From positions 128,001 through 192,000 of the forward strand of contig CAWCRS010000007.1 in NCBI GenBank assembly GCA_963798085.1: DNA of 64,000 nucleotides, given 5' to 3'. The position numbers and the translations under genes were made by a program. This document shows positions 1 to 64,000 of the stretch, one piece after another. Positions within the stretch are counted from its first letter, which is position 1; each line of letters starts with the position of its first letter. The stretch comes from an uncultured Gemmatimonadales bacterium (GTDB lineage Bacteria; Gemmatimonadota; Gemmatimonadetes; Longimicrobiales; RSA9). The notes under the pieces were generated by a model. That model had not been told where the DNA came from. It did no database searches and worked only from the letters and a program-made list of their open reading frames with translations.

Positions 1-947
1 GCATGGCATCGAACAGGCGCTGTACGGAGGCCAGGGCGTCGCGTTCATCGGCGGTGCGCGCGGGAATCGGCGTGCCGTAGCGGACCCGCCGCGCGGCCAG
101 ATCGAACACGTCGCCGGCTTTCAGGAAGTAGTAGCGCCTCGCCGTCGGCATCGCGCGTGTTGTAGAAAGCGACGCGGCTGCGGCCAATGACTTCGGCGAG
201 ATCACCATGCACGAGGATGGCCGTACCTTCATCGAGGCCGATGCCCAGCAGCTCGGGATAGCGCTTGATTACACCGAGCATGTCGTTCTCACGACCGCGC
301 ACGAGGATGTGCTGGTCCACCGCTGCGCCGCGCAGGAAACCGAAGCCGCGCTCGTGGCCGGGCGCCATCACGATGGTGTTGCCTTCCACCGCGCCGCGAA
401 TGAGGTACGACGCCTGCACCGATGCGCCCGCAGAGCTGCCCGCGATGACACCGCCGCGTTCGAGCAACGCGAACAGCTCACGCAGCGTGCGTGTGTCGAG
501 GTAGGCATCGGTGAGCTTCCACTGGCGGCCCCCGGGGATCCACACGCCGGTCGCCGCGCGCAGCGGCGCGACGAACGATTCCGTGTCCGCGATGCGCGGG
601 TCGCGTGTGTGCAGGATCTTCACATTCTGCACGCCGGCCTCGCGGAATGGAACGAAGCCGGACCAGTCCTCGGGGAAGGTCTCGTCATCGCCGGCTGTCG
701 GGATGATCACAATGCGCGCGTTCTTTCCTCCAGCAATGTCAATGAAGCGATTCATGATCTCGGGGCCGAGCCGGCCCCCACCGGCCACGATGAGCGTGCC
801 GCTGCGCGGTCCCACCGCCGGGGCCGGCACCATGGGGCCACGTTGCGCGGTCAGGGCACGCGGCAGCAGCAGGGTGATGCCAAGCAGCATCACGGGTCCG
901 ATGCTGGCGCGCGTCGCGCGTGAGCCGGGACGGAACCGGTCGATCAT
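1..947 (-). CDS. Cyanophycinase-like serine peptidase (S51), secreted; frameshift near 135 and runs off the left edge into a probable extra C-terminal domain
   Basis: Motifs LIVAGGG, IIPTAG, GVWIPGGRQ, GSSAGA (nucleophile Ser), AVDQH, GIGLDEGTA. ATG at 947 with AGGA upstream. Past ~135 another frame reads YYFLKAGDVFDL...DERDALASVQRLFDAM to the window edge. Confidence 0.85.
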
Positions 948-1093
948 GATCGCGTATCCTTGTGTACCGTGGACGGCTGGTTCATCGTCCGCCTGTCGGC
1001 AGGTCAGCCGGATCCGGGCCGCTGCCAGGCCCGCCCCGAACGCCAATGTTAACCGTCTGCCTCGCGTCATCAAGGCGAGGCCCGGAGGTCATC

Positions 1094-2131
1094 ATGGGAT
1101 CGTCGAGGCCGTTGCGAACACGTGGCGCCATGATTCTGGCCACAACGCTGTTCGCCACGGCGGCGTGCGGCAAGGACGTCACCGGTCCCACGCTCACGGG
1201 CCAGCTCGTGGCCCTGACCAGTTTCGAAGGCAGCCAACCCGCCCTCTTCCTGCAGAACGCCAATGGTACCGAACGGCGTCGTGTGAGCTTCACGGGCGCC
1301 GTCGACAACATCCCGGGCAATGTCCCGCCCGATCTGCTGCCCGTCCGTGACGAGAACATCAAGGCGCTCGGTCCCGTGCGCTGGAGTCCGGACGGCTCGA
1401 AGCTGGCCGTGGTCGTAACCGCCGCCTTCGACCAGTCCGAGGTCGTCATCGTGAACGCGGACGGCACGGGCGCGCGCGTGGCCAGCCCCAATTCACAGAT
1501 CATCCTGAGCAACGTCACATGGTCGCAGGATGGCAACCGCATTGCCTATACCATGAGCACACTGCCCGCCGCGGCCGGCATCAATGTGTTCATGACAGAC
1601 CTGGCGCAGAATCGTGTGACGCGGCTCACCACCGCGTCCGGTATCGGCAGCATAGGCGTGACCATGGCATGGAATGCGGCGGCGTCGCAGCTCTACTATT
1701 CGCGCATCATCGGCGTGGGCGATGGCCCGTTGTTCGAATGGGTTTCCCGCATCCTGACCATCGACGTGAGTTCCCTGGCGCAGACCACGCTCACGGACAG
1801 TCTCACGGGTCTGGTCTCGGGCATGAGCCCGGGCGCGACGTGGGCGCTGCTGCAGCAGCACGTGGACCAGGACCAGACCCTGCAGGTCCGCGACAAGCTG
1901 GTGCGCCGCCCGCTGACCGGGGCAACCGCGAAAGACCTGGTTTCCGCGCGCTTCATGAGCAGCTCGCAGATTGCCGGCGATCCGCAGTACGTGCTCTTCA
2001 CCATTCCCATCTTCGGGACAGCCGATGCCCGGCGTTACCGTGTGATCGACGCCGATGGCGGCGCGGTGGGCAACCTCGACGCCATCGAGACTAACGCCAC
2101 CTCAGCAGACCTGAGGGTGGGAGGCCGCTGA
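1094..2131 (+). CDS. TolB-like/PD40 beta-propeller lipoprotein
   Basis: GGAGG RBS; lipobox-like ATAAC; repeats WSPDGSKLA and WSQDGNRIAY. Confidence 0.7.
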   Translation: MGSSRPLRTRGAMILATTLFATAACGKDVTGPTLTGQLVALTSFEGSQPALFLQNANGTERRRVSFTGAVDNIPGNVPPDLLPVRDENIKALGPVRWSPDGSKLAVVVTAAFDQSEVVIVNADGTGARVASPNSQIILSNVTWSQDGNRIAYTMSTLPAAAGINVFMTDLAQNRVTRLTTASGIGSIGVTMAWNAAASQLYYSRIIGVGDGPLFEWVSRILTIDVSSLAQTTLTDSLTGLVSGMSPGATWALLQQHVDQDQTLQVRDKLVRRPLTGATAKDLVSARFMSSSQIAGDPQYVLFTIPIFGTADARRYRVIDADGGAVGNLDAIETNATSADLRVGGR

Positions 2132-2230
2132 GTCTTCGGAGGGCGCAGGGCTGTACAGGAGGGGTCGCGAGGTTGCGGGGAAGAGGTCGGTCGGCACCGG
2201 CCCGGACCGGCGGATACACAGTAACCCTCG

Positions 2231-2570
2231 AGCATTGTTCCTCCGTAGAGGAACGACATTTATCACACAGTGGCCACAGGGTCAGACGGAGGACGGATCT
2301 GTTGAGGCTGTCCGACCGGCTGACGCGTTCTTGCACACATTCCTCCAGCATTGTGGCTCCGTAGAGGAACGACATTTATCACACAGTGGCCACAGGATCA
2401 GACGGAGGAGGGATGTTAATTGTACGTTAGGGGCTTGCGGGAAGGCGAGGCAGGGCAGGATCTCAATTCTGAACTCAACCGCCGTTCGCCGTGTGCGCTC
2501 CGCCCGGTTCCAGCAGACTGATCGTCTCTGTTATCCGTCCTCTGTCTGACCCTGTGGCCCTGTGTGAAAA
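2231..2570. repeat. REP-like cluster: two 68-bp direct repeats (2231-2298, 2347-2414) plus an inverted partial copy (2533-2570)
   Basis: The copies match at 64 of 68 positions. Copy 1 has the hairpin GTTCCTC-CGTA-GAGGAAC. The reverse complement of 2533-2570 matches the 3' half of the repeat. Confidence 0.85.
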
Positions 2571-2687
2571 TAATCTGTTCTCGGCGTCTCGGTGTGAGAA
2601 TGTCGTTTGCGGAGGCCGCCCACGCGCCTGGCTCGCCAGCGACGCGGCCAGCGACTGCAGTCCGCCCCGTACCGCCCCACCCCCCTC

Positions 2688-3463
2688 TCATGCCTCTCGA
2701 TGCACGACGTAGAATGTTGCGCTGCGCGGTGGGCATCGACGATGAGGTCGGCGATGTTGACGTGGTCGGGCAGGCTGGTGACCCAGTAGACAGCCTCGGC
2801 GACGTCATCGCCGGAGAGCGGCTGGAAACCCTGATAGGTCTTGCGGGCGCGGTCGTCGTCGCCGCGGAAGCGCACGCTCGAGAACTCGGTTTCGACGAAG
2901 CCGGGGTCGACGCTGGACACGCGGATCGCGGTGCCCGCGAGGTCGAGGCTGATGCCCTGCGTGAGTGCGTTCACGGCGAACTTCGTGGCGGCGTACACGT
3001 TGCCGTTGGGGTACGTCATGTGGCCGGCGGTGCTGCCGATGTTGACGACGTGACCACGGCCGCGGCGCACCATGGCGGGGAGCACGGCGCGGGTGGCGTA
3101 GAGCAGACCCTTGATGTTCGTGTCGATCATCTCGTCCCAGTCATCGGGATCGCCTTCCCACACCTTGCTCATGCCTCTCGCCAGGCCGGCGTTGTTGATC
3201 AGAACGTCGGGCACGTCGCCGGCTTCCAGCATGGCTGCCGTGGCGGCCTGTACGCCGTCGCGCTCGCGCACGTCGACCTGCGCCACGTGCACGCGCGTGC
3301 CGTGCAGATTCTCCAGCTGGTCCGCGATGCGGTCGAGCCGTTCCAGGCGACGCGCCCAGAGAATCAGGTTGGCGCCATCCGCCGCGAAGCGACGTGCGCA
3401 CGCTTCACCGATGCCCGAGCTGGCGCCGGTGATCAGGACGAGCCTGCCGGTCATGTGGTTCAT
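2688..3463 (-). CDS. Short-chain dehydrogenase/reductase (YdfG-like, NADP-dependent); indels near the C-terminus
   Basis: TGASSGIG, NNAG and YAATK motifs. The corrected end reads LIV-MPTAQRNI-YVVHREA*. Start overlaps the upstream stop (TGATG). Confidence 0.9.
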
Positions 3464-4923
3464 CAATGCGTAGTGCCGGTGAGTTCGGTCGCGCTGTGCG
3501 ATTGTTGGCTGGTCGCCTTGCCGCGCGTCCAGCGGGCAAGGACATCATCGACCAGGCTGACACGATAGCCCGCGCGCTGCAGCAGCGAAACCGCTGATGC
3601 TGCGCGGGCGCCTGTCTCGCAGTGTACTGCGACCTCGCGCTCGCGCGGCACTTCGGCCAGGCGAGGCACGAGGCGGGTGTGGGCGATGTTCTGTGCGTCG
3701 GGTATGGCGCCCGCCGCGAATTCCCACGCGCCGCGCACGTCGAGTACGTGCACGGTGCCGGCGGCGCGGCGTCGCTCCATCTCGCCGAAGTCGATGCGCT
3801 CGGTGGTCTCCAGCACACCGCGCGCCGCGGCCCATGCGGCAAGGTCCTCGGGCGTGGCAAAGGCGACAATGTGATCGTAGCCGATGCGGATCAGATCGGT
3901 GACGGCGTCGCGCACACGAGCTTCGGCAACAATGAGCGCAATGGACTGCGCCGGGTCGACGTAGGATCCGACGATCGTGGGAAACGACTTGTTGAGCGGC
4001 GCGAACAGGGCGAGAGGCAGGTGGCCCGACGTGAATGCTTCACGCTCGCGCCGCGCGTCGAGCAGCACGATGTCACCGGCCGTCAGTTGCTGCGCGAGCC
4101 GGCTCACGGGCGTGCGCACCGGTTCCGGCAGACGGCCCAGCACGGGTGCGCCATCGCGGTTCAGCTGCTTCATGCGTGCGAAATAGGGAGGCGGTTCCGG
4201 CTGTCCCGCGAGGATGAAATCGACGAAGGGCCGTTCGCCGGCGTGCACCGCCGCGAACGCGGGGCTGAAGCGTCGCTCGTAGCCCACCGTGCTCTCGGGT
4301 ACCGCACCCAGCGCCTTGCCGCAGGCGCTGCCCGCGCCGTGGCCGGGCCACACCTGCAGGTAATCCGGCAGCTCGAGGAAGCCGACCGCCGAGCGGTACA
4401 GCTGCCGCGCGGCTGGCTCCATTGCGCCCTTCACGCCGGCCGCGGTCTCCAGCAGGTCGGGCCGGCCGAGGTCGCCCACGAAAACGAAATCGCCTGTTAC
4501 CATGCCCATGGGTTCCGTCGCGCCACCGCCGCGGTCGGTCACCAGATAGCCCGTGTGCTCGGGCGTGTGGCCGGGCGTGTGCACCGCGCGAATTTCGATG
4601 TTACCAATGCGGAAGGTGTCGCCGTGGCGCAGCAGCGTGACGTCGTAGCCGGCGGTCCAGCCATAGCGCCATTCGGGCGGCGCTTCACCGGGCAGGAAGA
4701 CGCGCACACCGCGATCCGCGAACTCGCGGCAGCCGGACAGGAAATCGGCGTGAATGTGCGTTTCCGCGACGGCCGTCACGCGCAGGCCCTCCGCCTGCGC
4801 CAGCGCGATGTAGCGGTCGATATCGCGCTCCGGGTCGATGATCAGCGCTTCGCGCGTCTGCTGACAGGCGATGAGATAGGCATTCTGCGCGAGTCGCTCA
4901 TCCACGATCTGTCGGAACAGCAT
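3463..4923 (-). CDS. MBL-fold persulfide dioxygenase-like hydrolase fused to rhodanese domains
   Basis: THIHADF, TPGHTPEH, GDFVFVGDLGRPDL, PGHGAGSACG; C-terminal rhodanese active site VHCETGARA. Confidence 0.92.
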   Translation of the reverse strand: MLFRQIVDERLAQNAYLIACQQTREALIIDPERDIDRYIALAQAEGLRVTAVAETHIHADFLSGCREFADRGVRVFLPGEAPPEWRYGWTAGYDVTLLRHGDTFRIGNIEIRAVHTPGHTPEHTGYLVTDRGGGATEPMGMVTGDFVFVGDLGRPDLLETAAGVKGAMEPAARQLYRSAVGFLELPDYLQVWPGHGAGSACGKALGAVPESTVGYERRFSPAFAAVHAGERPFVDFILAGQPEPPPYFARMKQLNRDGAPVLGRLPEPVRTPVSRLAQQLTAGDIVLLDARREREAFTSGHLPLALFAPLNKSFPTIVGSYVDPAQSIALIVAEARVRDAVTDLIRIGYDHIVAFATPEDLAAWAAARGVLETTERIDFGEMERRRAAGTVHVLDVRGAWEFAAGAIPDAQNIAHTRLVPRLAEVPREREVAVHCETGARAASAVSLLQRAGYRVSLVDDVLARWTRGKATSQQSHSATELTGTTH

Positions 4924-4938
4924 TCGTCCTCCCCGCGT

Positions 4939-5448
4939 TCAGTGCGGCAGGCGAGGCCGCAGCACGGCATAGGCACACGTACCCGCCAGCGCCGCGGCGA
5001 GGGCCACCAGCATGACCGTCACGCCGCTGCCCATCAGTGCGAAGATGGGGCCGGGACACGCGCCCAGCAGGGCCCAGCCGAGACCGAAGCGAATGCCGCC
5101 CATCCAGTAGCGGCTCAGCACGGGCGTGCGCTCCTTGGGCGGAATCGACACCCGCTCACCGCCCAGTGTACGGGCGTTGCCGCCGCGCAGCAGGCGCAGG
5201 GTCAGGGCCGCCACTAACACGGCGCTACCCATGAGACCGTACATGTGAATGCTCTGGAAACGGAACATCTCCTGAATGCGGAACCAGGAGACGGCTTCCG
5301 ACTTGGCGAGCAGGATGCCGAAGCCGGTGCCCAGCACCAGGTACGCAAACAGGCTGGCCGGACTCTCGCCGACCGATGGAAGAGCTTCGTCGTCCATCTC
5401 GTGAATCAGCTGCTCATCCGTGAGCCGGGACTCGAGCGCGGGACTCAC
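4939..5448 (-). CDS. YeeE/YedE family sulfur transporter subunit (DUF6691-like)
   Basis: SWFRIQEMFRFQSIHMYG and GLGWALLGACPGP; GTG start at 5448. Confidence 0.85.
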   Translation of the reverse strand: MSPALESRLTDEQLIHEMDDEALPSVGESPASLFAYLVLGTGFGILLAKSEAVSWFRIQEMFRFQSIHMYGLMGSAVLVAALTLRLLRGGNARTLGGERVSIPPKERTPVLSRYWMGGIRFGLGWALLGACPGPIFALMGSGVTVMLVALAAALAGTCAYAVLRPRLPH

Positions 5449-6022
5449 AGGTACGCCCCGCGAGCAGTGCGGCAGCAGCCAGTGCGTAGCCAGCAGGCCG
5501 CCCGCGAAGAAGCCGAGCACGGCGAGCAGCGAGGGCAGCTCGAGATTGGCCAGACCGGTAATGCCGTGACCCGACGTGCAGCCGCCGGCCCAGCGCGAGC
5601 CGAAGCCCACGAGGAACCCGCCCAGCACGACGAAGGTCAGGCCCGGAAGCGAGAGCAGGCTGCTCCAGGAGAAGAGCTGTCGCGGCACCAGGCCGTGATA
5701 GTCGGTGATGCCCAGCGCGCCGAGGTCGCGCTGCGTGGCCTGCGAAATGGCCACGACCGCGTCCGGACTGCCCAGCACGTGCGTCGCGATCCAGCCGCCC
5801 AGCGCGATGCCCGCGGCGAAGACCAGATTCCAGAGACCGGTACGCTTCCAGTCGTAACGGAAGAACGCGTGCCGGCGCGACAGCGTGATGGCGCAGAGGT
5901 GACGGAAATTCGAGGACACGCCGAACAGCCGGTTTCCCACGAGCAGCAGCAATGGCACGGACCAGGCCGATCAGCGGCCCGGCAATGTACCAGGGCCACG
6001 GTCTGGAGAGCATTTCGATCAT
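5445..6022 (-). CDS. YeeE/YedE family sulfur transporter subunit (frameshifted near 5960 and probably near its 3' end)
   Basis: N-terminus MIEMLSRPWPWYIAGPLIGL, then GNRLFGVSSNFRHLCA and GFGSRWAGGCTSGH in the adjacent frame; probable GTGA overlap with the next gene. Confidence 0.85.
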
Positions 6023-6287
6023 TGTGTGGTTCGGTCGGGCGCGCGACTTCACGCGCGGCGTTGATGGATCGAGGGGCCCCCGGGGTTGGCCGGTCCGGGC
6101 GGCTCCGCCACAAATGGCCGTACGCGCAATCTAGAAAATCGCGACCGCCCTGCCAACGTCCCGCGGCACAGGCGCCGGCACCCGCCAACCGGCGCGACCC
6201 ATGCCGGTGTCCAACCCGGTGGTACTTCCATGAGTGCGCCGGCAGGCACCGGCGCCGCATCGATCCACTCGAATGGAGTTTCGCGCG

Positions 6288-7004
6288 ATGCCTCGCATCC
6301 CCATGTCCAGGACTCTCGTCGCCGCTCTGCTCGCAGTCGGTTTCACGACGGCAGCACACGCGCAACGACGCTACTCGTCTGCCTCGTCGGGCGACGCCGG
6401 CGGCCGCGGCTTCTTCATGATCGGCGCCGAGTACATGGACCTCGACGAGCTGAATACCGTGCTGGCACAGCACAACTACCCGCAATTCGACGACTACTTC
6501 CTCACGCTGGGCGGCGGGGGCCTGGCCGTCCGTAACAACTTCGTGCTGGGCGGTGAGGGCCACGCGCTGCTGCAGTCCGCAAAGACGCAGGCGGGCGAGC
6601 AGTTCCGCACTTCGGTCATGGGCGGCTACGGCATGTTCGACGCGGGCTATCAGGTAGTGCACACCCGCCACGTCGCGATCTACCCGCTGCTGGGCATTGG
6701 CGGCGGCGGCATCACGCTCAGCATCCGGCAGCGCGCCACACTCGATTTCAATGATGTGCTGGTCGATCCCGGCCGCGGCGTGCAGCTCACCAACGGTGAG
6801 CTGCTGGTGGGCGGCGCCCTGGGCGCCGACTGGCTCATCAGCTCCGGTAACCGCGGCGGCTTCATGCTGGGCCTGCGCGCCGGTTACAACTACGCACCGC
6901 TGGAGGCGGACTGGCGCTTCGGCGAGAACAATGTTGCCGGTGGTCCGCAGTCCGGCCTGACCGGCGCTTACGTGCGCGTGAGCATCGGCGGCGGCCGGCG
7001 CTAG
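6288..7004 (+). CDS. Secreted outer-membrane beta-barrel-like hypothetical protein
   Basis: Signal peptide ending AAHA-Q; Gly/aromatic alternating strands; C-terminal YVRVSIGGG. Confidence 0.7.
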   Translation: MPRIPMSRTLVAALLAVGFTTAAHAQRRYSSASSGDAGGRGFFMIGAEYMDLDELNTVLAQHNYPQFDDYFLTLGGGGLAVRNNFVLGGEGHALLQSAKTQAGEQFRTSVMGGYGMFDAGYQVVHTRHVAIYPLLGIGGGGITLSIRQRATLDFNDVLVDPGRGVQLTNGELLVGGALGADWLISSGNRGGFMLGLRAGYNYAPLEADWRFGENNVAGGPQSGLTGAYVRVSIGGGRR

Positions 7005-7076
7005 CGCGGGCAGGCTCGGCGGCGTTCCCTCGAACGCTGCCCATCGCAACGCGCAGCCGCGGTTCCAACCCTCCGC

Positions 7077-7105
7077 TGTAACACGCGTGCGGTCAGGCCG
7101 GTTAT
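7077..7105 (+). promoter_or_regulatory. Candidate ECF-type autoregulatory promoter (TGTAAC-N16-CGGTTAT)
   Basis: GTAAC -35-like box and 16-nt spacer immediately upstream of the ECF sigma gene. Confidence 0.35.
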
Positions 7106-7117
7106 CCCTGTGATCGC

Positions 7118-7669
7118 ATGCGTGAATCGATGCAGACGGAACCAGCCGACGAAACGCTGATGCGCGCGCTGGGCGCGGGGCACACGGAGGCGCTGGGCAC
7201 ACTGTTCCAGCGCCACCATGCCGGCGTGTACGCGTACTGCGCGCGACTCACGCTCGACCGCGAGGCGGCCGCCGACCTCGTGCAGGACACGTTTCTGCGC
7301 GTGCTCCGCTATCGCGACAGCTTCACGCGAGCGCACGACTTCAAGCCCTGGCTGCTGCGCGTGGCGCGCAATGCCTGCCGCGACTTCGCGGCCCGCCGCC
7401 ACGGACAGCAGCGCAGCGAAGCGCGCTGGCTGGCCGAATCGATGGCGGACCCGGGCGAGAACGCGCCGCGCGACGCACAGCTGGAGCACGCTCTGGCCCG
7501 ACTGCCCGCAGCGGATCGCGATGTGCTGGTGCTCAAGCGCTTCCACGATCTGACGTACGCCGAGCTGGCCGCCGTGCTCGGCTGCCGCGAGGGCGCGGCG
7601 CGCGTGCGCGTGCACCGCGCGCTCAGACGGCTCCAGGAAATCATGCGAACCAGCGGGTGCAGGCCATGA
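7118..7669 (+). CDS. ECF sigma-70 factor
   Basis: Region 2 AADLVQDTFLRV...FKPWLLRVARN; region 4 LTYAELAAVLGCREGAARVRVHRAL. Confidence 0.93.
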   Translation: MRESMQTEPADETLMRALGAGHTEALGTLFQRHHAGVYAYCARLTLDREAAADLVQDTFLRVLRYRDSFTRAHDFKPWLLRVARNACRDFAARRHGQQRSEARWLAESMADPGENAPRDAQLEHALARLPAADRDVLVLKRFHDLTYAELAAVLGCREGAARVRVHRALRRLQEIMRTSGCRP

Positions 7670-8430
7670 GCTGCGAGACGTACCAGACGCGAATGACGGT
7701 GGCGCTGACCGGCGAGCTTTCCCGGGAGGAAGCGGCCGACCTGGCGCGACACCTCGAGACGTGCGCCGCCTGCCGTGGGCTGCAACAGCAGGTTAGTGCG
7801 CTGTGGCGCGACCTCGCCCGGCTGACGCCACCGTCGCCGCCCGCCAGCGTGGAAGCGGGTTTCCGCGCAAGGCTGCACCACGCCCGGCCGGACGCGCCGC
7901 CGCCTGCGGTGCGCGACACGACCCGCGCGCGGCGCGGGACCGGCGGGTTGCACAGGATCCACCCGGCATGGCTCGCCGCAGCCGCCATCACGGCGCTGCT
8001 GAGCGGCTACGCGCTGGGACGACAGTCGCTGCCGGCCGGTGCCGGCAGGCCCGCCCTCGCCAGCAACACGGCACCGGTGAGCGCGCCCGCAGGGCAGGAG
8101 TACCTGCTGCTGCTGCGCGGTCCCGCCGGCAGCGGCACGCCGGTACGTGCGCAGGAGGATGCCGCCACGGTGGCCGAGTATCGCCGCTGGGCGGAATCGT
8201 TGCAGGCGGATGGCACGCTGGTCAGCGCCGAGAAGCTGCAGGACAGCACGGGCTATCGCCTGAGCCCGAACGGTGCGCGCGCACCCCTCAGCGACAGCGC
8301 TGCCGAGCGCATCGGCGGGTTCTTCCTGATACGCGCTCACGATGCGGCGGAGGCCGAAGCGATCGCACGCGGCTGTCCGCATCTCCGTCACGGCGGCAGC
8401 GTCGAGCTGCGCGCCATCGACCCAACCTGA
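7666..8430 (+). CDS. Zinc-finger (ZAS) anti-sigma factor with a TM helix and C-terminal YCII/DGPF-like domain
   Basis: HLETCAAC ZAS motif; one TM helix; YLLLL...ERIGGFFLIRAHDAAEAEAIARGCPHL...VELRAI is YCII-like; ATGA overlap with the sigma gene. Confidence 0.85.
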   Translation: MSCETYQTRMTVALTGELSREEAADLARHLETCAACRGLQQQVSALWRDLARLTPPSPPASVEAGFRARLHHARPDAPPPAVRDTTRARRGTGGLHRIHPAWLAAAAITALLSGYALGRQSLPAGAGRPALASNTAPVSAPAGQEYLLLLRGPAGSGTPVRAQEDAATVAEYRRWAESLQADGTLVSAEKLQDSTGYRLSPNGARAPLSDSAAERIGGFFLIRAHDAAEAEAIARGCPHLRHGGSVELRAIDPT

Positions 8431-8444
8431 CGCGCCGAGGGCCC

Positions 8445-9152
8445 ATGACGATGCACCAGGAGCACACCGGCCGGAATCTAACAGCCCGTTTGACGGGCGC
8501 TCAGTGGATCGCGCGCGGCACGCGCGGCGCGTGCGGCGCCGCTTGCCTCGCACTGTACGCCGGGCCGCTGCTCGCGCAACAGGGTGCGCGGGCGCTGCCC
8601 CCGCTGCTGCCGGACTCGCAGGAGATCCGACTGGCGCTGAGCGCGGCGCCGCCGGAAATCTCCCGGGATGCCGATGTCTGGGTGCTGCGGCGAGGTGGCC
8701 ATGTGAAGGTGAAGAGTGGAACCAGCGGCGTCGCCTGCCTCGTATCCCGTGACAACCCCGACAGTCTCTATCCCATCTGCTACGACGCGGAGGCGGCGCG
8801 CACCATTCTCTGGTTCGAAATGCGCGAACAGCAGCTGCGCGAGCGCGGCCTGGACGAGGCCGCCATTGATAGCGCCATTGCCCAGGCGGTTGCGCGCGGC
8901 GAACTGCACGCGCCGACACGTCCCGCGCTCTCCTGGATGATGAGCCCGGAACAGGTGATTTACGACGGCGCCCATGGCCGGCGGGTGGGACAGTGGCACC
9001 CGCATATCATGATCTACATGCCGTACATGATGCAGGCGCAGCTGGGCTTCAAGGGGATGAGCGACGGCGACCTGTCACTGCAGAACGAAGGCAAGGCGAC
9101 CGCGCACCTGCTGGTGCTGGAGCGGGACTGGGCGCGCCCCGCCGTGCATTGA
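8445..9152 (+). CDS. Secreted hypothetical protein
   Basis: Signal-like N-terminus, coding-like codon usage, conserved-looking LALSAAP...CLV...PICYD...WHPHIMIY. Confidence 0.7.
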   Translation: MTMHQEHTGRNLTARLTGAQWIARGTRGACGAACLALYAGPLLAQQGARALPPLLPDSQEIRLALSAAPPEISRDADVWVLRRGGHVKVKSGTSGVACLVSRDNPDSLYPICYDAEAARTILWFEMREQQLRERGLDEAAIDSAIAQAVARGELHAPTRPALSWMMSPEQVIYDGAHGRRVGQWHPHIMIYMPYMMQAQLGFKGMSDGDLSLQNEGKATAHLLVLERDWARPAVH

Positions 9153-9162
9153 GCCGCGGCCG

Positions 9163-12003
9163 TCAGTGCGGCGAGGCGAGCCGCAGCCGGGTGAGGCGCC
9201 GGCGGGCGTCGACCATCGAGACGAGATCGGGCTCGGCATCGCGCCAGCCGTCCAGGAAGCGCTGATAGGCGCGCGCCGCCAGCTCGGCGTCGTTGCGCCG
9301 CTCCTCGATAATACCGAGTTGGTAGGGCGCGATGCGCCAGTAGACGACGACCTCCGAACCAAAGCTCTCGCCACGTGCCAGTTCGTCGTAGAGCGACGCG
9401 GCGCGCTCGAGGTCGCCTGCCGCCGCGAGGCCGTGCGCCAGTGATTCCATCGTGAATCCTGTGTTGTCCGCACGCATGGCGATCTCCAGGTGCGAGACCG
9501 CCTGCTGCGCCTCGCCGTGCGCCACCAGCAGCTCCCCGCGCAGACCCTCGAGCGCCGAGAGGTCCGCAGCGCTGCCCTCGTGAGCGCGTCGCTCCAGCTG
9601 CCCGGCCAGTGCCTCGGCCGGTTTCACGTTGCCGGACCGGGCCAGCGCCTTGCCCAGCCAGAACAGCAGTGTCGGCTCCATGTCCGTGCGCCGGCCCACC
9701 GCGAGCGCGGAGTCCAGCTGCTCGCGCGCCTCTCCTCGCCGGCCACGCTCATCCAGCACGGTTGACAGCAGCATGCGATTGCGGATTTCCGTGACGCCGG
9801 CCTGGTTCAGGCGGGCGAGGAGCACGGCATCCGTGAGGTAGCGCGTCGCCTCCGTATAGTGACCCTGGTAGATGGCCAGGAACGCGAGCGAGCGATCACC
9901 GCGCGCCCGCGACAGCTGATCGCTGTTCAGCAACCGCGTGAACACCGCAGCGGCCGAGTCCGGTTGCCCGAGCAGAACGTACGTGGTGCCGTACTCGAGA
10001 TTGAGATTGTTGTTCGCGGTCTCCAGTGCCGGCATCAGCGCGAAGCCACGGTGGTAATCGCGCAGTGCGTTCTCGAGATTGCCCTGCTGCTTCTCGATCG
10101 CAGCGAGATTGAGCCACGCCGTGTGATCCATGCTGTCGATCGCCAGCACCTGCTGGAACGCGCTGGCGCCATCCGCCGTCTGGCGCATGCGCATGTAGTT
10201 GTAGCCAAGGAAATTCAGCGCATCCAGATCGTCGGGGTGGCCGAGCAGCCAGGAGCGCGCCAGCACCACCGCGCCCTCGCGGTTGCCGCGCCATGCTTCG
10301 ATGCGCGCGCGGATCATCACACGCTCGCGTTCCGGCAATGCATCGAGATGCGCGAGCGCGTGCTCGAAGCAGGCATCGCCATCCTTCTGCTGGTTGATCC
10401 AGAAGTTCAGGCCGCCCAGACCCGCCCAGGCACTGGCAAAGCTGCTGTCCAGCGCGATCGCTCGCTGATAGAGCGCCTTCGCCTCCGAGAGCTGGTTGCG
10501 GTCGAAGGCGCGACCCGCATCGGCAAAATTGTGCAGCGCGTCCAGTGAACGCGTTGTTACCTGGGGCAGCGCGACGGTGTGCGTTACCAGCGACAGCAGG
10601 GGCTCACCGAGATCATGCCGCAGCTTGCGTCCCAGCCGGTCGAGCGCATCGATCACGCCCGCGCGATCCGATGCATTCACCGAGGACAGATGCAGCACCG
10701 CGCCGCTCGCGGGATCCAGCAGGCGGGCCGTGATCTCGAAGCCGCTGTTGGCGCGCTCAATGCCGGGGACCAGCACCAGATTCACGCCTTCGCGCTGCGC
10801 CACCTCGCGCCCCAGCGCCTGGTTCAGCACGCTGTCCGCGCGCGTGCGCCGCATGCGCAGCAGCGCCTGCTGGATGCGGTCCGGCGCCATGATGTTGATG
10901 CGCGTCGACTGCGAGAGCGAAGCGGCCAGCGCCAGCGGCAGCGTGTGATCGAACACGGCGTCGCCGGTGGCGTTCTCCGCGTCCGTGATGAGCAGCCACG
11001 CGCGCGGGCCGCTGTAGTGCGCGGACTGCAGCTGCATGCCCACCGTGACCACGGCGGCAATGGCAAGGAGCGCGAGCGCAGCGAGCAGCGTCTGCCGTAC
11101 CCGGTGTTGCGCCGGTTGCCCGCGCACCGACGGCGGCGCCGCATGCGCAGCGGCGCTGGAAGACGCTGCGGCGCGTTCCGGCTCGAGTGCAGCAGGCGAC
11201 GATGCCGGTACGGTCGACGCCGACGCTTCCGCCGTCGCGGGGACTTCGACTCCCAATGCGGATGCCCTCGCGGCATCCGCCGGTGGCGGCGAGGCGACCA
11301 GCTTCGTCAGTGATGCGACGAAGCCGGCAATGGCAGCATCAGGTGGACCGCCCAGCTCATCGCGCACCATGGTCTCGTGGATGCGCGCGTGCCGCAGGGC
11401 GCCCGCCGGATCACCCGCCGCCGCCAGCGCCTGCATCAGCCCGAGCGCCAGTCGCGAATCCCAGGGCGAAAGAGCGGCCAGACGACGCCACGCGTGCACG
11501 GCGAGAGAAGCGTCGCCTGCATCCGTGGCTTTCTTCGCGAGCGTCTCGAGCGCCCGCTGCGCGCGCTGCGCCATCAGGGCCCGCTGTTCTTCCACCCAGC
11601 GCTCGAACTCCGCGCAACCCGTGAGGAAGAAGCCGTCGAGGAAGGGGCCCGTGTACAGATCCGCCGCACGCGCATGATCGCCGCGCTCGAGCGCGGCATC
11701 GAATTCCGCGATGTCGCTGGACAGGACCGAGCTGTCGAGGCGCAACGCCGTGGCGCTGCCAGCCACCACCTCCGCACCCAGCTCACGGCGCAACCCGTAG
11801 AGCAGCTGCGAGAGTGCGTGACGCGCGCGCTCTTCGTCGCTCTCCGGCCAGAGCAGCGCAACAATGCGGTCGCGGCTGATGCCACCGCCACTGGCGGCGA
11901 GCAGGGCGAGAACCGCCAGACGCCGCCGCTGCGTCGCGGCGCCGGTCAGCGGTCCGTCGGGCCCTTCGATCAGAGCACCGCCCAGAGTTCGCAATCTGAA
12001 CAT
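9163..12003 (-). CDS. SARP/BTAD-family transmembrane regulator with extracytoplasmic TPR region
   Basis: MFRLRTLGG wHTH start, LLWPESDEERARHALSQLLY, LYTGPFLDGF (BTAD), one TM helix, then VTTRSLDAL and TPR repeats. Confidence 0.88.
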   Translation of the reverse strand: MFRLRTLGGALIEGPDGPLTGAATQRRRLAVLALLAASGGGISRDRIVALLWPESDEERARHALSQLLYGLRRELGAEVVAGSATALRLDSSVLSSDIAEFDAALERGDHARAADLYTGPFLDGFFLTGCAEFERWVEEQRALMAQRAQRALETLAKKATDAGDASLAVHAWRRLAALSPWDSRLALGLMQALAAAGDPAGALRHARIHETMVRDELGGPPDAAIAGFVASLTKLVASPPPADAARASALGVEVPATAEASASTVPASSPAALEPERAAASSSAAAHAAPPSVRGQPAQHRVRQTLLAALALLAIAAVVTVGMQLQSAHYSGPRAWLLITDAENATGDAVFDHTLPLALAASLSQSTRINIMAPDRIQQALLRMRRTRADSVLNQALGREVAQREGVNLVLVPGIERANSGFEITARLLDPASGAVLHLSSVNASDRAGVIDALDRLGRKLRHDLGEPLLSLVTHTVALPQVTTRSLDALHNFADAGRAFDRNQLSEAKALYQRAIALDSSFASAWAGLGGLNFWINQQKDGDACFEHALAHLDALPERERVMIRARIEAWRGNREGAVVLARSWLLGHPDDLDALNFLGYNYMRMRQTADGASAFQQVLAIDSMDHTAWLNLAAIEKQQGNLENALRDYHRGFALMPALETANNNLNLEYGTTYVLLGQPDSAAAVFTRLLNSDQLSRARGDRSLAFLAIYQGHYTEATRYLTDAVLLARLNQAGVTEIRNRMLLSTVLDERGRRGEAREQLDSALAVGRRTDMEPTLLFWLGKALARSGNVKPAEALAGQLERRAHEGSAADLSALEGLRGELLVAHGEAQQAVSHLEIAMRADNTGFTMESLAHGLAAAGDLERAASLYDELARGESFGSEVVVYWRIAPYQLGIIEERRNDAELAARAYQRFLDGWRDAEPDLVSMVDARRRLTRLRLASPH

Positions 12004-12119
12004 CGGACGGCAGCCAGATGATGAGTTTGTGATACCGGGGTGACCTGCCCGGCTAACGTAGACCTCGCCCATGCGGCCCGCAAGCACGCGGCAGCGCCTT
12101 CGATAACCTCCGGTTGGTC

Positions 12120-13418
12120 GTGAACAGAATCGCCGTGGTCCACATCACCCTGCTGCTCTCGCTCACCGCCTGCGCCGCCGACGCGGCGAGGGATACCGCC
12201 AGCGCATCCGAGGGGGCGACGATCACTTCGCTCGCAGGAACGCGCTGGTCGTCGGTGAGCAGCGGCGAGCGCGACCTGTGCGCACTCACCGCCGAGGGTC
12301 GCGCCTGGTGCTGGAACGCGCAGAGCGGCGCGCCCCGCGCCGTCCCCGGCGATCACGTCTTCACCGCCATCAGCGTGGGTTCGCCGCGGAGCTGCGCCGT
12401 CCCCTCCCAGGCCACCTGCGGCGGCGACGAGAAGGTACACGTCTGCGCGCTCGAGCAGGACGGTGCCGCCTGGTGCTGGGGGGCCAATCAGTGGGGACAG
12501 CTGGGCGACGGCGACAGCACCGGGCACGACGAGCCGGTTCCCGTCAGCGGTGGCATCCGCTTCCGCTCCGTGGTCGCGGGCAGCGGCTTCACCTGCGGCG
12601 TCGCCACCGACGCAACGGCCTATTGCTGGGGCTACGACGGAAAGGGGGACCTGGGTACCGAGCGCGCTGGCATCGGACCCAACCCCATACCCCTTCCCGT
12701 TGCCCACAATGTGCGGGCGATTGCCGCCGGCGTCGACTTCGCCTGCGCACTCGACGGCGAGGGCAAGCCCTTCTGCTGGGGCGACGACTACCGGGCTCGC
12801 CTGGGCAGTGACGCCGCCGCCACCAGCGCGAGCGGCCGACCCGTGCCGGTGAACGGCACGTACCGCTTCGCGTCGCTGTCCGCGGGTCGCGCCCATGTCT
12901 GCGGCCTGACCAATGCGGGCAGCGCATTGTGCTGGGGCAGCAACTCGGACGGCGAGCTGGGCGGCAACGCGCAATCGCTCGAGTCCCGCGACCCGCTGGC
13001 CGTCCAGGCGCCCGCCTTCAGCACCATCAGCGCCGGCCTCGCCTTCCACACCTGCGGCATCGCGCAGAACGGCCAGGCCTGGTGCTGGGGCCGCGACAAC
13101 TCCGGCCAGCTGGGCGCCGGCGATGCACCCCACTCGACCTGCTATACCGATCCGTGCCGGCCCACACCCGCGCCCGTTTCCGGTAACACGAGATTTCGCT
13201 CGCTCAGTGCAGGCGCTGAATACACCTGCGGCGTCAGCGAACCCGGTGAGCTGTTGTGCTGGGGCCGCGCACCCATGCGTCGCTTTTATGCTCGCCCTGC
13301 GCGCACACCAGCGCGCGTGCTGACGGCCGGATCGCGGCCCGGCCCGACCGGCGGGCTGCGCACCGCATACGGCGGGGCGCAACTGGCCGGACCCGAACCC
13401 CTGCGGAGGATCCCATGA
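12120..13418 (+). CDS. RCC1-repeat lipoprotein
   Basis: Lipobox LTAC; multiple HxC...G.AWCWG.N..GQLG repeats; the C-terminus may be frameshifted. Confidence 0.85.
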   Translation: MNRIAVVHITLLLSLTACAADAARDTASASEGATITSLAGTRWSSVSSGERDLCALTAEGRAWCWNAQSGAPRAVPGDHVFTAISVGSPRSCAVPSQATCGGDEKVHVCALEQDGAAWCWGANQWGQLGDGDSTGHDEPVPVSGGIRFRSVVAGSGFTCGVATDATAYCWGYDGKGDLGTERAGIGPNPIPLPVAHNVRAIAAGVDFACALDGEGKPFCWGDDYRARLGSDAAATSASGRPVPVNGTYRFASLSAGRAHVCGLTNAGSALCWGSNSDGELGGNAQSLESRDPLAVQAPAFSTISAGLAFHTCGIAQNGQAWCWGRDNSGQLGAGDAPHSTCYTDPCRPTPAPVSGNTRFRSLSAGAEYTCGVSEPGELLCWGRAPMRRFYARPARTPARVLTAGSRPGPTGGLRTAYGGAQLAGPEPLRRIP

Positions 13419-13996
13419 GCAAACGAGCCCTGCTGTGCGCGGCCACTCTCCTGCTCGGGTGCGCGCTGCGGCCGCACACGGGCAACGCGCAGGAACGCCC
13501 GCACCTGCTGCGCATCGGCTTCGGTGGCGGACTCAGCGTGCCCACGAGTCACGCGGCCGACGCGCTCAAGAGCGGCGTGAACGGGCAGGCCTACGTGCTG
13601 CTCAATCCCGGCATCCCGCTGCGCTTCAACGTCGGTTACCAGAAATTCAACTTCAAGGACGCTCTCCTCGCCGGCGCCGGCGAAAACGGCAGCAGCCAGA
13701 TCCTGAGTGGCGTTGCCGGCCTCAGCATCAACCTCCTCCAGCTCGGTCCCATTCGCCCGTACATCACCGCCGGCGCCGGCGCTTTCAGTCTCAAGGACGA
13801 GTTCACGGCTGGCGGCACCAGCACGTCCACTACTAACACAAAGTTCGGCATTGATGGCGGTGGCGGCATTGCTCTCAGGCTGGGCCGTCTCGAGGCCTTC
13901 GTCGAAGGACGCGTGCAGAACGTGTACACGGACCAGGGCGTGATCGACACGAAGAGCATCCGCGCCGTACCCGTGACCTTCGGCATTCTGTTCTAG
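13415..13996 (+). CDS. Outer-membrane beta-barrel protein
   Basis: Signal peptide, RPYITAGAG, C-terminal Phe (VPVTFGILF). Confidence 0.8.
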   Translation: MSKRALLCAATLLLGCALRPHTGNAQERPHLLRIGFGGGLSVPTSHAADALKSGVNGQAYVLLNPGIPLRFNVGYQKFNFKDALLAGAGENGSSQILSGVAGLSINLLQLGPIRPYITAGAGAFSLKDEFTAGGTSTSTTNTKFGIDGGGGIALRLGRLEAFVEGRVQNVYTDQGVIDTKSIRAVPVTFGILF

Positions 13997-14132
13997 CAGT
14001 GCAGGCGACGACGGCGGCGAGTCCGGCGCCGTCCGTCCGTACCATGTCAGCGAAGCCGGACAGCGGATTGCTTGTCGGGGGTGGTGGCGCGCGTTAAGGT
14101 GGACGGGACCCCTTCTCGCGCAGGAGCATACC

Positions 14133-15413
14133 GTGGCCGCCACCCCCGCAATCCCGAGGTCAGCCGCACGCTCCAAGTCACGCCCACTCTCGAAGCCAGC
14201 CGCACGCCGGCAGCCAGGCGGACGTTCGAAGTCAGCCGCACGCTCGAAGTCAGCGGTACTCTCGAAGTCAGCCGCTCGCTCGAAGGCAGCGGCGCGCCGG
14301 CAGCCAGGCGCAGTACCTCCACGCGCGGCCCGCACCGCGTGCGCGAACCGCCAGTCACCCGAGGCACACCGGGACCGCGCTGCGTTCTGCCTGTCCCGAT
14401 TTCGCGCTCTCCTGTCTGCAGTCCTGCTTTGCGTGTTGAGCGCGCACGCAGTCATGGCCCAGGGCAACTCACAGTTCACGGTGCGCGGCCACGTGATCGA
14501 CCGCGGCCAGCAGACGGGCATCGCCCAGGCCACCGTGCGCCTGGGTGATAACCCGTCTGTCATCACGGGAGCCGATGGCAGCTTCATCATCCCGGGCGTA
14601 CACCCGGGCCCCTTCTCGCTCACGGTGGAAGCCCTCGGCTACCACACCGTGTACACGACCATGCGCGTGAGCGACGACATCAGCATCACCATCCGCATGG
14701 ATCCCGAGCCCATTCCCATCCAGGGCCTGAACGTGCAGCCTTCCCTGTTCAAGCTGCGCGGCCACGTGCTGGAAACCGGCGCGAACCGGGGCGCGTCCTA
14801 CCTCAAGGTGCGTCTGCCGAATGGCACGGAGACACTGACACGTGATGATGGCAGCTTCACCCTGGGCGGGCTGGCGCGCGGCACGCACCAGCTGGCAGTG
14901 GAAGGCTTCGGCTGGCTGCCGCTGCACGTGGAGGTGGACATGGAGTCCGACACCAGCATCGAGCTGCACGCGCAGCGCGATCCCATCACGGAGATCGTCA
15001 TACAGCAGCAGGTCGCGAAACTCTCCTCACGCATACGTTCGGAAGCGAAACCGCTGCGCGTGGTCGAGCGCGATGCGTTCCTCGACTCGCGCGCAGCCAC
15101 GCCCATCAATGTGCTCGTGGAGCGCGCCGGCGTCCGCGTGGTGGTCTGCCCGGGGAACCACCTGCCGTATTGCATCATGGGACATTCGGGCGGCATCGCC
15201 GAGCCCATGATCTACATTGACGACCGCGTGATTCCCTGCGGCGCAGCGGTGCTGGCTGGATACCCGAATGGCGCGATCGAGCGCATCGAGGTGCTGGACC
15301 ACGGGAGCATCATTCGAGCCTATACGCGCTGGTTCATCGAAGACATGGCCGCCGGCCGCGAAGTAGCGCAGCCGATCCCGCCCTACGACCACGCGTTCAA
15401 GTGCACGACATGA
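14133..15413 (+). CDS. Protein with two carboxypeptidase-regulatory-like domains and a TonB-plug-like C-terminus; start uncertain
   Basis: VRGHVID...TGADGSFII...LTVEALGY motif occurs twice; IYIDD...IERIEVL. AGGAG precedes GTG 14133. Confidence 0.75.
   Translation: MAATPAIPRSAARSKSRPLSKPAARRQPGGRSKSAARSKSAVLSKSAARSKAAARRQPGAVPPRAARTACANRQSPEAHRDRAAFCLSRFRALLSAVLLCVLSAHAVMAQGNSQFTVRGHVIDRGQQTGIAQATVRLGDNPSVITGADGSFIIPGVHPGPFSLTVEALGYHTVYTTMRVSDDISITIRMDPEPIPIQGLNVQPSLFKLRGHVLETGANRGASYLKVRLPNGTETLTRDDGSFTLGGLARGTHQLAVEGFGWLPLHVEVDMESDTSIELHAQRDPITEIVIQQQVAKLSSRIRSEAKPLRVVERDAFLDSRAATPINVLVERAGVRVVVCPGNHLPYCIMGHSGGIAEPMIYIDDRVIPCGAAVLAGYPNGAIERIEVLDHGSIIRAYTRWFIEDMAAGREVAQPIPPYDHAFKCTT
14155..14316 (+). 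repeat. Nine degenerate 18-bp tandem units (consensus CGAAGTCAGCCGCACGCT)
   Basis: Units start at 14155, 14173, 14191 ... 14299; they translate as SKSAAR-like repeats in the 14133 frame. Confidence 0.85.
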
Positions 15414-15766
15414 GAATCTGGGATCTCGAGCCCGCATTGCTGTGTCGCTCGCATCTGCTGGGCGAGCATCGCGAGCTGCACGGTCTCTGGAACATCCTCA
15501 CGCAGAACAAGTCCGGCTACAGGAAGCATCCGGAAACGCGCCGCTGGGAAGGCAAGCTGGCCGCGCTGCACGCGCGCCATGAGGCACTGGTGCGCGAAAT
15601 GACGCGTCGCGGCTACCAGCATCGCTCCCCACTGGATCGCCGTCTCGCCAGGGGACGGCGCGTGCAGAACGACTACGTCGACACACCGTCGCGCCAGCGC
15701 GCGCTGCTCCGCGCCAAACCCTGCGATTGCCTGCTGCGCAAACCGCGCCTCGCCCGCGCCCGCTGA
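15410..15766 (+). CDS. Pyrimidine dimer DNA glycosylase/endonuclease V-like protein
   Basis: MRIWD...LCRSHLLGEHRELH...HEALVREMTRRGYQHRSPL signature; ATGA overlap with the upstream gene. Confidence 0.8.
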   Translation: MRIWDLEPALLCRSHLLGEHRELHGLWNILTQNKSGYRKHPETRRWEGKLAALHARHEALVREMTRRGYQHRSPLDRRLARGRRVQNDYVDTPSRQRALLRAKPCDCLLRKPRLARAR

Positions 15767-16102
15767 GCGACCGGGCTTGACGGCCCCCCGTCCGGGGCCG
15801 CCGGGCGGAACATGGCAGCATGGCCGTAACGGGATCGAAGGCGACGTCTCCTGTCCGCGTTCGTGACGCAATAGCCTGCGCGAATGCCGCCAGCTGTGCC
15901 GGCTGCACGCCAGCGGCCCCGGGTCAATCGTTCGCGCGCGGCCACTGATCATGCGGCGAAGCATGGGGCACCATGGAGACCTGGCGAGGCGCGGCCTGTA
16001 CGCAAACCACCGACGCAGCGTCGAGTCCTGCCCCATGGACGCACGCGGCGAAGCGGCCCAGATTGGCGACGAACCGGCCGGCCCAACCTGCGCGGAGGCG
16101 CC

Positions 16103-16585
16103 ATGTCGTCGAGACGTTCCACCATCAGCCAGGGCCTCATCGCCGGCCTGATCGGCTATTTCGTCTTCGTGCTCTTCTTCGCGATCCTCAACCTGAGCAC
16201 AGGCCGATCCATGCTGTTCACGCCCAACGCCCTCGGTAACGCGCTGTTTCGTCTGGGGGAGGCCCCCGGCATCACGAGTCCCGAGGCCGTCATGGCGTGG
16301 AACGGCGTGCACCTCGTTGCTTCCCTCACCATCGGGCTCATCGGCAGCCTACTCATCGTGGGCGTGGACCGCCATCCCGCGCTCTGGTACGTCGTGATGT
16401 TCCTCTTCATCGCGGGGCTCCTCTACAGCGTGGCCGTGGGTGGCGTAGTAGCACGCGAAATCGCTGGCGCTGTCACCTGGGGCCAGGTGGTAGCCGTGAA
16501 CGTGCTGGCCGCGTTCTTCTCCGGCCTCTACCTCTGGCGGGCGCACCCCACCATCCGGCAGCGAGTCCAGCGTCTGACCGACTGA
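16103..16585 (+). CDS. Hypothetical membrane protein (about 4 TM)
   Basis: GGAGG RBS; four hydrophobic segments. Confidence 0.75.
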   Translation: MSSRRSTISQGLIAGLIGYFVFVLFFAILNLSTGRSMLFTPNALGNALFRLGEAPGITSPEAVMAWNGVHLVASLTIGLIGSLLIVGVDRHPALWYVVMFLFIAGLLYSVAVGGVVAREIAGAVTWGQVVAVNVLAAFFSGLYLWRAHPTIRQRVQRLTD

Positions 16586-16641
16586 GTACAACGAACACAG
16601 TCCGGGCATCGCGGGTCGCAGATCTTCCCGCGACGAACCGG

Positions 16642-17060
16642 GCGTTCTGGTTTCCGGACGTCTGCCGTTCTGGTTTGCGGACCACCTTGGCGTTCAGGTT
16701 TCCGGACCGTCCTGCGTTCAGGTTTCCGGACCGTCTTGGCATTCTTGGGTTGTGCGCCAGTGGGCCATGCCAGTGTCCCGGCATGCAATGAAACATCTGT
16801 TTGCATGCACGACTGGGTCGCGGGCATGGTGGCGCCGGCCGGAAGGCAAGAACGCCAAGACGGTCCGAATTGCTGGTGTCCTGGACCCCCATGGCGCCTT
16901 GGGTTCTGCAGATTCTTCTCGGACCGTCTTGGCATTCTTGGGTTGTGCGCCAGTGGGCCATGCCAGTGTCCCGGCAAGCAATGAAACATCTGTTTGCATG
17001 CATGACTGGGTCGCGGGCATGGTGGCGCCGGCCGGAAGGCAAGAACGCCAAGACGGTCCG
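16642..17060. repeat. Two 141-bp MITE/REPIN-like units with terminal inverted repeats (16727-16867, 16920-17060), preceded by four ~24-bp degenerate tandem units
   Basis: The copies differ at 2 positions. Each starts CGGACCGTCTTGGCATTCTTG and ends CAAGAACGCCAAGACGGTCCG. Spacer is 52 bp. Confidence 0.9.
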
Positions 17061-17169
17061 AATATCCTTGAATGATGTCACTGTCGCGAATATATTCGCC
17101 AGAAATACATTAGCCTGCCGCCAGCATCCGGCGACATGGTGCAAGAAACACACAACGGCGGGAAACGCA

Positions 17170-17564
17170 ATGCGTGGACGAAGGGCGCTGGAGAGCGGGC
17201 CGGTCACGCCGCTGGCGTATCAATGCTGCTCGCGCTGGCCGGCAGTGAGCTGCATGGCTACGGCATCATCAAGGACATCGAGGAGCGCAGCGGTGCCGGG
17301 GCGGTGCCCAGCACCGGCGCGCTGTACCTGGCACTGCAGCGCCTGCAGGAGGCGGGGCTGGTGGAGGAATCGGGCTCGCGCCCCTCGCTGGAGGCGGATG
17401 ATGCGCGCCGCCGCTATTACCGGCTCACGCCCGAGGGTCGTGCCGCGGCGGTGGATGAGTCCGCGCGGCTGGCAGTGCTGGTTGGCGTGGCGCACGAGCG
17501 CCGGCTCATCAGCACGCGTGCACTGGCGAAGCTGCTGCCCACAGGAGGCGCGCATGGACGCTGA
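17170..17564 (+). CDS. PadR family transcriptional regulator (single-base indel near 17223)
   Basis: Joined frames read MRGRRALESGPVTPLAYQ-MLLAL...HGYGII...GALYLALQRL...RRRYYRLTPEG. Confidence 0.9.
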
Positions 17565-20304
17565 GAACCTGCGCACGCGCGCCGCGCGCGCCGCGTTTCT
17601 TTTCTGTCTGCGCACGTTCCCGCGTGCGTTCCGCGAGCGCTCGGCTGCCGAGCTGCTCTGGATGTTCGAGCAGCGCTTTGCTTCGCTGAATCCGCGAGGC
17701 ATCGCATGGCTGGTGGTGGTTCTGCGCGAATGCGCGGGACTGCTGCGCGCCGGGATGACCGAGCGGCGCCGCAGCCGGATTCTGCGCCGGCAACGCGGCG
17801 GTGAAATCGTCGCCCGCAATACGAAGCGCGGGCTGCGCGCGCTGCCGGGCGTGGTGCGCCAGGATGCGCGGCACGCACTGCGCACGCTGCGGCGCAATCC
17901 GGGCTTCGCGGGAATGTCGGTGGGCCTGCTCGGGCTGGGCATTGGCTCCAGTGTGGCGATCTTTTCGGCTGTCAACGCGGTGTTGATCCGGCCGCTGCCG
18001 CTGCCGCAGCCCGCGCGGCTGGTGGCGTTGTGGGAGAGCAATCGCGAGCGCGGCTGGGACCGCGCGGAAGTGGCGCCCGCGAACCTCTTCGACTGGCAGG
18101 AGCGCATCCCCGAGTTCGCGGCCATCGCCGGGTACGCGGACTGGCTCACGGGGCTCGAGCTGGGTGGCGTGGCGCAGCCGCGGCGGGTGCAGGCCAGCAT
18201 GGTAACAGGCGATTACTTCCGAGTCCTGGGCGTGAAGCCGCTGCTGGGCCGCGGTTTCACGAGCGCTGAGACCTGGAGCAACGCCGGCAGTACACTGCGC
18301 GCGGGCAACGGCACGCCCATCAGTTCGGTCGTGCTGAGCGAGCCGCTCTGGCGCTCCGCCTTCGCGGCGGATCCCGCGATCGTGGGCCGGACCATTCGTC
18401 TGGAACGCAAGGATGTGCGCGTCGTCGGCGTGATGCCCGCGGCGCTGCGCATGCCGCACGCGCAGACGGATCTCTGGGTGGTTCCCGGCTTCGATGCGAG
18501 CGTGCGTACGCAGGAATGGTTCCGCCGTGCGCACAGCCTGCGCGGCATCGCGCGGCTTGCGCCCGGTATCACGGTCGAGCGCGCCGCGGCAAAGCTGGGC
18601 GATGTCTCGCACGCACTGCAGCGCGAGTATCCGGTTCTGGATCGCGGCATGGAAGGTGGTCTGGCGCCGCTGGGCGACTATCTGTCGCACGATGCGCGCC
18701 GACCGCTGCTCGCCCTGCTGGCCGCGGTAATGCTGCTGTTACTCAGCGCCAGCGCGAACATTGCCAACCTCATCCTGCTGCGGGGCGTGGCGAGGGAGCG
18801 TGAGCTGGCGGTACGCGGCGCGCTGGGCGCAAGTCGCGTGCGCCTGCTGGCGCAGCTCTTCACGGAAAGCGCCGTACTGGCCATTGCCGGTGGAGCACTG
18901 GGCCTGTTGCTGGGTCTCTGGGGCACGCGCTGGCTGTCGGCGCACCAGCCGGCGCAGCTGCAGGCGGTGCAGCCGCTCGCGGTCGATGGTCGCGTGCTGC
19001 TGTTCGCGTTGTGTGCCACGACCGGCAGCGCACTGCTGTTCGGGCTGCTGCCCGCACTGCGCAGCGCCGCGGCCAGCGCGAAGGACGCGCTCCGCGCGGC
19101 GGCGCGCTCGAGCGCGAGTGCCGGTCGCGTGCGCGCCAGCCAGACGCTCGTGGTGAGCGAGCTGGCGCTGGCGCTGCTGCTGGTGCTGGGCGCCGGCCTG
19201 CTCACCCGCGGCCTGTTCCGCGTGCTGCATCGGGATCCGGGTTTCGATGCAGACAACGTGCTCAGCTTTGCCCTCGCGCTGCCGGGTGTGGACTACGAAA
19301 GTCACGACCGCACGCTCGGCTTCTATGAGACCCTGCTCGAGCGCCTGCGCCGGCTGCCGGGTGTGACGGCCGCGGGTGGCGAGACGCGCGCACCGCTGGA
19401 GGGTGGCTGGGGCAGCGATTTCACGGCGCAGGGCTGGGGGCCGGACCGTTTCGGTGCCGAAGTCCGCCATCGTGAGATAACACCCGGTTATCTCGAGGCC
19501 ATGCACGTCCCGGTGCTGCGCGGCCGCGCCGTGGAGGCGCGCGACCGTGACGGCGCCGAGATGACCGTGCTGATCAACAGCGCGCTGGCTCGTCGTTTCT
19601 TCCCGGGTGAGGATCCCATTGGCCAGCGCATCTGCTTCGACCGCGTGCCGGAAGCGAATTCGGTCTGGCGCACCATCGTGGGCGTGGTGGGCGATGAGCG
19701 GCAGCAGGGACTGTCGCAGGAAGCCGCACCCGAGTTCCTGGCGCCGTTTGCCCAGGACTGGAGTCGTCAGCTCTACCTGCTGGTCCGCACGCACGGGGAT
19801 CCGGAGGCGGTGCTGCCGGCTGTGCGTCGCGAGGTCGCCGCGCTCAATGCGCACCTGGCCATTTTCGATGCGCGCACGGTAGAGCAGATCGTTGCGTTCT
19901 CGCTGGCAAGGGAGCGCTTCGTGCTGGCGCTCTTCGGCCTGTTCGCCGCGCTGTCACTCGTGCTGGCGATGGTGGGCGTCTATGGCGTGGCCGCGCAAAT
20001 GGCGAAGGCGAGGACGCAGGAGATCGGCGTACGCATGGCGCTGGGCGCGCGCACAGGCCAGGTGCAGCGCATGATCCTGCGACGCGGTCTGCTGCTGGCC
20101 CTCGCTGGTCTGGGCGCGGGATTGCTGCTGGCCTGGCCGGGTCAACGCCTGCTCGAAGGACTGCTGGTCGGCGTGGAACCGGGTGATGCGCTCACCATCG
20201 CCGGCGTGTGCGCATTGCTCTGCGGGACCGCGCTGCTGGCATCGTGGATTCCGGCGCGGCGCGCGGCGCGCACGGATCCGGTGCGCGCGCTGCGCATGGA
20301 GTAA
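17554..20304 (+). CDS. Duplicated MacB/FtsX-type ABC permease (ADOP family)
   Basis: QDARHALRTLRRNPGF, ANIANLIL..RERELAVRGALGA, RTQEIGVRMALGA, PARRAARTDPV. Confidence 0.92.
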   Translation: MDAENLRTRAARAAFLFCLRTFPRAFRERSAAELLWMFEQRFASLNPRGIAWLVVVLRECAGLLRAGMTERRRSRILRRQRGGEIVARNTKRGLRALPGVVRQDARHALRTLRRNPGFAGMSVGLLGLGIGSSVAIFSAVNAVLIRPLPLPQPARLVALWESNRERGWDRAEVAPANLFDWQERIPEFAAIAGYADWLTGLELGGVAQPRRVQASMVTGDYFRVLGVKPLLGRGFTSAETWSNAGSTLRAGNGTPISSVVLSEPLWRSAFAADPAIVGRTIRLERKDVRVVGVMPAALRMPHAQTDLWVVPGFDASVRTQEWFRRAHSLRGIARLAPGITVERAAAKLGDVSHALQREYPVLDRGMEGGLAPLGDYLSHDARRPLLALLAAVMLLLLSASANIANLILLRGVARERELAVRGALGASRVRLLAQLFTESAVLAIAGGALGLLLGLWGTRWLSAHQPAQLQAVQPLAVDGRVLLFALCATTGSALLFGLLPALRSAAASAKDALRAAARSSASAGRVRASQTLVVSELALALLLVLGAGLLTRGLFRVLHRDPGFDADNVLSFALALPGVDYESHDRTLGFYETLLERLRRLPGVTAAGGETRAPLEGGWGSDFTAQGWGPDRFGAEVRHREITPGYLEAMHVPVLRGRAVEARDRDGAEMTVLINSALARRFFPGEDPIGQRICFDRVPEANSVWRTIVGVVGDERQQGLSQEAAPEFLAPFAQDWSRQLYLLVRTHGDPEAVLPAVRREVAALNAHLAIFDARTVEQIVAFSLARERFVLALFGLFAALSLVLAMVGVYGVAAQMAKARTQEIGVRMALGARTGQVQRMILRRGLLLALAGLGAGLLLAWPGQRLLEGLLVGVEPGDALTIAGVCALLCGTALLASWIPARRAARTDPVRALRME

Positions 20305-20321
20305 CAGATTGTCGGGCGACG

Positions 20322-21695
20322 TCAGTCGAGTCTGACTTGCTGCAGGTAATCCGGCACCAGCGCATCCCAGCCCAGCTGCTGCGTGATGCGCTGGTGCATG
20401 GCCGCCGCGCCGTCGGGCTCGCCATGGACAACGAAGGTGCGCCGCGGCCTGCTCTCGAAACCGCCCAGCCAGTCATGATCTCGCCGTAGTCGGCGTGGGC
20501 GGAGAGGCCGTCCAATGTGGCGATTTCGGCGTGGATGGGCACCGTGCGTGCCGAACAGGCGGACTTCGTGCGCGCCCTCCTGCATGGTGCGGCCGCGCGT
20601 GCCTGCCGCCTGGTAGCCGACGAATAGAACGTATTACGGGGGTCCCCCGCGAAGGGCTGGATGTGGTGCAGCACGCGCCCGCCGGTGGCCATGCCGCTGG
20701 CCGAGATGATGATCTTGGGCCGCGACGTGGCGTCGATCGCCTTGGACTCGGGCGACCGCTGTTGGCGACATGCGCCGCGCCGAAGATCTCGTGCGCATTC
20801 GCGGGCGCTCAGCTTGTGGATGGCGTGCGTAGCGGCAGAACAGGTCGGTGACGTCGACCGCCATGGGGCTGTCGAGGTAGACGGGCAGGTCGGGGATCAT
20901 GCCCGCCTGCTTCATGCGATGGATGTGGAGCATGCACCAGCTGTGCACGCCCGACGGCGTTCGCGGGCACGACCAGCGTGCCGCCGCGTTGCGCGGTTCG
21001 GCGCACGAGTGCCGCGAGAACGCGTCGGCGGGATCGGCATCGAGATGTGATCGCGATTGCCGTACGTCGATTCGACGAGCAGGTAGTCGGCGTGCCGGAT
21101 GCGTGCGGGCGGGTAGAGCATCGGGATCGTGCGGCCGTCCGAGGTCGCCCGAGAACACGCAGCGTCAGGCCCTGTCGCTGCACGGTGACGAAGGCGGCGC
21201 CGAGGATGTGCCCGGCATTATCGAAGCGGCGCTGCATGCCCGTCGCCCAGATCGAAGCTCCGTCTCGCACGGCGATGGGCCGCAGCCGATCCAGGGCCGC
21301 GATCGCGTCGGCGCGCGTGTAGAGCGGCAGCGCCGGCTTGTGCTTCGAGTAGCCGTGCCGGTTGGCGCGCTCCGCCTCCTCCTCCTGCAGGTGCCCGCTG
21401 TCCGGCAGCAGGATGCGCGCACAGGTCGGCGGTCGCCGGCGTGCAGTAGACCGGGCCGCGGAAGCCGTGGCGCACGAGCAGCGGCAGATACCCGCTGTGG
21501 TCGAGGTGCGCGTGCGTGAGCACGACCGCGTCGACCTCGGCAGGCGGCAGCGGCAGCGGCGCCCAGTTGCGCAGGCGCAGGTCCTTGAGGCCCTGGAACA
21601 GGCCGCAGTCGAAGAGGATCCTGCGTGCGACCGGTCTCGAGCAGGTACTTCGAGCCGGTGACGGTCTTCGTCGCACCCAGGAAAGTCAGTTGCAT
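20322..21695 (-). CDS. MBL-fold beta-CASP/RMMBL ribonuclease (YSH1-like); many frameshifts
   Basis: Fragments across frames: [75 protein letters not shown]. Confidence 0.85.
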
Positions 21696-21848
21696 GGGCG
21701 CGCAATGTTCCACGCCCGGCAGGCCGACGCAAGCCGGTGTGCGCGCGGCTCACCCGGGAAGCGTGCGGCCCGCGCGCGGCCCGCCTATGTTGATCGGCGA
21801 GGCCACGCGTCCCCGGCGCGTGCGGCGGTCCCCGGCGGGGCCGCGGGA

Positions 21849-24173
21849 ATGCTGCGCACCCTTGCTCCGAGGTCATCATGCTCTTCCTTCATCTCACGGC
21901 CGGCGCGCGCCGTGCTCACGGGCTGCGCCCTGGCTCTGTGTCTCCTGCCCGCGGCTGTGCGACCGGCCACGGCGCAGGATGGCAAGCGCCCCATGACGTT
22001 CCTCGACATGCAGCTCATGCGCCAGGCCGGCTCGCCCGCGCCCAGCCCGGACGGCCGTGGATGCTCTACACGATCTCGACGCCGGACTGGAAGGAGGCGA
22101 AGCGCCAGACCGACATCTATCTGGTGTCGCTGCGACAGGGCTGTCAGTGCGACCCGCAGATGACGTACACGAAGGAGAAGAACGAGACGGGGCCGCGCTG
22201 GTCACGCGACGGTTCCTTCTTCGTGTTCCCTCGAACCGCGATGCACCGGCCAGTGCGCAGGGTGCAGAGCCAGCTGTTCCTGATGCGTCCGGACGGCGGT
22301 GAAGCCGCAGGCGGATCACGGATGCGAAGGACGGTGTCTCGGATTTCGCCTTCACGCAGGATGGGCGCTGGCTGGTCTACCGCGCCGGCAAGTCGGGCGA
22401 GGAGCAGTTGTATCGGCTGCCCGTGTCGCGGACATCACTGAGGCGAAGCCCGAGCAGCTCACGCAGCAGCCGGCGGGCGTCGACGCCTGGGAGATCGCGC
22501 CCGACAGCCGCCGCATCTACTTCACCACGCGCCGACACGGTGGACACGGACGAGAAGCGGCGCCGCGAGAAGCGGTTCACGGTGGACATCCGCAATGCGG
22601 AGACGCCCTGGTCAGCCTCTGGGCGCTCGATCTCGACGCCGGTGCGCGCGACGCGGCTGACGCAGCGACGCGACCGTCACCGTGTCCGGCATCAGCATCT
22701 CCGAGGACAGCCGGCTGGGTCGGTTTCCGCGGCACCGACCGTCGGACCGCTACAAGCGCAACATCACGGAGCAGAACATCAACGCCGACCTGTTCATGCT
22801 CGGACGCCGCGAGCGGCGCGATCGAGCGGCTGACCAACAACAAGGAGGTCGGAGAGCACGGGCCCAGCTTCTCGCCGGACGGCAAGCTGGATCGCGTTCG
22901 CCGCGCCGGATGACCTCACGAAGTACAGCATGAGGAACACGCGGGTCTACGTGCGCGCGATTGACGACAGCGGGCGGACCGTGGCGCAAGCTGGGCAGCG
23001 CCTTCGATGGCGATGTCGCCATCTGGTTCTGGTCAAGGACAGCGGAACGATCTACTTCAACGAAGGCATCCGTGCGACCAACGAGGTGCTCGCGCTGGAC
23101 GTGGAACACGGCGCCGTGCACCCGCTCACCAGCGAGAGGGCATCCGTCTCGGCCGCTCGCGATGACTGACACCGGTGTTCTGCTGATCAATTTCGCCGAC
23201 CCGCAGACGCCGCCCACGATGTTCACTGTCGCCAGCGTGGATCAGCTGGGGAACCGCTCCGCCTGGAGGCAGCTGACGGACGCGAACCCGCAGGTGCGCA
23301 GCATCGCGCTCGGTGAGGAAGAGGAGATCACCTGGAAGTCGAAGGACGGTAAGATGGTCGGCGGCGTGCTGGTGAAGCCGGTCGGCTACCAGCCCGGTCA
23401 GCGCTATCCGCTCATTGTCGCGATCCACGGCGGCCCCGCTTCCGCCGACGTGCTCGGCTTCAACGGCGGCTACGGCGCGCAGGTCTACGCAGGCGCGGGC
23501 TACGCCGTGCTCAGGCCCAACTATCGCGGCTCGACGAACTACGGTGTGGCGCACAAGAACGGACATCGTCGGCAATTACTTCCCGCCCGGCTTCGACGAC
23601 ATCATGACCGGCGTCGACTACCTGATTGCGCAGGGTATTGCGATGGCGATCACATGGGCGCACTGGGCTGGAGCGCCGGCGGCCACTGGTCCGAACTGGA
23701 TCCTCACGCACACCGATCGATTCAAGGCGATCAGCACCGGCGCCGGTACTTCGAACTGGATCTCGATGTACGCGGAGAGCGACGTGCAGCGGAACCGGCA
23801 GTACTACCTCGGCGACAAACTGCCGTACGACGATTTCGATGCGTACTGGCGCCAGTCGCCGCTCAAGTACATCAAGAACGCGAAGACGCCGACCATGATC
23901 CACGTCGTGGAAGGCGATCCGCGCGTGCCTCGCCCGCAGTCGGAGGAATTGCACATGGCGCTCAAGCGCCTGGGCGTGCCCACCGAGTTCTACGTCTACC
24001 CGGGCGCCAGCCACGGCATTCCCGACCCGCGCAACCAGCTGGTCAAGTCCGTCGCCGAAATGGCGTGGATGGATTACTGGGTGCGTGGCAGCGGGCAGAA
24101 GTTCGCCTGGCGCGATGTGCTCAAGACGCTCGACACGGACGGGAAGGTGAAGACCGCGGATTCCACGAAGTAG
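21849..24173 (+). CDS. S9 prolyl oligopeptidase/acylaminoacyl peptidase with beta-propeller; many frameshifts
   Basis: YPLIVAIHGGP, PNYRGSTNYG, GWSAGG (in shifted frame), D in EGDPRVP, H in SHG. Confidence 0.88.
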
Positions 24174-24525
24174 GCGACGACACAGCCGTCGCTCTGCTCC
24201 GCGTTTCAACGTCCTGTTTGGCCCTGTCCCGTGACGGCCGACGGGGAGTGGTGATGAGAGGGGTCGGGTGCAGGGGTCGGACGCGGACAAGGCGCCCGTT
24301 GACGGGAGGGGGAGGGAAGCTGGTTCAGGCCGGCTTGCCTCCCTTTCCCGTGTCCTGTCCCCCCTGAATGCTCCCTCGTACTGCGCTGACTGCCCTGCCC
24401 ATCTCCCTGTCCCTGGACGCTTCTAACGGAGAGTTAAGGGGAAGGGACGGAGCAGGAGGGATCCACGCCGCAAGGCTCAGGGAAAGTGGCAATCCATCCC
24501 CCCGCTTCCCGCCCCCAACCGAGCC

Positions 24526-24630
24526 GACATTCCCCTCCCGCCCCTCCACGCGACATTTCCTTCCGCCCCTCCACGCGACATTTCCTCTTCCGCCCCTCCA
24601 CCCGACTTCCCCTTCCGACCTCTCCACCGC
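24526..24630. repeat. Four ~26-bp pyrimidine-rich tandem units (CGACATTTCCTTCCGCCCCTCCACG-like)
   Basis: Read directly from the sequence. Confidence 0.75.
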
Positions 24631-24836
24631 CCCTCAACGGGTGCCCTTGTCCGCGTCCGACCCCTCCACCCAAACCCTCACCCTCGCCCCATCCCGGGCA
24701 AGGGGAACGATCGGAGGGGAGCGCTAATGCAGGGTTAGACAACCAGGCCGGAAGGACAGCGACAAGGCCGAGGGAACCGTGCCGGAATGAAGAGCGTCGG
24801 GGTTGACAGGAACGACAGGGATGCGCCCACATTGCC

Positions 24837-24975
24837 CAGCTTCAGCTTCAGCTTCAGCTTCAGCTTCAGCTTCAGCTTCAGCTTCAGCTTCAGCCTCAGC
24901 CTCAGCCTCAGCCTCAGCCCCCAGCCCCAGCCCCAGCCCCAGCCTCAGCCTCGGCCCCAGCCCCAGCCCCAGCCC
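24837..24975. repeat. Hexanucleotide microsatellite: (CAGCTT)9 (CAGCCT)4 then mixed CAGCCC/CAGCCT, about 23 units
   Basis: Counted directly; abuts the stop codon at 24976. Confidence 0.95.
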
Positions 24976-26094
24976 CTACCTGGTAACGACGCCCTGCATG
25001 CGGATGACCTCGAACGCGCTCGAGGGGATGCGCTTCAGGTCACCCAGCTGATCATTGTTCCAGCGGGAATCGGGTGCGCCGGAGACGTACCAGCCGGAAC
25101 CGTTGTCGGCGAGCAGCATGCCGTAGGTCTTCATGGCGCGCAGGATGACCTGCACGGGGGCGGAGTAGGGCGACTCGTCGAAGGATGCCTTGAGGCGTAC
25201 GCGCATGCCCATGGGCGGCAGGTTCGCGTCGGTGCGCGAGCTGGCGTAGTGGCGTGCGGGATCGACGTAGGCCTTGCGTGTCGTGGGACAGGTGAAGCGC
25301 AGGGCATGACGGATCTGCTGCTGCTCCATCACTTCGTCATAGCGCACGAGTCCGGCCAGGATGGGCAGGCCGGCGGCGTCGGCGGAAGTCCAGCCGGCGG
25401 GTCGTTCGGCATTGCTCTTCAGGTCGAAGATGGCGCCCGAGCCGGCGGTCCAGCGCTTGCCGCCATCGACGGGGTGTGCGTCGAACAGCTCGTATAACAC
25501 CCAGTTATCCCGGTCCACGACCAGCACGTGGCGGTCACCATCGGAGCCGGCGCCGCCCTCGATGGGCGCGTCGGGCGGAATCGGGTAAGGGCCCGGGTCG
25601 CTTTCGTCCGCGTAGTCGAACGAGACGGGCACTCTGGCCTGGCCGCCGGACACGACCGTGTAGGGGATCCCGATGGGCGCGCCGTCCCACACAGTGCCGA
25701 AGTCGGGGTGCAGATTGCGCAGGCCGCAGGCGGCAATGAGCGTGGCCGAAGCGGGATCCACGGCCGCCTGCGAAACATTGGCGTTCCACGCGTTGTCCGC
25801 AGGGAACAGGCGCCGCCCGTTCAGGCTCGCACCGGCGCCCAGGCCGGGCTCGCCACCCGCGGTGCTGCCCGGGTCATCGTTCTGATCGCCGGACGTGACC
25901 TCAGCAGGCGAAGCGGCCGCGCACGCGGCGCCCAGCAGACCGGCCACGAGCAGGGCCGCCACGGTTCGGAACGCGGACCAGCGGCCGCCCGCCACGCGCG
26001 TTGCAGAGCTGCGTCGCAAGAGAGTCTGCTCCTCGTGCAGGGATGTACGCAGGCGACGATGCACTTTCCACACCACCCGCCGCATTCCGCGCAC
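24976..26094 (-). CDS. Conserved hypothetical lipoprotein; true start probably downstream of 26094
   Basis: Lipobox-like LGAAC; motifs FPADNAWN, YADESDPGPYPIP, DGDRH, GWTSADAAGLPI, YGMLLADNG. Confidence 0.8.
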   Translation of the reverse strand: MRGMRRVVWKVHRRLRTSLHEEQTLLRRSSATRVAGGRWSAFRTVAALLVAGLLGAACAAASPAEVTSGDQNDDPGSTAGGEPGLGAGASLNGRRLFPADNAWNANVSQAAVDPASATLIAACGLRNLHPDFGTVWDGAPIGIPYTVVSGGQARVPVSFDYADESDPGPYPIPPDAPIEGGAGSDGDRHVLVVDRDNWVLYELFDAHPVDGGKRWTAGSGAIFDLKSNAERPAGWTSADAAGLPILAGLVRYDEVMEQQQIRHALRFTCPTTRKAYVDPARHYASSRTDANLPPMGMRVRLKASFDESPYSAPVQVILRAMKTYGMLLADNGSGWYVSGAPDSRWNNDQLGDLKRIPSSAFEVIRMQGVVTR

Positions 26095-26321
26095 GTCTGC
26101 CGGACCGGCCCGCTGGACGTTGCAGCGCTTGCGTTTGCGAGCCCCCCGCCGCGGCGCAGCACGCCCGCCGGCAGGGTACAGCGGAAAACAAGTTTCGGGC
26201 GGTGCGCGAAAAGGGCGGCCCGTGCCAGGTCACCGCGTTGTCCTGGCGCGCTGCCCAGGCCGGCCGGAATGACGGCGCCGCTGCCATGCACCATTCAGAC
26301 GCCTCGCAAATACGGACTGTC

Positions 26322-26715
26322 TAACGGATGGTTAAGGGAGACGGAGAAGGTGAGGGAGAGGGGTCGAAGGAGGAGGCGGGCGGGTGTTTACGGGGAGGGG
26401 CATGGACCGTCCCTGGGCGCCATTCCCGTCGCGCGGCCCGAGCAACACTCGCATTCGTCCTCCTCGGATCCATCGCACTGGCCGACGACCTGGCCATGCC
26501 TCGTGCCATTGGGTGGCGAGCAACGGATCGTGCAGGAGCAGGAGAAGGGCAGGAGACGCGTCGAAAGAGAAGGAGAGCGAGTGTTTACCGGACAGTCAAT
26601 GGGAACAGTAAGCGACACGTGCAATCCACAACGCTCCCCTTGCCCATGAACACGCTCCCGGCGCCTTCTGCCGCCCCTCTCCGTGCCCGTCTCCGTTCCC
26701 CTTAACGGTCCGTTA
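26322..26715. repeat. ~395-bp element bounded by ~80-bp imperfect inverted repeats
   Basis: Left arm 26322-26400 versus reverse complement of 26636-26715: about 75% identical, ungapped. Both begin TAACGGAnnGTTAAGGG. A related copy starts at 24424. Confidence 0.8.
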
Positions 26716-27154
26716 TCCAATCGATGGCGCCAGGAGCTGCAGGCAGCAGGAGCGCGGCAACCTGCTGGCGTCGAGTCCGTCGCGGCTGACGAGGCTCACG
26801 GTGTCACGCCAGGGCAGCGGCGCGTCGGTCACATGGAAGCCGGCGGTCCAAACGGGAATCCCGGCGGGCATTGTCGCCTGTGTCCTGAAAACGATCCCAT
26901 GCGACCCAGCAAACGCGTGCGCGCGCCCCCCGGCCGTGCGGGAGGGCGTCGCAGCGGAAGACAACGTGCGCGTGAAAGCGGTGAAGTGCCGCCGTGCATT
27001 GCCCTGCGTGTTGAGACGAACGGTCCGGAGAGCCGGGACCGGGCGCGAACCGAAGTGGTGAAACGACCTTTCCTCGACCGCAAGCCGCGCGACTGGCGCG
27101 CATCCTGCCTCCCGTTCGTGGTGTACAACAGGAGGATTCGATCGAGGAGGCGGT

Positions 27155-27520
27155 ATGCGGAAGCGGGGCAGGATCAGTCTCGCGGTGATTGCCATCATGG
27201 CGCTCTCCAGCTGCGCCAGCCTGCACAAGGGCGGCCCGCGCGACACCGGGCCGAAGACCGTGCTCGAGGTGGAGAACGATGCCGCGATGGACATGAACAT
27301 TTACGTGCTGGCGCATGCCACGAACCGGGTGCGGCTGGGAACGGCGGTGGCGCACATCACCACCAATCTCACGATCCCGCCTGACCTGCTGTTCGGGATC
27401 AGCACGTTGCGCTTCATTGCGGACCCGATCGGCGGCAGCGCATTGCCGGTCTCGCAGGAGATCTCGGTGCAGCCCGGAGATACCATCCGCCTGCAGATCC
27501 CGCCTTATGGCGGCCAGTAG
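27155..27520 (+). CDS. Small hypothetical lipoprotein
   Basis: GAGGAGG RBS; lipobox LSSC; Ig-like beta-rich body. Confidence 0.8.
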   Translation: MRKRGRISLAVIAIMALSSCASLHKGGPRDTGPKTVLEVENDAAMDMNIYVLAHATNRVRLGTAVAHITTNLTIPPDLLFGISTLRFIADPIGGSALPVSQEISVQPGDTIRLQIPPYGGQ

Positions 27521-27568
27521 CGGCGCAGCGCCGGGAAGTGCGCGGCCGGCGCCGGCCGGACCTGCGTC

Positions 27569-30500
27569 CTAACCGACTGTTTCGGCGGTGGCGCGCTCCC
27601 GGCGCTGCGCGTGGGCCGGGAGCGGGGCATGCATTGGCGTCTCCTGCAGGAGCGCCAGCACGCCGGCCAGCGGTATGTCCAGCCAGTCGGGCCGGTTGCC
27701 CAGCTCGTAACGCACTTCGTAGAAGGCTTTCTCCACGGCAAAGAAGCGCACCACACGCGTTGCCGTGCTGCGGGCTGGAAAGCCCGGCAACGCGCTCATG
27801 GCGGCGAAGTAGGCATTGAGCAAGGCGGCCTCGATCTGGCGCAGCCGATGGCGGGCATGGGCCGCGAGGCGCTCCGTGTCATGCGTGACGCCGGACTGCA
27901 CGCGGCGCAACGCGGTCTGCGCGGCATAATCGAAGGAACGCAGCAGGCCGCCCACATCCCGCAGTGGCGAGTGTTTGCGGCGCCGTTGCTCATTGCTGCG
28001 CAGCGGCTCACCCTCGAAGTCGATGATCACGAAATCGTCGTTCACCAGCAGGACCTGACCGAGATGGAAGTCGCCATGATGCCGCGTCAGGGGCAGTGTG
28101 CCATGGCCAGGCAGCAGGGCGCGGGCCCGCCGGGCGAGCTGCGGGCCCGCCTCGAGCAGATTCTCGGCCAGCGGCCGCGCCGCTGGTGACAGCATGTCGA
28201 GGGCGGACTCGAGCATGACCAGCGTGCGCCCGGCTTCCGACTCGAGGTTGGCGGCCCAGCAATCGAAGTCTGCGTTCGTCGCCAGTTCCGGATCGAACCC
28301 CGCATCACCGGTGTGCTGCGCCAGCGCCAGGTGCAGTGCCGCCGTGCGCGCTCCCAGTCTGCGGATCCGCTCGATGAAGCCCTCGTGACGATGCTCGACA
28401 CGGGCTTGCAGCCGCTCGTGCTCGAGGTCGTGCACGAAGTACTCGACGGTCCAGGTCCAGGCGTCGCCCTGGTTCTCGACATAGCCCTGCAGCAGCGCCA
28501 GTACTGTCGGCGTGCCATCCGCGGCGATGCTCTCCAGCGCGCCGGCGACGGGCACAATATGGTCGCAGGGCACGCGCTCGGTGAGGAATCGGCCCACCTC
28601 CAGCTCGCTGTTGCTGCCGGCATGCAGGCGACGCAATCCCTTCAGCAGCACGCGATCGTCGATGATGACAACGCTGTTACTGCCCTCGACGTGCGGGCGC
28701 CGCAGTCCCGGCTCGGGACTGGCGTGCGCAGCCAGGCGGTCGAGGGCACTGGTGCGCGAGAAACGCAGCTGGCCCGCGCCGAAAGGCACCGTCTCCGCGG
28801 CCGCCATCGCATCGACCAGCGCCAGGCAGAAGGCGGCATCGGCGAACGCATTGTACAGGATGCCCAGCCGGGAATGGTGGCGCACGCTGGCCAGGGTCAC
28901 GGAACGCAGGCGGCTGGCGCGCTCTTCGTCTTCGCCCCAGGCAAGTGTCAGCGGTACGAAGTAGCGCTCGCTGACGCCGTCGTCGAGCTGCACGTCCACG
29001 ATGCCGAGCAGCCAGCGGCCGCCGTCGCGCGACCACTCCTGCAGGTGCTTCAGCGTGACGGAGCGCATGGTCTTGTGTTTGGCGCCGAACCAGCGCTGCG
29101 CGGTGAGGAATGGCGGCAGCACTTCCTGCTCGAGCTGTTCGCGCAGATGCTCCGCAAGGCCTCGCCGTGCGGGCGCCACCTCGTCGGGGAAGAATGTCTG
29201 CCAGCCTTCGGCCAGCACCAGCGCGGGCATCTCGCTGGGGCGGATCCACGCCTCGTGCCAGGGCGGAACCTCGGCTTCGGTGGCGAGACGGAACCAGTAC
29301 ACGCCGTAGCCGGGCAGGGTCAGCAGGTATGGCAATTCACCGACGGGCGGGAACGAAGTCGATCCCATCAGCTCGACGGGAACACGACCATTGAAGGCGC
29401 GCAGATCCAGCTCGACGGGCTGCGCCGAGCGGGCCAGGTTGGCGACGCACAGGATCACGTCATCCTCATACGAGCGCAGATATGCGAGCACCTTGCGATT
29501 GCCCGGTCGCAGGAACTCAATGCTGCCTCTCCCGAAGGCCGGGTGCTCGCGGCGCACGCCGATGAGACGACGCATCCAGTTGAGCTGCGATGACGGATCC
29601 CTCGACTGCGATTCCACATTCACGGACTCGTAGCCGTAGACGGGATCCATGATGGGTGGCAGATAGAGGCGTTGCGGATCGGCGCGCGAGAAGCCGGCGT
29701 TGCGGTCGGGACTCCACTGCATGGGTGTGCGCACGCCATCGCGGTCGCCCAGGAAGATGTTGTCGCCCATGCCGATCTCATCGCCGTAGTAGACGATGGG
29801 CGAGCCGGGCATGGACATTAACAGCGAGTTCATGAGCCGGATGCGGCCCAGGTCGTTCTCCATCAGGGGCGCGAGCCGCCGGCGGATGCCGACGTTCACG
29901 CGCATGCGCGGGTCGGTTGCGTACTGGCGGTACATGTAGTCGCGCTCGCGGTCGGTCACCATCTCGAGCGTCAGCTCATCGTGATTGCGCAGGAAGATGG
30001 CCCACTGGCAGGACCCCGGGATGGCAGGCGTCTGGCGCATGATGTCGACTATGGGGTGGCGGTCTTCCAGCGCCACCGCCATGTACATGCGCGGCATGAG
30101 CGGGAAATGGTATGCCATGTGGCACTCATCGCCCTGGCCGAAATACTCGCGCACATCCTCGGGCCACTGATTGGCTTCGGCCAGCAGCATGCGGTCGCCG
30201 TAGTGCCGGTCGACGAACGCGCGCAGGTCGCGCACCACTTCGTGGGTCTCCGGCAGGTTCTCGTTGCTGGTGCCGTCGCGCTCGCAGAGGTAGGGGATGG
30301 CGTCCAGGCGCAGACCGTCGACGCCCATGTCCAGCCAGAAGCGCATCACGCCCTTCACGGCGCGCACCACCTGCGGATTATTGAAATTCAGGTCGGGCTG
30401 ATGCGCGAAGAAGCGGTGCCAGTAGTACGAGCGGGCCACCGGATCCCACGCCCAGTTGGAAGACTCCGTGTCGGTGAAGATAATGCGTGTGTCGCGCCAC

Positions 30501-30937
30501 TTCTGGTCGCTGTCGCTCCACACGTAGTAATTGCGACGGGCGGATCCGGGTGCGGCGCGTCTCGCCTGCTGGAACCAGCGGTGCTCGTCGGACGTGTGAT
30601 TGATGACCAGCTCCGTGATGACGCGCATGCCGCGGCGGTGCGCCTCGCGCACGAACTGGCGGAAATCGCGCAGGCGGCCGTAGCCCGGGTGTATGCTGCG
30701 ATAATCGGCAATGTCGTAACCGTCATCGCGCATGGGCGACGGATAGAAGGGCAGCAGCCACAGCGTGTTGACGCCCAGGTCGCGCAGATAGTCGAGGCGG
30801 GTCGTGAGTCCGGGAAAGTCGCCGATGCCATCGGCGTTGGTATCGAAGAACGCCTTGACGTGCAGCTGATAGATGATCGCGTCGCGATACCACAGTCGAT
30901 CGGTGTGCGCGTCGAAGGGTGACGGAGGACTCGCCAT
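27569..30937 (-). CDS. treS: Trehalose synthase TreS fused to maltokinase (Mak/Pep2)
   Basis: GH13 motifs LRLDAIPYL, AEANQW, FLRNHDELTLEM; kinase motifs HGDFHLGQVL and IIDFEGEP. Confidence 0.95.
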   Translation of the reverse strand: MASPPSPFDAHTDRLWYRDAIIYQLHVKAFFDTNADGIGDFPGLTTRLDYLRDLGVNTLWLLPFYPSPMRDDGYDIADYRSIHPGYGRLRDFRQFVREAHRRGMRVITELVINHTSDEHRWFQQARRAAPGSARRNYYVWSDSDQKWRDTRIIFTDTESSNWAWDPVARSYYWHRFFAHQPDLNFNNPQVVRAVKGVMRFWLDMGVDGLRLDAIPYLCERDGTSNENLPETHEVVRDLRAFVDRHYGDRMLLAEANQWPEDVREYFGQGDECHMAYHFPLMPRMYMAVALEDRHPIVDIMRQTPAIPGSCQWAIFLRNHDELTLEMVTDRERDYMYRQYATDPRMRVNVGIRRRLAPLMENDLGRIRLMNSLLMSMPGSPIVYYGDEIGMGDNIFLGDRDGVRTPMQWSPDRNAGFSRADPQRLYLPPIMDPVYGYESVNVESQSRDPSSQLNWMRRLIGVRREHPAFGRGSIEFLRPGNRKVLAYLRSYEDDVILCVANLARSAQPVELDLRAFNGRVPVELMGSTSFPPVGELPYLLTLPGYGVYWFRLATEAEVPPWHEAWIRPSEMPALVLAEGWQTFFPDEVAPARRGLAEHLREQLEQEVLPPFLTAQRWFGAKHKTMRSVTLKHLQEWSRDGGRWLLGIVDVQLDDGVSERYFVPLTLAWGEDEERASRLRSVTLASVRHHSRLGILYNAFADAAFCLALVDAMAAAETVPFGAGQLRFSRTSALDRLAAHASPEPGLRRPHVEGSNSVVIIDDRVLLKGLRRLHAGSNSELEVGRFLTERVPCDHIVPVAGALESIAADGTPTVLALLQGYVENQGDAWTWTVEYFVHDLEHERLQARVEHRHEGFIERIRRLGARTAALHLALAQHTGDAGFDPELATNADFDCWAANLESEAGRTLVMLESALDMLSPAARPLAENLLEAGPQLARRARALLPGHGTLPLTRHHGDFHLGQVLLVNDDFVIIDFEGEPLRSNEQRRRKHSPLRDVGGLLRSFDYAAQTALRRVQSGVTHDTERLAAHARHRLRQIEAALLNAYFAAMSALPGFPARSTATRVVRFFAVEKAFYEVRYELGNRPDWLDIPLAGVLALLQETPMHAPLPAHAQRRERATAETVG

Positions 30938-30943
30938 GTGCCT

Positions 30944-33004
30944 CTACAGGAAGTATTCGAAGTCGCGCTCGGTGCGCAGACGGTGCCGCACGCGGAAGAT
31001 GTGAGCCGGCATGATGGCCGGATCGAGCGCGACGTAGTTGCGATGGCCCTGCCAGAGATAGCGGGCATCACTCAGCAGATCGTGCATCTGGTAGGGCCGA
31101 TCCGGCGTCAGCCCGAGCTGCTCGAGCGGCAGCTCCAGGAACGCGGTCTGGGCGTGGTGCGGATCCAGATTGACCACTACGATCAGCGTGTTATCCAGAT
31201 CCGGCGTGGCCTTGGCCCACGCGATCATCGCGGGATTGTCAATGTTCAGCAGCCTGAGGTTCCAGTCATTGTGCAGCGCCGGATTCTCGCGGCGGATGCG
31301 ATTGACGCGCGCAATGAAGGCGCCCAGGCTGTCGTCGCGATCGACCGGCCAGTCGCGTAACTGGTACTTCTCGGAATCGCGGTACTCCTCGGAACCCGGC
31401 TGCCGCGGCGCGCTGTCGCACAGCTCGAAGGCCGGGCCATAGATGCCGTAACTCGCGGCCAGGGTGGCGGCCAGCGTGAAACGCACGAGGAAGGCCGGGC
31501 GTCCGCCGAACTGCAGATACTCCGTGAGAATGTCGGGCGTGTTGGGCCAGAGGTTGGGCCGCATGTACTCGCGGCCCTGGCCGTGCATCAGCTCGCGGAT
31601 GTAGAGGGCCAGCTCTTCCGCCGTGTTGCGCCATGTGAAGTACGTGTACGACTGATTGAAGCCCACCCGGGAAAGGCGGTGCATGATGCGCGGCCGCGTG
31701 AACGCCTCGGACAGGAAGATCACATCGGGGTAGCGATCGCGCAGCGAGCCCAGCGCCCATTCCCAGAACGGGAACGGCTTGGTGTGCGGATTGTCGACGC
31801 GAAAAATGCGCACACCCTCGTCGACCCAGAACTGGAACACGCTTTCCAGCTCCCGCCACAGCCCGGCCCAGTCTTCGCTCTCGAAATCGAAGGGGTAGAT
31901 GTCCTCGTATTTCTTGGGCGGGTTCTCCGCGAACTGGATGGTCCCGTCCGGGCAATGGCGGAACCAGTCCGGATGCTGCTTCACGTACGGGTGGTCCGGC
32001 GAGCACTGGAAGGCAATGTCGAGGGCCAGCTCCATGCCCCGCTCGCGCACACGTTCCTGGAACCAGCGGAAGTCATCGATGGTGCCCAGCTGCGGGTGCA
32101 AGGCTTTGTGGCCGCCATCCACGCCGCCAATGGCCCACGGGCTGCCCGGGTCAGCGGGCCCCGCTATCAGCGTGTTATTGGGGCCCTTGCGGTGCGCGAG
32201 GCCGATCGGATGTATGGGCGGCAGGTACACCACATCGAAGCCCAGCCCGGCTACGTAGTCCAGCCGTGATTCGCAGTCGCGGAACGTGCCGTGCACACCG
32301 GTCGGGCCGCAGGAGCGCGGAAAGAATTCGTACCACGCGCCGAAGCGCGCGCGCTCGCGATCCACGAGCACGATCAGTTCGCGCTGGTAGCGCGTCACGA
32401 AGCGCGGCTCGGCATACTGCAGCACCAGCTGCTCGAGCGCATCATCGAGTGCCGTCTGGCGGCGAATGGCGAGGTCGACGTCGCTGTTCAGGAGTGCGAC
32501 GTTGTAGCGGCGGAGCGTGCGTGCATCCTCACCGGCGGCGCGCGCCCCGGCGGCCGCGACCATGTCGGCGCCGATCAGGAGAGCCACGGCAATGTCCGCC
32601 CTGTCCACGCGCTTCTTCAGATCCAGGCGCCAGGTCAGGAAAGGATCCACCCATGCTTCCAGCGTATAGCGGTGGCGGCCCAGGGCCGGCACGCGGAACG
32701 AGCCTCGCCAGCGGTCATTGACCAGTGCGGTCATGCGCACGCGCGTCCATTCCGTTTCCTGCGCGTGCCGGTGCAGCAGTGTGCAGACGATGGCGTCGTG
32801 GCCATCGACGAAGACGTCGGCCTCGACCGTGACGCTTTCCCCAACCGTGCGTTTGATGGGAAAGCGACCCGCTTCGATCTCGGGCGTCACACCCTCAATG
32901 ACCACACGGCAGCGGCCCTCGTCGGGCAGCGGTCGCAGTCCGTCGCGCGCTTCGCGAACCAGTGTGCGCGTGCGCTCCCGGGTGGGCTCGACGGCCCGCG
33001 CCAT
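30944..33004 (-). CDS. glgE: Alpha-1,4-glucan:maltose-1-phosphate maltosyltransferase
   Basis: WYEFFPRS, AENPPKKYEDIYP, FRVDNPHTKP, FLSEAFTRP, WPNTPDIL. Confidence 0.95.
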   Translation of the reverse strand: MARAVEPTRERTRTLVREARDGLRPLPDEGRCRVVIEGVTPEIEAGRFPIKRTVGESVTVEADVFVDGHDAIVCTLLHRHAQETEWTRVRMTALVNDRWRGSFRVPALGRHRYTLEAWVDPFLTWRLDLKKRVDRADIAVALLIGADMVAAAGARAAGEDARTLRRYNVALLNSDVDLAIRRQTALDDALEQLVLQYAEPRFVTRYQRELIVLVDRERARFGAWYEFFPRSCGPTGVHGTFRDCESRLDYVAGLGFDVVYLPPIHPIGLAHRKGPNNTLIAGPADPGSPWAIGGVDGGHKALHPQLGTIDDFRWFQERVRERGMELALDIAFQCSPDHPYVKQHPDWFRHCPDGTIQFAENPPKKYEDIYPFDFESEDWAGLWRELESVFQFWVDEGVRIFRVDNPHTKPFPFWEWALGSLRDRYPDVIFLSEAFTRPRIMHRLSRVGFNQSYTYFTWRNTAEELALYIRELMHGQGREYMRPNLWPNTPDILTEYLQFGGRPAFLVRFTLAATLAASYGIYGPAFELCDSAPRQPGSEEYRDSEKYQLRDWPVDRDDSLGAFIARVNRIRRENPALHNDWNLRLLNIDNPAMIAWAKATPDLDNTLIVVVNLDPHHAQTAFLELPLEQLGLTPDRPYQMHDLLSDARYLWQGHRNYVALDPAIMPAHIFRVRHRLRTERDFEYFL

Positions 33005-34953
33005 CACTTCTCTCCCGGTCGGAAAAGCACCACCGCCAGCGGCGGCAGTGTCAGTGTCAGTGACTGGAACTGGCCGTGCGCGGGCACCGGCACCGCGTCG
33101 ACGCCCCCGAGATTGCCCTGGCCGCTGCCACCATAGAGCGGAGCATCGGAATTCAGCAGCTCGCGCCAGTGGCCGTCCTGCGGCACGCCCACGCGATAAT
33201 TGTGGCGCGGGACGGGCGTGAAATTGCAGACGACGAGCACCGTGTCATCCGCAGCGTGCCCCCGACGCAGGAAGGCGAGGACGCTCTTTTCGGAGTCATT
33301 CACGTCCAGCCACTGAAAACCATCATTGCTGAAATCGCGCTGATAGAGCGCCGGCTGGGCGCGGTAGAGGGCGTTCAGGTCGCGCAGCCAGCGCAGCGCC
33401 TGCGCGTGCGGCTGCTGCTCCAGCAGGTGCCAGTCCAGGCTCTGCTCGTGGTTCCATTCGTTCCACTGCCCGAATTCGCCGCCCATGAACAGCAGCTTCT
33501 TGCCCGGGTGCGTCCACATGTAGCCGAAGAGCAGACGCAGGTTGGCGAAGCGCTGCCAGTCATCGCCGGGCATGCGTCGCAGCAGTGAGCCTTTGCCGTA
33601 GACCACCTCATCGTGGGACAGAGGTAACACGAAGTTTTCGTGGAAGGCGTACCAGATGCTGAAGGTCAGCTGGGCATGGTGAAAGCGACGATGCACGGGA
33701 TCGCGTGACAGGTAGGCCAGCGTGTCGTGCATCCAGCCCATGTTCCACTTCATGCCGAAGCCCAGCCCGCCCAGATACGTGGGGCGCGACACCATGGGCC
33801 AGGCGGTGGATTCCTCGGCAATGATCTGCGTGCCGGGGAACGCGGTGTAGCAGGCCTCGTTGAGCGAGCGCAGGAAGCCGACGGCCTCGAGGTTCTCCTT
33901 GCCGCCGTACTCGTTGGGGATCCATTCGCCGGCCTTGCGCCCGTAATCGAGATAGAGCATGGACGCGACGGCATCGACGCGCAAACCATCCGCGTGATAC
34001 CGGTCCAGCCAGAAGAGCGCGCTGCTGGTCAGGAAGGAGCGCACCTCGTGGCGGCCATAGTTGAAGAGGTGCGACTTCCACTCGGGATGAAAGCCCAGGC
34101 GTTTGTCACTGTGCTCGTAGAGCCAGGAGCCGTCGAAGAACGCGAGACCGTGCTCATCGGACGGGAAATGGCTGGGCACCCAGTCGAGGATCACGCCAAT
34201 GCCATGGCGGTGCAGCTGATCGACGAGGAACATGAAATCCTGTGGCGAGCCGTAGCGGCTGCTGGGTGCGAAGTAGCCTACCGTCTGATAGCCCCAGGAG
34301 CCGTAGAAGGGGTGCTCCATGACGGGCATCAGCTCGACGTGTGTGAAGCCATTCTCGAGAACGTATTCGGGAAGCTGGCGGGCCAGCTCACGGTAGGTCA
34401 GAGGCCGATTGCCCTGCTCCGGGACGCGCCGCCAGGACCCCAGGTGGACTTCGTAGATGGAACACGGCGCATCGAGCGCATTGTGGGTGCGGCGCTTCGT
34501 CATCCATTCGTCGTCGCCCCACGTGTAGGACAGATCCCAGACCACCGAGGCCGTGCGTGGCGGCACTTCCCAGCGGAACGCGAACGGATCGCCCTTGTCT
34601 ACCTGAAACCCGCGATGCTTCGATTTGAGGTGATACTTGTAGGCAGTGCCCGGCTCGAGATTCTCCACGAACGATTCCCAGATACCGGAGCCGTCCGCAC
34701 GCGGCTCCATGGGATGGGCCGTGCCGTCCCAGTCGTTGAAGTCACCAATGACCGCGGCGTGCTCGGCATCGGGCGCCCAGACCGTGAATTGCACACCCCG
34801 AACACCCTGAACACCGCGGTTATCTGATGCAAGGAGGTGGGCACCGAGTTTGTCGAACAACCGGAAGTGGCTGCCTTCTCTGAAGAGATAGACGTCGTGG
34901 TCGGTGAGGAGACTGGCGTCGTCGTGGACAGTGTGCTGGGTTCCCCGATTCAT
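33004..34953 (-). CDS. glgB: 1,4-alpha-glucan branching enzyme
   Basis: YEVHLGSW, EHPFYGSWGYQ, LRVDAVASMLY, AEESTAWP, LSHDEVV. Confidence 0.96.
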   Translation of the reverse strand: MNRGTQHTVHDDASLLTDHDVYLFREGSHFRLFDKLGAHLLASDNRGVQGVRGVQFTVWAPDAEHAAVIGDFNDWDGTAHPMEPRADGSGIWESFVENLEPGTAYKYHLKSKHRGFQVDKGDPFAFRWEVPPRTASVVWDLSYTWGDDEWMTKRRTHNALDAPCSIYEVHLGSWRRVPEQGNRPLTYRELARQLPEYVLENGFTHVELMPVMEHPFYGSWGYQTVGYFAPSSRYGSPQDFMFLVDQLHRHGIGVILDWVPSHFPSDEHGLAFFDGSWLYEHSDKRLGFHPEWKSHLFNYGRHEVRSFLTSSALFWLDRYHADGLRVDAVASMLYLDYGRKAGEWIPNEYGGKENLEAVGFLRSLNEACYTAFPGTQIIAEESTAWPMVSRPTYLGGLGFGMKWNMGWMHDTLAYLSRDPVHRRFHHAQLTFSIWYAFHENFVLPLSHDEVVYGKGSLLRRMPGDDWQRFANLRLLFGYMWTHPGKKLLFMGGEFGQWNEWNHEQSLDWHLLEQQPHAQALRWLRDLNALYRAQPALYQRDFSNDGFQWLDVNDSEKSVLAFLRRGHAADDTVLVVCNFTPVPRHNYRVGVPQDGHWRELLNSDAPLYGGSGQGNLGGVDAVPVPAHGQFQSLTLTLPPLAVVLFRPGEK

Positions 34954-35177
34954 TTCCTCCGTCTGTGGTCAGCCCGACTCACGCCCGCCGCAGCGAGCGC
35001 ACGCCGGGTAGGAATGCGCTCGGACCTATTCGCAAACTGCCCCAATCGGGTGAATTTCGCAACCCCCCGCGGCCTTCGTTCGCCCGGTCCCGGACCGCTT
35101 GCAGAGGGGGGCGCACAGTGATTAATTCGTCGTCTGACAACTCCCCCGGGCACGCCACCGCTCCCCCAGGAGGCTCC

Positions 35178-37518
35178 GTGTTCCGCAATGCTGCGCTCAG
35201 CGTGTGCCTCGGTCTCGCTCTGACATCCGCTGCACGCGCCCAGACTCCCGATTACAGCCGTGCCGAACGTTTTCTCAGCTGGAACACCAGCACCCTGATT
35301 TCCGGCGACCAGGTCGCGCCGCGCTGGATGTTCGGCGGCAATCGCTTCTGGTATCGCAACAAGACCGGATCCGGCTACGAATTCGTGCTGGTCGATCCGG
35401 TACGCAACACGAAAGGACCGCTCTTCGACCAGCTATCGGCTGGCCGCCGCAATGAGCATGGCGAACGACACGTCGTATCTGCCGGACAAGCTGCCCTTCA
35501 GCTCGTTCGACTTCCAGAAGAACGAGACCGCGATCGCGTTCCGCGTGGGGAAGAAGCGCTTCGAGTGCAGCATCCAGGTCTACACCTGCGCCGTGGGTGA
35601 CACGACGTATGACACGGGGCCCTACGTACTGTCGCCGGATTCCGCGTGGGAAGTTTTCTCGGAGGGCTACAACCTGTACCTGCGGCCGCGCGGCGGCGGC
35701 AAGGATTCGGTCCGTCTCACGACCGATGGCGAAGAATATTTCGCGTACGGCATTGGCATGCCACAGCCGCAGACACTGCTCCGCAACCCGCACCCGCACC
35801 AACGTCCCAGCGTGGTGTGGTCGCCGGACTCGAAGAAGATCGTGGTCACACGCACGGATGAGCGACACGTCCTGCACATGCACTACATCTCGTACACTTC
35901 CACGCGGCCACGCCATTTCGAGAAGCCGTACGCGTTGCCCGGCGACTCCATCGTGGCCGTGCCCAGCCTGCACCTGCTCGACCTCACGCAGACGCTGGCC
36001 GCGCTCAAGGCGGACGGTGCGGCCGTACCGCCGCCGGCGAATATGCGCGTCGAGCTGCAGCCCGCGCCCTTCCGCCTGGGCATGAACACATCCGTCCGTG
36101 GATTCGCTGTGGAGCTCGAATTCCGACAGGATCTACGTCACCACGTACACGCGCGGCGCGAAGAAGCTGCTGCTCACGGAGATCGACGCGCACACCGGCG
36201 CGCAGCGCATTCTCGCGGGTGACAGCTCGAAGACCAACGTGATCGGCCAGGAGTACATCGAGCAGAAGAGCTGGTACGTCTCCCGCGACGGCAAGGACGT
36301 GATCTGGTGGTCGGAGCGCGATGGCTGGGCCCACCTCTGGCTCTATGATGGCAATGGCAGCGTGAAGAACGAGATCACGTCCGGCGCCTGGCCCACCGGC
36401 GAGATCGGCACGTGGACGAAGTGAAACGGCAGATCTGGTTCATCGGCCGCGGGCGCGAGCCAGGGTCGCAACATCTACTACGGCTACCTGTACCGGATCA
36501 ACTTCGACGGCACCGGGCTGACGCTGCTCACGCCCGAGGACGGAGACCACGCCATCACGTTCTCGCCCAGCGGCCAGTTCTTCGTGGACAGTACTCGCGC
36601 ATCGAGACGCCGCCCGTGACCGTGCTGCGCCGCGCGCTCGATGGCAGCGTCGTGCGCGAGCTGGAGAAGGCCGACATTTCCCGCCTCGTCGAGATCGGCT
36701 GGAAGCCGGCGCAGGTGTTCTCGGCCAAGGCCCGCGACGGGCTAACAGACATTTACGGCGTCATGTACCTGCCGCCCAACATGGACTCGACGAAGAAGTA
36801 CCCGGTCATCGAGAACATCTACCCGGGCCCGTTCGTGGGCAGCGTGGGCTCATGGTCGTTCAAGTCGGGCGGCGAGCCGTTCGCACTGGCGCAGCTGGGC
36901 TTCGTCGTGGTGCAGATCGATCACATGGGCACGCGCTACCGGTCCAAGGCCTTCCACGACAATTACTACGGCAACATGGCCGACAACGGCATCCCCGACC
37001 ACATTGTCGCCATCAAGCAGCTGGCCTCGCGCTACCCGTTCATCGACATCGACCGCGTCGGCATCTACGGCCATTCGGGCGGCGGCTTCGCATCGACGGA
37101 TGCGATCCTGCGCTATCCGGACTTCTACAAGGTGGCCGTGTCCGGCTCGGGCAATCACGACAACGCGACCTACGGCGATTACTGGGGTGAGACCTACCAG
37201 GGCCTGATGACGAAGGACCCGAAGACCGGCAAGACGAACTACGAGAGTCAGGCCAACCGCCTGGTCGCCGGCAACCTGCAGGGCCACCTGCTGCTCATGA
37301 CCGGCGATGTGGATGACAACGTGCACCCGGCCATGACGATCCAGGTGATCGATGCGCTGATCAAGGCGAACAAGGATTTCGATTTCATCCTGGCGCCCGA
37401 CCGCGGCCATGGTCTGGATGAGCCGTATTTCATCCGCCGCCGCTGGGACTACTTCGTACGTTATCTCATGGGCGCGGAGCCGCCCCACCAGTACGAGATC
37501 AAGCGACCGGGCGGCTGA
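35178..37518 (+). CDS. S9 dipeptidyl peptidase IV-like protein; frameshifted
   Basis: Signal peptide; DPP IV N-terminal propeller (WSPDSKK, WSERDGWAHL); GHSGGG, DDNVH, RGH catalytic triad. Confidence 0.9.
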
Positions 37519-37628
37519 ACGGGGCGGGGCCGGCGTCCCGGCCGGTGCAGCACCGGGCCGGCCGGGATGATCGCGGCCATAACCGTGCGTTAGGGACAGG
37601 CGCGGCCACCACCGGGGCGAGGAGGATC

Positions 37629-38033
37629 ATGGCACGCAACATCGGAGCGCTGCTGGCGGGTCTGCTGCTGAGCGCCGTGGTCGTCTTCTGCGTCGAAGCG
37701 CTGGACGTCCGCCTGTTCCCGCTGCCGCCGGGCATCGACCCGCACGATCCGGAAGCTCTGCGCACAGTGATGGCGCAGATGCCCGTGGCCGCGAAGCTCC
37801 TGTTGCTGGCGGGCTGGATGCTGGCGAGTCTGCTGGGCGGCTGGCTGGCCGCGAAGCTGGCGCGCAGCGCCCGGCGCAGCCACGCCATGGTGGTGGGCGG
37901 GTTCCTCCTGCTGGGCGCGATCGTCAACATGATCTCCATCCCGCATCCGCTCTGGTTCTGGGTGGCCGCGCTGCTGTTCCTGCTGCCGGCCGCATGGCTG
38001 GGCGGCGGGCTGGCGGGCGCAGCCCGTCCATGA
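37629..38033 (+). CDS. Small hypothetical membrane protein
   Basis: GGAGG RBS; 4 hydrophobic helices; IPHPLWF motif. Confidence 0.8.
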   Translation: MARNIGALLAGLLLSAVVVFCVEALDVRLFPLPPGIDPHDPEALRTVMAQMPVAAKLLLLAGWMLASLLGGWLAAKLARSARRSHAMVVGGFLLLGAIVNMISIPHPLWFWVAALLFLLPAAWLGGGLAGAARP

Positions 38034-38074
38034 ACGGGTCCGCTCGAATACCGTGTTAGACCGGTGAACAGGGC

Positions 38075-39358
38075 TTGAGCAACCGCATCCGCATCTTCCT
38101 GAGCCACAGTTCCGGCAACAACGCGCTGACGGCGGGGGTCGCTGCCATTCTCGGCAGGCAGCGCCAGGCGGACGGCATCACACCCGCGTACGACGTGCTC
38201 GTCGACAAGGAGCGCCTGGAAACAGGCCGGCCATGGCCGAAGCAGCTGCACGCGTGGCTGGCACAGTGTCATGCCGGGCTGGTGCTGCTCACCGAAGAGG
38301 CCGTGAAATCGGCATGGGTGCTCAAGGAGTCGACGATCCTGCAATGGCGGCTGGATCGCGACCCGGCGTTCCGGCTCTTCATCGTGCGTTTCGCGGAAGC
38401 CACGGATGCGCTGCTCGAGCAGTACCGCTTCGCGCCGCTGGAGCTGCGTCGCATCCACAGCATCAAGGTAACGGAAGCGGGCGCCGCAGGCCGGCCGGCG
38501 AGCTGGTCGGACATCGAGACGCGCATCACGAACGAACTGGGCAAACAGCTGGTTGGGGTCCGTACGTATGCGACACCCTTCGATCAGCTCGTCGATGACC
38601 TGGGCAAGTGGCTGGGCAATGCCAGCGACAGCGCGCTCCAGGAAGTGGCGGAGCGCGTACGCGCCGAGCCGCCCGCCTGGGACGCGCAGCGCGACGAGCG
38701 CGAGCAGTATCTGGAAGAGATCGCGCGCCGCATCCTGAGCGAGAACCTGGGTGGTTTTGCGGGCGTGCATGACCTGATCGGTGTGCTGGGCCGCTCTCTC
38801 GACAAGGGGCCGCTGCAGGATGTCCTCGACATTGTGGCGCCGCACTGGGTGGATGGCGTGGCCGCATCCCGCCTGCGTGTGATCAGCAATGCGCCCCGCC
38901 CCATCACGGCGGCGCTGAACGGCGAGGCGGTGCAGCAGTACACGGCCCGCATGTACGTGATGCGCGCGCATTTCATGGGTATCGACTTCGTGCTGCCGGA
39001 GGTGGCCGGGGGCGATGCCGGCGAAGGCCCCGAATACATCTCGAGCCAGATCTGCCGCTGGTTCCGCGACCGCAACATCCTGCTGGGCTCCGACACCGCG
39101 ATACGCAAGGCGCTGCAGACCTGGCCGGCGACCGTGTACGTGGTGCTGCCGGATCCCATCGATAACGCCGCATTACAGCAGCTCAAGTCGTGGTACGAGA
39201 AGGTGACGTTCATTTTTCCGACCGGCGAGACCATGCAGACAGACCCTTCGCTGGAGGATGTCGAGTGTCTGGAGCCGGCGGTGGATGTCACCGTCGAGAC
39301 GGAACAGCAGGGCAGCTTCAATGCAGCCGTCGCATTCATCGCCAACAAGAAACGGTGA
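38075..39358 (+). CDS. TIR-domain protein with an uncharacterised C-terminal (iSTAND/vMAP-like) region
   Basis: IFLSHSS...VLVDKERLETG.PW...GLVLLTEEAVKSAWVLKE (catalytic Glu retained); TTG start. Confidence 0.85.
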   Translation: MSNRIRIFLSHSSGNNALTAGVAAILGRQRQADGITPAYDVLVDKERLETGRPWPKQLHAWLAQCHAGLVLLTEEAVKSAWVLKESTILQWRLDRDPAFRLFIVRFAEATDALLEQYRFAPLELRRIHSIKVTEAGAAGRPASWSDIETRITNELGKQLVGVRTYATPFDQLVDDLGKWLGNASDSALQEVAERVRAEPPAWDAQRDEREQYLEEIARRILSENLGGFAGVHDLIGVLGRSLDKGPLQDVLDIVAPHWVDGVAASRLRVISNAPRPITAALNGEAVQQYTARMYVMRAHFMGIDFVLPEVAGGDAGEGPEYISSQICRWFRDRNILLGSDTAIRKALQTWPATVYVVLPDPIDNAALQQLKSWYEKVTFIFPTGETMQTDPSLEDVECLEPAVDVTVETEQQGSFNAAVAFIANKKR

Positions 39359-39393
39359 ACCGCAGGCCGCGCGCGCGGTCGACAGGAGACAGG

Positions 39394-40396
39394 ATGGAAT
39401 TCGAGCCCGTACACTTCAATCCGTTGCAGCGGCAGGGCGGCAGGCAGCTGGATGACGGGACCGTGGCTTTCCGCGCCAGCGACGAGCCCGGCGACATCTA
39501 CCTGTACGCGCCGCGCGTCATCCTGGCGCTGAATGTGGCCCTCGCCACAGGCCGGCCACTCCTCATCTATGGCGAGCCCGGATCAGGCAAGACGACGCTG
39601 GCCTGGAACGCATCCCGGGTGCTGGGCTGGCGCTACTACAAACGCATGATTACTTCGCGCACGCAGGCGTCCGATCTGCTCTGGACGTTCGATGCGCTCA
39701 GCCGCCTGAATGATGCCACCGCCGGCGAACTGCGGTCGCGGGAACAGTACGTCGAGCCCGGTACGCTCTGGTGGGCCTTTCACCCGGAGACTGCCGAGCA
39801 CCGCGGTACGCGCGCGCCGCTGGCGCCGGCCGACCGGGCGCAGAACCCCTGGCAGGGTGAGGCGTCGGAGCAGGCGGTGGTGCTGATCGACGAGATCGAC
39901 AAGGCCGACCCCAATGTCCCCAACGATCTGCTGGAAGCGTTCGACATCCGCGCCTTCACCGTGAGCGAGACGCGGGACCGGGTGAGCGCGCCCCGCGATC
40001 GCTCCGTGCTGATGATCCTGACCAGCAATAGCGAGCGCGAGCTGCCGCCCGCGTTCCTGCGCCGCTGCGTGGCGCTGACCCTGTCGATTCCGGAGGATAC
40101 GGAAAAGGAGAAACTGCAGGAGAACTGGTTCGTGCAGATCGCCAACCAGCGCCGTGGCGACGCCGATCAGGCGCTGCACCGTGATGTGGCACGCGAGAAT
40201 GGTCCGCCTGCGCACGGCCGCCCGCAGCCTGGGCAGTCGCCCGCCGGGCACGGGCGAGTACCTCGATGCGCTGGCCGCGTGCAGCGGCCTGGGTGTGGGC
40301 ACGGACACGGAAGCCTGGCAGGAGATCCTGACCAGCGTGCTGTGGAAGAAGGAATCGGCACCGGCGCTGCGGCCGGAAACACCGGGCCAGGCGTAG
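39394..40396 (+). CDS. MoxR-family AAA+ ATPase (indel near 40197)
   Basis: Walker A GEPGSGKT, Walker B VLIDEIDKA, TSNSERELPPAFLRRC; C-terminal PPGTGEYLDAL in the shifted frame. Confidence 0.9.
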
Positions 40397-40399
40397 CGC

Positions 40400-41413
40400 G
40401 TGTCGGGCGACGAGGCGCGCACGCAGCGCCGGGCCATCTCGCTGGGCGACGCGATCCGTGCTAATGCGTCGTTAAGGCCGCGCGACAGGGAAGCGCACGC
40501 CGCCATCACGGAGATGCTCGGGCTGGAACAGGAAGCGCTCGAGCCGGTGCAGCCGAGTGAAGGCGTCTGGAAGGCGTCCAGCGCACAGCAGCCGGGCATG
40601 ATCTCACCGGCACCTCTGCCGGCGCAGCCGGCCGCGCCCGTGTCGCGTCCCCTGCCGGCGGACAGCCCGCCCGCCGCGGTGCCCTTCACACTGCGCAAGA
40701 TCGATCGCCCGACATCACCCATGAGTGCCCCCGCATGGCTGAGCGTTCCCGGACCCACGCTGGCGCCGGCCTCGGCGTCGGACGCTTCGCCTGAGCCGCC
40801 GCCGCTCTTCGGGCCGCCCCGCGGGCGCGCCATTCTCTCCACCGCTGTCGCCACGACCGTGGACGAAGGCGAAGTCGACATCCAGCCGATCCTCGACTGG
40901 ATAACACGCGGTCAGCCGGTGCGCGCACTGCCTCGCCGGCCCAGCCTCACGCTGCGCCGCGGCGTACAGCTGCTGCTCAATGTGGGCGCCGGCATGACGC
41001 CGTACCAGCGCGATCGCGAACAGCTGCGGCGAGGGCTCGATGACATCCTGGCCGACGATCAGCTCACGCAATACGAATTCGTCGGCTGTCCGACGCGCGG
41101 CATGGGCAGGGGCGTGCGCGCCGGCTGGAAGCCATGGCAGCCGCCGGCGCCCGGAACACCCGTCGTCGCCGTAACGGATCTCGGACTGGGCGGACCGCCC
41201 CTCGATCGCGACCGCGCGGATGCCGAGGAGTGGCTCGAATTCGCTCGCCTCGTGCACGGCCGCGGCCACATGCTGATGTGCCTCGTGCCCTACGAAGCAC
41301 GGCGCTGGCCGCCCGTGCTGGCGCGCAGCATAACCCTGATCCACTGGAGCGAACGCACGACCGTCGGCTCCGTACGGCGAGCGCTGCGCGAGGCGAGGTC
41401 ACGACTGCGATGA
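40400..41413 (+). CDS. vWA-like MoxR partner with Pro-rich linker and degenerate MIDAS
   Basis: VDIQPIL...LPRRPSLTLRRGVQLLLNVGAGM.P...F.GCP...VVAVTDLG...W..F...LVPY...RWP; lies directly after MoxR. Confidence 0.75.
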   Translation: MSGDEARTQRRAISLGDAIRANASLRPRDREAHAAITEMLGLEQEALEPVQPSEGVWKASSAQQPGMISPAPLPAQPAAPVSRPLPADSPPAAVPFTLRKIDRPTSPMSAPAWLSVPGPTLAPASASDASPEPPPLFGPPRGRAILSTAVATTVDEGEVDIQPILDWITRGQPVRALPRRPSLTLRRGVQLLLNVGAGMTPYQRDREQLRRGLDDILADDQLTQYEFVGCPTRGMGRGVRAGWKPWQPPAPGTPVVAVTDLGLGGPPLDRDRADAEEWLEFARLVHGRGHMLMCLVPYEARRWPPVLARSITLIHWSERTTVGSVRRALREARSRLR

Positions 41414-44400
41414 CGGCACAGGAGCGCGCCGCCAGCCGGTTCCGTGCGTTCAGCGTGCAGCGGCCGCAGGCTGCGCAGCTGGCGCGCCTGCTCTCGCTCG
41501 CCGTGCGTGCCGAATCGCATTCTCATACGACGACTCCGCCTCGAGCTGCCGCCGCACGCAGACGTCAGCGCCGAAGCTGATCTCTGGTTCAGTCCTCTTG
41601 TCGAGTCGCGCGGACCGGACCTCATCGTGCTGGAGCGCAACGTGGCCGCAATGCTGCGTGAGACGCTGGCCGGCGACGGGCTGCTCGAGCCGGTCATGCG
41701 CATCACGCGCGAAGCGCATCAACACGCGCCCGAGGCGATTCGACTGGAAGAGAAGGTCAACGGACTGGCGCTGTTGAACCGCGCCGCCGCACTGGACGAA
41801 ATCGACGAAGCGCTGCGCGCAGCGATCCGCGCCATGCGCGTGGACAATGAGCGCGGCCGCGAGATCGCCCGCTGGATCACGCGCGCCGGGCCTCGCCTGC
41901 ACCCCATCGTGCAGCAGTGCCCGAGCTGCATGACCCTGCTGCTGGGCGCCTCCGTGCTGCTGGGCCGGCGCACGGTCGAGCCAATGCCGCAGAGCAGCGT
42001 GCCGCTGCGCGATCTGGGCTGGATCCTGCCCGCTGCCGCGCTCGAGGCGCGTACCGAACTCGCGGTTTCCCGCGTGACGGGCGGCCTGCTCTTCTCAGCG
42101 CCCATCAGCGGTGCGATCACGATTGGTCTGCCGCAGACCAATCCGCTGCTCCTCGAGGTTGCGTGGGAATCCGCTGGTTCATCACTGCGCACCCTGCTCG
42201 AGCCCACGCCCGGTCACATGCTGCCGCTCCCCGCCGATGCGCTCGAATGTGCGCATCACGACGCTGGCAGGCGACGAGTACTCGCTGGCACTGACGGCGC
42301 CGATCGCTGCCGCGTCGCAGACGCAGACCCCGGCGCCGGAACCGGCCGCGGAGGCCGGAGAACGCAGGACCGCGTGGGTCGATGCCGGCGAGTACGCGGA
42401 AATCGCCGCCGCGTGCGTCCGCATTCACTCGTACGATGCGGACGGCTCCTGGGCTACGGGTTTCGTGCTGGCGTCGGGCGTGCTGGTCACGTCGCGCCCG
42501 CCGTTCCGCGACGCCCGCGAGCTGCGCGTCGAGTCGCGCGCACCGGAGCAGAAGGCCGACGTGCTCAATGGGACGACCGAAGAACCTGTGCTGGTCCTGA
42601 GGGCCGCCAACGCTAACGACCTGTCAGAAAGCGCGGTCCGCGTTGACAATCCGCCGTTCCGGGTGGCTGGTGGTACGCGACTCGGCGTCTCGGGTGTGTC
42701 GCAACAGGCGGGATCCCTGCGGCCGGAGGACATCGAGGCTGTGATCATGGGTTTCGACGGCGACCAGCTGCGGGCCATGCGCGGCCTGGCCACCATCGAA
42801 ACGCCGGACTCTCGCCGCTTCGAGGTGCGCATCGAATCGGACGAGGCGGTGCCTTCGTCGTTCGTGGGCGGGCCCGTGATCATGGAGGGCCGCGTGTGCG
42901 GCATCGTCCTCAGCGCCCAGGGCGCACCCGTGCCGGAAAGCGGGCAGGCCTCGACCCGCGCGTGGATCATCACGGCGGCCAGCGGCACGGTCATCGACGA
43001 GACGGTACGTGCGGCTGCGTCGTCGCCTGCGGCCGCCGGGGAAGGAGCCGAAACGGCGTCCGGGACCGGCGCGGGTGCCCGGGAGCAGGCGCAGCCACAG
43101 ACGGCAGGCGCCGCACCAGCCGATAATGAGGTGTTACCACCGGAACTCCGGCAGCTGCCCGACTGGGTGGCGGGCGCCTGCGTGGAGCTGCACGGGCTGG
43201 GCGACAACATTACGCCCGTGGCGGGCTTCTTCGTGGACGAGCGCCACGTGGTCACCGCCGCGCAGGCGATCCGCGGGATCCCCATCCTCAATGTGCGACA
43301 GGGTTCGCGGGCGCAGCAGGCGAGGGTGCTGGCGGCGACGGCAGACAGCGCGCTCCGCCTGCTGGAGCTGATCGACGATGCATCAGGACGCGCACAGCCC
43401 TTCGACACACACACCGGCTACGTCAGCGTGGCCCGACTCGCGACCAGCCTCACGGAGCAGCGCGGTAACACCCTGCTCGTCCCCTCCGATGCCACCATCG
43501 TGGCGCGCACCACCGATGGGTTCCAGGTACTGCACGGCAGGGTGCGCACTACGGACTCGCGGCCTTCAGCCTTCGAGGTGCGGGCGGAGGAACACTGGCT
43601 GCCCGCCAGCTGGCTGGGGGCGCTGGTCCTCATCCGGGGCGAGACGGCGGGCGTCGTAACCGGCATTGATAATCCGGTGTTGGGCGACGCCCAGCTGCAG
43701 GTCACCGGATTTCCCGTGATCCGGCAGGCCCTCGAGCGGGTCGATCGGGTGGCCCGGCAGCAGACCGGCGACACTGCGGAGGTGCAACAGCGCGTAGCCG
43801 AGCGGGCATGGTCGAGCGGTGCGCACGGGTATCGCTTTGCGCGCGTGCTGGTGGTGGGTGATGCCGGCAGCGGTCGAGGCACGCTCATGCGTGCCCTCGC
43901 AGCCAGTCGCGAGCCGGTCGCCAGCGACCTGCGGCGCACGATCTGGTGGGAGGAGGAGCCCCGCGTCGCCCCCGAGCTGCACGCGGGTGTCGTGCTCTAC
44001 AAGGCGCTCACTGATGACTGGTGGCCCATCGCGTTCGACCTTGAGCAGAGTGCGCTGATCATGGTGCTGGCCAATGTACACGGTGCGTCCGGACGTGCGC
44101 AGAGCTGGGCCGGTCGACTGCGCGCGGCCGCGCCGGTGCACTGCCCGATCCTTTTCGTGGGCAGTCGTGCGGACACGCTCGACGATGATGCGAAGAGCAT
44201 GTCGATCGAGCTGGAAGGCCTGGCCCGCTCCGACACCGCGACGTGGCCCGAGCCGCCTCGCCTCGAGCCCACTTCCACGATCGTCAGTGCGGAGCGCGCC
44301 ATCAACATTGATCGCCTGCGTACGATGATCCTGCGCAACATCGACTGGGCGCGACAGGTGGAGGTACAGTCGGAGGCGTTTGCACGCGCCCGCAACCAGA

Positions 44401-45122
44401 CCGGCGACATCATCCGGCGTGCGGGCGGCGCGGCCGCCAAGGAGTCGCGGCCCGGCTCCGCCAGCGGGCAGCAGAGCATCCTGCGTGGCAGCCCGCTGCG
44501 ATTCGGCTGGTACGACCAGCTGGCGCCGCTGCTCGGCGAACGCCGCCTGCGCGACGGTACGCTCGTGATCGATGATCCCGCGCGTTTCGAAGACGAAGTC
44601 CTCGCGATCATGCAGGCCGTTCGCGACAACACGCTCGGTGCTCCCGCGGCGCGACTCGCAGAGCTGGAGCGTACCGCGACCTGGGCCGTCGACATTGCCG
44701 GCGAACTGCAACGCATTGGCGAAGGGCGCCTCATCGATACCGATGCAGGTCGCGTCATTGTGGTGCCGCGCTGGCTCAAGGGCGGCACGTTACCGCGTGA
44801 CCTGGCGGAACCGGCGCCGCTGCTGATGTCGCGCCGCCTGCAGGGAGCTACGCGCGATGTGTGTTCGCTGCTGGCAGCCCGGTTCGCATATACGTCGGCA
44901 GTGAAGCTTGTCGGTGTGGGTTGCGACACGGAGGGGCGAGGCCGGCTGAACGCCAGCATCGGCGGCGCCACGCTGCAGCTCGATCTGCGCCAGGACGAGC
45001 GATGGAGCGATCTCGAGGTGCGCGCGGCCCGCGAGAGTCTACCGGAGAAACGGCTCGAAGCGCCGCTGGCACAGCTGGACCGCTGGTTGAACGAACTGCA
45101 CCTGACCATACCGGTCGCCTGA
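41410..45122 (+). CDS. Large multidomain protein: vWA-associated N-terminus, two trypsin-like domains and a Roc-COR-like GTPase region (indels near 41515 and 42245)
   Basis: LARLLSLAVR...AEADLWFSPLV; CVRI...TGFVL...LVT/GGPVI.EGRVCGIV; CVEL...GFFVD..HVVTAA; RVLVVGDAGSGRGTL...LFVGSRAD...VSAE...IDW; ATGA overlap with the vWA gene. Confidence 0.7.
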
Positions 45123-45171
45123 CCGCAGCATGCGTTCCGGATGCCCGCGACGGCATTGTCGCCATGCCGCG

Positions 45172-45894
45172 CTACAGCGGATGAAGCTGCAGCACGCCGT
45201 GGTGCGCGACCGGCGACGCGTCCGCTCCGGCGCCGGCATTTGTCGCACCTGCCGGTTGCGCCAGCAGGTCGGTCACGTCTTCATCCGTGAGCTGCGGGAA
45301 CGACTCGTAGAACTGGCCCACGCCGGGGAACCAGTCCGGCCGCAGCAGGCAGACGACTTCGGCGCCATCGCGGGTCAGCGCATCGCACACGCCGGGCGGG
45401 GCCACGGGGACGCATACCACCACGTGCGCCGCACCCTGCCGGCGCACCGCCGCCACCGCCGCACGCATTGTGGAGCCGGTCGCGATGCCGTCGTCCACAA
45501 TGACGGCCGTACTGCCATTGAGCGACAGCGGCGGCCGCCCTCCGCGGTAGAGTCGCTCGCGACGCTCCATCTCGCGCTGCTCGACGGCGGTCACCCGATC
45601 GAACTTCTCGGCCGGGATGTACAACTCGCTGATGACCTGCCAGTTCAGCATGCGGATGCCGCCACTGGCGATGGCGCCCATGGCCAGTTCCGGCTGTTCC
45701 GGTACGCCCAGCTTGCACACGATCAGGGTGTCGAGCGGGCGCGCCAGCGCACGCGCCACTTCACGACCGATGGGAACACCGCCGCGCGGAAGCGCAAGTA
45801 CCACCAGGTTGGTGCGGTCGCGCAAATGCTCCACGCGCCGCGCCAACTCGCCGCCGGCCTCGGCCCGATCGCGGAAGAGAGGCAAACGCCTCAT
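45172..45894 (-). CDS. Phosphoribosyltransferase-family protein
   Basis: FRDRAEAG, LALPRGGVP, PELAMGAI, PRPP motif VIVDDGIATGST, VGQFYESF.Q. Confidence 0.92.
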   Translation of the reverse strand: MRRLPLFRDRAEAGGELARRVEHLRDRTNLVVLALPRGGVPIGREVARALARPLDTLIVCKLGVPEQPELAMGAIASGGIRMLNWQVISELYIPAEKFDRVTAVEQREMERRERLYRGGRPPLSLNGSTAVIVDDGIATGSTMRAAVAAVRRQGAAHVVVCVPVAPPGVCDALTRDGAEVVCLLRPDWFPGVGQFYESFPQLTDEDVTDLLAQPAGATNAGAGADASPVAHHGVLQLHPL

Positions 45895-46062
45895 CGGGAT
45901 CCTTCCCATCCCTGAAACCGACAGGGCACAACCACCTGACGCCGCCACACGCCCGCAACGCACTGCGCCCGCAGGACAAGGGCAGCGTGGTTTGCTGGGC
46001 GAAGCAGTAAGGGCGGGCGTGCCAGTCAGGACTTCAGAACACGTGCGAAAGCGAGCCGTCGC

Positions 46063-46491
46063 TCAGGCGACGCAGAGCTGCTCGTCTTCCTGTGGCGTTA
46101 CCTGGATGAACCGCGCCCAGTCCGCATCCAGCACGACTGTCCGGCCACCGGGCGTTTCCAGCAGCACGATCGCCCGCGAATTCTGACGGCAGTGCATGGT
46201 CGATCCTTCTTCGAGACCTATGCCGTAACACAGGTCCTTTAGTGAGCCGAAGAGGATCCGCTCGATGCGGATGGTCTCGTCAGGGTGGACCTCGGCGAGA
46301 CTGCGAAGGGACGATGCTGCCTGCGCGCCGAACATGGCTGCTCCGACGTTGGACATGAACCGGGGAAGTCCGCGGAAGGCGTTGCCAGCGCCCCGCCGGT
46401 CCCGAACAATGACTCCGGCGCCAGTGTCGGACAGTAGGGATTCCTCCCCATCGACCGCCGGGAATTCACCGCCAAACAGGATGTTTTTCAC
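46063..46491 (-). CDS. Small protein with a C-terminal FeoA-like (SH3-like) domain
   Basis: SLAEVHPDETIRIERI...LCYGIGLEEGSTM...VVLDADWARFIQV resembles the FeoA pattern. Confidence 0.5.
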   Translation of the reverse strand: MKNILFGGEFPAVDGEESLLSDTGAGVIVRDRRGAGNAFRGLPRFMSNVGAAMFGAQAASSLRSLAEVHPDETIRIERILFGSLKDLCYGIGLEEGSTMHCRQNSRAIVLLETPGGRTVVLDADWARFIQVTPQEDEQLCVA

Positions 46492-46614
46492 CTACGTTCC
46501 CGGGTTTCCTGCAAAACGCGCTGTTTGGCGGTCGTTTTCGGCGCAAGCGATGCGATGACCTGCCCGGTCCCCGGCCCGCAGGCGCAGGTTCGCCGGATGC
46601 GGCCGGCGGCTGCT

Positions 46615-48588
46615 TCAGGGCCGCCGCTGAACCAGCAGCACGGCCCGCGCGCTGGCCGCGGGATCGTCACGGGTGAAGGCCGCGACCTGCAGGCGCTTGT
46701 CCAGCAGAGCCTCGCGATCGCTCGCGGCCAGTATGAGGGAGCCGGTGGCGTGCAGCTCGCCGCCGTGCGAGAGGCGGGCGATCACGGGTCCCACCGTCTC
46801 GCCCGGGGCCACGCGGAACAGGGCCACGGCCCGCACGCGGTCGGCCTCGAGGCCGGTGATGGTGAAGTCCCATGCCAGTCGGGCGTGCAGCGGGTCGAAC
46901 GTGAATTTCGCCTCCAGCGCAGCCGGCGGCTGTCCTGGCAGCGTGTTAGTGCCGGTGCGCGCGCTCAGCGTGATGGGCGGCGGAGCATGCCCGTCGACGA
47001 GCGCCGGCGTGGTCGCGGGCGGCCGGCGATGGTGCGTCGCCTGTTCGAAGGCATAGGCCAGGGCCACCAGGTGCGCGTCACTGAAGGGCCGGCCCAGCAG
47101 CTCAATGCCCACGGGCAGGCCGTTGCCGTTGAAGCCGGCCGGCGCAGTCAGGGCGGGGAACCCGGTCTGCGCGCTGAGTGCGCACGTGCTTCCGTTCTGC
47201 GGCTCATTGAGCAGCGCCGGCTCGCGGCGCATTGTCGGGTACACCAGGGCGTCCAGCTGCTGTGCATCCAGCGCTGCCATCACGGTCCGCTGCAGCGCGG
47301 CGCGCTGCGCGAGAGCCGCGCGATAGGCATCGGTTTCGCGCGCCGCCGCGGCGTTGCGCCGGCGCAGCCGTTCCTCCAGCGACGCGTGGTACAGGCCGGC
47401 GCGCAGGATGTCATCGAGCGAGTGCACGAATGCGGCCGGCGAGTGCGCCAGGTAATCGGCCAGGTCGAACTTGAACTCGTGGTCGATCACGCCCGAGCCC
47501 TGCAGCAGGGAATCGAGGCCGGCAATCTGCACGCTCACGACCTCCGCGCCCTGCTTCTGCATCTCATCGATCGCGGCGCGCACGACGCGCTGCATGGGCT
47601 GATCGTCCGGAGTATCGCCGAACAGCGGTTCGAGCACACCCAGGCGTGCGCCGCGCAAGGCATCGGCACGCAGCGAATCGGCGAAGTGCGGCATTGTCCG
47701 CTGCTGCACCGCCCGCGTGGCGCTGTCCTGCGCATCATAGCCCACCGTCACGTCCAGACCGATGGCCAGGTCCGTCACCGTGCGCGCCAGCGGTCCGGCG
47801 ACATCCTGCGTGTGCGAGAGCGGCACCACGCCCGCCACGCTGGACAGGCCCTTCGTCGGACGCAGTCCGAACAGGCTGTTCTGGGAAGCGGGGATGCGGA
47901 TCGAGCCGCAGGTGTCCGTGCCGTACCCCAGCGCCGCGAAGCTGGCCGCCACCGCGGCCGCCGTGCCACCGCTGGAACCGCCGGGATTGCGCGCGGGGTC
48001 GTACGGGTTGCGTGTCTGACCCCCCAGCGAACTGATGGTCGTGATGCCGGAAGCCAGCTCGTGCAGATTCGTCTTGCCCAGGATGATGGCGCCGGCTTCC
48101 TTCAGCCGCCGCACCTGGAACGCGTCGGCGATGGCGATGTTGCCGGCCAGTGCGACCGAGCCCGCGGTGGTAGGCGCGCCCTGCAGGTCGAAGTTGTCCT
48201 TGATGACGACGGGTACGCCGTGCAGCGGCCCGTGCAGCCGGCCCGCCGTGCGCTCCCGGTCCAGGTACGCGGCTTCCGTGCGCGCGCCCGGGTTGATCCA
48301 GAGCAGGGCATTGAGTGCAGGCCCCGCCGTGTCGTACGCCGCCATGCGTGCCAGGTAGGCGTCGACGAGCTGCGCCGAAGTGACGCGCCCGTTCGCCAGT
48401 GCCTCGAGAATGGCGGGAATGCCGGCCTCGGTCACCTCGAATGCTGTTGCGGCGCTGCGGGCTGCGGCCGGTTGCGTCTGAGCCCGCACACCAGCCGGCG
48501 CCAGCCCCAAACTCAGTGTTATCAATCTGGCCAGCATCCCCGCCAGCGCGGGCCGCGGGGTGCGGCAGGAAGCAGCGTCGTGGATCAT
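46615..48588 (-). CDS. Secreted amidase-signature protein with a C-terminal CHRD-like extension
   Basis: GPLHGVPVVIKDN, GKTNLHE, PGGSSGG, GTDTCGSIRIP (Ser-cisSer-Lys); ~100-aa extra C-terminal domain. Confidence 0.9.
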   Translation of the reverse strand: MIHDAASCRTPRPALAGMLARLITLSLGLAPAGVRAQTQPAAARSAATAFEVTEAGIPAILEALANGRVTSAQLVDAYLARMAAYDTAGPALNALLWINPGARTEAAYLDRERTAGRLHGPLHGVPVVIKDNFDLQGAPTTAGSVALAGNIAIADAFQVRRLKEAGAIILGKTNLHELASGITTISSLGGQTRNPYDPARNPGGSSGGTAAAVAASFAALGYGTDTCGSIRIPASQNSLFGLRPTKGLSSVAGVVPLSHTQDVAGPLARTVTDLAIGLDVTVGYDAQDSATRAVQQRTMPHFADSLRADALRGARLGVLEPLFGDTPDDQPMQRVVRAAIDEMQKQGAEVVSVQIAGLDSLLQGSGVIDHEFKFDLADYLAHSPAAFVHSLDDILRAGLYHASLEERLRRRNAAAARETDAYRAALAQRAALQRTVMAALDAQQLDALVYPTMRREPALLNEPQNGSTCALSAQTGFPALTAPAGFNGNGLPVGIELLGRPFSDAHLVALAYAFEQATHHRRPPATTPALVDGHAPPPITLSARTGTNTLPGQPPAALEAKFTFDPLHARLAWDFTITGLEADRVRAVALFRVAPGETVGPVIARLSHGGELHATGSLILAASDREALLDKRLQVAAFTRDDPAASARAVLLVQRRP

Positions 48589-48776
48589 GGTACGGTGACT
48601 CCCCGGACGTGGGACAGCCGCGCCGAGGCCCGGCGCGGGGAGCATAATCGCGGGTTCTGTTCCCTGGTGCGAGTGCGACCGCGCGGTCCGGCTTCCGCGC
48701 GCTGCCTCGTGGACGGGTCATGGTGCGGCGCCCGGGAAGGTGCTTGCGCCGGGACGCAGACAGCGTCGCGTCCGCC

Positions 48777-49808
48777 TCAGCGGTGCGTAACGACGAGTTG
48801 CGTGTACGCCACCCCGTCGGGCGTGTTGTTGGCGGGGACGTAGCCGGCGACCTTGCGGGCGGCGATGTCAATGATGGCGATGCGGTCCTGGGCGGAGAGC
48901 GAGAGGAACGCGTAGCGTCCGTCGGGGCTCAGGATGATGCCTTGCGGACCGCCGCCGGTCAGGCTCAGACGGGCCAGCTCCCGGCGGCTGGCGCGGTCCA
49001 CGAAGCGCAGTTCCTCGCGTCGCGCGTCCGGTAACAGCACGGTTCGCAGGTCGGGCGTGAAGCGGATGCGATAGGGAAAGCCGAAGCTGTCCTGTGCCGT
49101 GGTGACGGTGCCGGTGCGCGGGTCGAGCACGCTCACCTTGCCTTCCGTGTTGCTGCCCACCCAGACCTCGCTGCCGTCCGGCGTCACGTTGATCGCTTCG
49201 GGTTGCGCCGGGACCGGAAAGCTCTTCACGAACCGGCCAGCGGGAAGGTCCAGTTCCGACACCGTATTGCTGCGGATGTTGCCCGTGTAGATGCGCGTGT
49301 GATCCCGGACCAGCGCCAGCATGTGCGAGGTGTTCTGCTCGGTGGGAATGACTCGCCGCACTTCACCCGCCTGCACGTTCACCACGAGCACGTTGCCCGT
49401 CACCTCCGATGTCACTAACACGAGACTGTCAGCGGCCAGGAAGGTGATGCCGTGCGGCCGCAGATACTGGCCGAGATCGATCGTGCGCACCACACGCAGA
49501 CCCGGCACGTCGATCACCGTCAGCGTGTGACCGCCCTGCTGTGCACCGTAGTCCGACACCACGGCCACGCGGCCATCATCGGAAACCGCGACCTCGTGCG
49601 GACCGTTGCCCGTGGGCAGCGCCGCCAGCACGCGGCCTGTCGCGAGGTCCACGATGCTGGCCGTTGATGGCGCCTTGTTCGTGATGATCAGCGTGCCCGT
49701 GACGCCCGGCACCTGCGCGCCCGCTGTGCACGGCAGCAATACGGCCAGCACGATGAGTCGCACCATCCAGCGGGTGCAGGCGACGATGTTCGTCCGGCAT
49801 CGGTTCAT
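48777..49808 (-). CDS. YncE/YVTN-type beta-propeller protein
   Basis: Signal peptide; PHEVAVSDDG, PHGI, PEAINVTPDG, PDGVA repeats. Confidence 0.85.
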   Translation of the reverse strand: MNRCRTNIVACTRWMVRLIVLAVLLPCTAGAQVPGVTGTLIITNKAPSTASIVDLATGRVLAALPTGNGPHEVAVSDDGRVAVVSDYGAQQGGHTLTVIDVPGLRVVRTIDLGQYLRPHGITFLAADSLVLVTSEVTGNVLVVNVQAGEVRRVIPTEQNTSHMLALVRDHTRIYTGNIRSNTVSELDLPAGRFVKSFPVPAQPEAINVTPDGSEVWVGSNTEGKVSVLDPRTGTVTTAQDSFGFPYRIRFTPDLRTVLLPDARREELRFVDRASRRELARLSLTGGGPQGIILSPDGRYAFLSLSAQDRIAIIDIAARKVAGYVPANNTPDGVAYTQLVVTHR

Positions 49809-50008
49809 GATGTCTGGCTCCCTGGCTGGTATGCGTCCCGGCCCTGCTGCATGGTGTCGCGCCGGCCGCCCGATCGCAATGCCATGCGATCCCGCGCCGG
49901 TCACGCTTGATCCCGGTACCGCCACGCCTCGAAGATGGCACGCGGCGAAACCTGCGGAACCGACTCGCCGTATTGCCGGTCAATTCCAGCACAGCCGGAG
50001 ATCGCTCG

Positions 50009-52465
50009 ATGGACCGCCTGCTCCAGGACATCCGCTACGGCGCCAAGCTGCTTCTCAAGGACCGCTCGTTCACCGTTGCCGCACTGCTCACGCTCACGCT
50101 CTGCATTGGCGCCAACAGCGCGATCTTCAGTGTGATGCACTCGGTGCTGCTCAAGCCGTTGCCATTCCCGGAGTCGCAGAGCCTGGTGAGCCTCTACAAT
50201 GCCTATCCCAAGGCGGGCATACCGCGGGCTTCCAACGGTGTGCCGGACTACTACGACCGCCTGGGGTTGAAGAACGTCTTCGACAATCTGGCGCTGTACC
50301 AGTCGAACGGCGTGACGATCGGGGAGCAGGGCTCTCCGGAGCGCGTCGCGGCACTGCGCGTCACACCCGGCTTCTTCCAGCTGCTGCACGTTGCGGCACA
50401 GGCCGGCCGCACCTTTGCCGAGTCCGATGGCGAAGTGGGAAGTGACAAGGTGGCTGTGATCAGCTGGAGTCTCTGGCAGCAGACGCTGGCGGGCAGGCCG
50501 GATGCCGTGGGCGAGGATATTCGCGTCAACGGCACGCCCTATCGCATCATCGGCATCATGCCGCGCGGTTTCCTGTTCGAGGATCGCGACACCCGCCTCT
50601 GGACACCCCTCGCGTTCACCGCCCGGGACCGTTCCAACGAGCGACGACACAGCAACTCCTACAGCATGATCGGCCGGTTGCATGCCGGCGTCCCGGTCGC
50701 GCAGGCGCAGCAGCAGATCGATGCGCTGAATGTGCGCAACCTGGAAATCATGCCCGAGCTCAAACAGCTCATTATCAATGCCGGCTTCCACACCGTCGTG
50801 ATGGACTACCGGAATGATCTCACCCACGATGTCGCCGGCACGCTGGTACTGCTTCAGACGGGCGTGCTGCTGGTGCTGCTCATCGGCTGCGTCAACATCG
50901 CCAACCTGATGCTGGTGCGTTCGACCGTGCGTGCGCGCGAGCTGGCCACGCGCGCCGCACTGGGCGCCAGCATGCCCCGCCTGGCAAGGCAGCTGTTGAC
51001 GGAAAGTGTTCTGCTGTCCTTCACGGGCGGCGTGCTGGGTCTGGTCGCCGGCTGGTTCGGCATGCGGCTGCTCAACATGCTGGGCGCGGACCAGCTGCCC
51101 CGCAGCGCCGAGATCACCATGGACTGGCAGGTCATCCTGGCCACCTGCGGCCTCGCCGTGCTGGCCGGATTGCTGTTCGGCACCATTCCGGCCGCCCGCC
51201 TGTTCCGTCAGAACCTCAGCTCGGTATTCCGCCAGGCGGGTCGCACCGGCACGTCGGGCCGCGGTGCACTCGCCGCGCGCAGCACGCTCGTGGTCGTGCA
51301 AGTGTCCGTCGCCTTCGCGCTGCTCATCGGCGCGGGCCTCATGATCTCCAGCTTCGCGCGCCGGCTGGCCGTCGATCCGGGCTTTCGCAGGGATGGTGTG
51401 CTCACCGCCGCCCTGGCCCTGCCGGTGACACGCTATCCCGATGGCCCGGCACGCGCCGCCTTCGTGAAGCAGGCGCTGGAGAGCATTCGCGCCATCCCCG
51501 GCGTCCGCTCCGCCGGCGCGACCAGTGCGATTCCCTTCGGCGACGACTTCAACTCCAGCGTGATCACGCCCGAAGGCTACGTCATGAAGCCCGGCGAATC
51601 ACCCATTTCGCCCTACCATACTGCCATAACACCCGGTTATTTCGAGACCATGGGCATCCAGCTCGTGCGCGGTCGCACCTTCAATGATGGCGATGATCAG
51701 AAGACACTGAAGGTCGCGCTCATCGATGAATGGCTGGCGAGTCACTTCTGGCCGGGCCAGGACCCCATCGGCAAGCGCATGTTCCAGGGCGTGTATGGCT
51801 TGCAGCCCGAGGACTCGATCGAATTCCAGACCATTGTCGGCATCGTGCGTGACGTGCGCGTCGCCAACCTCGCCGGCGACGAGACCAAGGGGCACAACTA
51901 CGTGCCCATGACGCAGGAGCCTGCCGGCAACCTCTTCGTGGTTGTGCATACCGCCGGCCCACCTGCCGCCGTGCTGCCTGCCATGCGCACCGCCGTGGGC
52001 CGCCTCGATCCCGACATGCCCGTCTACAACGTGCGCACCATGGGCGAACGCGTGACGCGCTCGCTGCTCGAGGACCGCGCCCGCATGGTCCTGCTCGGCC
52101 TCTTCGGCGCCGTCGCACTGTTCCTGGCCGCGACCGGCATCTACGGCGTGCTCGCCTACTCCGTGACCCTGCGCACGAAGGAGTTCGGCATCCGCCTGGC
52201 GCTGGGCAGCAATCTGCCCGATCTGTTCCGCATCGTCCTGGTGCAGGGCGTCCGACTGCTCGCCTTCGGCCTCGCCATCGGCCTGACCGCCAGTTTCCTG
52301 CTGACCCGACTCGTACAGAGCATGCTCTTCGGCGTGCGCCCGCACGATCCGCTCGTCTTTGCCGGCGTGTCTCTGCTGCTCGGCCTCGTCGCCCTGCTCG
52401 CCTGCGCCCTGCCCGCCCGCCGCGCCACTCTCGTCAACCCCGGCCGGGCGCTGACACTCGACTGA
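50009..52465 (+). CDS. Duplicated MacB/FtsX-type ABC permease (ADOP family)
   Basis: QDIRYGAKLL, IGANSAIFS, GCVNIANL, RTKEFGIRLALG, PARRA. Confidence 0.92.
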   Translation: MDRLLQDIRYGAKLLLKDRSFTVAALLTLTLCIGANSAIFSVMHSVLLKPLPFPESQSLVSLYNAYPKAGIPRASNGVPDYYDRLGLKNVFDNLALYQSNGVTIGEQGSPERVAALRVTPGFFQLLHVAAQAGRTFAESDGEVGSDKVAVISWSLWQQTLAGRPDAVGEDIRVNGTPYRIIGIMPRGFLFEDRDTRLWTPLAFTARDRSNERRHSNSYSMIGRLHAGVPVAQAQQQIDALNVRNLEIMPELKQLIINAGFHTVVMDYRNDLTHDVAGTLVLLQTGVLLVLLIGCVNIANLMLVRSTVRARELATRAALGASMPRLARQLLTESVLLSFTGGVLGLVAGWFGMRLLNMLGADQLPRSAEITMDWQVILATCGLAVLAGLLFGTIPAARLFRQNLSSVFRQAGRTGTSGRGALAARSTLVVVQVSVAFALLIGAGLMISSFARRLAVDPGFRRDGVLTAALALPVTRYPDGPARAAFVKQALESIRAIPGVRSAGATSAIPFGDDFNSSVITPEGYVMKPGESPISPYHTAITPGYFETMGIQLVRGRTFNDGDDQKTLKVALIDEWLASHFWPGQDPIGKRMFQGVYGLQPEDSIEFQTIVGIVRDVRVANLAGDETKGHNYVPMTQEPAGNLFVVVHTAGPPAAVLPAMRTAVGRLDPDMPVYNVRTMGERVTRSLLEDRARMVLLGLFGAVALFLAATGIYGVLAYSVTLRTKEFGIRLALGSNLPDLFRIVLVQGVRLLAFGLAIGLTASFLLTRLVQSMLFGVRPHDPLVFAGVSLLLGLVALLACALPARRATLVNPGRALTLD

Positions 52466-52492
52466 CCTCCTCACCGGCTTCGCGGCCAAGGG

Positions 52493-54985
52493 CTAGTCGG
52501 TGCGCATGGCGACGAGGGGGTCGACGCGGGCGGCGCGGCGGGCGGGCAGCCAGCTGGCCAGCAGGCTGACGCCGGCTAACACGCTGATGGCGATGGCATA
52601 GGTGAGCGGGTTCGTTGGCTGGACGCCGAACAGCAGGCTGCGCATCAGGCCGGTCAGTGCCAGCGCGCCAATGGTGCCGGCGCCTGCGCCCAGCAGCACC
52701 ATGCGCAGGGAATTACCGATCACCAGCGCCGCCACCTGGCGAGGGCGCGCGCCCAGCGCCACACGCACGCCCAGCTCGCGCGTGCGTCGCGTCACGATCC
52801 AGGAGATCACGCCGTACAGGCCGATGGCGGCGAGCAGCAGCGCCAGGAATGCGGCCAGGCCGAGCAGTGTCATGGTGAAGGAAAGGCGACCCATCGAGTG
52901 GTCGACAATGCTGCTCATGGTCCCGGCATTGCTCAGCGGGATCGCCGGATCCACATCGGCCACCGCCTTGCGCACGGCACTGAACACGGAGGCGGGATCC
53001 GCGAGCGAGGTGCGCACTGCCAGCGACACCACGCGCGCCGACCAGGGCTGCTTGTTGCCAGGAATGCAGGCAATCGGATAGTAGGCCACGATCGCCGGCG
53101 GCTCCTCCAGCGAGCTGCTGTACACGTCGCCCACAACGCCCACCACTGTATAGAACGGCGGGTTAGTCCAGCCGTTCGGTGCGATGCGTTTGCCCACTGC
53201 ATCCTCGCCCGGCCAGAAACGATCCGCAAACGACTTGCTCACCACCACCGCACCCGCTTCCGGCTGGTCGTTGTCGGCGCGTGTGAATGTGCGACCACTC
53301 AGCAGCGGAATGCCCAGCGCCTCGAAATAGCCCGGCGTCGTCGGTTCCTGTCCCGCGCACGTCGTGTTGCCCGCATTGCGCAGGCGCTCGTACACGGCGG
53401 CATTGGCGAAGCCCTGCACCGTGCAGCCGAACGCTTCCGTGAAGGGCAGCTCCTCCGACGCGCCGGCCCGCGTGACGCCCGGGATCGCTTCAATGCGCTC
53501 GAGCACATTCGCGTAGAAGCGCCAGGCGTCCGAGGCCTGCGGGTAGCGGCTCTCGGGCAGGTACACCTGCATGGTGAGCACGCCACGCGCGTCAACGCCC
53601 GGGTTCACCGAGCGCAGCCGCTGATAACTCGCGACCAGCAGACCTGCGCCGATCACCAGCACGAGCGCCAGCGCCACCTGCAGCGCCACCAGTCCATCGC
53701 GCAGGCGCTGCCGCTCGCGCCCTGTCGTCACGCGACCACTGTCGCCGATCGCGCCCGCCGCCATATCGCGCCGGTGGTGCAGGATGGGGAACAGCGCGAG
53801 CACGAGCGCGACCAGCAGCGAGATACCCAGCGCGAAGAGTACGGAACCCGAACCCACTCGCAGCTCCGCCAGGCGGGGCAGCGAATCGGGCGCCAGCGAG
53901 ACCAGCGCATCGACGCCCCACCAGCCCAGCGCCAGCGAGACGACGCAGCCCGCCAGCACCATGGCCAGGCTCTCCGCCAGGAACTGCCGCGCGATGACCA
54001 GACGGCCCGCGCCCAGCGCGCTGCGCACAGCCAGCTCACGCCGCCGCGTCTCGACGCGTACCAGAAACAGGTTGGCGACGTTCAGGCAGGCAATCACCAG
54101 AATCAGTGCCACACTGCCGAACAGAATCCACAGATTGCGCGCGGCAGCGCCCACCGTGTACTGCTTCAGCGGATAGACTTTCGTGCTCAGCCGGTAGCGC
54201 TCGAGGAAATTCCGGCTGTAGCCCTCGGGAAACGCATCGCCTAACTGCGCTGTCAGGCGGTTCATCTCCTGCTGTGCCTGCTCGACCGTGAAGCCCGGCG
54301 CCAGTCTCGCCAGTGTGGGAATGATGTGGCTGAAGGGCCCGCCGTTCTCCTCCAGCACGAAGGGCTGCCACAGGTCCGGCTCGCTCGCCAGCCCGCCGCC
54401 CGGATCCTCCGGCAGATACGTGCCCCTCGCCATTACGCCGACGATCTCGACCGGCCGCTCGTTGAGGGAGAGAGTGCGACCGACGACCGACCGGTCGCCG
54501 CCGAAGCTGCGTCGCCAGAACCCTTCCGACAGCACCACGACCTGCGCGGCGCCCACCGCATCATCCGCATCCGCGATCAGACGGCCCAGCAGCGGACGCG
54601 CGCCCAGCATGCGCAACACGCTCCCGCTCGCCAGCGCCGTGCGCACGCGCTGCGCGCCATCCGGCGTCGCCACATTGGCGCCGCCCGCGCGAAAGGCGCC
54701 CACTGCATCCAGTGTCTTCGTGCTGGCGCTGAAATAGCGCTGCTCCGAAGGCGAGAGCTGCCACTCTTCGCCGGCACCCACGCCCGGCACCGGACTCTTC
54801 AGCCGCACCAGCCGGCCCGACTCCGGGTAAGGCAGCGGATCCAGCACCACGCGCTGCAGCAGGGTGAAGATCGCGGTGGTCGCGCCAATGCCCAGGGCAA
54901 ACACCGTGATAGCTATGACACTGAACCCGGGCGCGCGCCGCAGCGTGCGCACGGCCTGAAGGAAATCCCGCCCGAATTCGCTCAT
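52493..54985 (-). CDS. Duplicated MacB/FtsX-type ABC permease (ADOP family)
   Basis: ALGIGATTAIF, ACLNVANL, RTRELGVRVALGA, PARRAARVDP. Confidence 0.92.
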   Translation of the reverse strand: MSEFGRDFLQAVRTLRRAPGFSVIAITVFALGIGATTAIFTLLQRVVLDPLPYPESGRLVRLKSPVPGVGAGEEWQLSPSEQRYFSASTKTLDAVGAFRAGGANVATPDGAQRVRTALASGSVLRMLGARPLLGRLIADADDAVGAAQVVVLSEGFWRRSFGGDRSVVGRTLSLNERPVEIVGVMARGTYLPEDPGGGLASEPDLWQPFVLEENGGPFSHIIPTLARLAPGFTVEQAQQEMNRLTAQLGDAFPEGYSRNFLERYRLSTKVYPLKQYTVGAAARNLWILFGSVALILVIACLNVANLFLVRVETRRRELAVRSALGAGRLVIARQFLAESLAMVLAGCVVSLALGWWGVDALVSLAPDSLPRLAELRVGSGSVLFALGISLLVALVLALFPILHHRRDMAAGAIGDSGRVTTGRERQRLRDGLVALQVALALVLVIGAGLLVASYQRLRSVNPGVDARGVLTMQVYLPESRYPQASDAWRFYANVLERIEAIPGVTRAGASEELPFTEAFGCTVQGFANAAVYERLRNAGNTTCAGQEPTTPGYFEALGIPLLSGRTFTRADNDQPEAGAVVVSKSFADRFWPGEDAVGKRIAPNGWTNPPFYTVVGVVGDVYSSSLEEPPAIVAYYPIACIPGNKQPWSARVVSLAVRTSLADPASVFSAVRKAVADVDPAIPLSNAGTMSSIVDHSMGRLSFTMTLLGLAAFLALLLAAIGLYGVISWIVTRRTRELGVRVALGARPRQVAALVIGNSLRMVLLGAGAGTIGALALTGLMRSLLFGVQPTNPLTYAIAISVLAGVSLLASWLPARRAARVDPLVAMRTD

Positions 54986-55031
54986 GATCACAGCCGTGGT
55001 TGGGGTTCGGTCGGCAGCGCTTCTGTCCCGG

Positions 55032-55068
55032 GAAAAGACAAACGGCGTGCCACCCGCACGCCGTTTGT
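55032..55068 (-). terminator. Candidate intrinsic terminator between the AKR gene and the permease
   Basis: Perfect 13-bp stem ACAAACGGCGTGC/GCACGCCGTTTGT with a 5-nt loop, followed by CTTTT on the minus strand. Confidence 0.55.
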
Positions 55069-55166
55069 AACTCATGACAGCCCAGCAGGTTGGACTAGCG
55101 CTCCCGGATCACGGACCGGGCTGGCCTGCTCTGCCGTGGCATGCGCCGTCCCAATTCCGGGAGCGG

Positions 55167-56153
55167 TCAGAGCCCGTCGTACGCGTCCTGGATGCGCTTG
55201 CGCATGGCGGCATCCGGCATGCGCCCGTGGGCGGCGCCCAGATTGTCCGTCAGGTGCTCCAGCTTGGTGGTGCCGGGAATCGCGCAGGTCACCGCCGGAT
55301 GGGAAACCACCCACTTCAGGAAGATCTGCGGCCACGAGGTGCAGTCGATTTCCTTCGCCCAGTCCGGAACCGGTTTGCCGCTGGACTTCTGGAACACGCT
55401 CTCGCGGCCGAACGGCAGGTTGATGAGCACACCCATGCCGCGCTCGGCCGCCAGCGGCAGGATCTGCTCCTCGGCATTGCGGTTGTTGATCGAGTAGTCG
55501 ACCTGGATGAAGTCCAGCTTCTCCGCCTTCATGAGCTGCAGGAGCGTGTCGTACTGGCGGTCGCTGGATGTGGTAACACCGTGATAGCGGATCTTCCCGG
55601 CCGTCTTCCACTCGCGCAGCATGGGCAGCAGTGTTTCTGTTCCGCCCAGATTCCACACCTGCATCAGGTCGATGACCTTGGTGTGCAGCCGCTCCATCGA
55701 CTGCGCCAGGGAATCAATGCCGCGCTGCGGATCCGGCGCGGCCGCCGCCTGTCCGCCGCGGCCCCGGCCGCCGCCCAGTGAGACCTTGGTGGCAAGGAAG
55801 AACCTGCTGCGCAGGCCCTGATCGTTGATCGCGTCGCCCAGCGCCTCTTCCGACTTGCCGTACGACGGCGCCGTGTCCACGACCTTGCCGCCCAGCTCGG
55901 GCATCTCGCGCAGCAGATCGCACAGCTGATCGTGCGGCGTGTCGCCCCAGCTCTGCGCCGTGCCCAGACCAATGACCGGCAGCGGCTCGCCCGACGACGG
56001 AATCGGCCTGGTCACGAGCGGCAGCTGCAGCACGCGCGTCAGCCGCGACAGTTCCTCGCCGCGCAGCGGCAGGCGCCCCAGCACCAGGCCGGCGCCGGCG
56101 GCAAGGCCGAGACGCAGTGCGTCGCGCCGGGAGGGTTCGTGCGCATGGCTCAT
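55167..56153 (-). CDS. Aldo/keto reductase with Tat signal
   Basis: SRRDALR Tat-like motif; IGLGT, DTAPSYG, LATK, IPGTTKLEHLTDN. Confidence 0.92.
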   Translation of the reverse strand: MSHAHEPSRRDALRLGLAAGAGLVLGRLPLRGEELSRLTRVLQLPLVTRPIPSSGEPLPVIGLGTAQSWGDTPHDQLCDLLREMPELGGKVVDTAPSYGKSEEALGDAINDQGLRSRFFLATKVSLGGGRGRGGQAAAAPDPQRGIDSLAQSMERLHTKVIDLMQVWNLGGTETLLPMLREWKTAGKIRYHGVTTSSDRQYDTLLQLMKAEKLDFIQVDYSINNRNAEEQILPLAAERGMGVLINLPFGRESVFQKSSGKPVPDWAKEIDCTSWPQIFLKWVVSHPAVTCAIPGTTKLEHLTDNLGAAHGRMPDAAMRKRIQDAYDGL

Positions 56154-56181
56154 GTCTCGTCCTCCGTGGATCGATGCGTGG

Positions 56182-57342
56182 TCAGCTCCTCAGCGACAGC
56201 ACGTTGAGCGTCACCAGCTCGAGGTAGCTCTTGTACCCGCCATTGTGGAATTCGCGGGCGAAGTCCGTGAAATGCTCGAGCAGCTGCGTCGAGGAGTAGC
56301 CCGGCACATTCTGCGGATGGAAACCGCGGAAATAGCTGCGTATGATAACACTCCTGTCATCAAACGGCAGCGCGCTCACGGTCGCCGCAAACGTCTGAAA
56401 GCCGGACTGCTGGAACAGGTACTGCTCGACGTTCGACGTGTAGAACGCGGAAATGTGCAGGCCCCGGCGCGCCACTTCCTGGCCGATCGCCGCCAGTGCG
56501 TGCGGGCCGGAGAGGTCGCCCACCACGGGCACGACCAGATTGCGCGTCTCCAGGTCCTTGATGAACTGGAAGCTCGCCTCCGAGGCGAGATAGTTGCGCC
56601 GCTTGCCCTCGAGATCGGTCTCCAGAATCAGCTGCCGCCAGCTGGGGAAGGAGTTGAACCGCCCGCGATTCGAGTAGCGCGTGTCCAGTCCCCACTCCGC
56701 GAACGTCGTGTGGATGGTGTGGATCGTGGCCAGGTCCTCCGCCGACAGTGTGTAGCCGAAGCGGGTGGCGCTCGCCGTCACCCGTGCGGCCGCTTCGTCG
56801 AACGACTTCTGATCCGACTGCGTGGAATCGACGTACGCGATGATGCGCGTGACATCCGCCGTGTCCCAGCTCGCCAGATCCGGCGGCGTCCGCTTGCCCA
56901 GGAACAGGCAGAGATACTCGAGCCGGTTGCGCGCATTCTCGAAAAGCGCCTTGAACAGGAAATGCTGCAGCATGTTGTCGCGCCGGATGTCGATGATGAA
57001 CACGATCTCCGGCCGCACCGCGGCGATGTACGAGAAATTCTGGTCCGGTCCCACGCCCACGTACGCGCCGCCCGCCACGCCTGTCTCCTTCATCTTGCGC
57101 AGCACGTGCAGGTACGACGTCTCGTTGGACACCAGGTTGTCGCTGGGAAAGAAGCCGCCCGGCTCGGACAGCCGGTCGATCAGTCCGGCGAACTCGGCGG
57201 AGGCGATCGACGGTGTGGCCGGTGGCGCCACCATCGCCGCCGCGACGCGGGCCGGTGGCGCCTCGTGATGCGCTGCGCATGCGAAGCTCAGGATGGCGAG
57301 CGTCAGCGCGCGGAACAGGGGAGACCTGCGGATCATCCGCAC
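56182..57342 (-). CDS. Conserved hypothetical lipoprotein (possible methyltransferase-like fold)
   Basis: Lipobox-like SFAC; LSEPGGFFPSDNLVSNE, YVGVGPDQNFSYI, FYTSNVEQYL. Confidence 0.75.
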   Translation of the reverse strand: MRMIRRSPLFRALTLAILSFACAAHHEAPPARVAAAMVAPPATPSIASAEFAGLIDRLSEPGGFFPSDNLVSNETSYLHVLRKMKETGVAGGAYVGVGPDQNFSYIAAVRPEIVFIIDIRRDNMLQHFLFKALFENARNRLEYLCLFLGKRTPPDLASWDTADVTRIIAYVDSTQSDQKSFDEAAARVTASATRFGYTLSAEDLATIHTIHTTFAEWGLDTRYSNRGRFNSFPSWRQLILETDLEGKRRNYLASEASFQFIKDLETRNLVVPVVGDLSGPHALAAIGQEVARRGLHISAFYTSNVEQYLFQQSGFQTFAATVSALPFDDRSVIIRSYFRGFHPQNVPGYSSTQLLEHFTDFAREFHNGGYKSYLELVTLNVLSLRS

Positions 57343-57926
57343 CTCAGCGGCGAGAGCACGCCGAAGGATCGCGCCACCCGGCGGGCGGCGTCAAGCGAGG
57401 TGGGACGGCGCCCGCCCGGCGGTGGCTCACACCCGCCGGCACTGCCGCGCCCCGCGACCGTTCAACGGATCGCAGGCGACCGGCGCGCCTCGGCCCGCGG
57501 GCCGCTGCGCCCGGTCGCTGCCCGACCGCCGGCAACACGCGTGCTATCGCAACGCGGGCAGCGCCGCCCGCGCGCGCTCCGGCTGACCCTCGATCTCGAG
57601 CCAGCGTGGCGATCCGGGCGCGTGACCCGGCAACGTGAAGCGCATGCAGCCTCCCTCGTTCGTGCCTTCGCTCTCCCCGCGACCTTCGCCGCCAGAGGAG
57701 CAGGCATCGCCTGCCACGAACTGTGCTGTGACGGGTCGCCTGCAACTGGGTTGCCGGCCCTGCCTGCGCCCTCGAGCCAGCCGCCCGCGAAGCGCATGGC
57801 CCCAACCCGCTGCCACTTCTGCATTGTCGCGGCAACGCGTATTGTGTGCGCGGCGTCGGGCGTCTGCGGACGCACGCCACCAGCCACAACACGCTGTTAC
57901 CGGGACTGCGCACGACGGGAAGTGGC

Positions 57927-58550
57927 ATGTCGCTCACGCACGGGGATGGACGCACACGCTGCCGCTGGGCCGGCAGTGATCCGCTGTACCTCGAGTATCA
58001 CGACCACGAATGGGGCTCGCCTTCACGCGATGACCGGCACCTGCTCGAGATGCTCGTGCTGGAAGGCGCGCAGGCCGGCCTCTCCTGGATCACCATCCTG
58101 CGCAAACGCGAGAACTATCGCCGGGCCTTCGACAACTTCGAGCCCGCGAAACTCGCGAAATACGATGAGCGCCGCATCGGGAAACTGCTGGCGGATACCG
58201 GAATCGTGCGCAACCGCATGAAGATCGACGCCGCCATTGGCAATGCGCGCGCGTTCCGCGATGTGGTGCAGGAGTACGGCAGCTTCCATGCGTACGTGTG
58301 GGACTTCGTGAACGGCCAGCCCATTGTGAACCGCTGGCAGCAGCACGAGCACCTGCCCGCGCAGACGCCTGAATCGGAAGCCATGAGCAAGGCGCTCAGG
58401 CAGCGCGGCTTCCGTTTTGTCGGCCCCACCATCTGCTATTCGTTCATGCAGGCGGTGGGCATGGTGAACGATCACGTCGTCGACTGCTTCCGCTGGGCCG
58501 AGCTGGGTGGGCAGAGCGGGAAGCGCCCTCGCACACGGGCGCGCAGCTGA
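57927..58550 (+). CDS. tag: DNA-3-methyladenine glycosylase I
   Basis: RCRWA...YHDHEWG, LEGAQAGLSWITILRKR, GFRFVGPTICYSFMQAVGMVNDH..DC. Confidence 0.95.
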   Translation: MSLTHGDGRTRCRWAGSDPLYLEYHDHEWGSPSRDDRHLLEMLVLEGAQAGLSWITILRKRENYRRAFDNFEPAKLAKYDERRIGKLLADTGIVRNRMKIDAAIGNARAFRDVVQEYGSFHAYVWDFVNGQPIVNRWQQHEHLPAQTPESEAMSKALRQRGFRFVGPTICYSFMQAVGMVNDHVVDCFRWAELGGQSGKRPRTRARS

Positions 58551-59639
58551 ATGCCGCGCAGAGCACGCGGTGCCGCTCTCGCACTCTGCATCACGGCGCT
58601 GTCCGCGTGCAGCGAGCAGGCGACGACGCACGCCGCACCTGCCCTCGCGGCCTCGCCCGGTCAGGCGGCGAGCGCGGGCGAGGATTCTGCGCGCATGCTC
58701 GAGCAAACGGCACTCACGGCCTGCGCGCAGACCTCCGCTACGGTCGCGCGCGCCGGGCTCGCCACACTGGACAGTGCGCTCCGGCTGCGGCCCGCGGATG
58801 CGCAGACACTGCTGGCGCGCGTGCAATGCTGGAGCGGGTACACCGACCATTTCGCTGCACCGGCGCCCGGCGTCGCCACGGCGCTCGCGCAGGCACAGCA
58901 GGCCGTCAGGATCGCGCCCGGCCTGGCTGCTGCGTACAGCACGCTCGGTCTCGTCCAGTTCCGCTACCTGCGCGCTGTGACGGATGCCGAAGCATCGTTC
59001 GCGCAGGCCATCCGACTCGATTCCGCCAATGCCGGCGCGCATGCCATGTTATCGGACGTGTTGGCGGAGACTGGCCGCACGCCTGAGGCGCTCGAGGAAG
59101 CGCAGCGCGCGCTCACGCTGGATCCCGCATCGGAACCCGACGCGACGCGCGTTGCCCTGCTGCTCGCCGGACTTGGTCGCACGGTCGAGTCGCTCGCCCA
59201 CGTGCAACGCGTGCTCGACGCCGACCCGGCCAGCAACGCCGGCAGTCTGGGCCTCGCCAGCATCCTGCTCGCCAACGGTCGCGCAGGCACCGCATTGCGG
59301 GTGCTGCAACGCGCCCGCCAGCTCGGCAATGCAGGTCTCGACACCGATGAGCTGATCGTGCGCACGCTCGCGCGCATGGGTCGCACGGGCGAAGCGCGCG
59401 CCGTGCTGGACGCCTGGCTGGCGCGCAGCGGCAGCGAGTACCTGCGCCCCGATCTGATAGCGGCAATGTTCGCAACGCTCGAGGAGAGCGACTCCGCGCT
59501 GGCGTGGCTGAACCGTGCGCAACGCGATGACACACGCGGCCTGGTCGAGCTGCGCAGCGGCCGCTTCGCCACGCTCGACCCGGATCCCGACTACCAGCAG
59601 CTGCTCGCCCGCGCCCGACCCGACCTGGGCAGCCGCTGA
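58551..59639 (+). CDS. TPR-repeat lipoprotein
   Basis: Lipobox LSAC; repeated A...A..LDP helical motifs. Confidence 0.75.
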   Translation: MPRRARGAALALCITALSACSEQATTHAAPALAASPGQAASAGEDSARMLEQTALTACAQTSATVARAGLATLDSALRLRPADAQTLLARVQCWSGYTDHFAAPAPGVATALAQAQQAVRIAPGLAAAYSTLGLVQFRYLRAVTDAEASFAQAIRLDSANAGAHAMLSDVLAETGRTPEALEEAQRALTLDPASEPDATRVALLLAGLGRTVESLAHVQRVLDADPASNAGSLGLASILLANGRAGTALRVLQRARQLGNAGLDTDELIVRTLARMGRTGEARAVLDAWLARSGSEYLRPDLIAAMFATLEESDSALAWLNRAQRDDTRGLVELRSGRFATLDPDPDYQQLLARARPDLGSR

Positions 59640-59749
59640 CACGCCCGGCCCCTGCGGAAACGCCTGCCACCGTTGCGCACTCGCTCCACTGACCGCCGCG
59701 CGATACCTTGCTGCGGCGCGACTTTCACTGCTTTCAGGCGACGACGATC

Positions 59750-61902
59750 ATGCACACCACCGCACGCAACGTCCTGCTGGCCGTTTCATTCCTGTCGCTC
59801 GCGGCGCCGCTCGGCGCGCAGAGCATTCGCGGCTTTCCTGACGCCATGCTGGCCGCGCAACGGCAGCGCGAGCAGAGCGCGAAAGCGGTGCCCAATGCCG
59901 ACACGCTGCGCGCGCGCCTGCTGCTGCTTTCCGAGGACCCGCACCACGCGGGCAGTGCCAATTCCCGCCATGTCGCCGATCTCATACTCGCGCGCTTCCA
60001 GTCGTTCGGGCTGGATGCGAAGCTCGAGCGCTTCGAAGCGCTCATGCCCACGCCCACACTGCGCGCCGTCGAGCTGATCGCGCCCGAACACTACACAGCG
60101 AGGCTCGCCGAGCCGCCGATCCCCGAAGACAAGGATTCGAACGACGCCGGACAGCTGCCCACGTACAACGCGTACTCACCCGACGGTGACGTGACGGGCG
60201 ATGTCGTCTACGTCAATTACGGCACGCCCGAGGACTACCACATCCTCGACAGCCTGGACATCAGCGTGCGCGGGCGCATTGTGCTGGCGCGCTACGGCCG
60301 CTCCTGGCGAGGCATCAAGCCGAAGGTGGCGGCAGAGCATGGCGCCATCGCCTGCATCATCTATTCGGATCCGCGCGATGACGGATTCTGGACCAATGAC
60401 GTCTATCCGAAGGGGCCCATGCGCAACGAGCAGGGCGTGCAGCGCGGCAGCGTCATGGATATGCCGCGTTATCCTGGCGATCCGCTGTCGCCCGGCTGGG
60501 CGTCGGAGGACGGGTGCGCGCAAACTCGCCATGAGCGAGGTCACCACGATCTCGCCCATTCCCGTGCTGCCGCTCTCCTATGGTGATGCGCTGCCCATCC
60601 TGCGCGACCTCGCGGGACCCGTCGTGCCCGACCCCATGAAGGGCGCGCTGGCCACCACCTATCATTTCGGTCCCGGACCCGCGCGCGTGCACGTCGCGCT
60701 GAAGTTCGACTGGCAGACGCGGCCGCTGTGGGACGTGATTGTCCGCATTCCCGGGCACGCGCTGGCCCGACCAGTGGGTCGTCTTCGGCAATCACCACAA
60801 TGCCTGGGTCAACGGTGCGGAGGATCCGCTCTCCGGCATGGTCGCGCTCGAGGAAATGGGCGCTCGCTGGCTACACTGCTCAAGACCGGCTGGCGCCCGG
60901 AACGCACCATCGTGCTGGCGGCGTGGGACGGCGAAGAGTGGGGACTGCTCGGCTCCACCGAGTGGGCCGAGAAACATGCCGATGAACTGCAGCAGAAAGC
61001 CGTCGCCTACATCAACAGTGACACCAACAACCGCGGCTGGTTGAGTGCGATCGGGCTCGCATTCGCTCGAGGAATTCGTGCGCGAGATTGCGCGCGACGT
61101 CCGGATCCGGAGAGCGGCAGCAGCGTGCTCGATGCCTGGCTCGCGCACCAGCGCGCGAGTCGCAGGTCCCGATCGCGACACGACTGGGCGATCGGCGCCC
61201 TCGGTTCCGGCTCCGATTACACGGCCTTCATTGACCACCTCGGCCTGGCCTCGCTCAGTCTCTCCTATGGCGGCGATGCCAATGCGGGCATCTATCATTC
61301 GATCTACGACTCGTTCTACCACTACACGCATTCATGGACACCACGTTCATGTACGGCGTGACGCAGTCGCAGTACGACGACCACCGCCGCGCTGCGTCTC
61401 GCCACGCGCCCGTGCTGCCGTTCGAGTTCCAGGCGGTAGCGCGGACCTATGGCAGGTACGTGGACGAGATCGAGAAGGGGCGAAGGCGAAAGCCGCCACC
61501 CACGCGCTCGACCTGAGCGCCGTGCGCGCGGCCGTGGCCAGGGTGCAGGCGGCGGCGGACCACTGGGATGCGGCCAGCATCCGCATCGCCAGCTTTACTG
61601 ATGCGCAGGTGAAGAAGAACGCGCAGCCGCTGGCCGATATTAACCACCTGTTATACAGCACCGAGCGCCTGCTCACGGACACGGCCGGCCTGCCCCAGCG
61701 CGACTGGTTCCGGCACCTGATCTATGCGCCCGGCTTCTACACGGGCTACGGCGTGAAGACCATGCCCGGCATCCGCGAGGCCGTCGAGGATGTGCCCGAC
61801 CTCACCGTGGCCCAGGCACAGGCCGCGCGCGTGGCTGCCGCGCTCGAGCATTACGCTGCGCAGATCGAGCAGGCAGCGCAGGCGCTGAACGCATTGCAGT
61901 AG
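59750..61902 (+). CDS. M28 glutamate carboxypeptidase II-like peptidase (PA and transferrin-receptor-like dimerisation domains); frameshifted
   Basis: PHHAGS, VYVNYG, GVQRGSV, GDPLSPG, GNHHNAW, WDGEEWGLLGSTEW, LGSGSDY, YHSIYD, WFRHLIYAPG. Confidence 0.9.
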
Positions 61903-62075
61903 GGATGCGGGGAGTCAGCAACAATTTGCCCCGATGGTGATCAGCGCTCTGAGACAACTCGAGCGACTTTCTGGCGACGACAGTACATAATTGCGCGCCA
62001 GCCTGGGAGTGAGTCGAGGTGATGCCAATTTCTTAACAACGAGTGGCACGACGGAGGACCATGGAAAAAATGCGG

Positions 62076-63065
62076 TTAGATGGGCTCGCTGGGCGCAAAC
62101 ATGCCGCTGTAGCCATCGGCTTTTTTCGTCAATGCCGAGCGGAACACCTGGACCAATCCCAGCGCACGACGTTCCCGTGCACCGACGAATGCCAACTTCG
62201 GGTAGCGAACGATGCACGCTGCAACCTTCGCGTCAACAGGTTGATCCCACAGTGCCCAAGTAAACGTCCCGGCTTTGCGTCGCCCTTCGCAGGCAGTTGT
62301 CTCAAGTTCACCCGCGCCCCCAGCCACGGGAAAGAAGACGAGGCCACGGAAGGCCAGCCACTCGGCAGCAGTGTGGTAGGCGGATTTGTGGTTGGCGTAG
62401 AGGGCGCCCGGAGCATCGGCTCCAACATCCCAGTCAAGCGTACGCGAACCCTCGGGATTGGCTGCGCTCACCTCGAGTTCCAGCCTGATGCCCTCTAGCG
62501 TTAGCTGCGACCGAACCTCCTCGACCTGTTCCAGGAAGTGCGCGTTGCGGCTCGTGAAGTCAAAGAACGTAGGTTTCGTCACGCGATCGAGCGCAGCAGT
62601 GGCGTCGAATGGCAGGCCATTTGCCAACAGGACATTGGCGTTCAATACCTTCTTGGGGTCTGCCGGCTCGCTGGCTAGCTCGTACGTCAGCGCCGCTGCG
62701 TAAGCAAGCACCTCATAGTCCTGCCGTCGCAACTCCTCCTTCAGCCATTGCCGAAGCACGGCGATCGGGGCGCTGAGCGCACCGACCAGCTTGATGCCTT
62801 TCTTCTCGAGTTTCGGATACCGGAAGCACAGGAGTGGCGACCGGGCCCACCGAAGGGCGTCGTCATACACGATCCTCGATAATTCGTCGAAGGTGACGAT
62901 TCCGTTCAGGACCGGATTCCATCGGTTCTCGAAACGCCAAGAGAGACGTGGCTGCTCGTGGGCACCTGGCGCGTCGCTCACGACGGTCAACAAACCAAGC
63001 GCGGCCAGGTAACCCAGCGGCGTTGAACCGTCGAGGCCGGTGACTGTCAGTGTGCGGTCATTCAT
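62076..63065 (-). CDS. Type I-G (I-U) Cas3-adjacent protein (Cas8g/Csb3-like, Cas3-extension family)
   Basis: LTVTGLDGSTPLGYLAALGLL, FDFTS, LDWD, AEWLAFRGL.FFP, FTWALW..P; 8-bp overlap with the cas3 stop. Confidence 0.75.
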   Translation of the reverse strand: MNDRTLTVTGLDGSTPLGYLAALGLLTVVSDAPGAHEQPRLSWRFENRWNPVLNGIVTFDELSRIVYDDALRWARSPLLCFRYPKLEKKGIKLVGALSAPIAVLRQWLKEELRRQDYEVLAYAAALTYELASEPADPKKVLNANVLLANGLPFDATAALDRVTKPTFFDFTSRNAHFLEQVEEVRSQLTLEGIRLELEVSAANPEGSRTLDWDVGADAPGALYANHKSAYHTAAEWLAFRGLVFFPVAGGAGELETTACEGRRKAGTFTWALWDQPVDAKVAACIVRYPKLAFVGARERRALGLVQVFRSALTKKADGYSGMFAPSEPI

Positions 63066-64000
63066 CGGTCTCCTCGTCCTCGCTGGCGCAATGATCAGCC
63101 AGACGGAGGATTGCTTCCATCCAAGCCAAACGCCACCAACCGTGGCGTCGGGTAAGTCGCCAGAATCGCTCGGCTGTTCCGGATCCCATGCGCACCAGAC
63201 CGTGTGCGGTGGAGCCCTGCAGGTCAATACCGTCGAATGCGTAATTGACGGCAAGCGCGACATCATCCAGCGCAAGTGGAGGGAATGGCCGGCAGTAGCC
63301 GTGATGTGATGCAATCAGAATGCAGCACGAGATCCAGGTCGCGGACTCGATCTCTCACGGCGGGTGCGGCACTCGCGAGCGCCGTGGAGAGGAGTTCGTG
63401 ACGGGCCATCATCGGGTACCCGGATTGCTCACGAGCGCGCTTTCGGCCCGCAGAATCACCGGAAGGCATCCCGGACTTGGCCAGCGGGCCGCGGGCCATG
63501 GCAAGTGCCAGTTCGTCAGCCTCATGCAGCAGCAACTGAAAGCGCGGATCGATCTTTCCCACATCATGCATTGCCGCGGCGATCGCCACGTCACGAACGG
63601 TGTCTTCATCAAGGCCGAGGTTTCGCGCGAAAGACTCGGCGTACGCCCGAACATCTGTCAGGTGACGGTCCAGCGCGACCGCCTTGCCGGACGCAGTACC
63701 GACGTCGCCGTCGGTTACGGATTCCAGCCCGCAGAGCTGGCTTTCCCACAATGGCTGCCTGAGAACGCGCAGCGCGACATTCGGCACATGCCCGAGCGCC
63801 ACGCTTGCGCGCCAGGTCGGCTGGGAAATGCCAGGCGCACATCGGATGGGGATTCGCACGATGCGTCGACGTGCCCGCATTGTTGCACCTAACGCGATCC
63901 TTGCCCAATCGGGGATTTTCTGAGTGAGCAACTCGCTGGCCCAGTCGTCGTACGCAGCACGCTCGAGTTCGCGTTGCGACGCTTCAGGATCGATCTCGAT
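63058..64000 (-). CDS. cas3: Type I-G Cas3, 3' part with C-terminal HD nuclease domain (5' end outside the window; indel near 63320)
   Basis: LDRHL..V, AAAMHDVGK.DPRFQ, RHE, IASHHG..RP, FWRLTRRHGWW.LAWMEAILRLADH.AS. Confidence 0.9.

What the first reader, a model, noticed from the sequence alone, without database searches (positions are those of the whole stretch)
38075..45122. Four-gene TIR / MoxR / vWA / multidomain-effector operon: candidate ternary conflict (anti-phage) system
Seen: four co-oriented genes with gaps of 35 bp, 3 bp and an ATGA overlap. They encode a TIR protein with its catalytic Glu intact, a MoxR ATPase with intact Walker motifs, a vWA-like protein and a roughly 1,230-aa multidomain protein. 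The block sits between unrelated housekeeping genes. Established: MoxR-vWA ternary systems with a vMAP/iSTAND-type third component, trypsin or caspase peptidases and variable effectors are predicted conflict systems, and bacterial TIR domains act as NADases or signal generators in defence. Inference: this is a variant in which TIR is the only clearly active toxic or signalling enzyme, held in check or released by MoxR-vWA remodelling. I cannot place this exact gene combination.
Basis: partly seen in the sequence, partly recalled or inferred. Interest (0 to 1): 0.85.

Follow-up and report, generated by a model that had tools for sequence, protein, structure and literature searches.

The report
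TERNS3 defence operon hides eroded STAND
These four genes are a new copy of a bacterial defence-type system that was predicted in 2021 and is apparently still untested; its one unexplained domain is predicted here to be a worn-down relative of the ATP switch of plant and animal immune receptors, which would leave a separate ATPase to trigger a likely NAD-destroying enzyme.

Summary
The four genes, gaps and motifs are as described. The three frame breaks are very probably assembly errors, since rpoB and rpoC are broken too. The combination is catalogued: it is a TERNS3 MoxR-vWA ternary system (Kaur et al. 2021, PMC8195603), i.e. TIR+TERNS3-N+TERNS3, MoxR, vWA, and a separate vWA-L+effector gene. 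A family member found here (WP_169849771.1) is in the paper's TERNS3 table. The gene order holds in all 13 metagenome loci long enough to show it.

Most likely mechanism (inferred): the variable tail binds an invader protein, MoxR-vWA remodels the complex, and TIR-TERNS3 oligomerises and consumes NAD+. No earlier scan note covered this sequence. Verdict: new member of a known kind; interest 0.36.

The parts
38075..39358 (+). Gene 1: TIR + TERNS3-N + TERNS3 (427 aa), the third component of the ternary system
   Evidence: ORF. Family member P0129 = WP_169849771.1 is listed as TIR+TERNS3-N+TERNS3 in PMC8195603 Fig. 2 source data 1; BLASTP to it E 1.5e-35, C-part alone E 2.7e-19
38075..38560 (+). 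TIR domain with catalytic-position Glu85 (codon at 38327)
38567..38830 (+). All-helical middle domain (TERNS3-N of the paper, assigned by position)
   Evidence: Helices at residues 168-258 in the models; barely covered by the fold searches
38825..39343 (+). TERNS3 core: predicted eroded AAA+/STAND domain without Walker A or B
39394..40396 (+). Gene 2: MoxR AAA+ ATPase; one apparent assembly frameshift near 40198
   Evidence: AAA_5; Walker A, Walker B and arginine-finger motif present; groups with 22 other TERNS3-linked MoxRs apart from 5 iSTAND-linked ones, support 100/100
40400..41413 (+). Gene 3: stand-alone divergent vWA protein (helical N-terminus, Pro-rich linker, vWA-like core)
   Evidence: Alignment A2; hhalign to the CoxE-type vWA of this genome's iSTAND locus, E 1.4e-4; MIDAS-position N194 (D in 18 of 19) and D260
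41410..45122 (+). Gene 4: vWA-L module plus variable tail, about 1,236 aa; apparent assembly frameshifts near 41521 and 42245
41410..42290 (+). Conserved ~290-aa N-module (helical vWA-L plus a beta-rich extension)
   Evidence: Alignment A3; its first ~140 columns match gene 4 of this genome's split iSTAND locus, hhalign 90.6%, E 1.3e-6
42400..43750 (+). Two trypsin-like domains lacking the catalytic His and Ser (about 42400-43000 and 43160-43750); likely binding or decoy modules
   Evidence: Trypsin_2 weak hits in 2 of 11 homologues, best E 0.0012; weak profile match to a serine protease chain, E 0.22; motif columns GGPV with A/V/I/L at the Ser position and no His
43830..45119 (+). Roc-like GTPase domain with eroded P-loop (GDAGSGRGT), followed by a probable COR-like region (inferred, untested)
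   Evidence: Profile hits to EngA (E 0.0024) and LRRK2 Roc (E 0.047); Roc in 3 of 11 homologues, best E 0.0088; the P-loop Lys is kept in 4 of the 7 homologues that have the domain

Best explanation
The locus is a TERNS3-type MoxR-vWA ternary system of four genes, and it likely works as an ATP-gated suicide or dormancy switch: the variable tail of gene 4 would bind an invader protein, MoxR with its vWA adaptor would then remodel the complex, and the TIR protein would oligomerise through its predicted eroded STAND domain and consume NAD+. Shown: the gene set, its order, the family membership, intact TIR and MoxR motifs, the loss of catalytic residues in the tail, and the loss of Walker motifs in TERNS3. 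Predicted from a model and a profile comparison: TERNS3 is an AAA+/STAND-derived core. Inferred: one four-protein complex; sensing by the tail; MoxR supplying the switching energy that TERNS3 can no longer supply itself; TIR as the killing enzyme in this locus.
For: Membership. Gene order: MoxR follows in 34 of 34 metagenome loci with room, vWA in 21 of 21, vWA-L in 13 of 13, and in two Streptomyces plasmids next to IS elements or an integrase. Constant core with a swappable tail: TIR, TPR, DUF4062, glycosyl hydrolase, PLD, pentapeptide, metallo-beta-lactamase, CHAT, NB-ARC, NACHT, WD40. Within this subfamily the tail has one or two trypsin-like units, with or without DUF4062. TIR Glu is invariant (128 of 128). 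No SLATT, SLOG or sirtuin gene lies in this operon to receive a TIR-made signal. The fusions P0143 and P0150 join vWA-L and TIR-TERNS3 in one chain, which supports a shared complex. Patchy distribution: the vWA query hit 2 of 61 related genomes. The genome holds two further ternary systems with different tails, as reported for these systems. That TIR NADases are activated by oligomerisation is established knowledge (recalled).
Confidence: 0.5

Rival explanations
1. Kaur et al. model: TERNS3 is the sensor (an inactive STAND that binds invader nucleic acid), TIR makes an ADP-ribose-derived signal, and MoxR-vWA releases the gene-4 tail, which acts as effector or decoy.
For: Stated for TERNS3 (NAD+-derived signal) and for inactive STANDs (nucleic-acid receptors) in PMC8195603. 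The top fold matches are DNA-binding Orc/Cdc6 proteins. SLATT and SLOG genes adjoin some loci. R297 and A298 are near-invariant in the helix after the eroded P-loop.
Against: TERNS3 is constant in length and architecture while the tail is what varies. This operon has no evident signal receiver and a catalytically empty tail. The model has no winged-helix or repeat sensor domain after the core.
Confidence: 0.3
2. The module is a non-phage threat or stress signalling relay: MoxR-vWA passes a signal from the tail to a regulatory output without killing the cell.
For: A related but different MoxR-vWA pathway (Esr) was shown to relay sensing of epibiotic parasites to Esx secretion (PMC13622651, passages). 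Housekeeping surroundings and a stable position within the genus.
Against: No kinase, FHA or secretion genes here. Invariant TIR Glu, tail turnover, and plasmid copies beside IS elements.
Confidence: 0.12
3. This copy is a decaying remnant: the frame breaks and the vWA Asp-to-Asn change are real, and the operon no longer works in this organism.
For: Three frame breaks in 7 kb and one MIDAS-position substitution; public contigs did not cover these sites.
Against: Essential rpoB and rpoC are broken the same way. There are no in-frame stops once the breaks are read through with X. All TIR and MoxR motifs are intact, and the same-genus copy is whole.
Confidence: 0.08

Closest known systems
TERNS3 MoxR-vWA ternary systems (Kaur, Iyer, Burroughs, Aravind 2021, eLife, PMC8195603; author order recalled)
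   Same: TIR+TERNS3-N+TERNS3, then MoxR, vWA, and a separate vWA-L+effector gene. Gene 1 length (427 aa) is like most listed TIR forms. A listed member (WP_169849771.1) is a direct homologue.
   Different: None of the 79 rows I counted in the published table shows a trypsin+trypsin+Roc-like tail or a vWA-L...TERNS3 single-chain fusion. The paper calls TERNS3 a novel alpha+beta domain; here it is predicted to be an eroded STAND/AAA+.
iSTAND2 and iSTAND ternary systems (PMC8195603; PMC7159879; Pfam PF19995)
   Same: MoxR-vWA core with an inactive STAND as third component; iSTAND2 and a minority of iSTAND systems also split vWA from vWA-L+effector. This genome has two PF19995 systems, one of them split.
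   Different: No PF19995 hit for gene 1 or its relatives. TERNS3-linked MoxRs lie apart from iSTAND-linked ones in the tree. iSTAND2 mostly uses EAD plus trypsin rather than a fused TIR.
VMAP ternary systems (PMC7159879)
   Same: Third component built as enzyme + helical middle + conserved C-domain; inactive trypsins are typical in the effector position.
   Different: There the effectors are fused to the vWA chain and MoxR has N-terminal WxhapG/PsWRxa motifs; here the genes are separate and MoxR begins with another motif.
TIR-STAND immune receptors (plant TIR-NLRs such as RPP1; bacterial Avs)
   Different: No Walker motifs and no repeat sensor domain; switching would be outsourced to MoxR-vWA.

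Membership tests
TERNS3 ternary system | 5' gene carries the TERNS3 domain | tested here: met
   The profile of the C-part finds P0129 at E 4.8e-39; P0129 = WP_169849771.1, listed as TERNS3; BLASTP of the C-part E 2.7e-19. No published TERNS3 alignment was in the supplement zip.
TERNS3 ternary system | TIR (or peptidase/EAD) fused directly at the N-terminus | tested here: met
TERNS3 ternary system | MoxR AAA+ gene follows, with Walker motifs and arginine finger | tested here: met
TERNS3 ternary system | vWA encoded as a separate gene after MoxR | tested here: met
   Separate ORF in the window and in all homologous loci aligned; the vWA identity rests on hhalign E 1.4e-4 to a PF05762 protein and on position, with no direct Pfam hit
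TERNS3 ternary system | vWA keeps the two MIDAS aspartates (most ternary vWAs, PMC7159879) | tested here: inconclusive
   The family keeps both (D in 18 of 19 at each site); the window has N194 and D260; sequencing error not excluded
TERNS3 ternary system | Adjacent gene with vWA-L fused to variable C-terminal domains | tested here: met
   Conserved N-module with variable tails; homologous to gene 4 of a split iSTAND locus. The name vWA-L is assigned by position and this homology; no published profile was available.
TERNS3 ternary system | Enrichment in multicellular or aggregating hosts | not tested
   The host's identity and habit were not determined
TERNS3 ternary system | Counter-invader function through an NAD+-derived signal (predicted in the paper) | not testable with these tools
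   Needs bench work
iSTAND ternary system | Third component matches PF19995 | tested here: not met
   No hit for gene 1, the 18 members of A1 or 49 further relatives, while two other loci of this genome pass the cut-off. Remote homology stays open: the hhalign test failed its positive control.
iSTAND2 ternary system | Third component is the iSTAND2 module | not tested
   No profile or sequence was at hand; only the published table was read. The one accession tie found is to the TERNS3 table.
VMAP ternary system | Effectors fused to the vWA chain; MoxR with N-terminal WxhapG/PsWRxa motifs; VMAP-C domain | tested here: not met
   Separate genes; MoxR N-termini read MEFxxxxFxP (by eye); no VMAP or SAV_2336 model hit (that Pfam holds VMAP models is recalled)
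STAND/AAA+ NTPase (TERNS3 core) | AAA+-type alpha/beta core | tested here: met
STAND/AAA+ NTPase (TERNS3 core) | Walker A GxxxxGK[ST] and acidic Walker B | tested here: not met
   0 of 149 carry Walker A; the Walker B strand ends in L-P: an inactive derivative

The most novel reading that the evidence does not exclude
TERNS3 is a further, separately eroded STAND domain, which makes TIR-TERNS3 a minimal NLR-like NADase that has lost both its ATP switch and its sensor repeats. The sensor is supplied in trans as the swappable tail of gene 4, and the switching energy by MoxR-vWA: a 'disassembled NLR'. The natural vWA-L-TIR-TERNS3 fusions would be the same machine re-joined. With 1,455 clusters at 50% identity it would be a large untested TIR defence family that the Pfam, NCBIfam and PADLOC models searched do not name.
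Probability: 0.35. Interest if true: 0.68.

Novelty: new member of a known kind. Interest (0 to 1): 0.36.

Why it matters
The locus itself is another copy of a published prediction, so it is not a discovery. The useful gain is structural. If TERNS3 is an eroded STAND, three MoxR-vWA ternary classes (iSTAND, iSTAND2, TERNS3) share an inactive STAND as third component, and the open question of which part senses and which part kills becomes testable by tail swaps and two point mutants. The family is far larger than the 79 published rows (1,455 clusters), and a whole copy lies on a plasmid of a cultured Streptomyces.

Tried and rejected
Pfam, NCBIfam and PADLOC gave only generic TIR and AAA hits and no system name.

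The iSTAND lead from the ESM Atlas (scores 0.75-0.78) was tested and not confirmed. The comparison alignment was shallow (7 rows) and failed its positive control, so this is inconclusive for remote homology.

Reads: no RNA holder was listed, and soil-metagenome contigs covered parts of the operon but none of the three breaks.

The single-protein scan of genome contigs found one true locus of two. The class-wide profile search found only this genome and one marginal hit (E 8.8e-4, not examined) in 301 genomes; PF19995 was found in 1 of 151. The S. clavuligerus plasmid locus L073 held no TERNS3 match. The upstream membrane gene is not conserved beside homologous loci and was left out of the system. 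The word search 'TERNS3' matched anywhere returned noise. Earlier scan notes did not bear on the reading.
Full report
Observation. The four genes are there as described: 38075-39358, 39394-40396, 40400-41413 and 41410-45122, with gaps of 35 bp, 3 bp and an ATGA overlap. Gene 2 changes frame once and gene 4 twice against intact homologues. These breaks are very probably assembly errors. Of four essential genes checked, rpoB and rpoC are broken and dnaE and valS are whole; the adjacent S9 peptidase is also in pieces; the same-genus copy L011 is intact. Contigs of three public runs did not cover the breaks.

Conservation. A scan with the gene-1 alignment returned 52 metagenome loci, of which 43 carry the C-part of gene 1. 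Among those 43, MoxR is present in 34 of 34 with at least 200 bases of contig left, vWA in 21 of 21 with at least 1,500, and the gene-4 N-module in 13 of 13 with at least 2,600 (positions). Nine of the 43 were dropped because the contig ends within 200 bases. L056, with 1,416 bases left, shows MoxR but no vWA. The other 9 loci lack the C-part, mostly through truncation. The profiles were built from many of these loci and some loci are near-duplicates, so the scores are circular and the counts overstate independence; the gene positions are not circular. The same four genes occur in a Vicinamibacterales MAG, in the same-genus genome at the orthologous position and on two Streptomyces plasmids. 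The vWA query hit 2 of 61 related genomes, both of this genus. The C-part profile finds 1,455 clusters at 50% identity.

What it is. Kaur et al. 2021 (PMC8195603) define the TERNS3 systems: a 5' gene with a 'novel alpha+beta domain', most often fused to TIR, then MoxR, a separate vWA gene and a vWA-L+effector gene. One of my profile hits, P0129 (E 4.8e-39), is WP_169849771.1, which stands in their TERNS3 table. It was 1 of 17 proteins looked up, only 3 of which yielded accessions. The window protein matches it directly at E 1.5e-35, and at E 2.7e-19 without the TIR. [quoted passage not shown] Membership is therefore secure (about 0.97). It is not a PF19995 iSTAND, although the genome has two such systems elsewhere. 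In a tree of 28 MoxRs the 23 TERNS3-linked rows separate from the 5 iSTAND-linked rows at 100/100; no VMAP or iSTAND2 MoxR was included, and the window row is its unbroken first 268 residues.

What is added: the tail and the fusions. Gene 4 is a constant module of about 290 residues plus a tail that changes from locus to locus. Here the tail is two trypsin-like domains without the catalytic His or Ser and a Roc-like GTPase whose P-loop Lys is replaced. These assignments rest on weak profile hits (E 0.001-0.2) plus motif layout. Close relatives carry one or two trypsin units, with or without DUF4062. Two of the 150 listed hits, P0143 (a cluster mate is named from Chthoniobacter) and P0150, join the vWA-L module, TIR domains and TERNS3 in one chain. 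I saw neither this tail nor this fusion among the 79 rows of the published table, which does hold gene orders with TIR+TERNS3 directly after vWA-L+effector.

Mechanism. Shown: intact TIR Glu (128 of 128), intact MoxR motifs, no NTP-binding motif in TERNS3, a catalytically empty tail, and no SLATT, SLOG or sirtuin gene in this operon. Established: MoxR-vWA pairs capture and remodel client proteins; TIR NADases switch on by oligomerising (recalled). Inferred: the four proteins form a resting complex; an invader protein binds the tail; MoxR-vWA remodels the complex; TIR-TERNS3 assembles through its STAND-like surfaces and drains NAD+ (0.5). Sensing by the variable partner was proposed for VMAP systems by Dore et al. 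(author name recalled). The authors' own model, with TERNS3 as sensor and TIR as signal maker, is the main rival (0.3) and fits loci that have SLATT genes or enzymatic tails. A non-lethal relay as in the Esr pathway gets 0.12, and a decayed copy 0.08.

Papers seen. PMC7159879: abstract, passages, sections 8, 19, 20 and the first parts of 9, 10 and 35; its Fig. 1 source data was too large to read and could bear on split forms and tails. PMC8195603: section 6, passages, parts 3-5 of Fig. 2 source data 1 (the iSTAND2 and TERNS3 tables), part 1 of the alignment zip and a term search in it (no TERNS3); the figures themselves were not seen. 10.1101/2023.09.22.558884, PMC13622651 and 10.64898/2026.10.19.760177: passages only; bioRxiv supplements not seen. 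PMC12839542: search listing only.

Verdict. A real, conserved operon and a new member of a published but apparently untested class. The eroded-STAND reading of TERNS3 and the fusions are modest, testable additions. Interest 0.36; the boldest reading has probability 0.35 and would merit 0.68.

Noticed in passing
G000:C1 about 202,500-208,900 (L012:4522-10928, minus strand): A canonical iSTAND ternary system: DUF4062+iSTAND, MoxR, and a 1,362-aa protein that appears to join the vWA part to a long multi-membrane tail with no Pfam hit.
   Followed up: partly
G000:C5 about 247,800-253,600 (L013:5839-11615): A second iSTAND system in split form: DUF4062+iSTAND, MoxR, CoxE-type vWA, and vWA-L + Ser/Thr kinase + FxsC-like TIR. 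The genome thus holds three ternary systems with different tails.
   Followed up: partly
P0143, P0150: Single-chain fusions of the vWA-L module, two TIR domains and TERNS3; their gene neighbourhoods were not read.
   Followed up: partly
L051:1345-2109 and L052:564-1328: TIR sequence is followed within about 15 bases by the last 60 residues of MoxR and then vWA: an apparent internal deletion of TERNS3 and most of MoxR, seen in two near-identical contigs.
   Followed up: no
L069:4438-6510 (Streptomyces plasmid NZ_CP107864.1): The TIR-TERNS3 protein carries an N-terminal DpdA-like (7-deazapurine DNA modification) domain, PF23859 E 1.2e-47; not seen in the published TERNS3 table.
   Followed up: no
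L029:6176-8992: The gene-4 tail is a glycogen-branching-enzyme-like module (CBM48 plus alpha-amylase domains), a housekeeping enzyme captured in the effector position.
   Followed up: no
window 40979-40981: The vWA first MIDAS-position Asp is Asn in this copy only (1 of 19); error or real change not resolved.
   Followed up: partly
window 45130-48800: The phosphoribosyltransferase, a small ORF and an amidase lie between the operon and the YNCE-like beta-propeller gene; in the same-genus genome the operon abuts that propeller gene directly, so this block is an insertion here or a loss there.
   Followed up: partly
window 34965-37518; G000:C5 431,855-440,305: Frameshifted S9 peptidase, rpoB and rpoC: the assembly carries frequent indels, so broken genes anywhere in this genome need caution.
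   Followed up: yes
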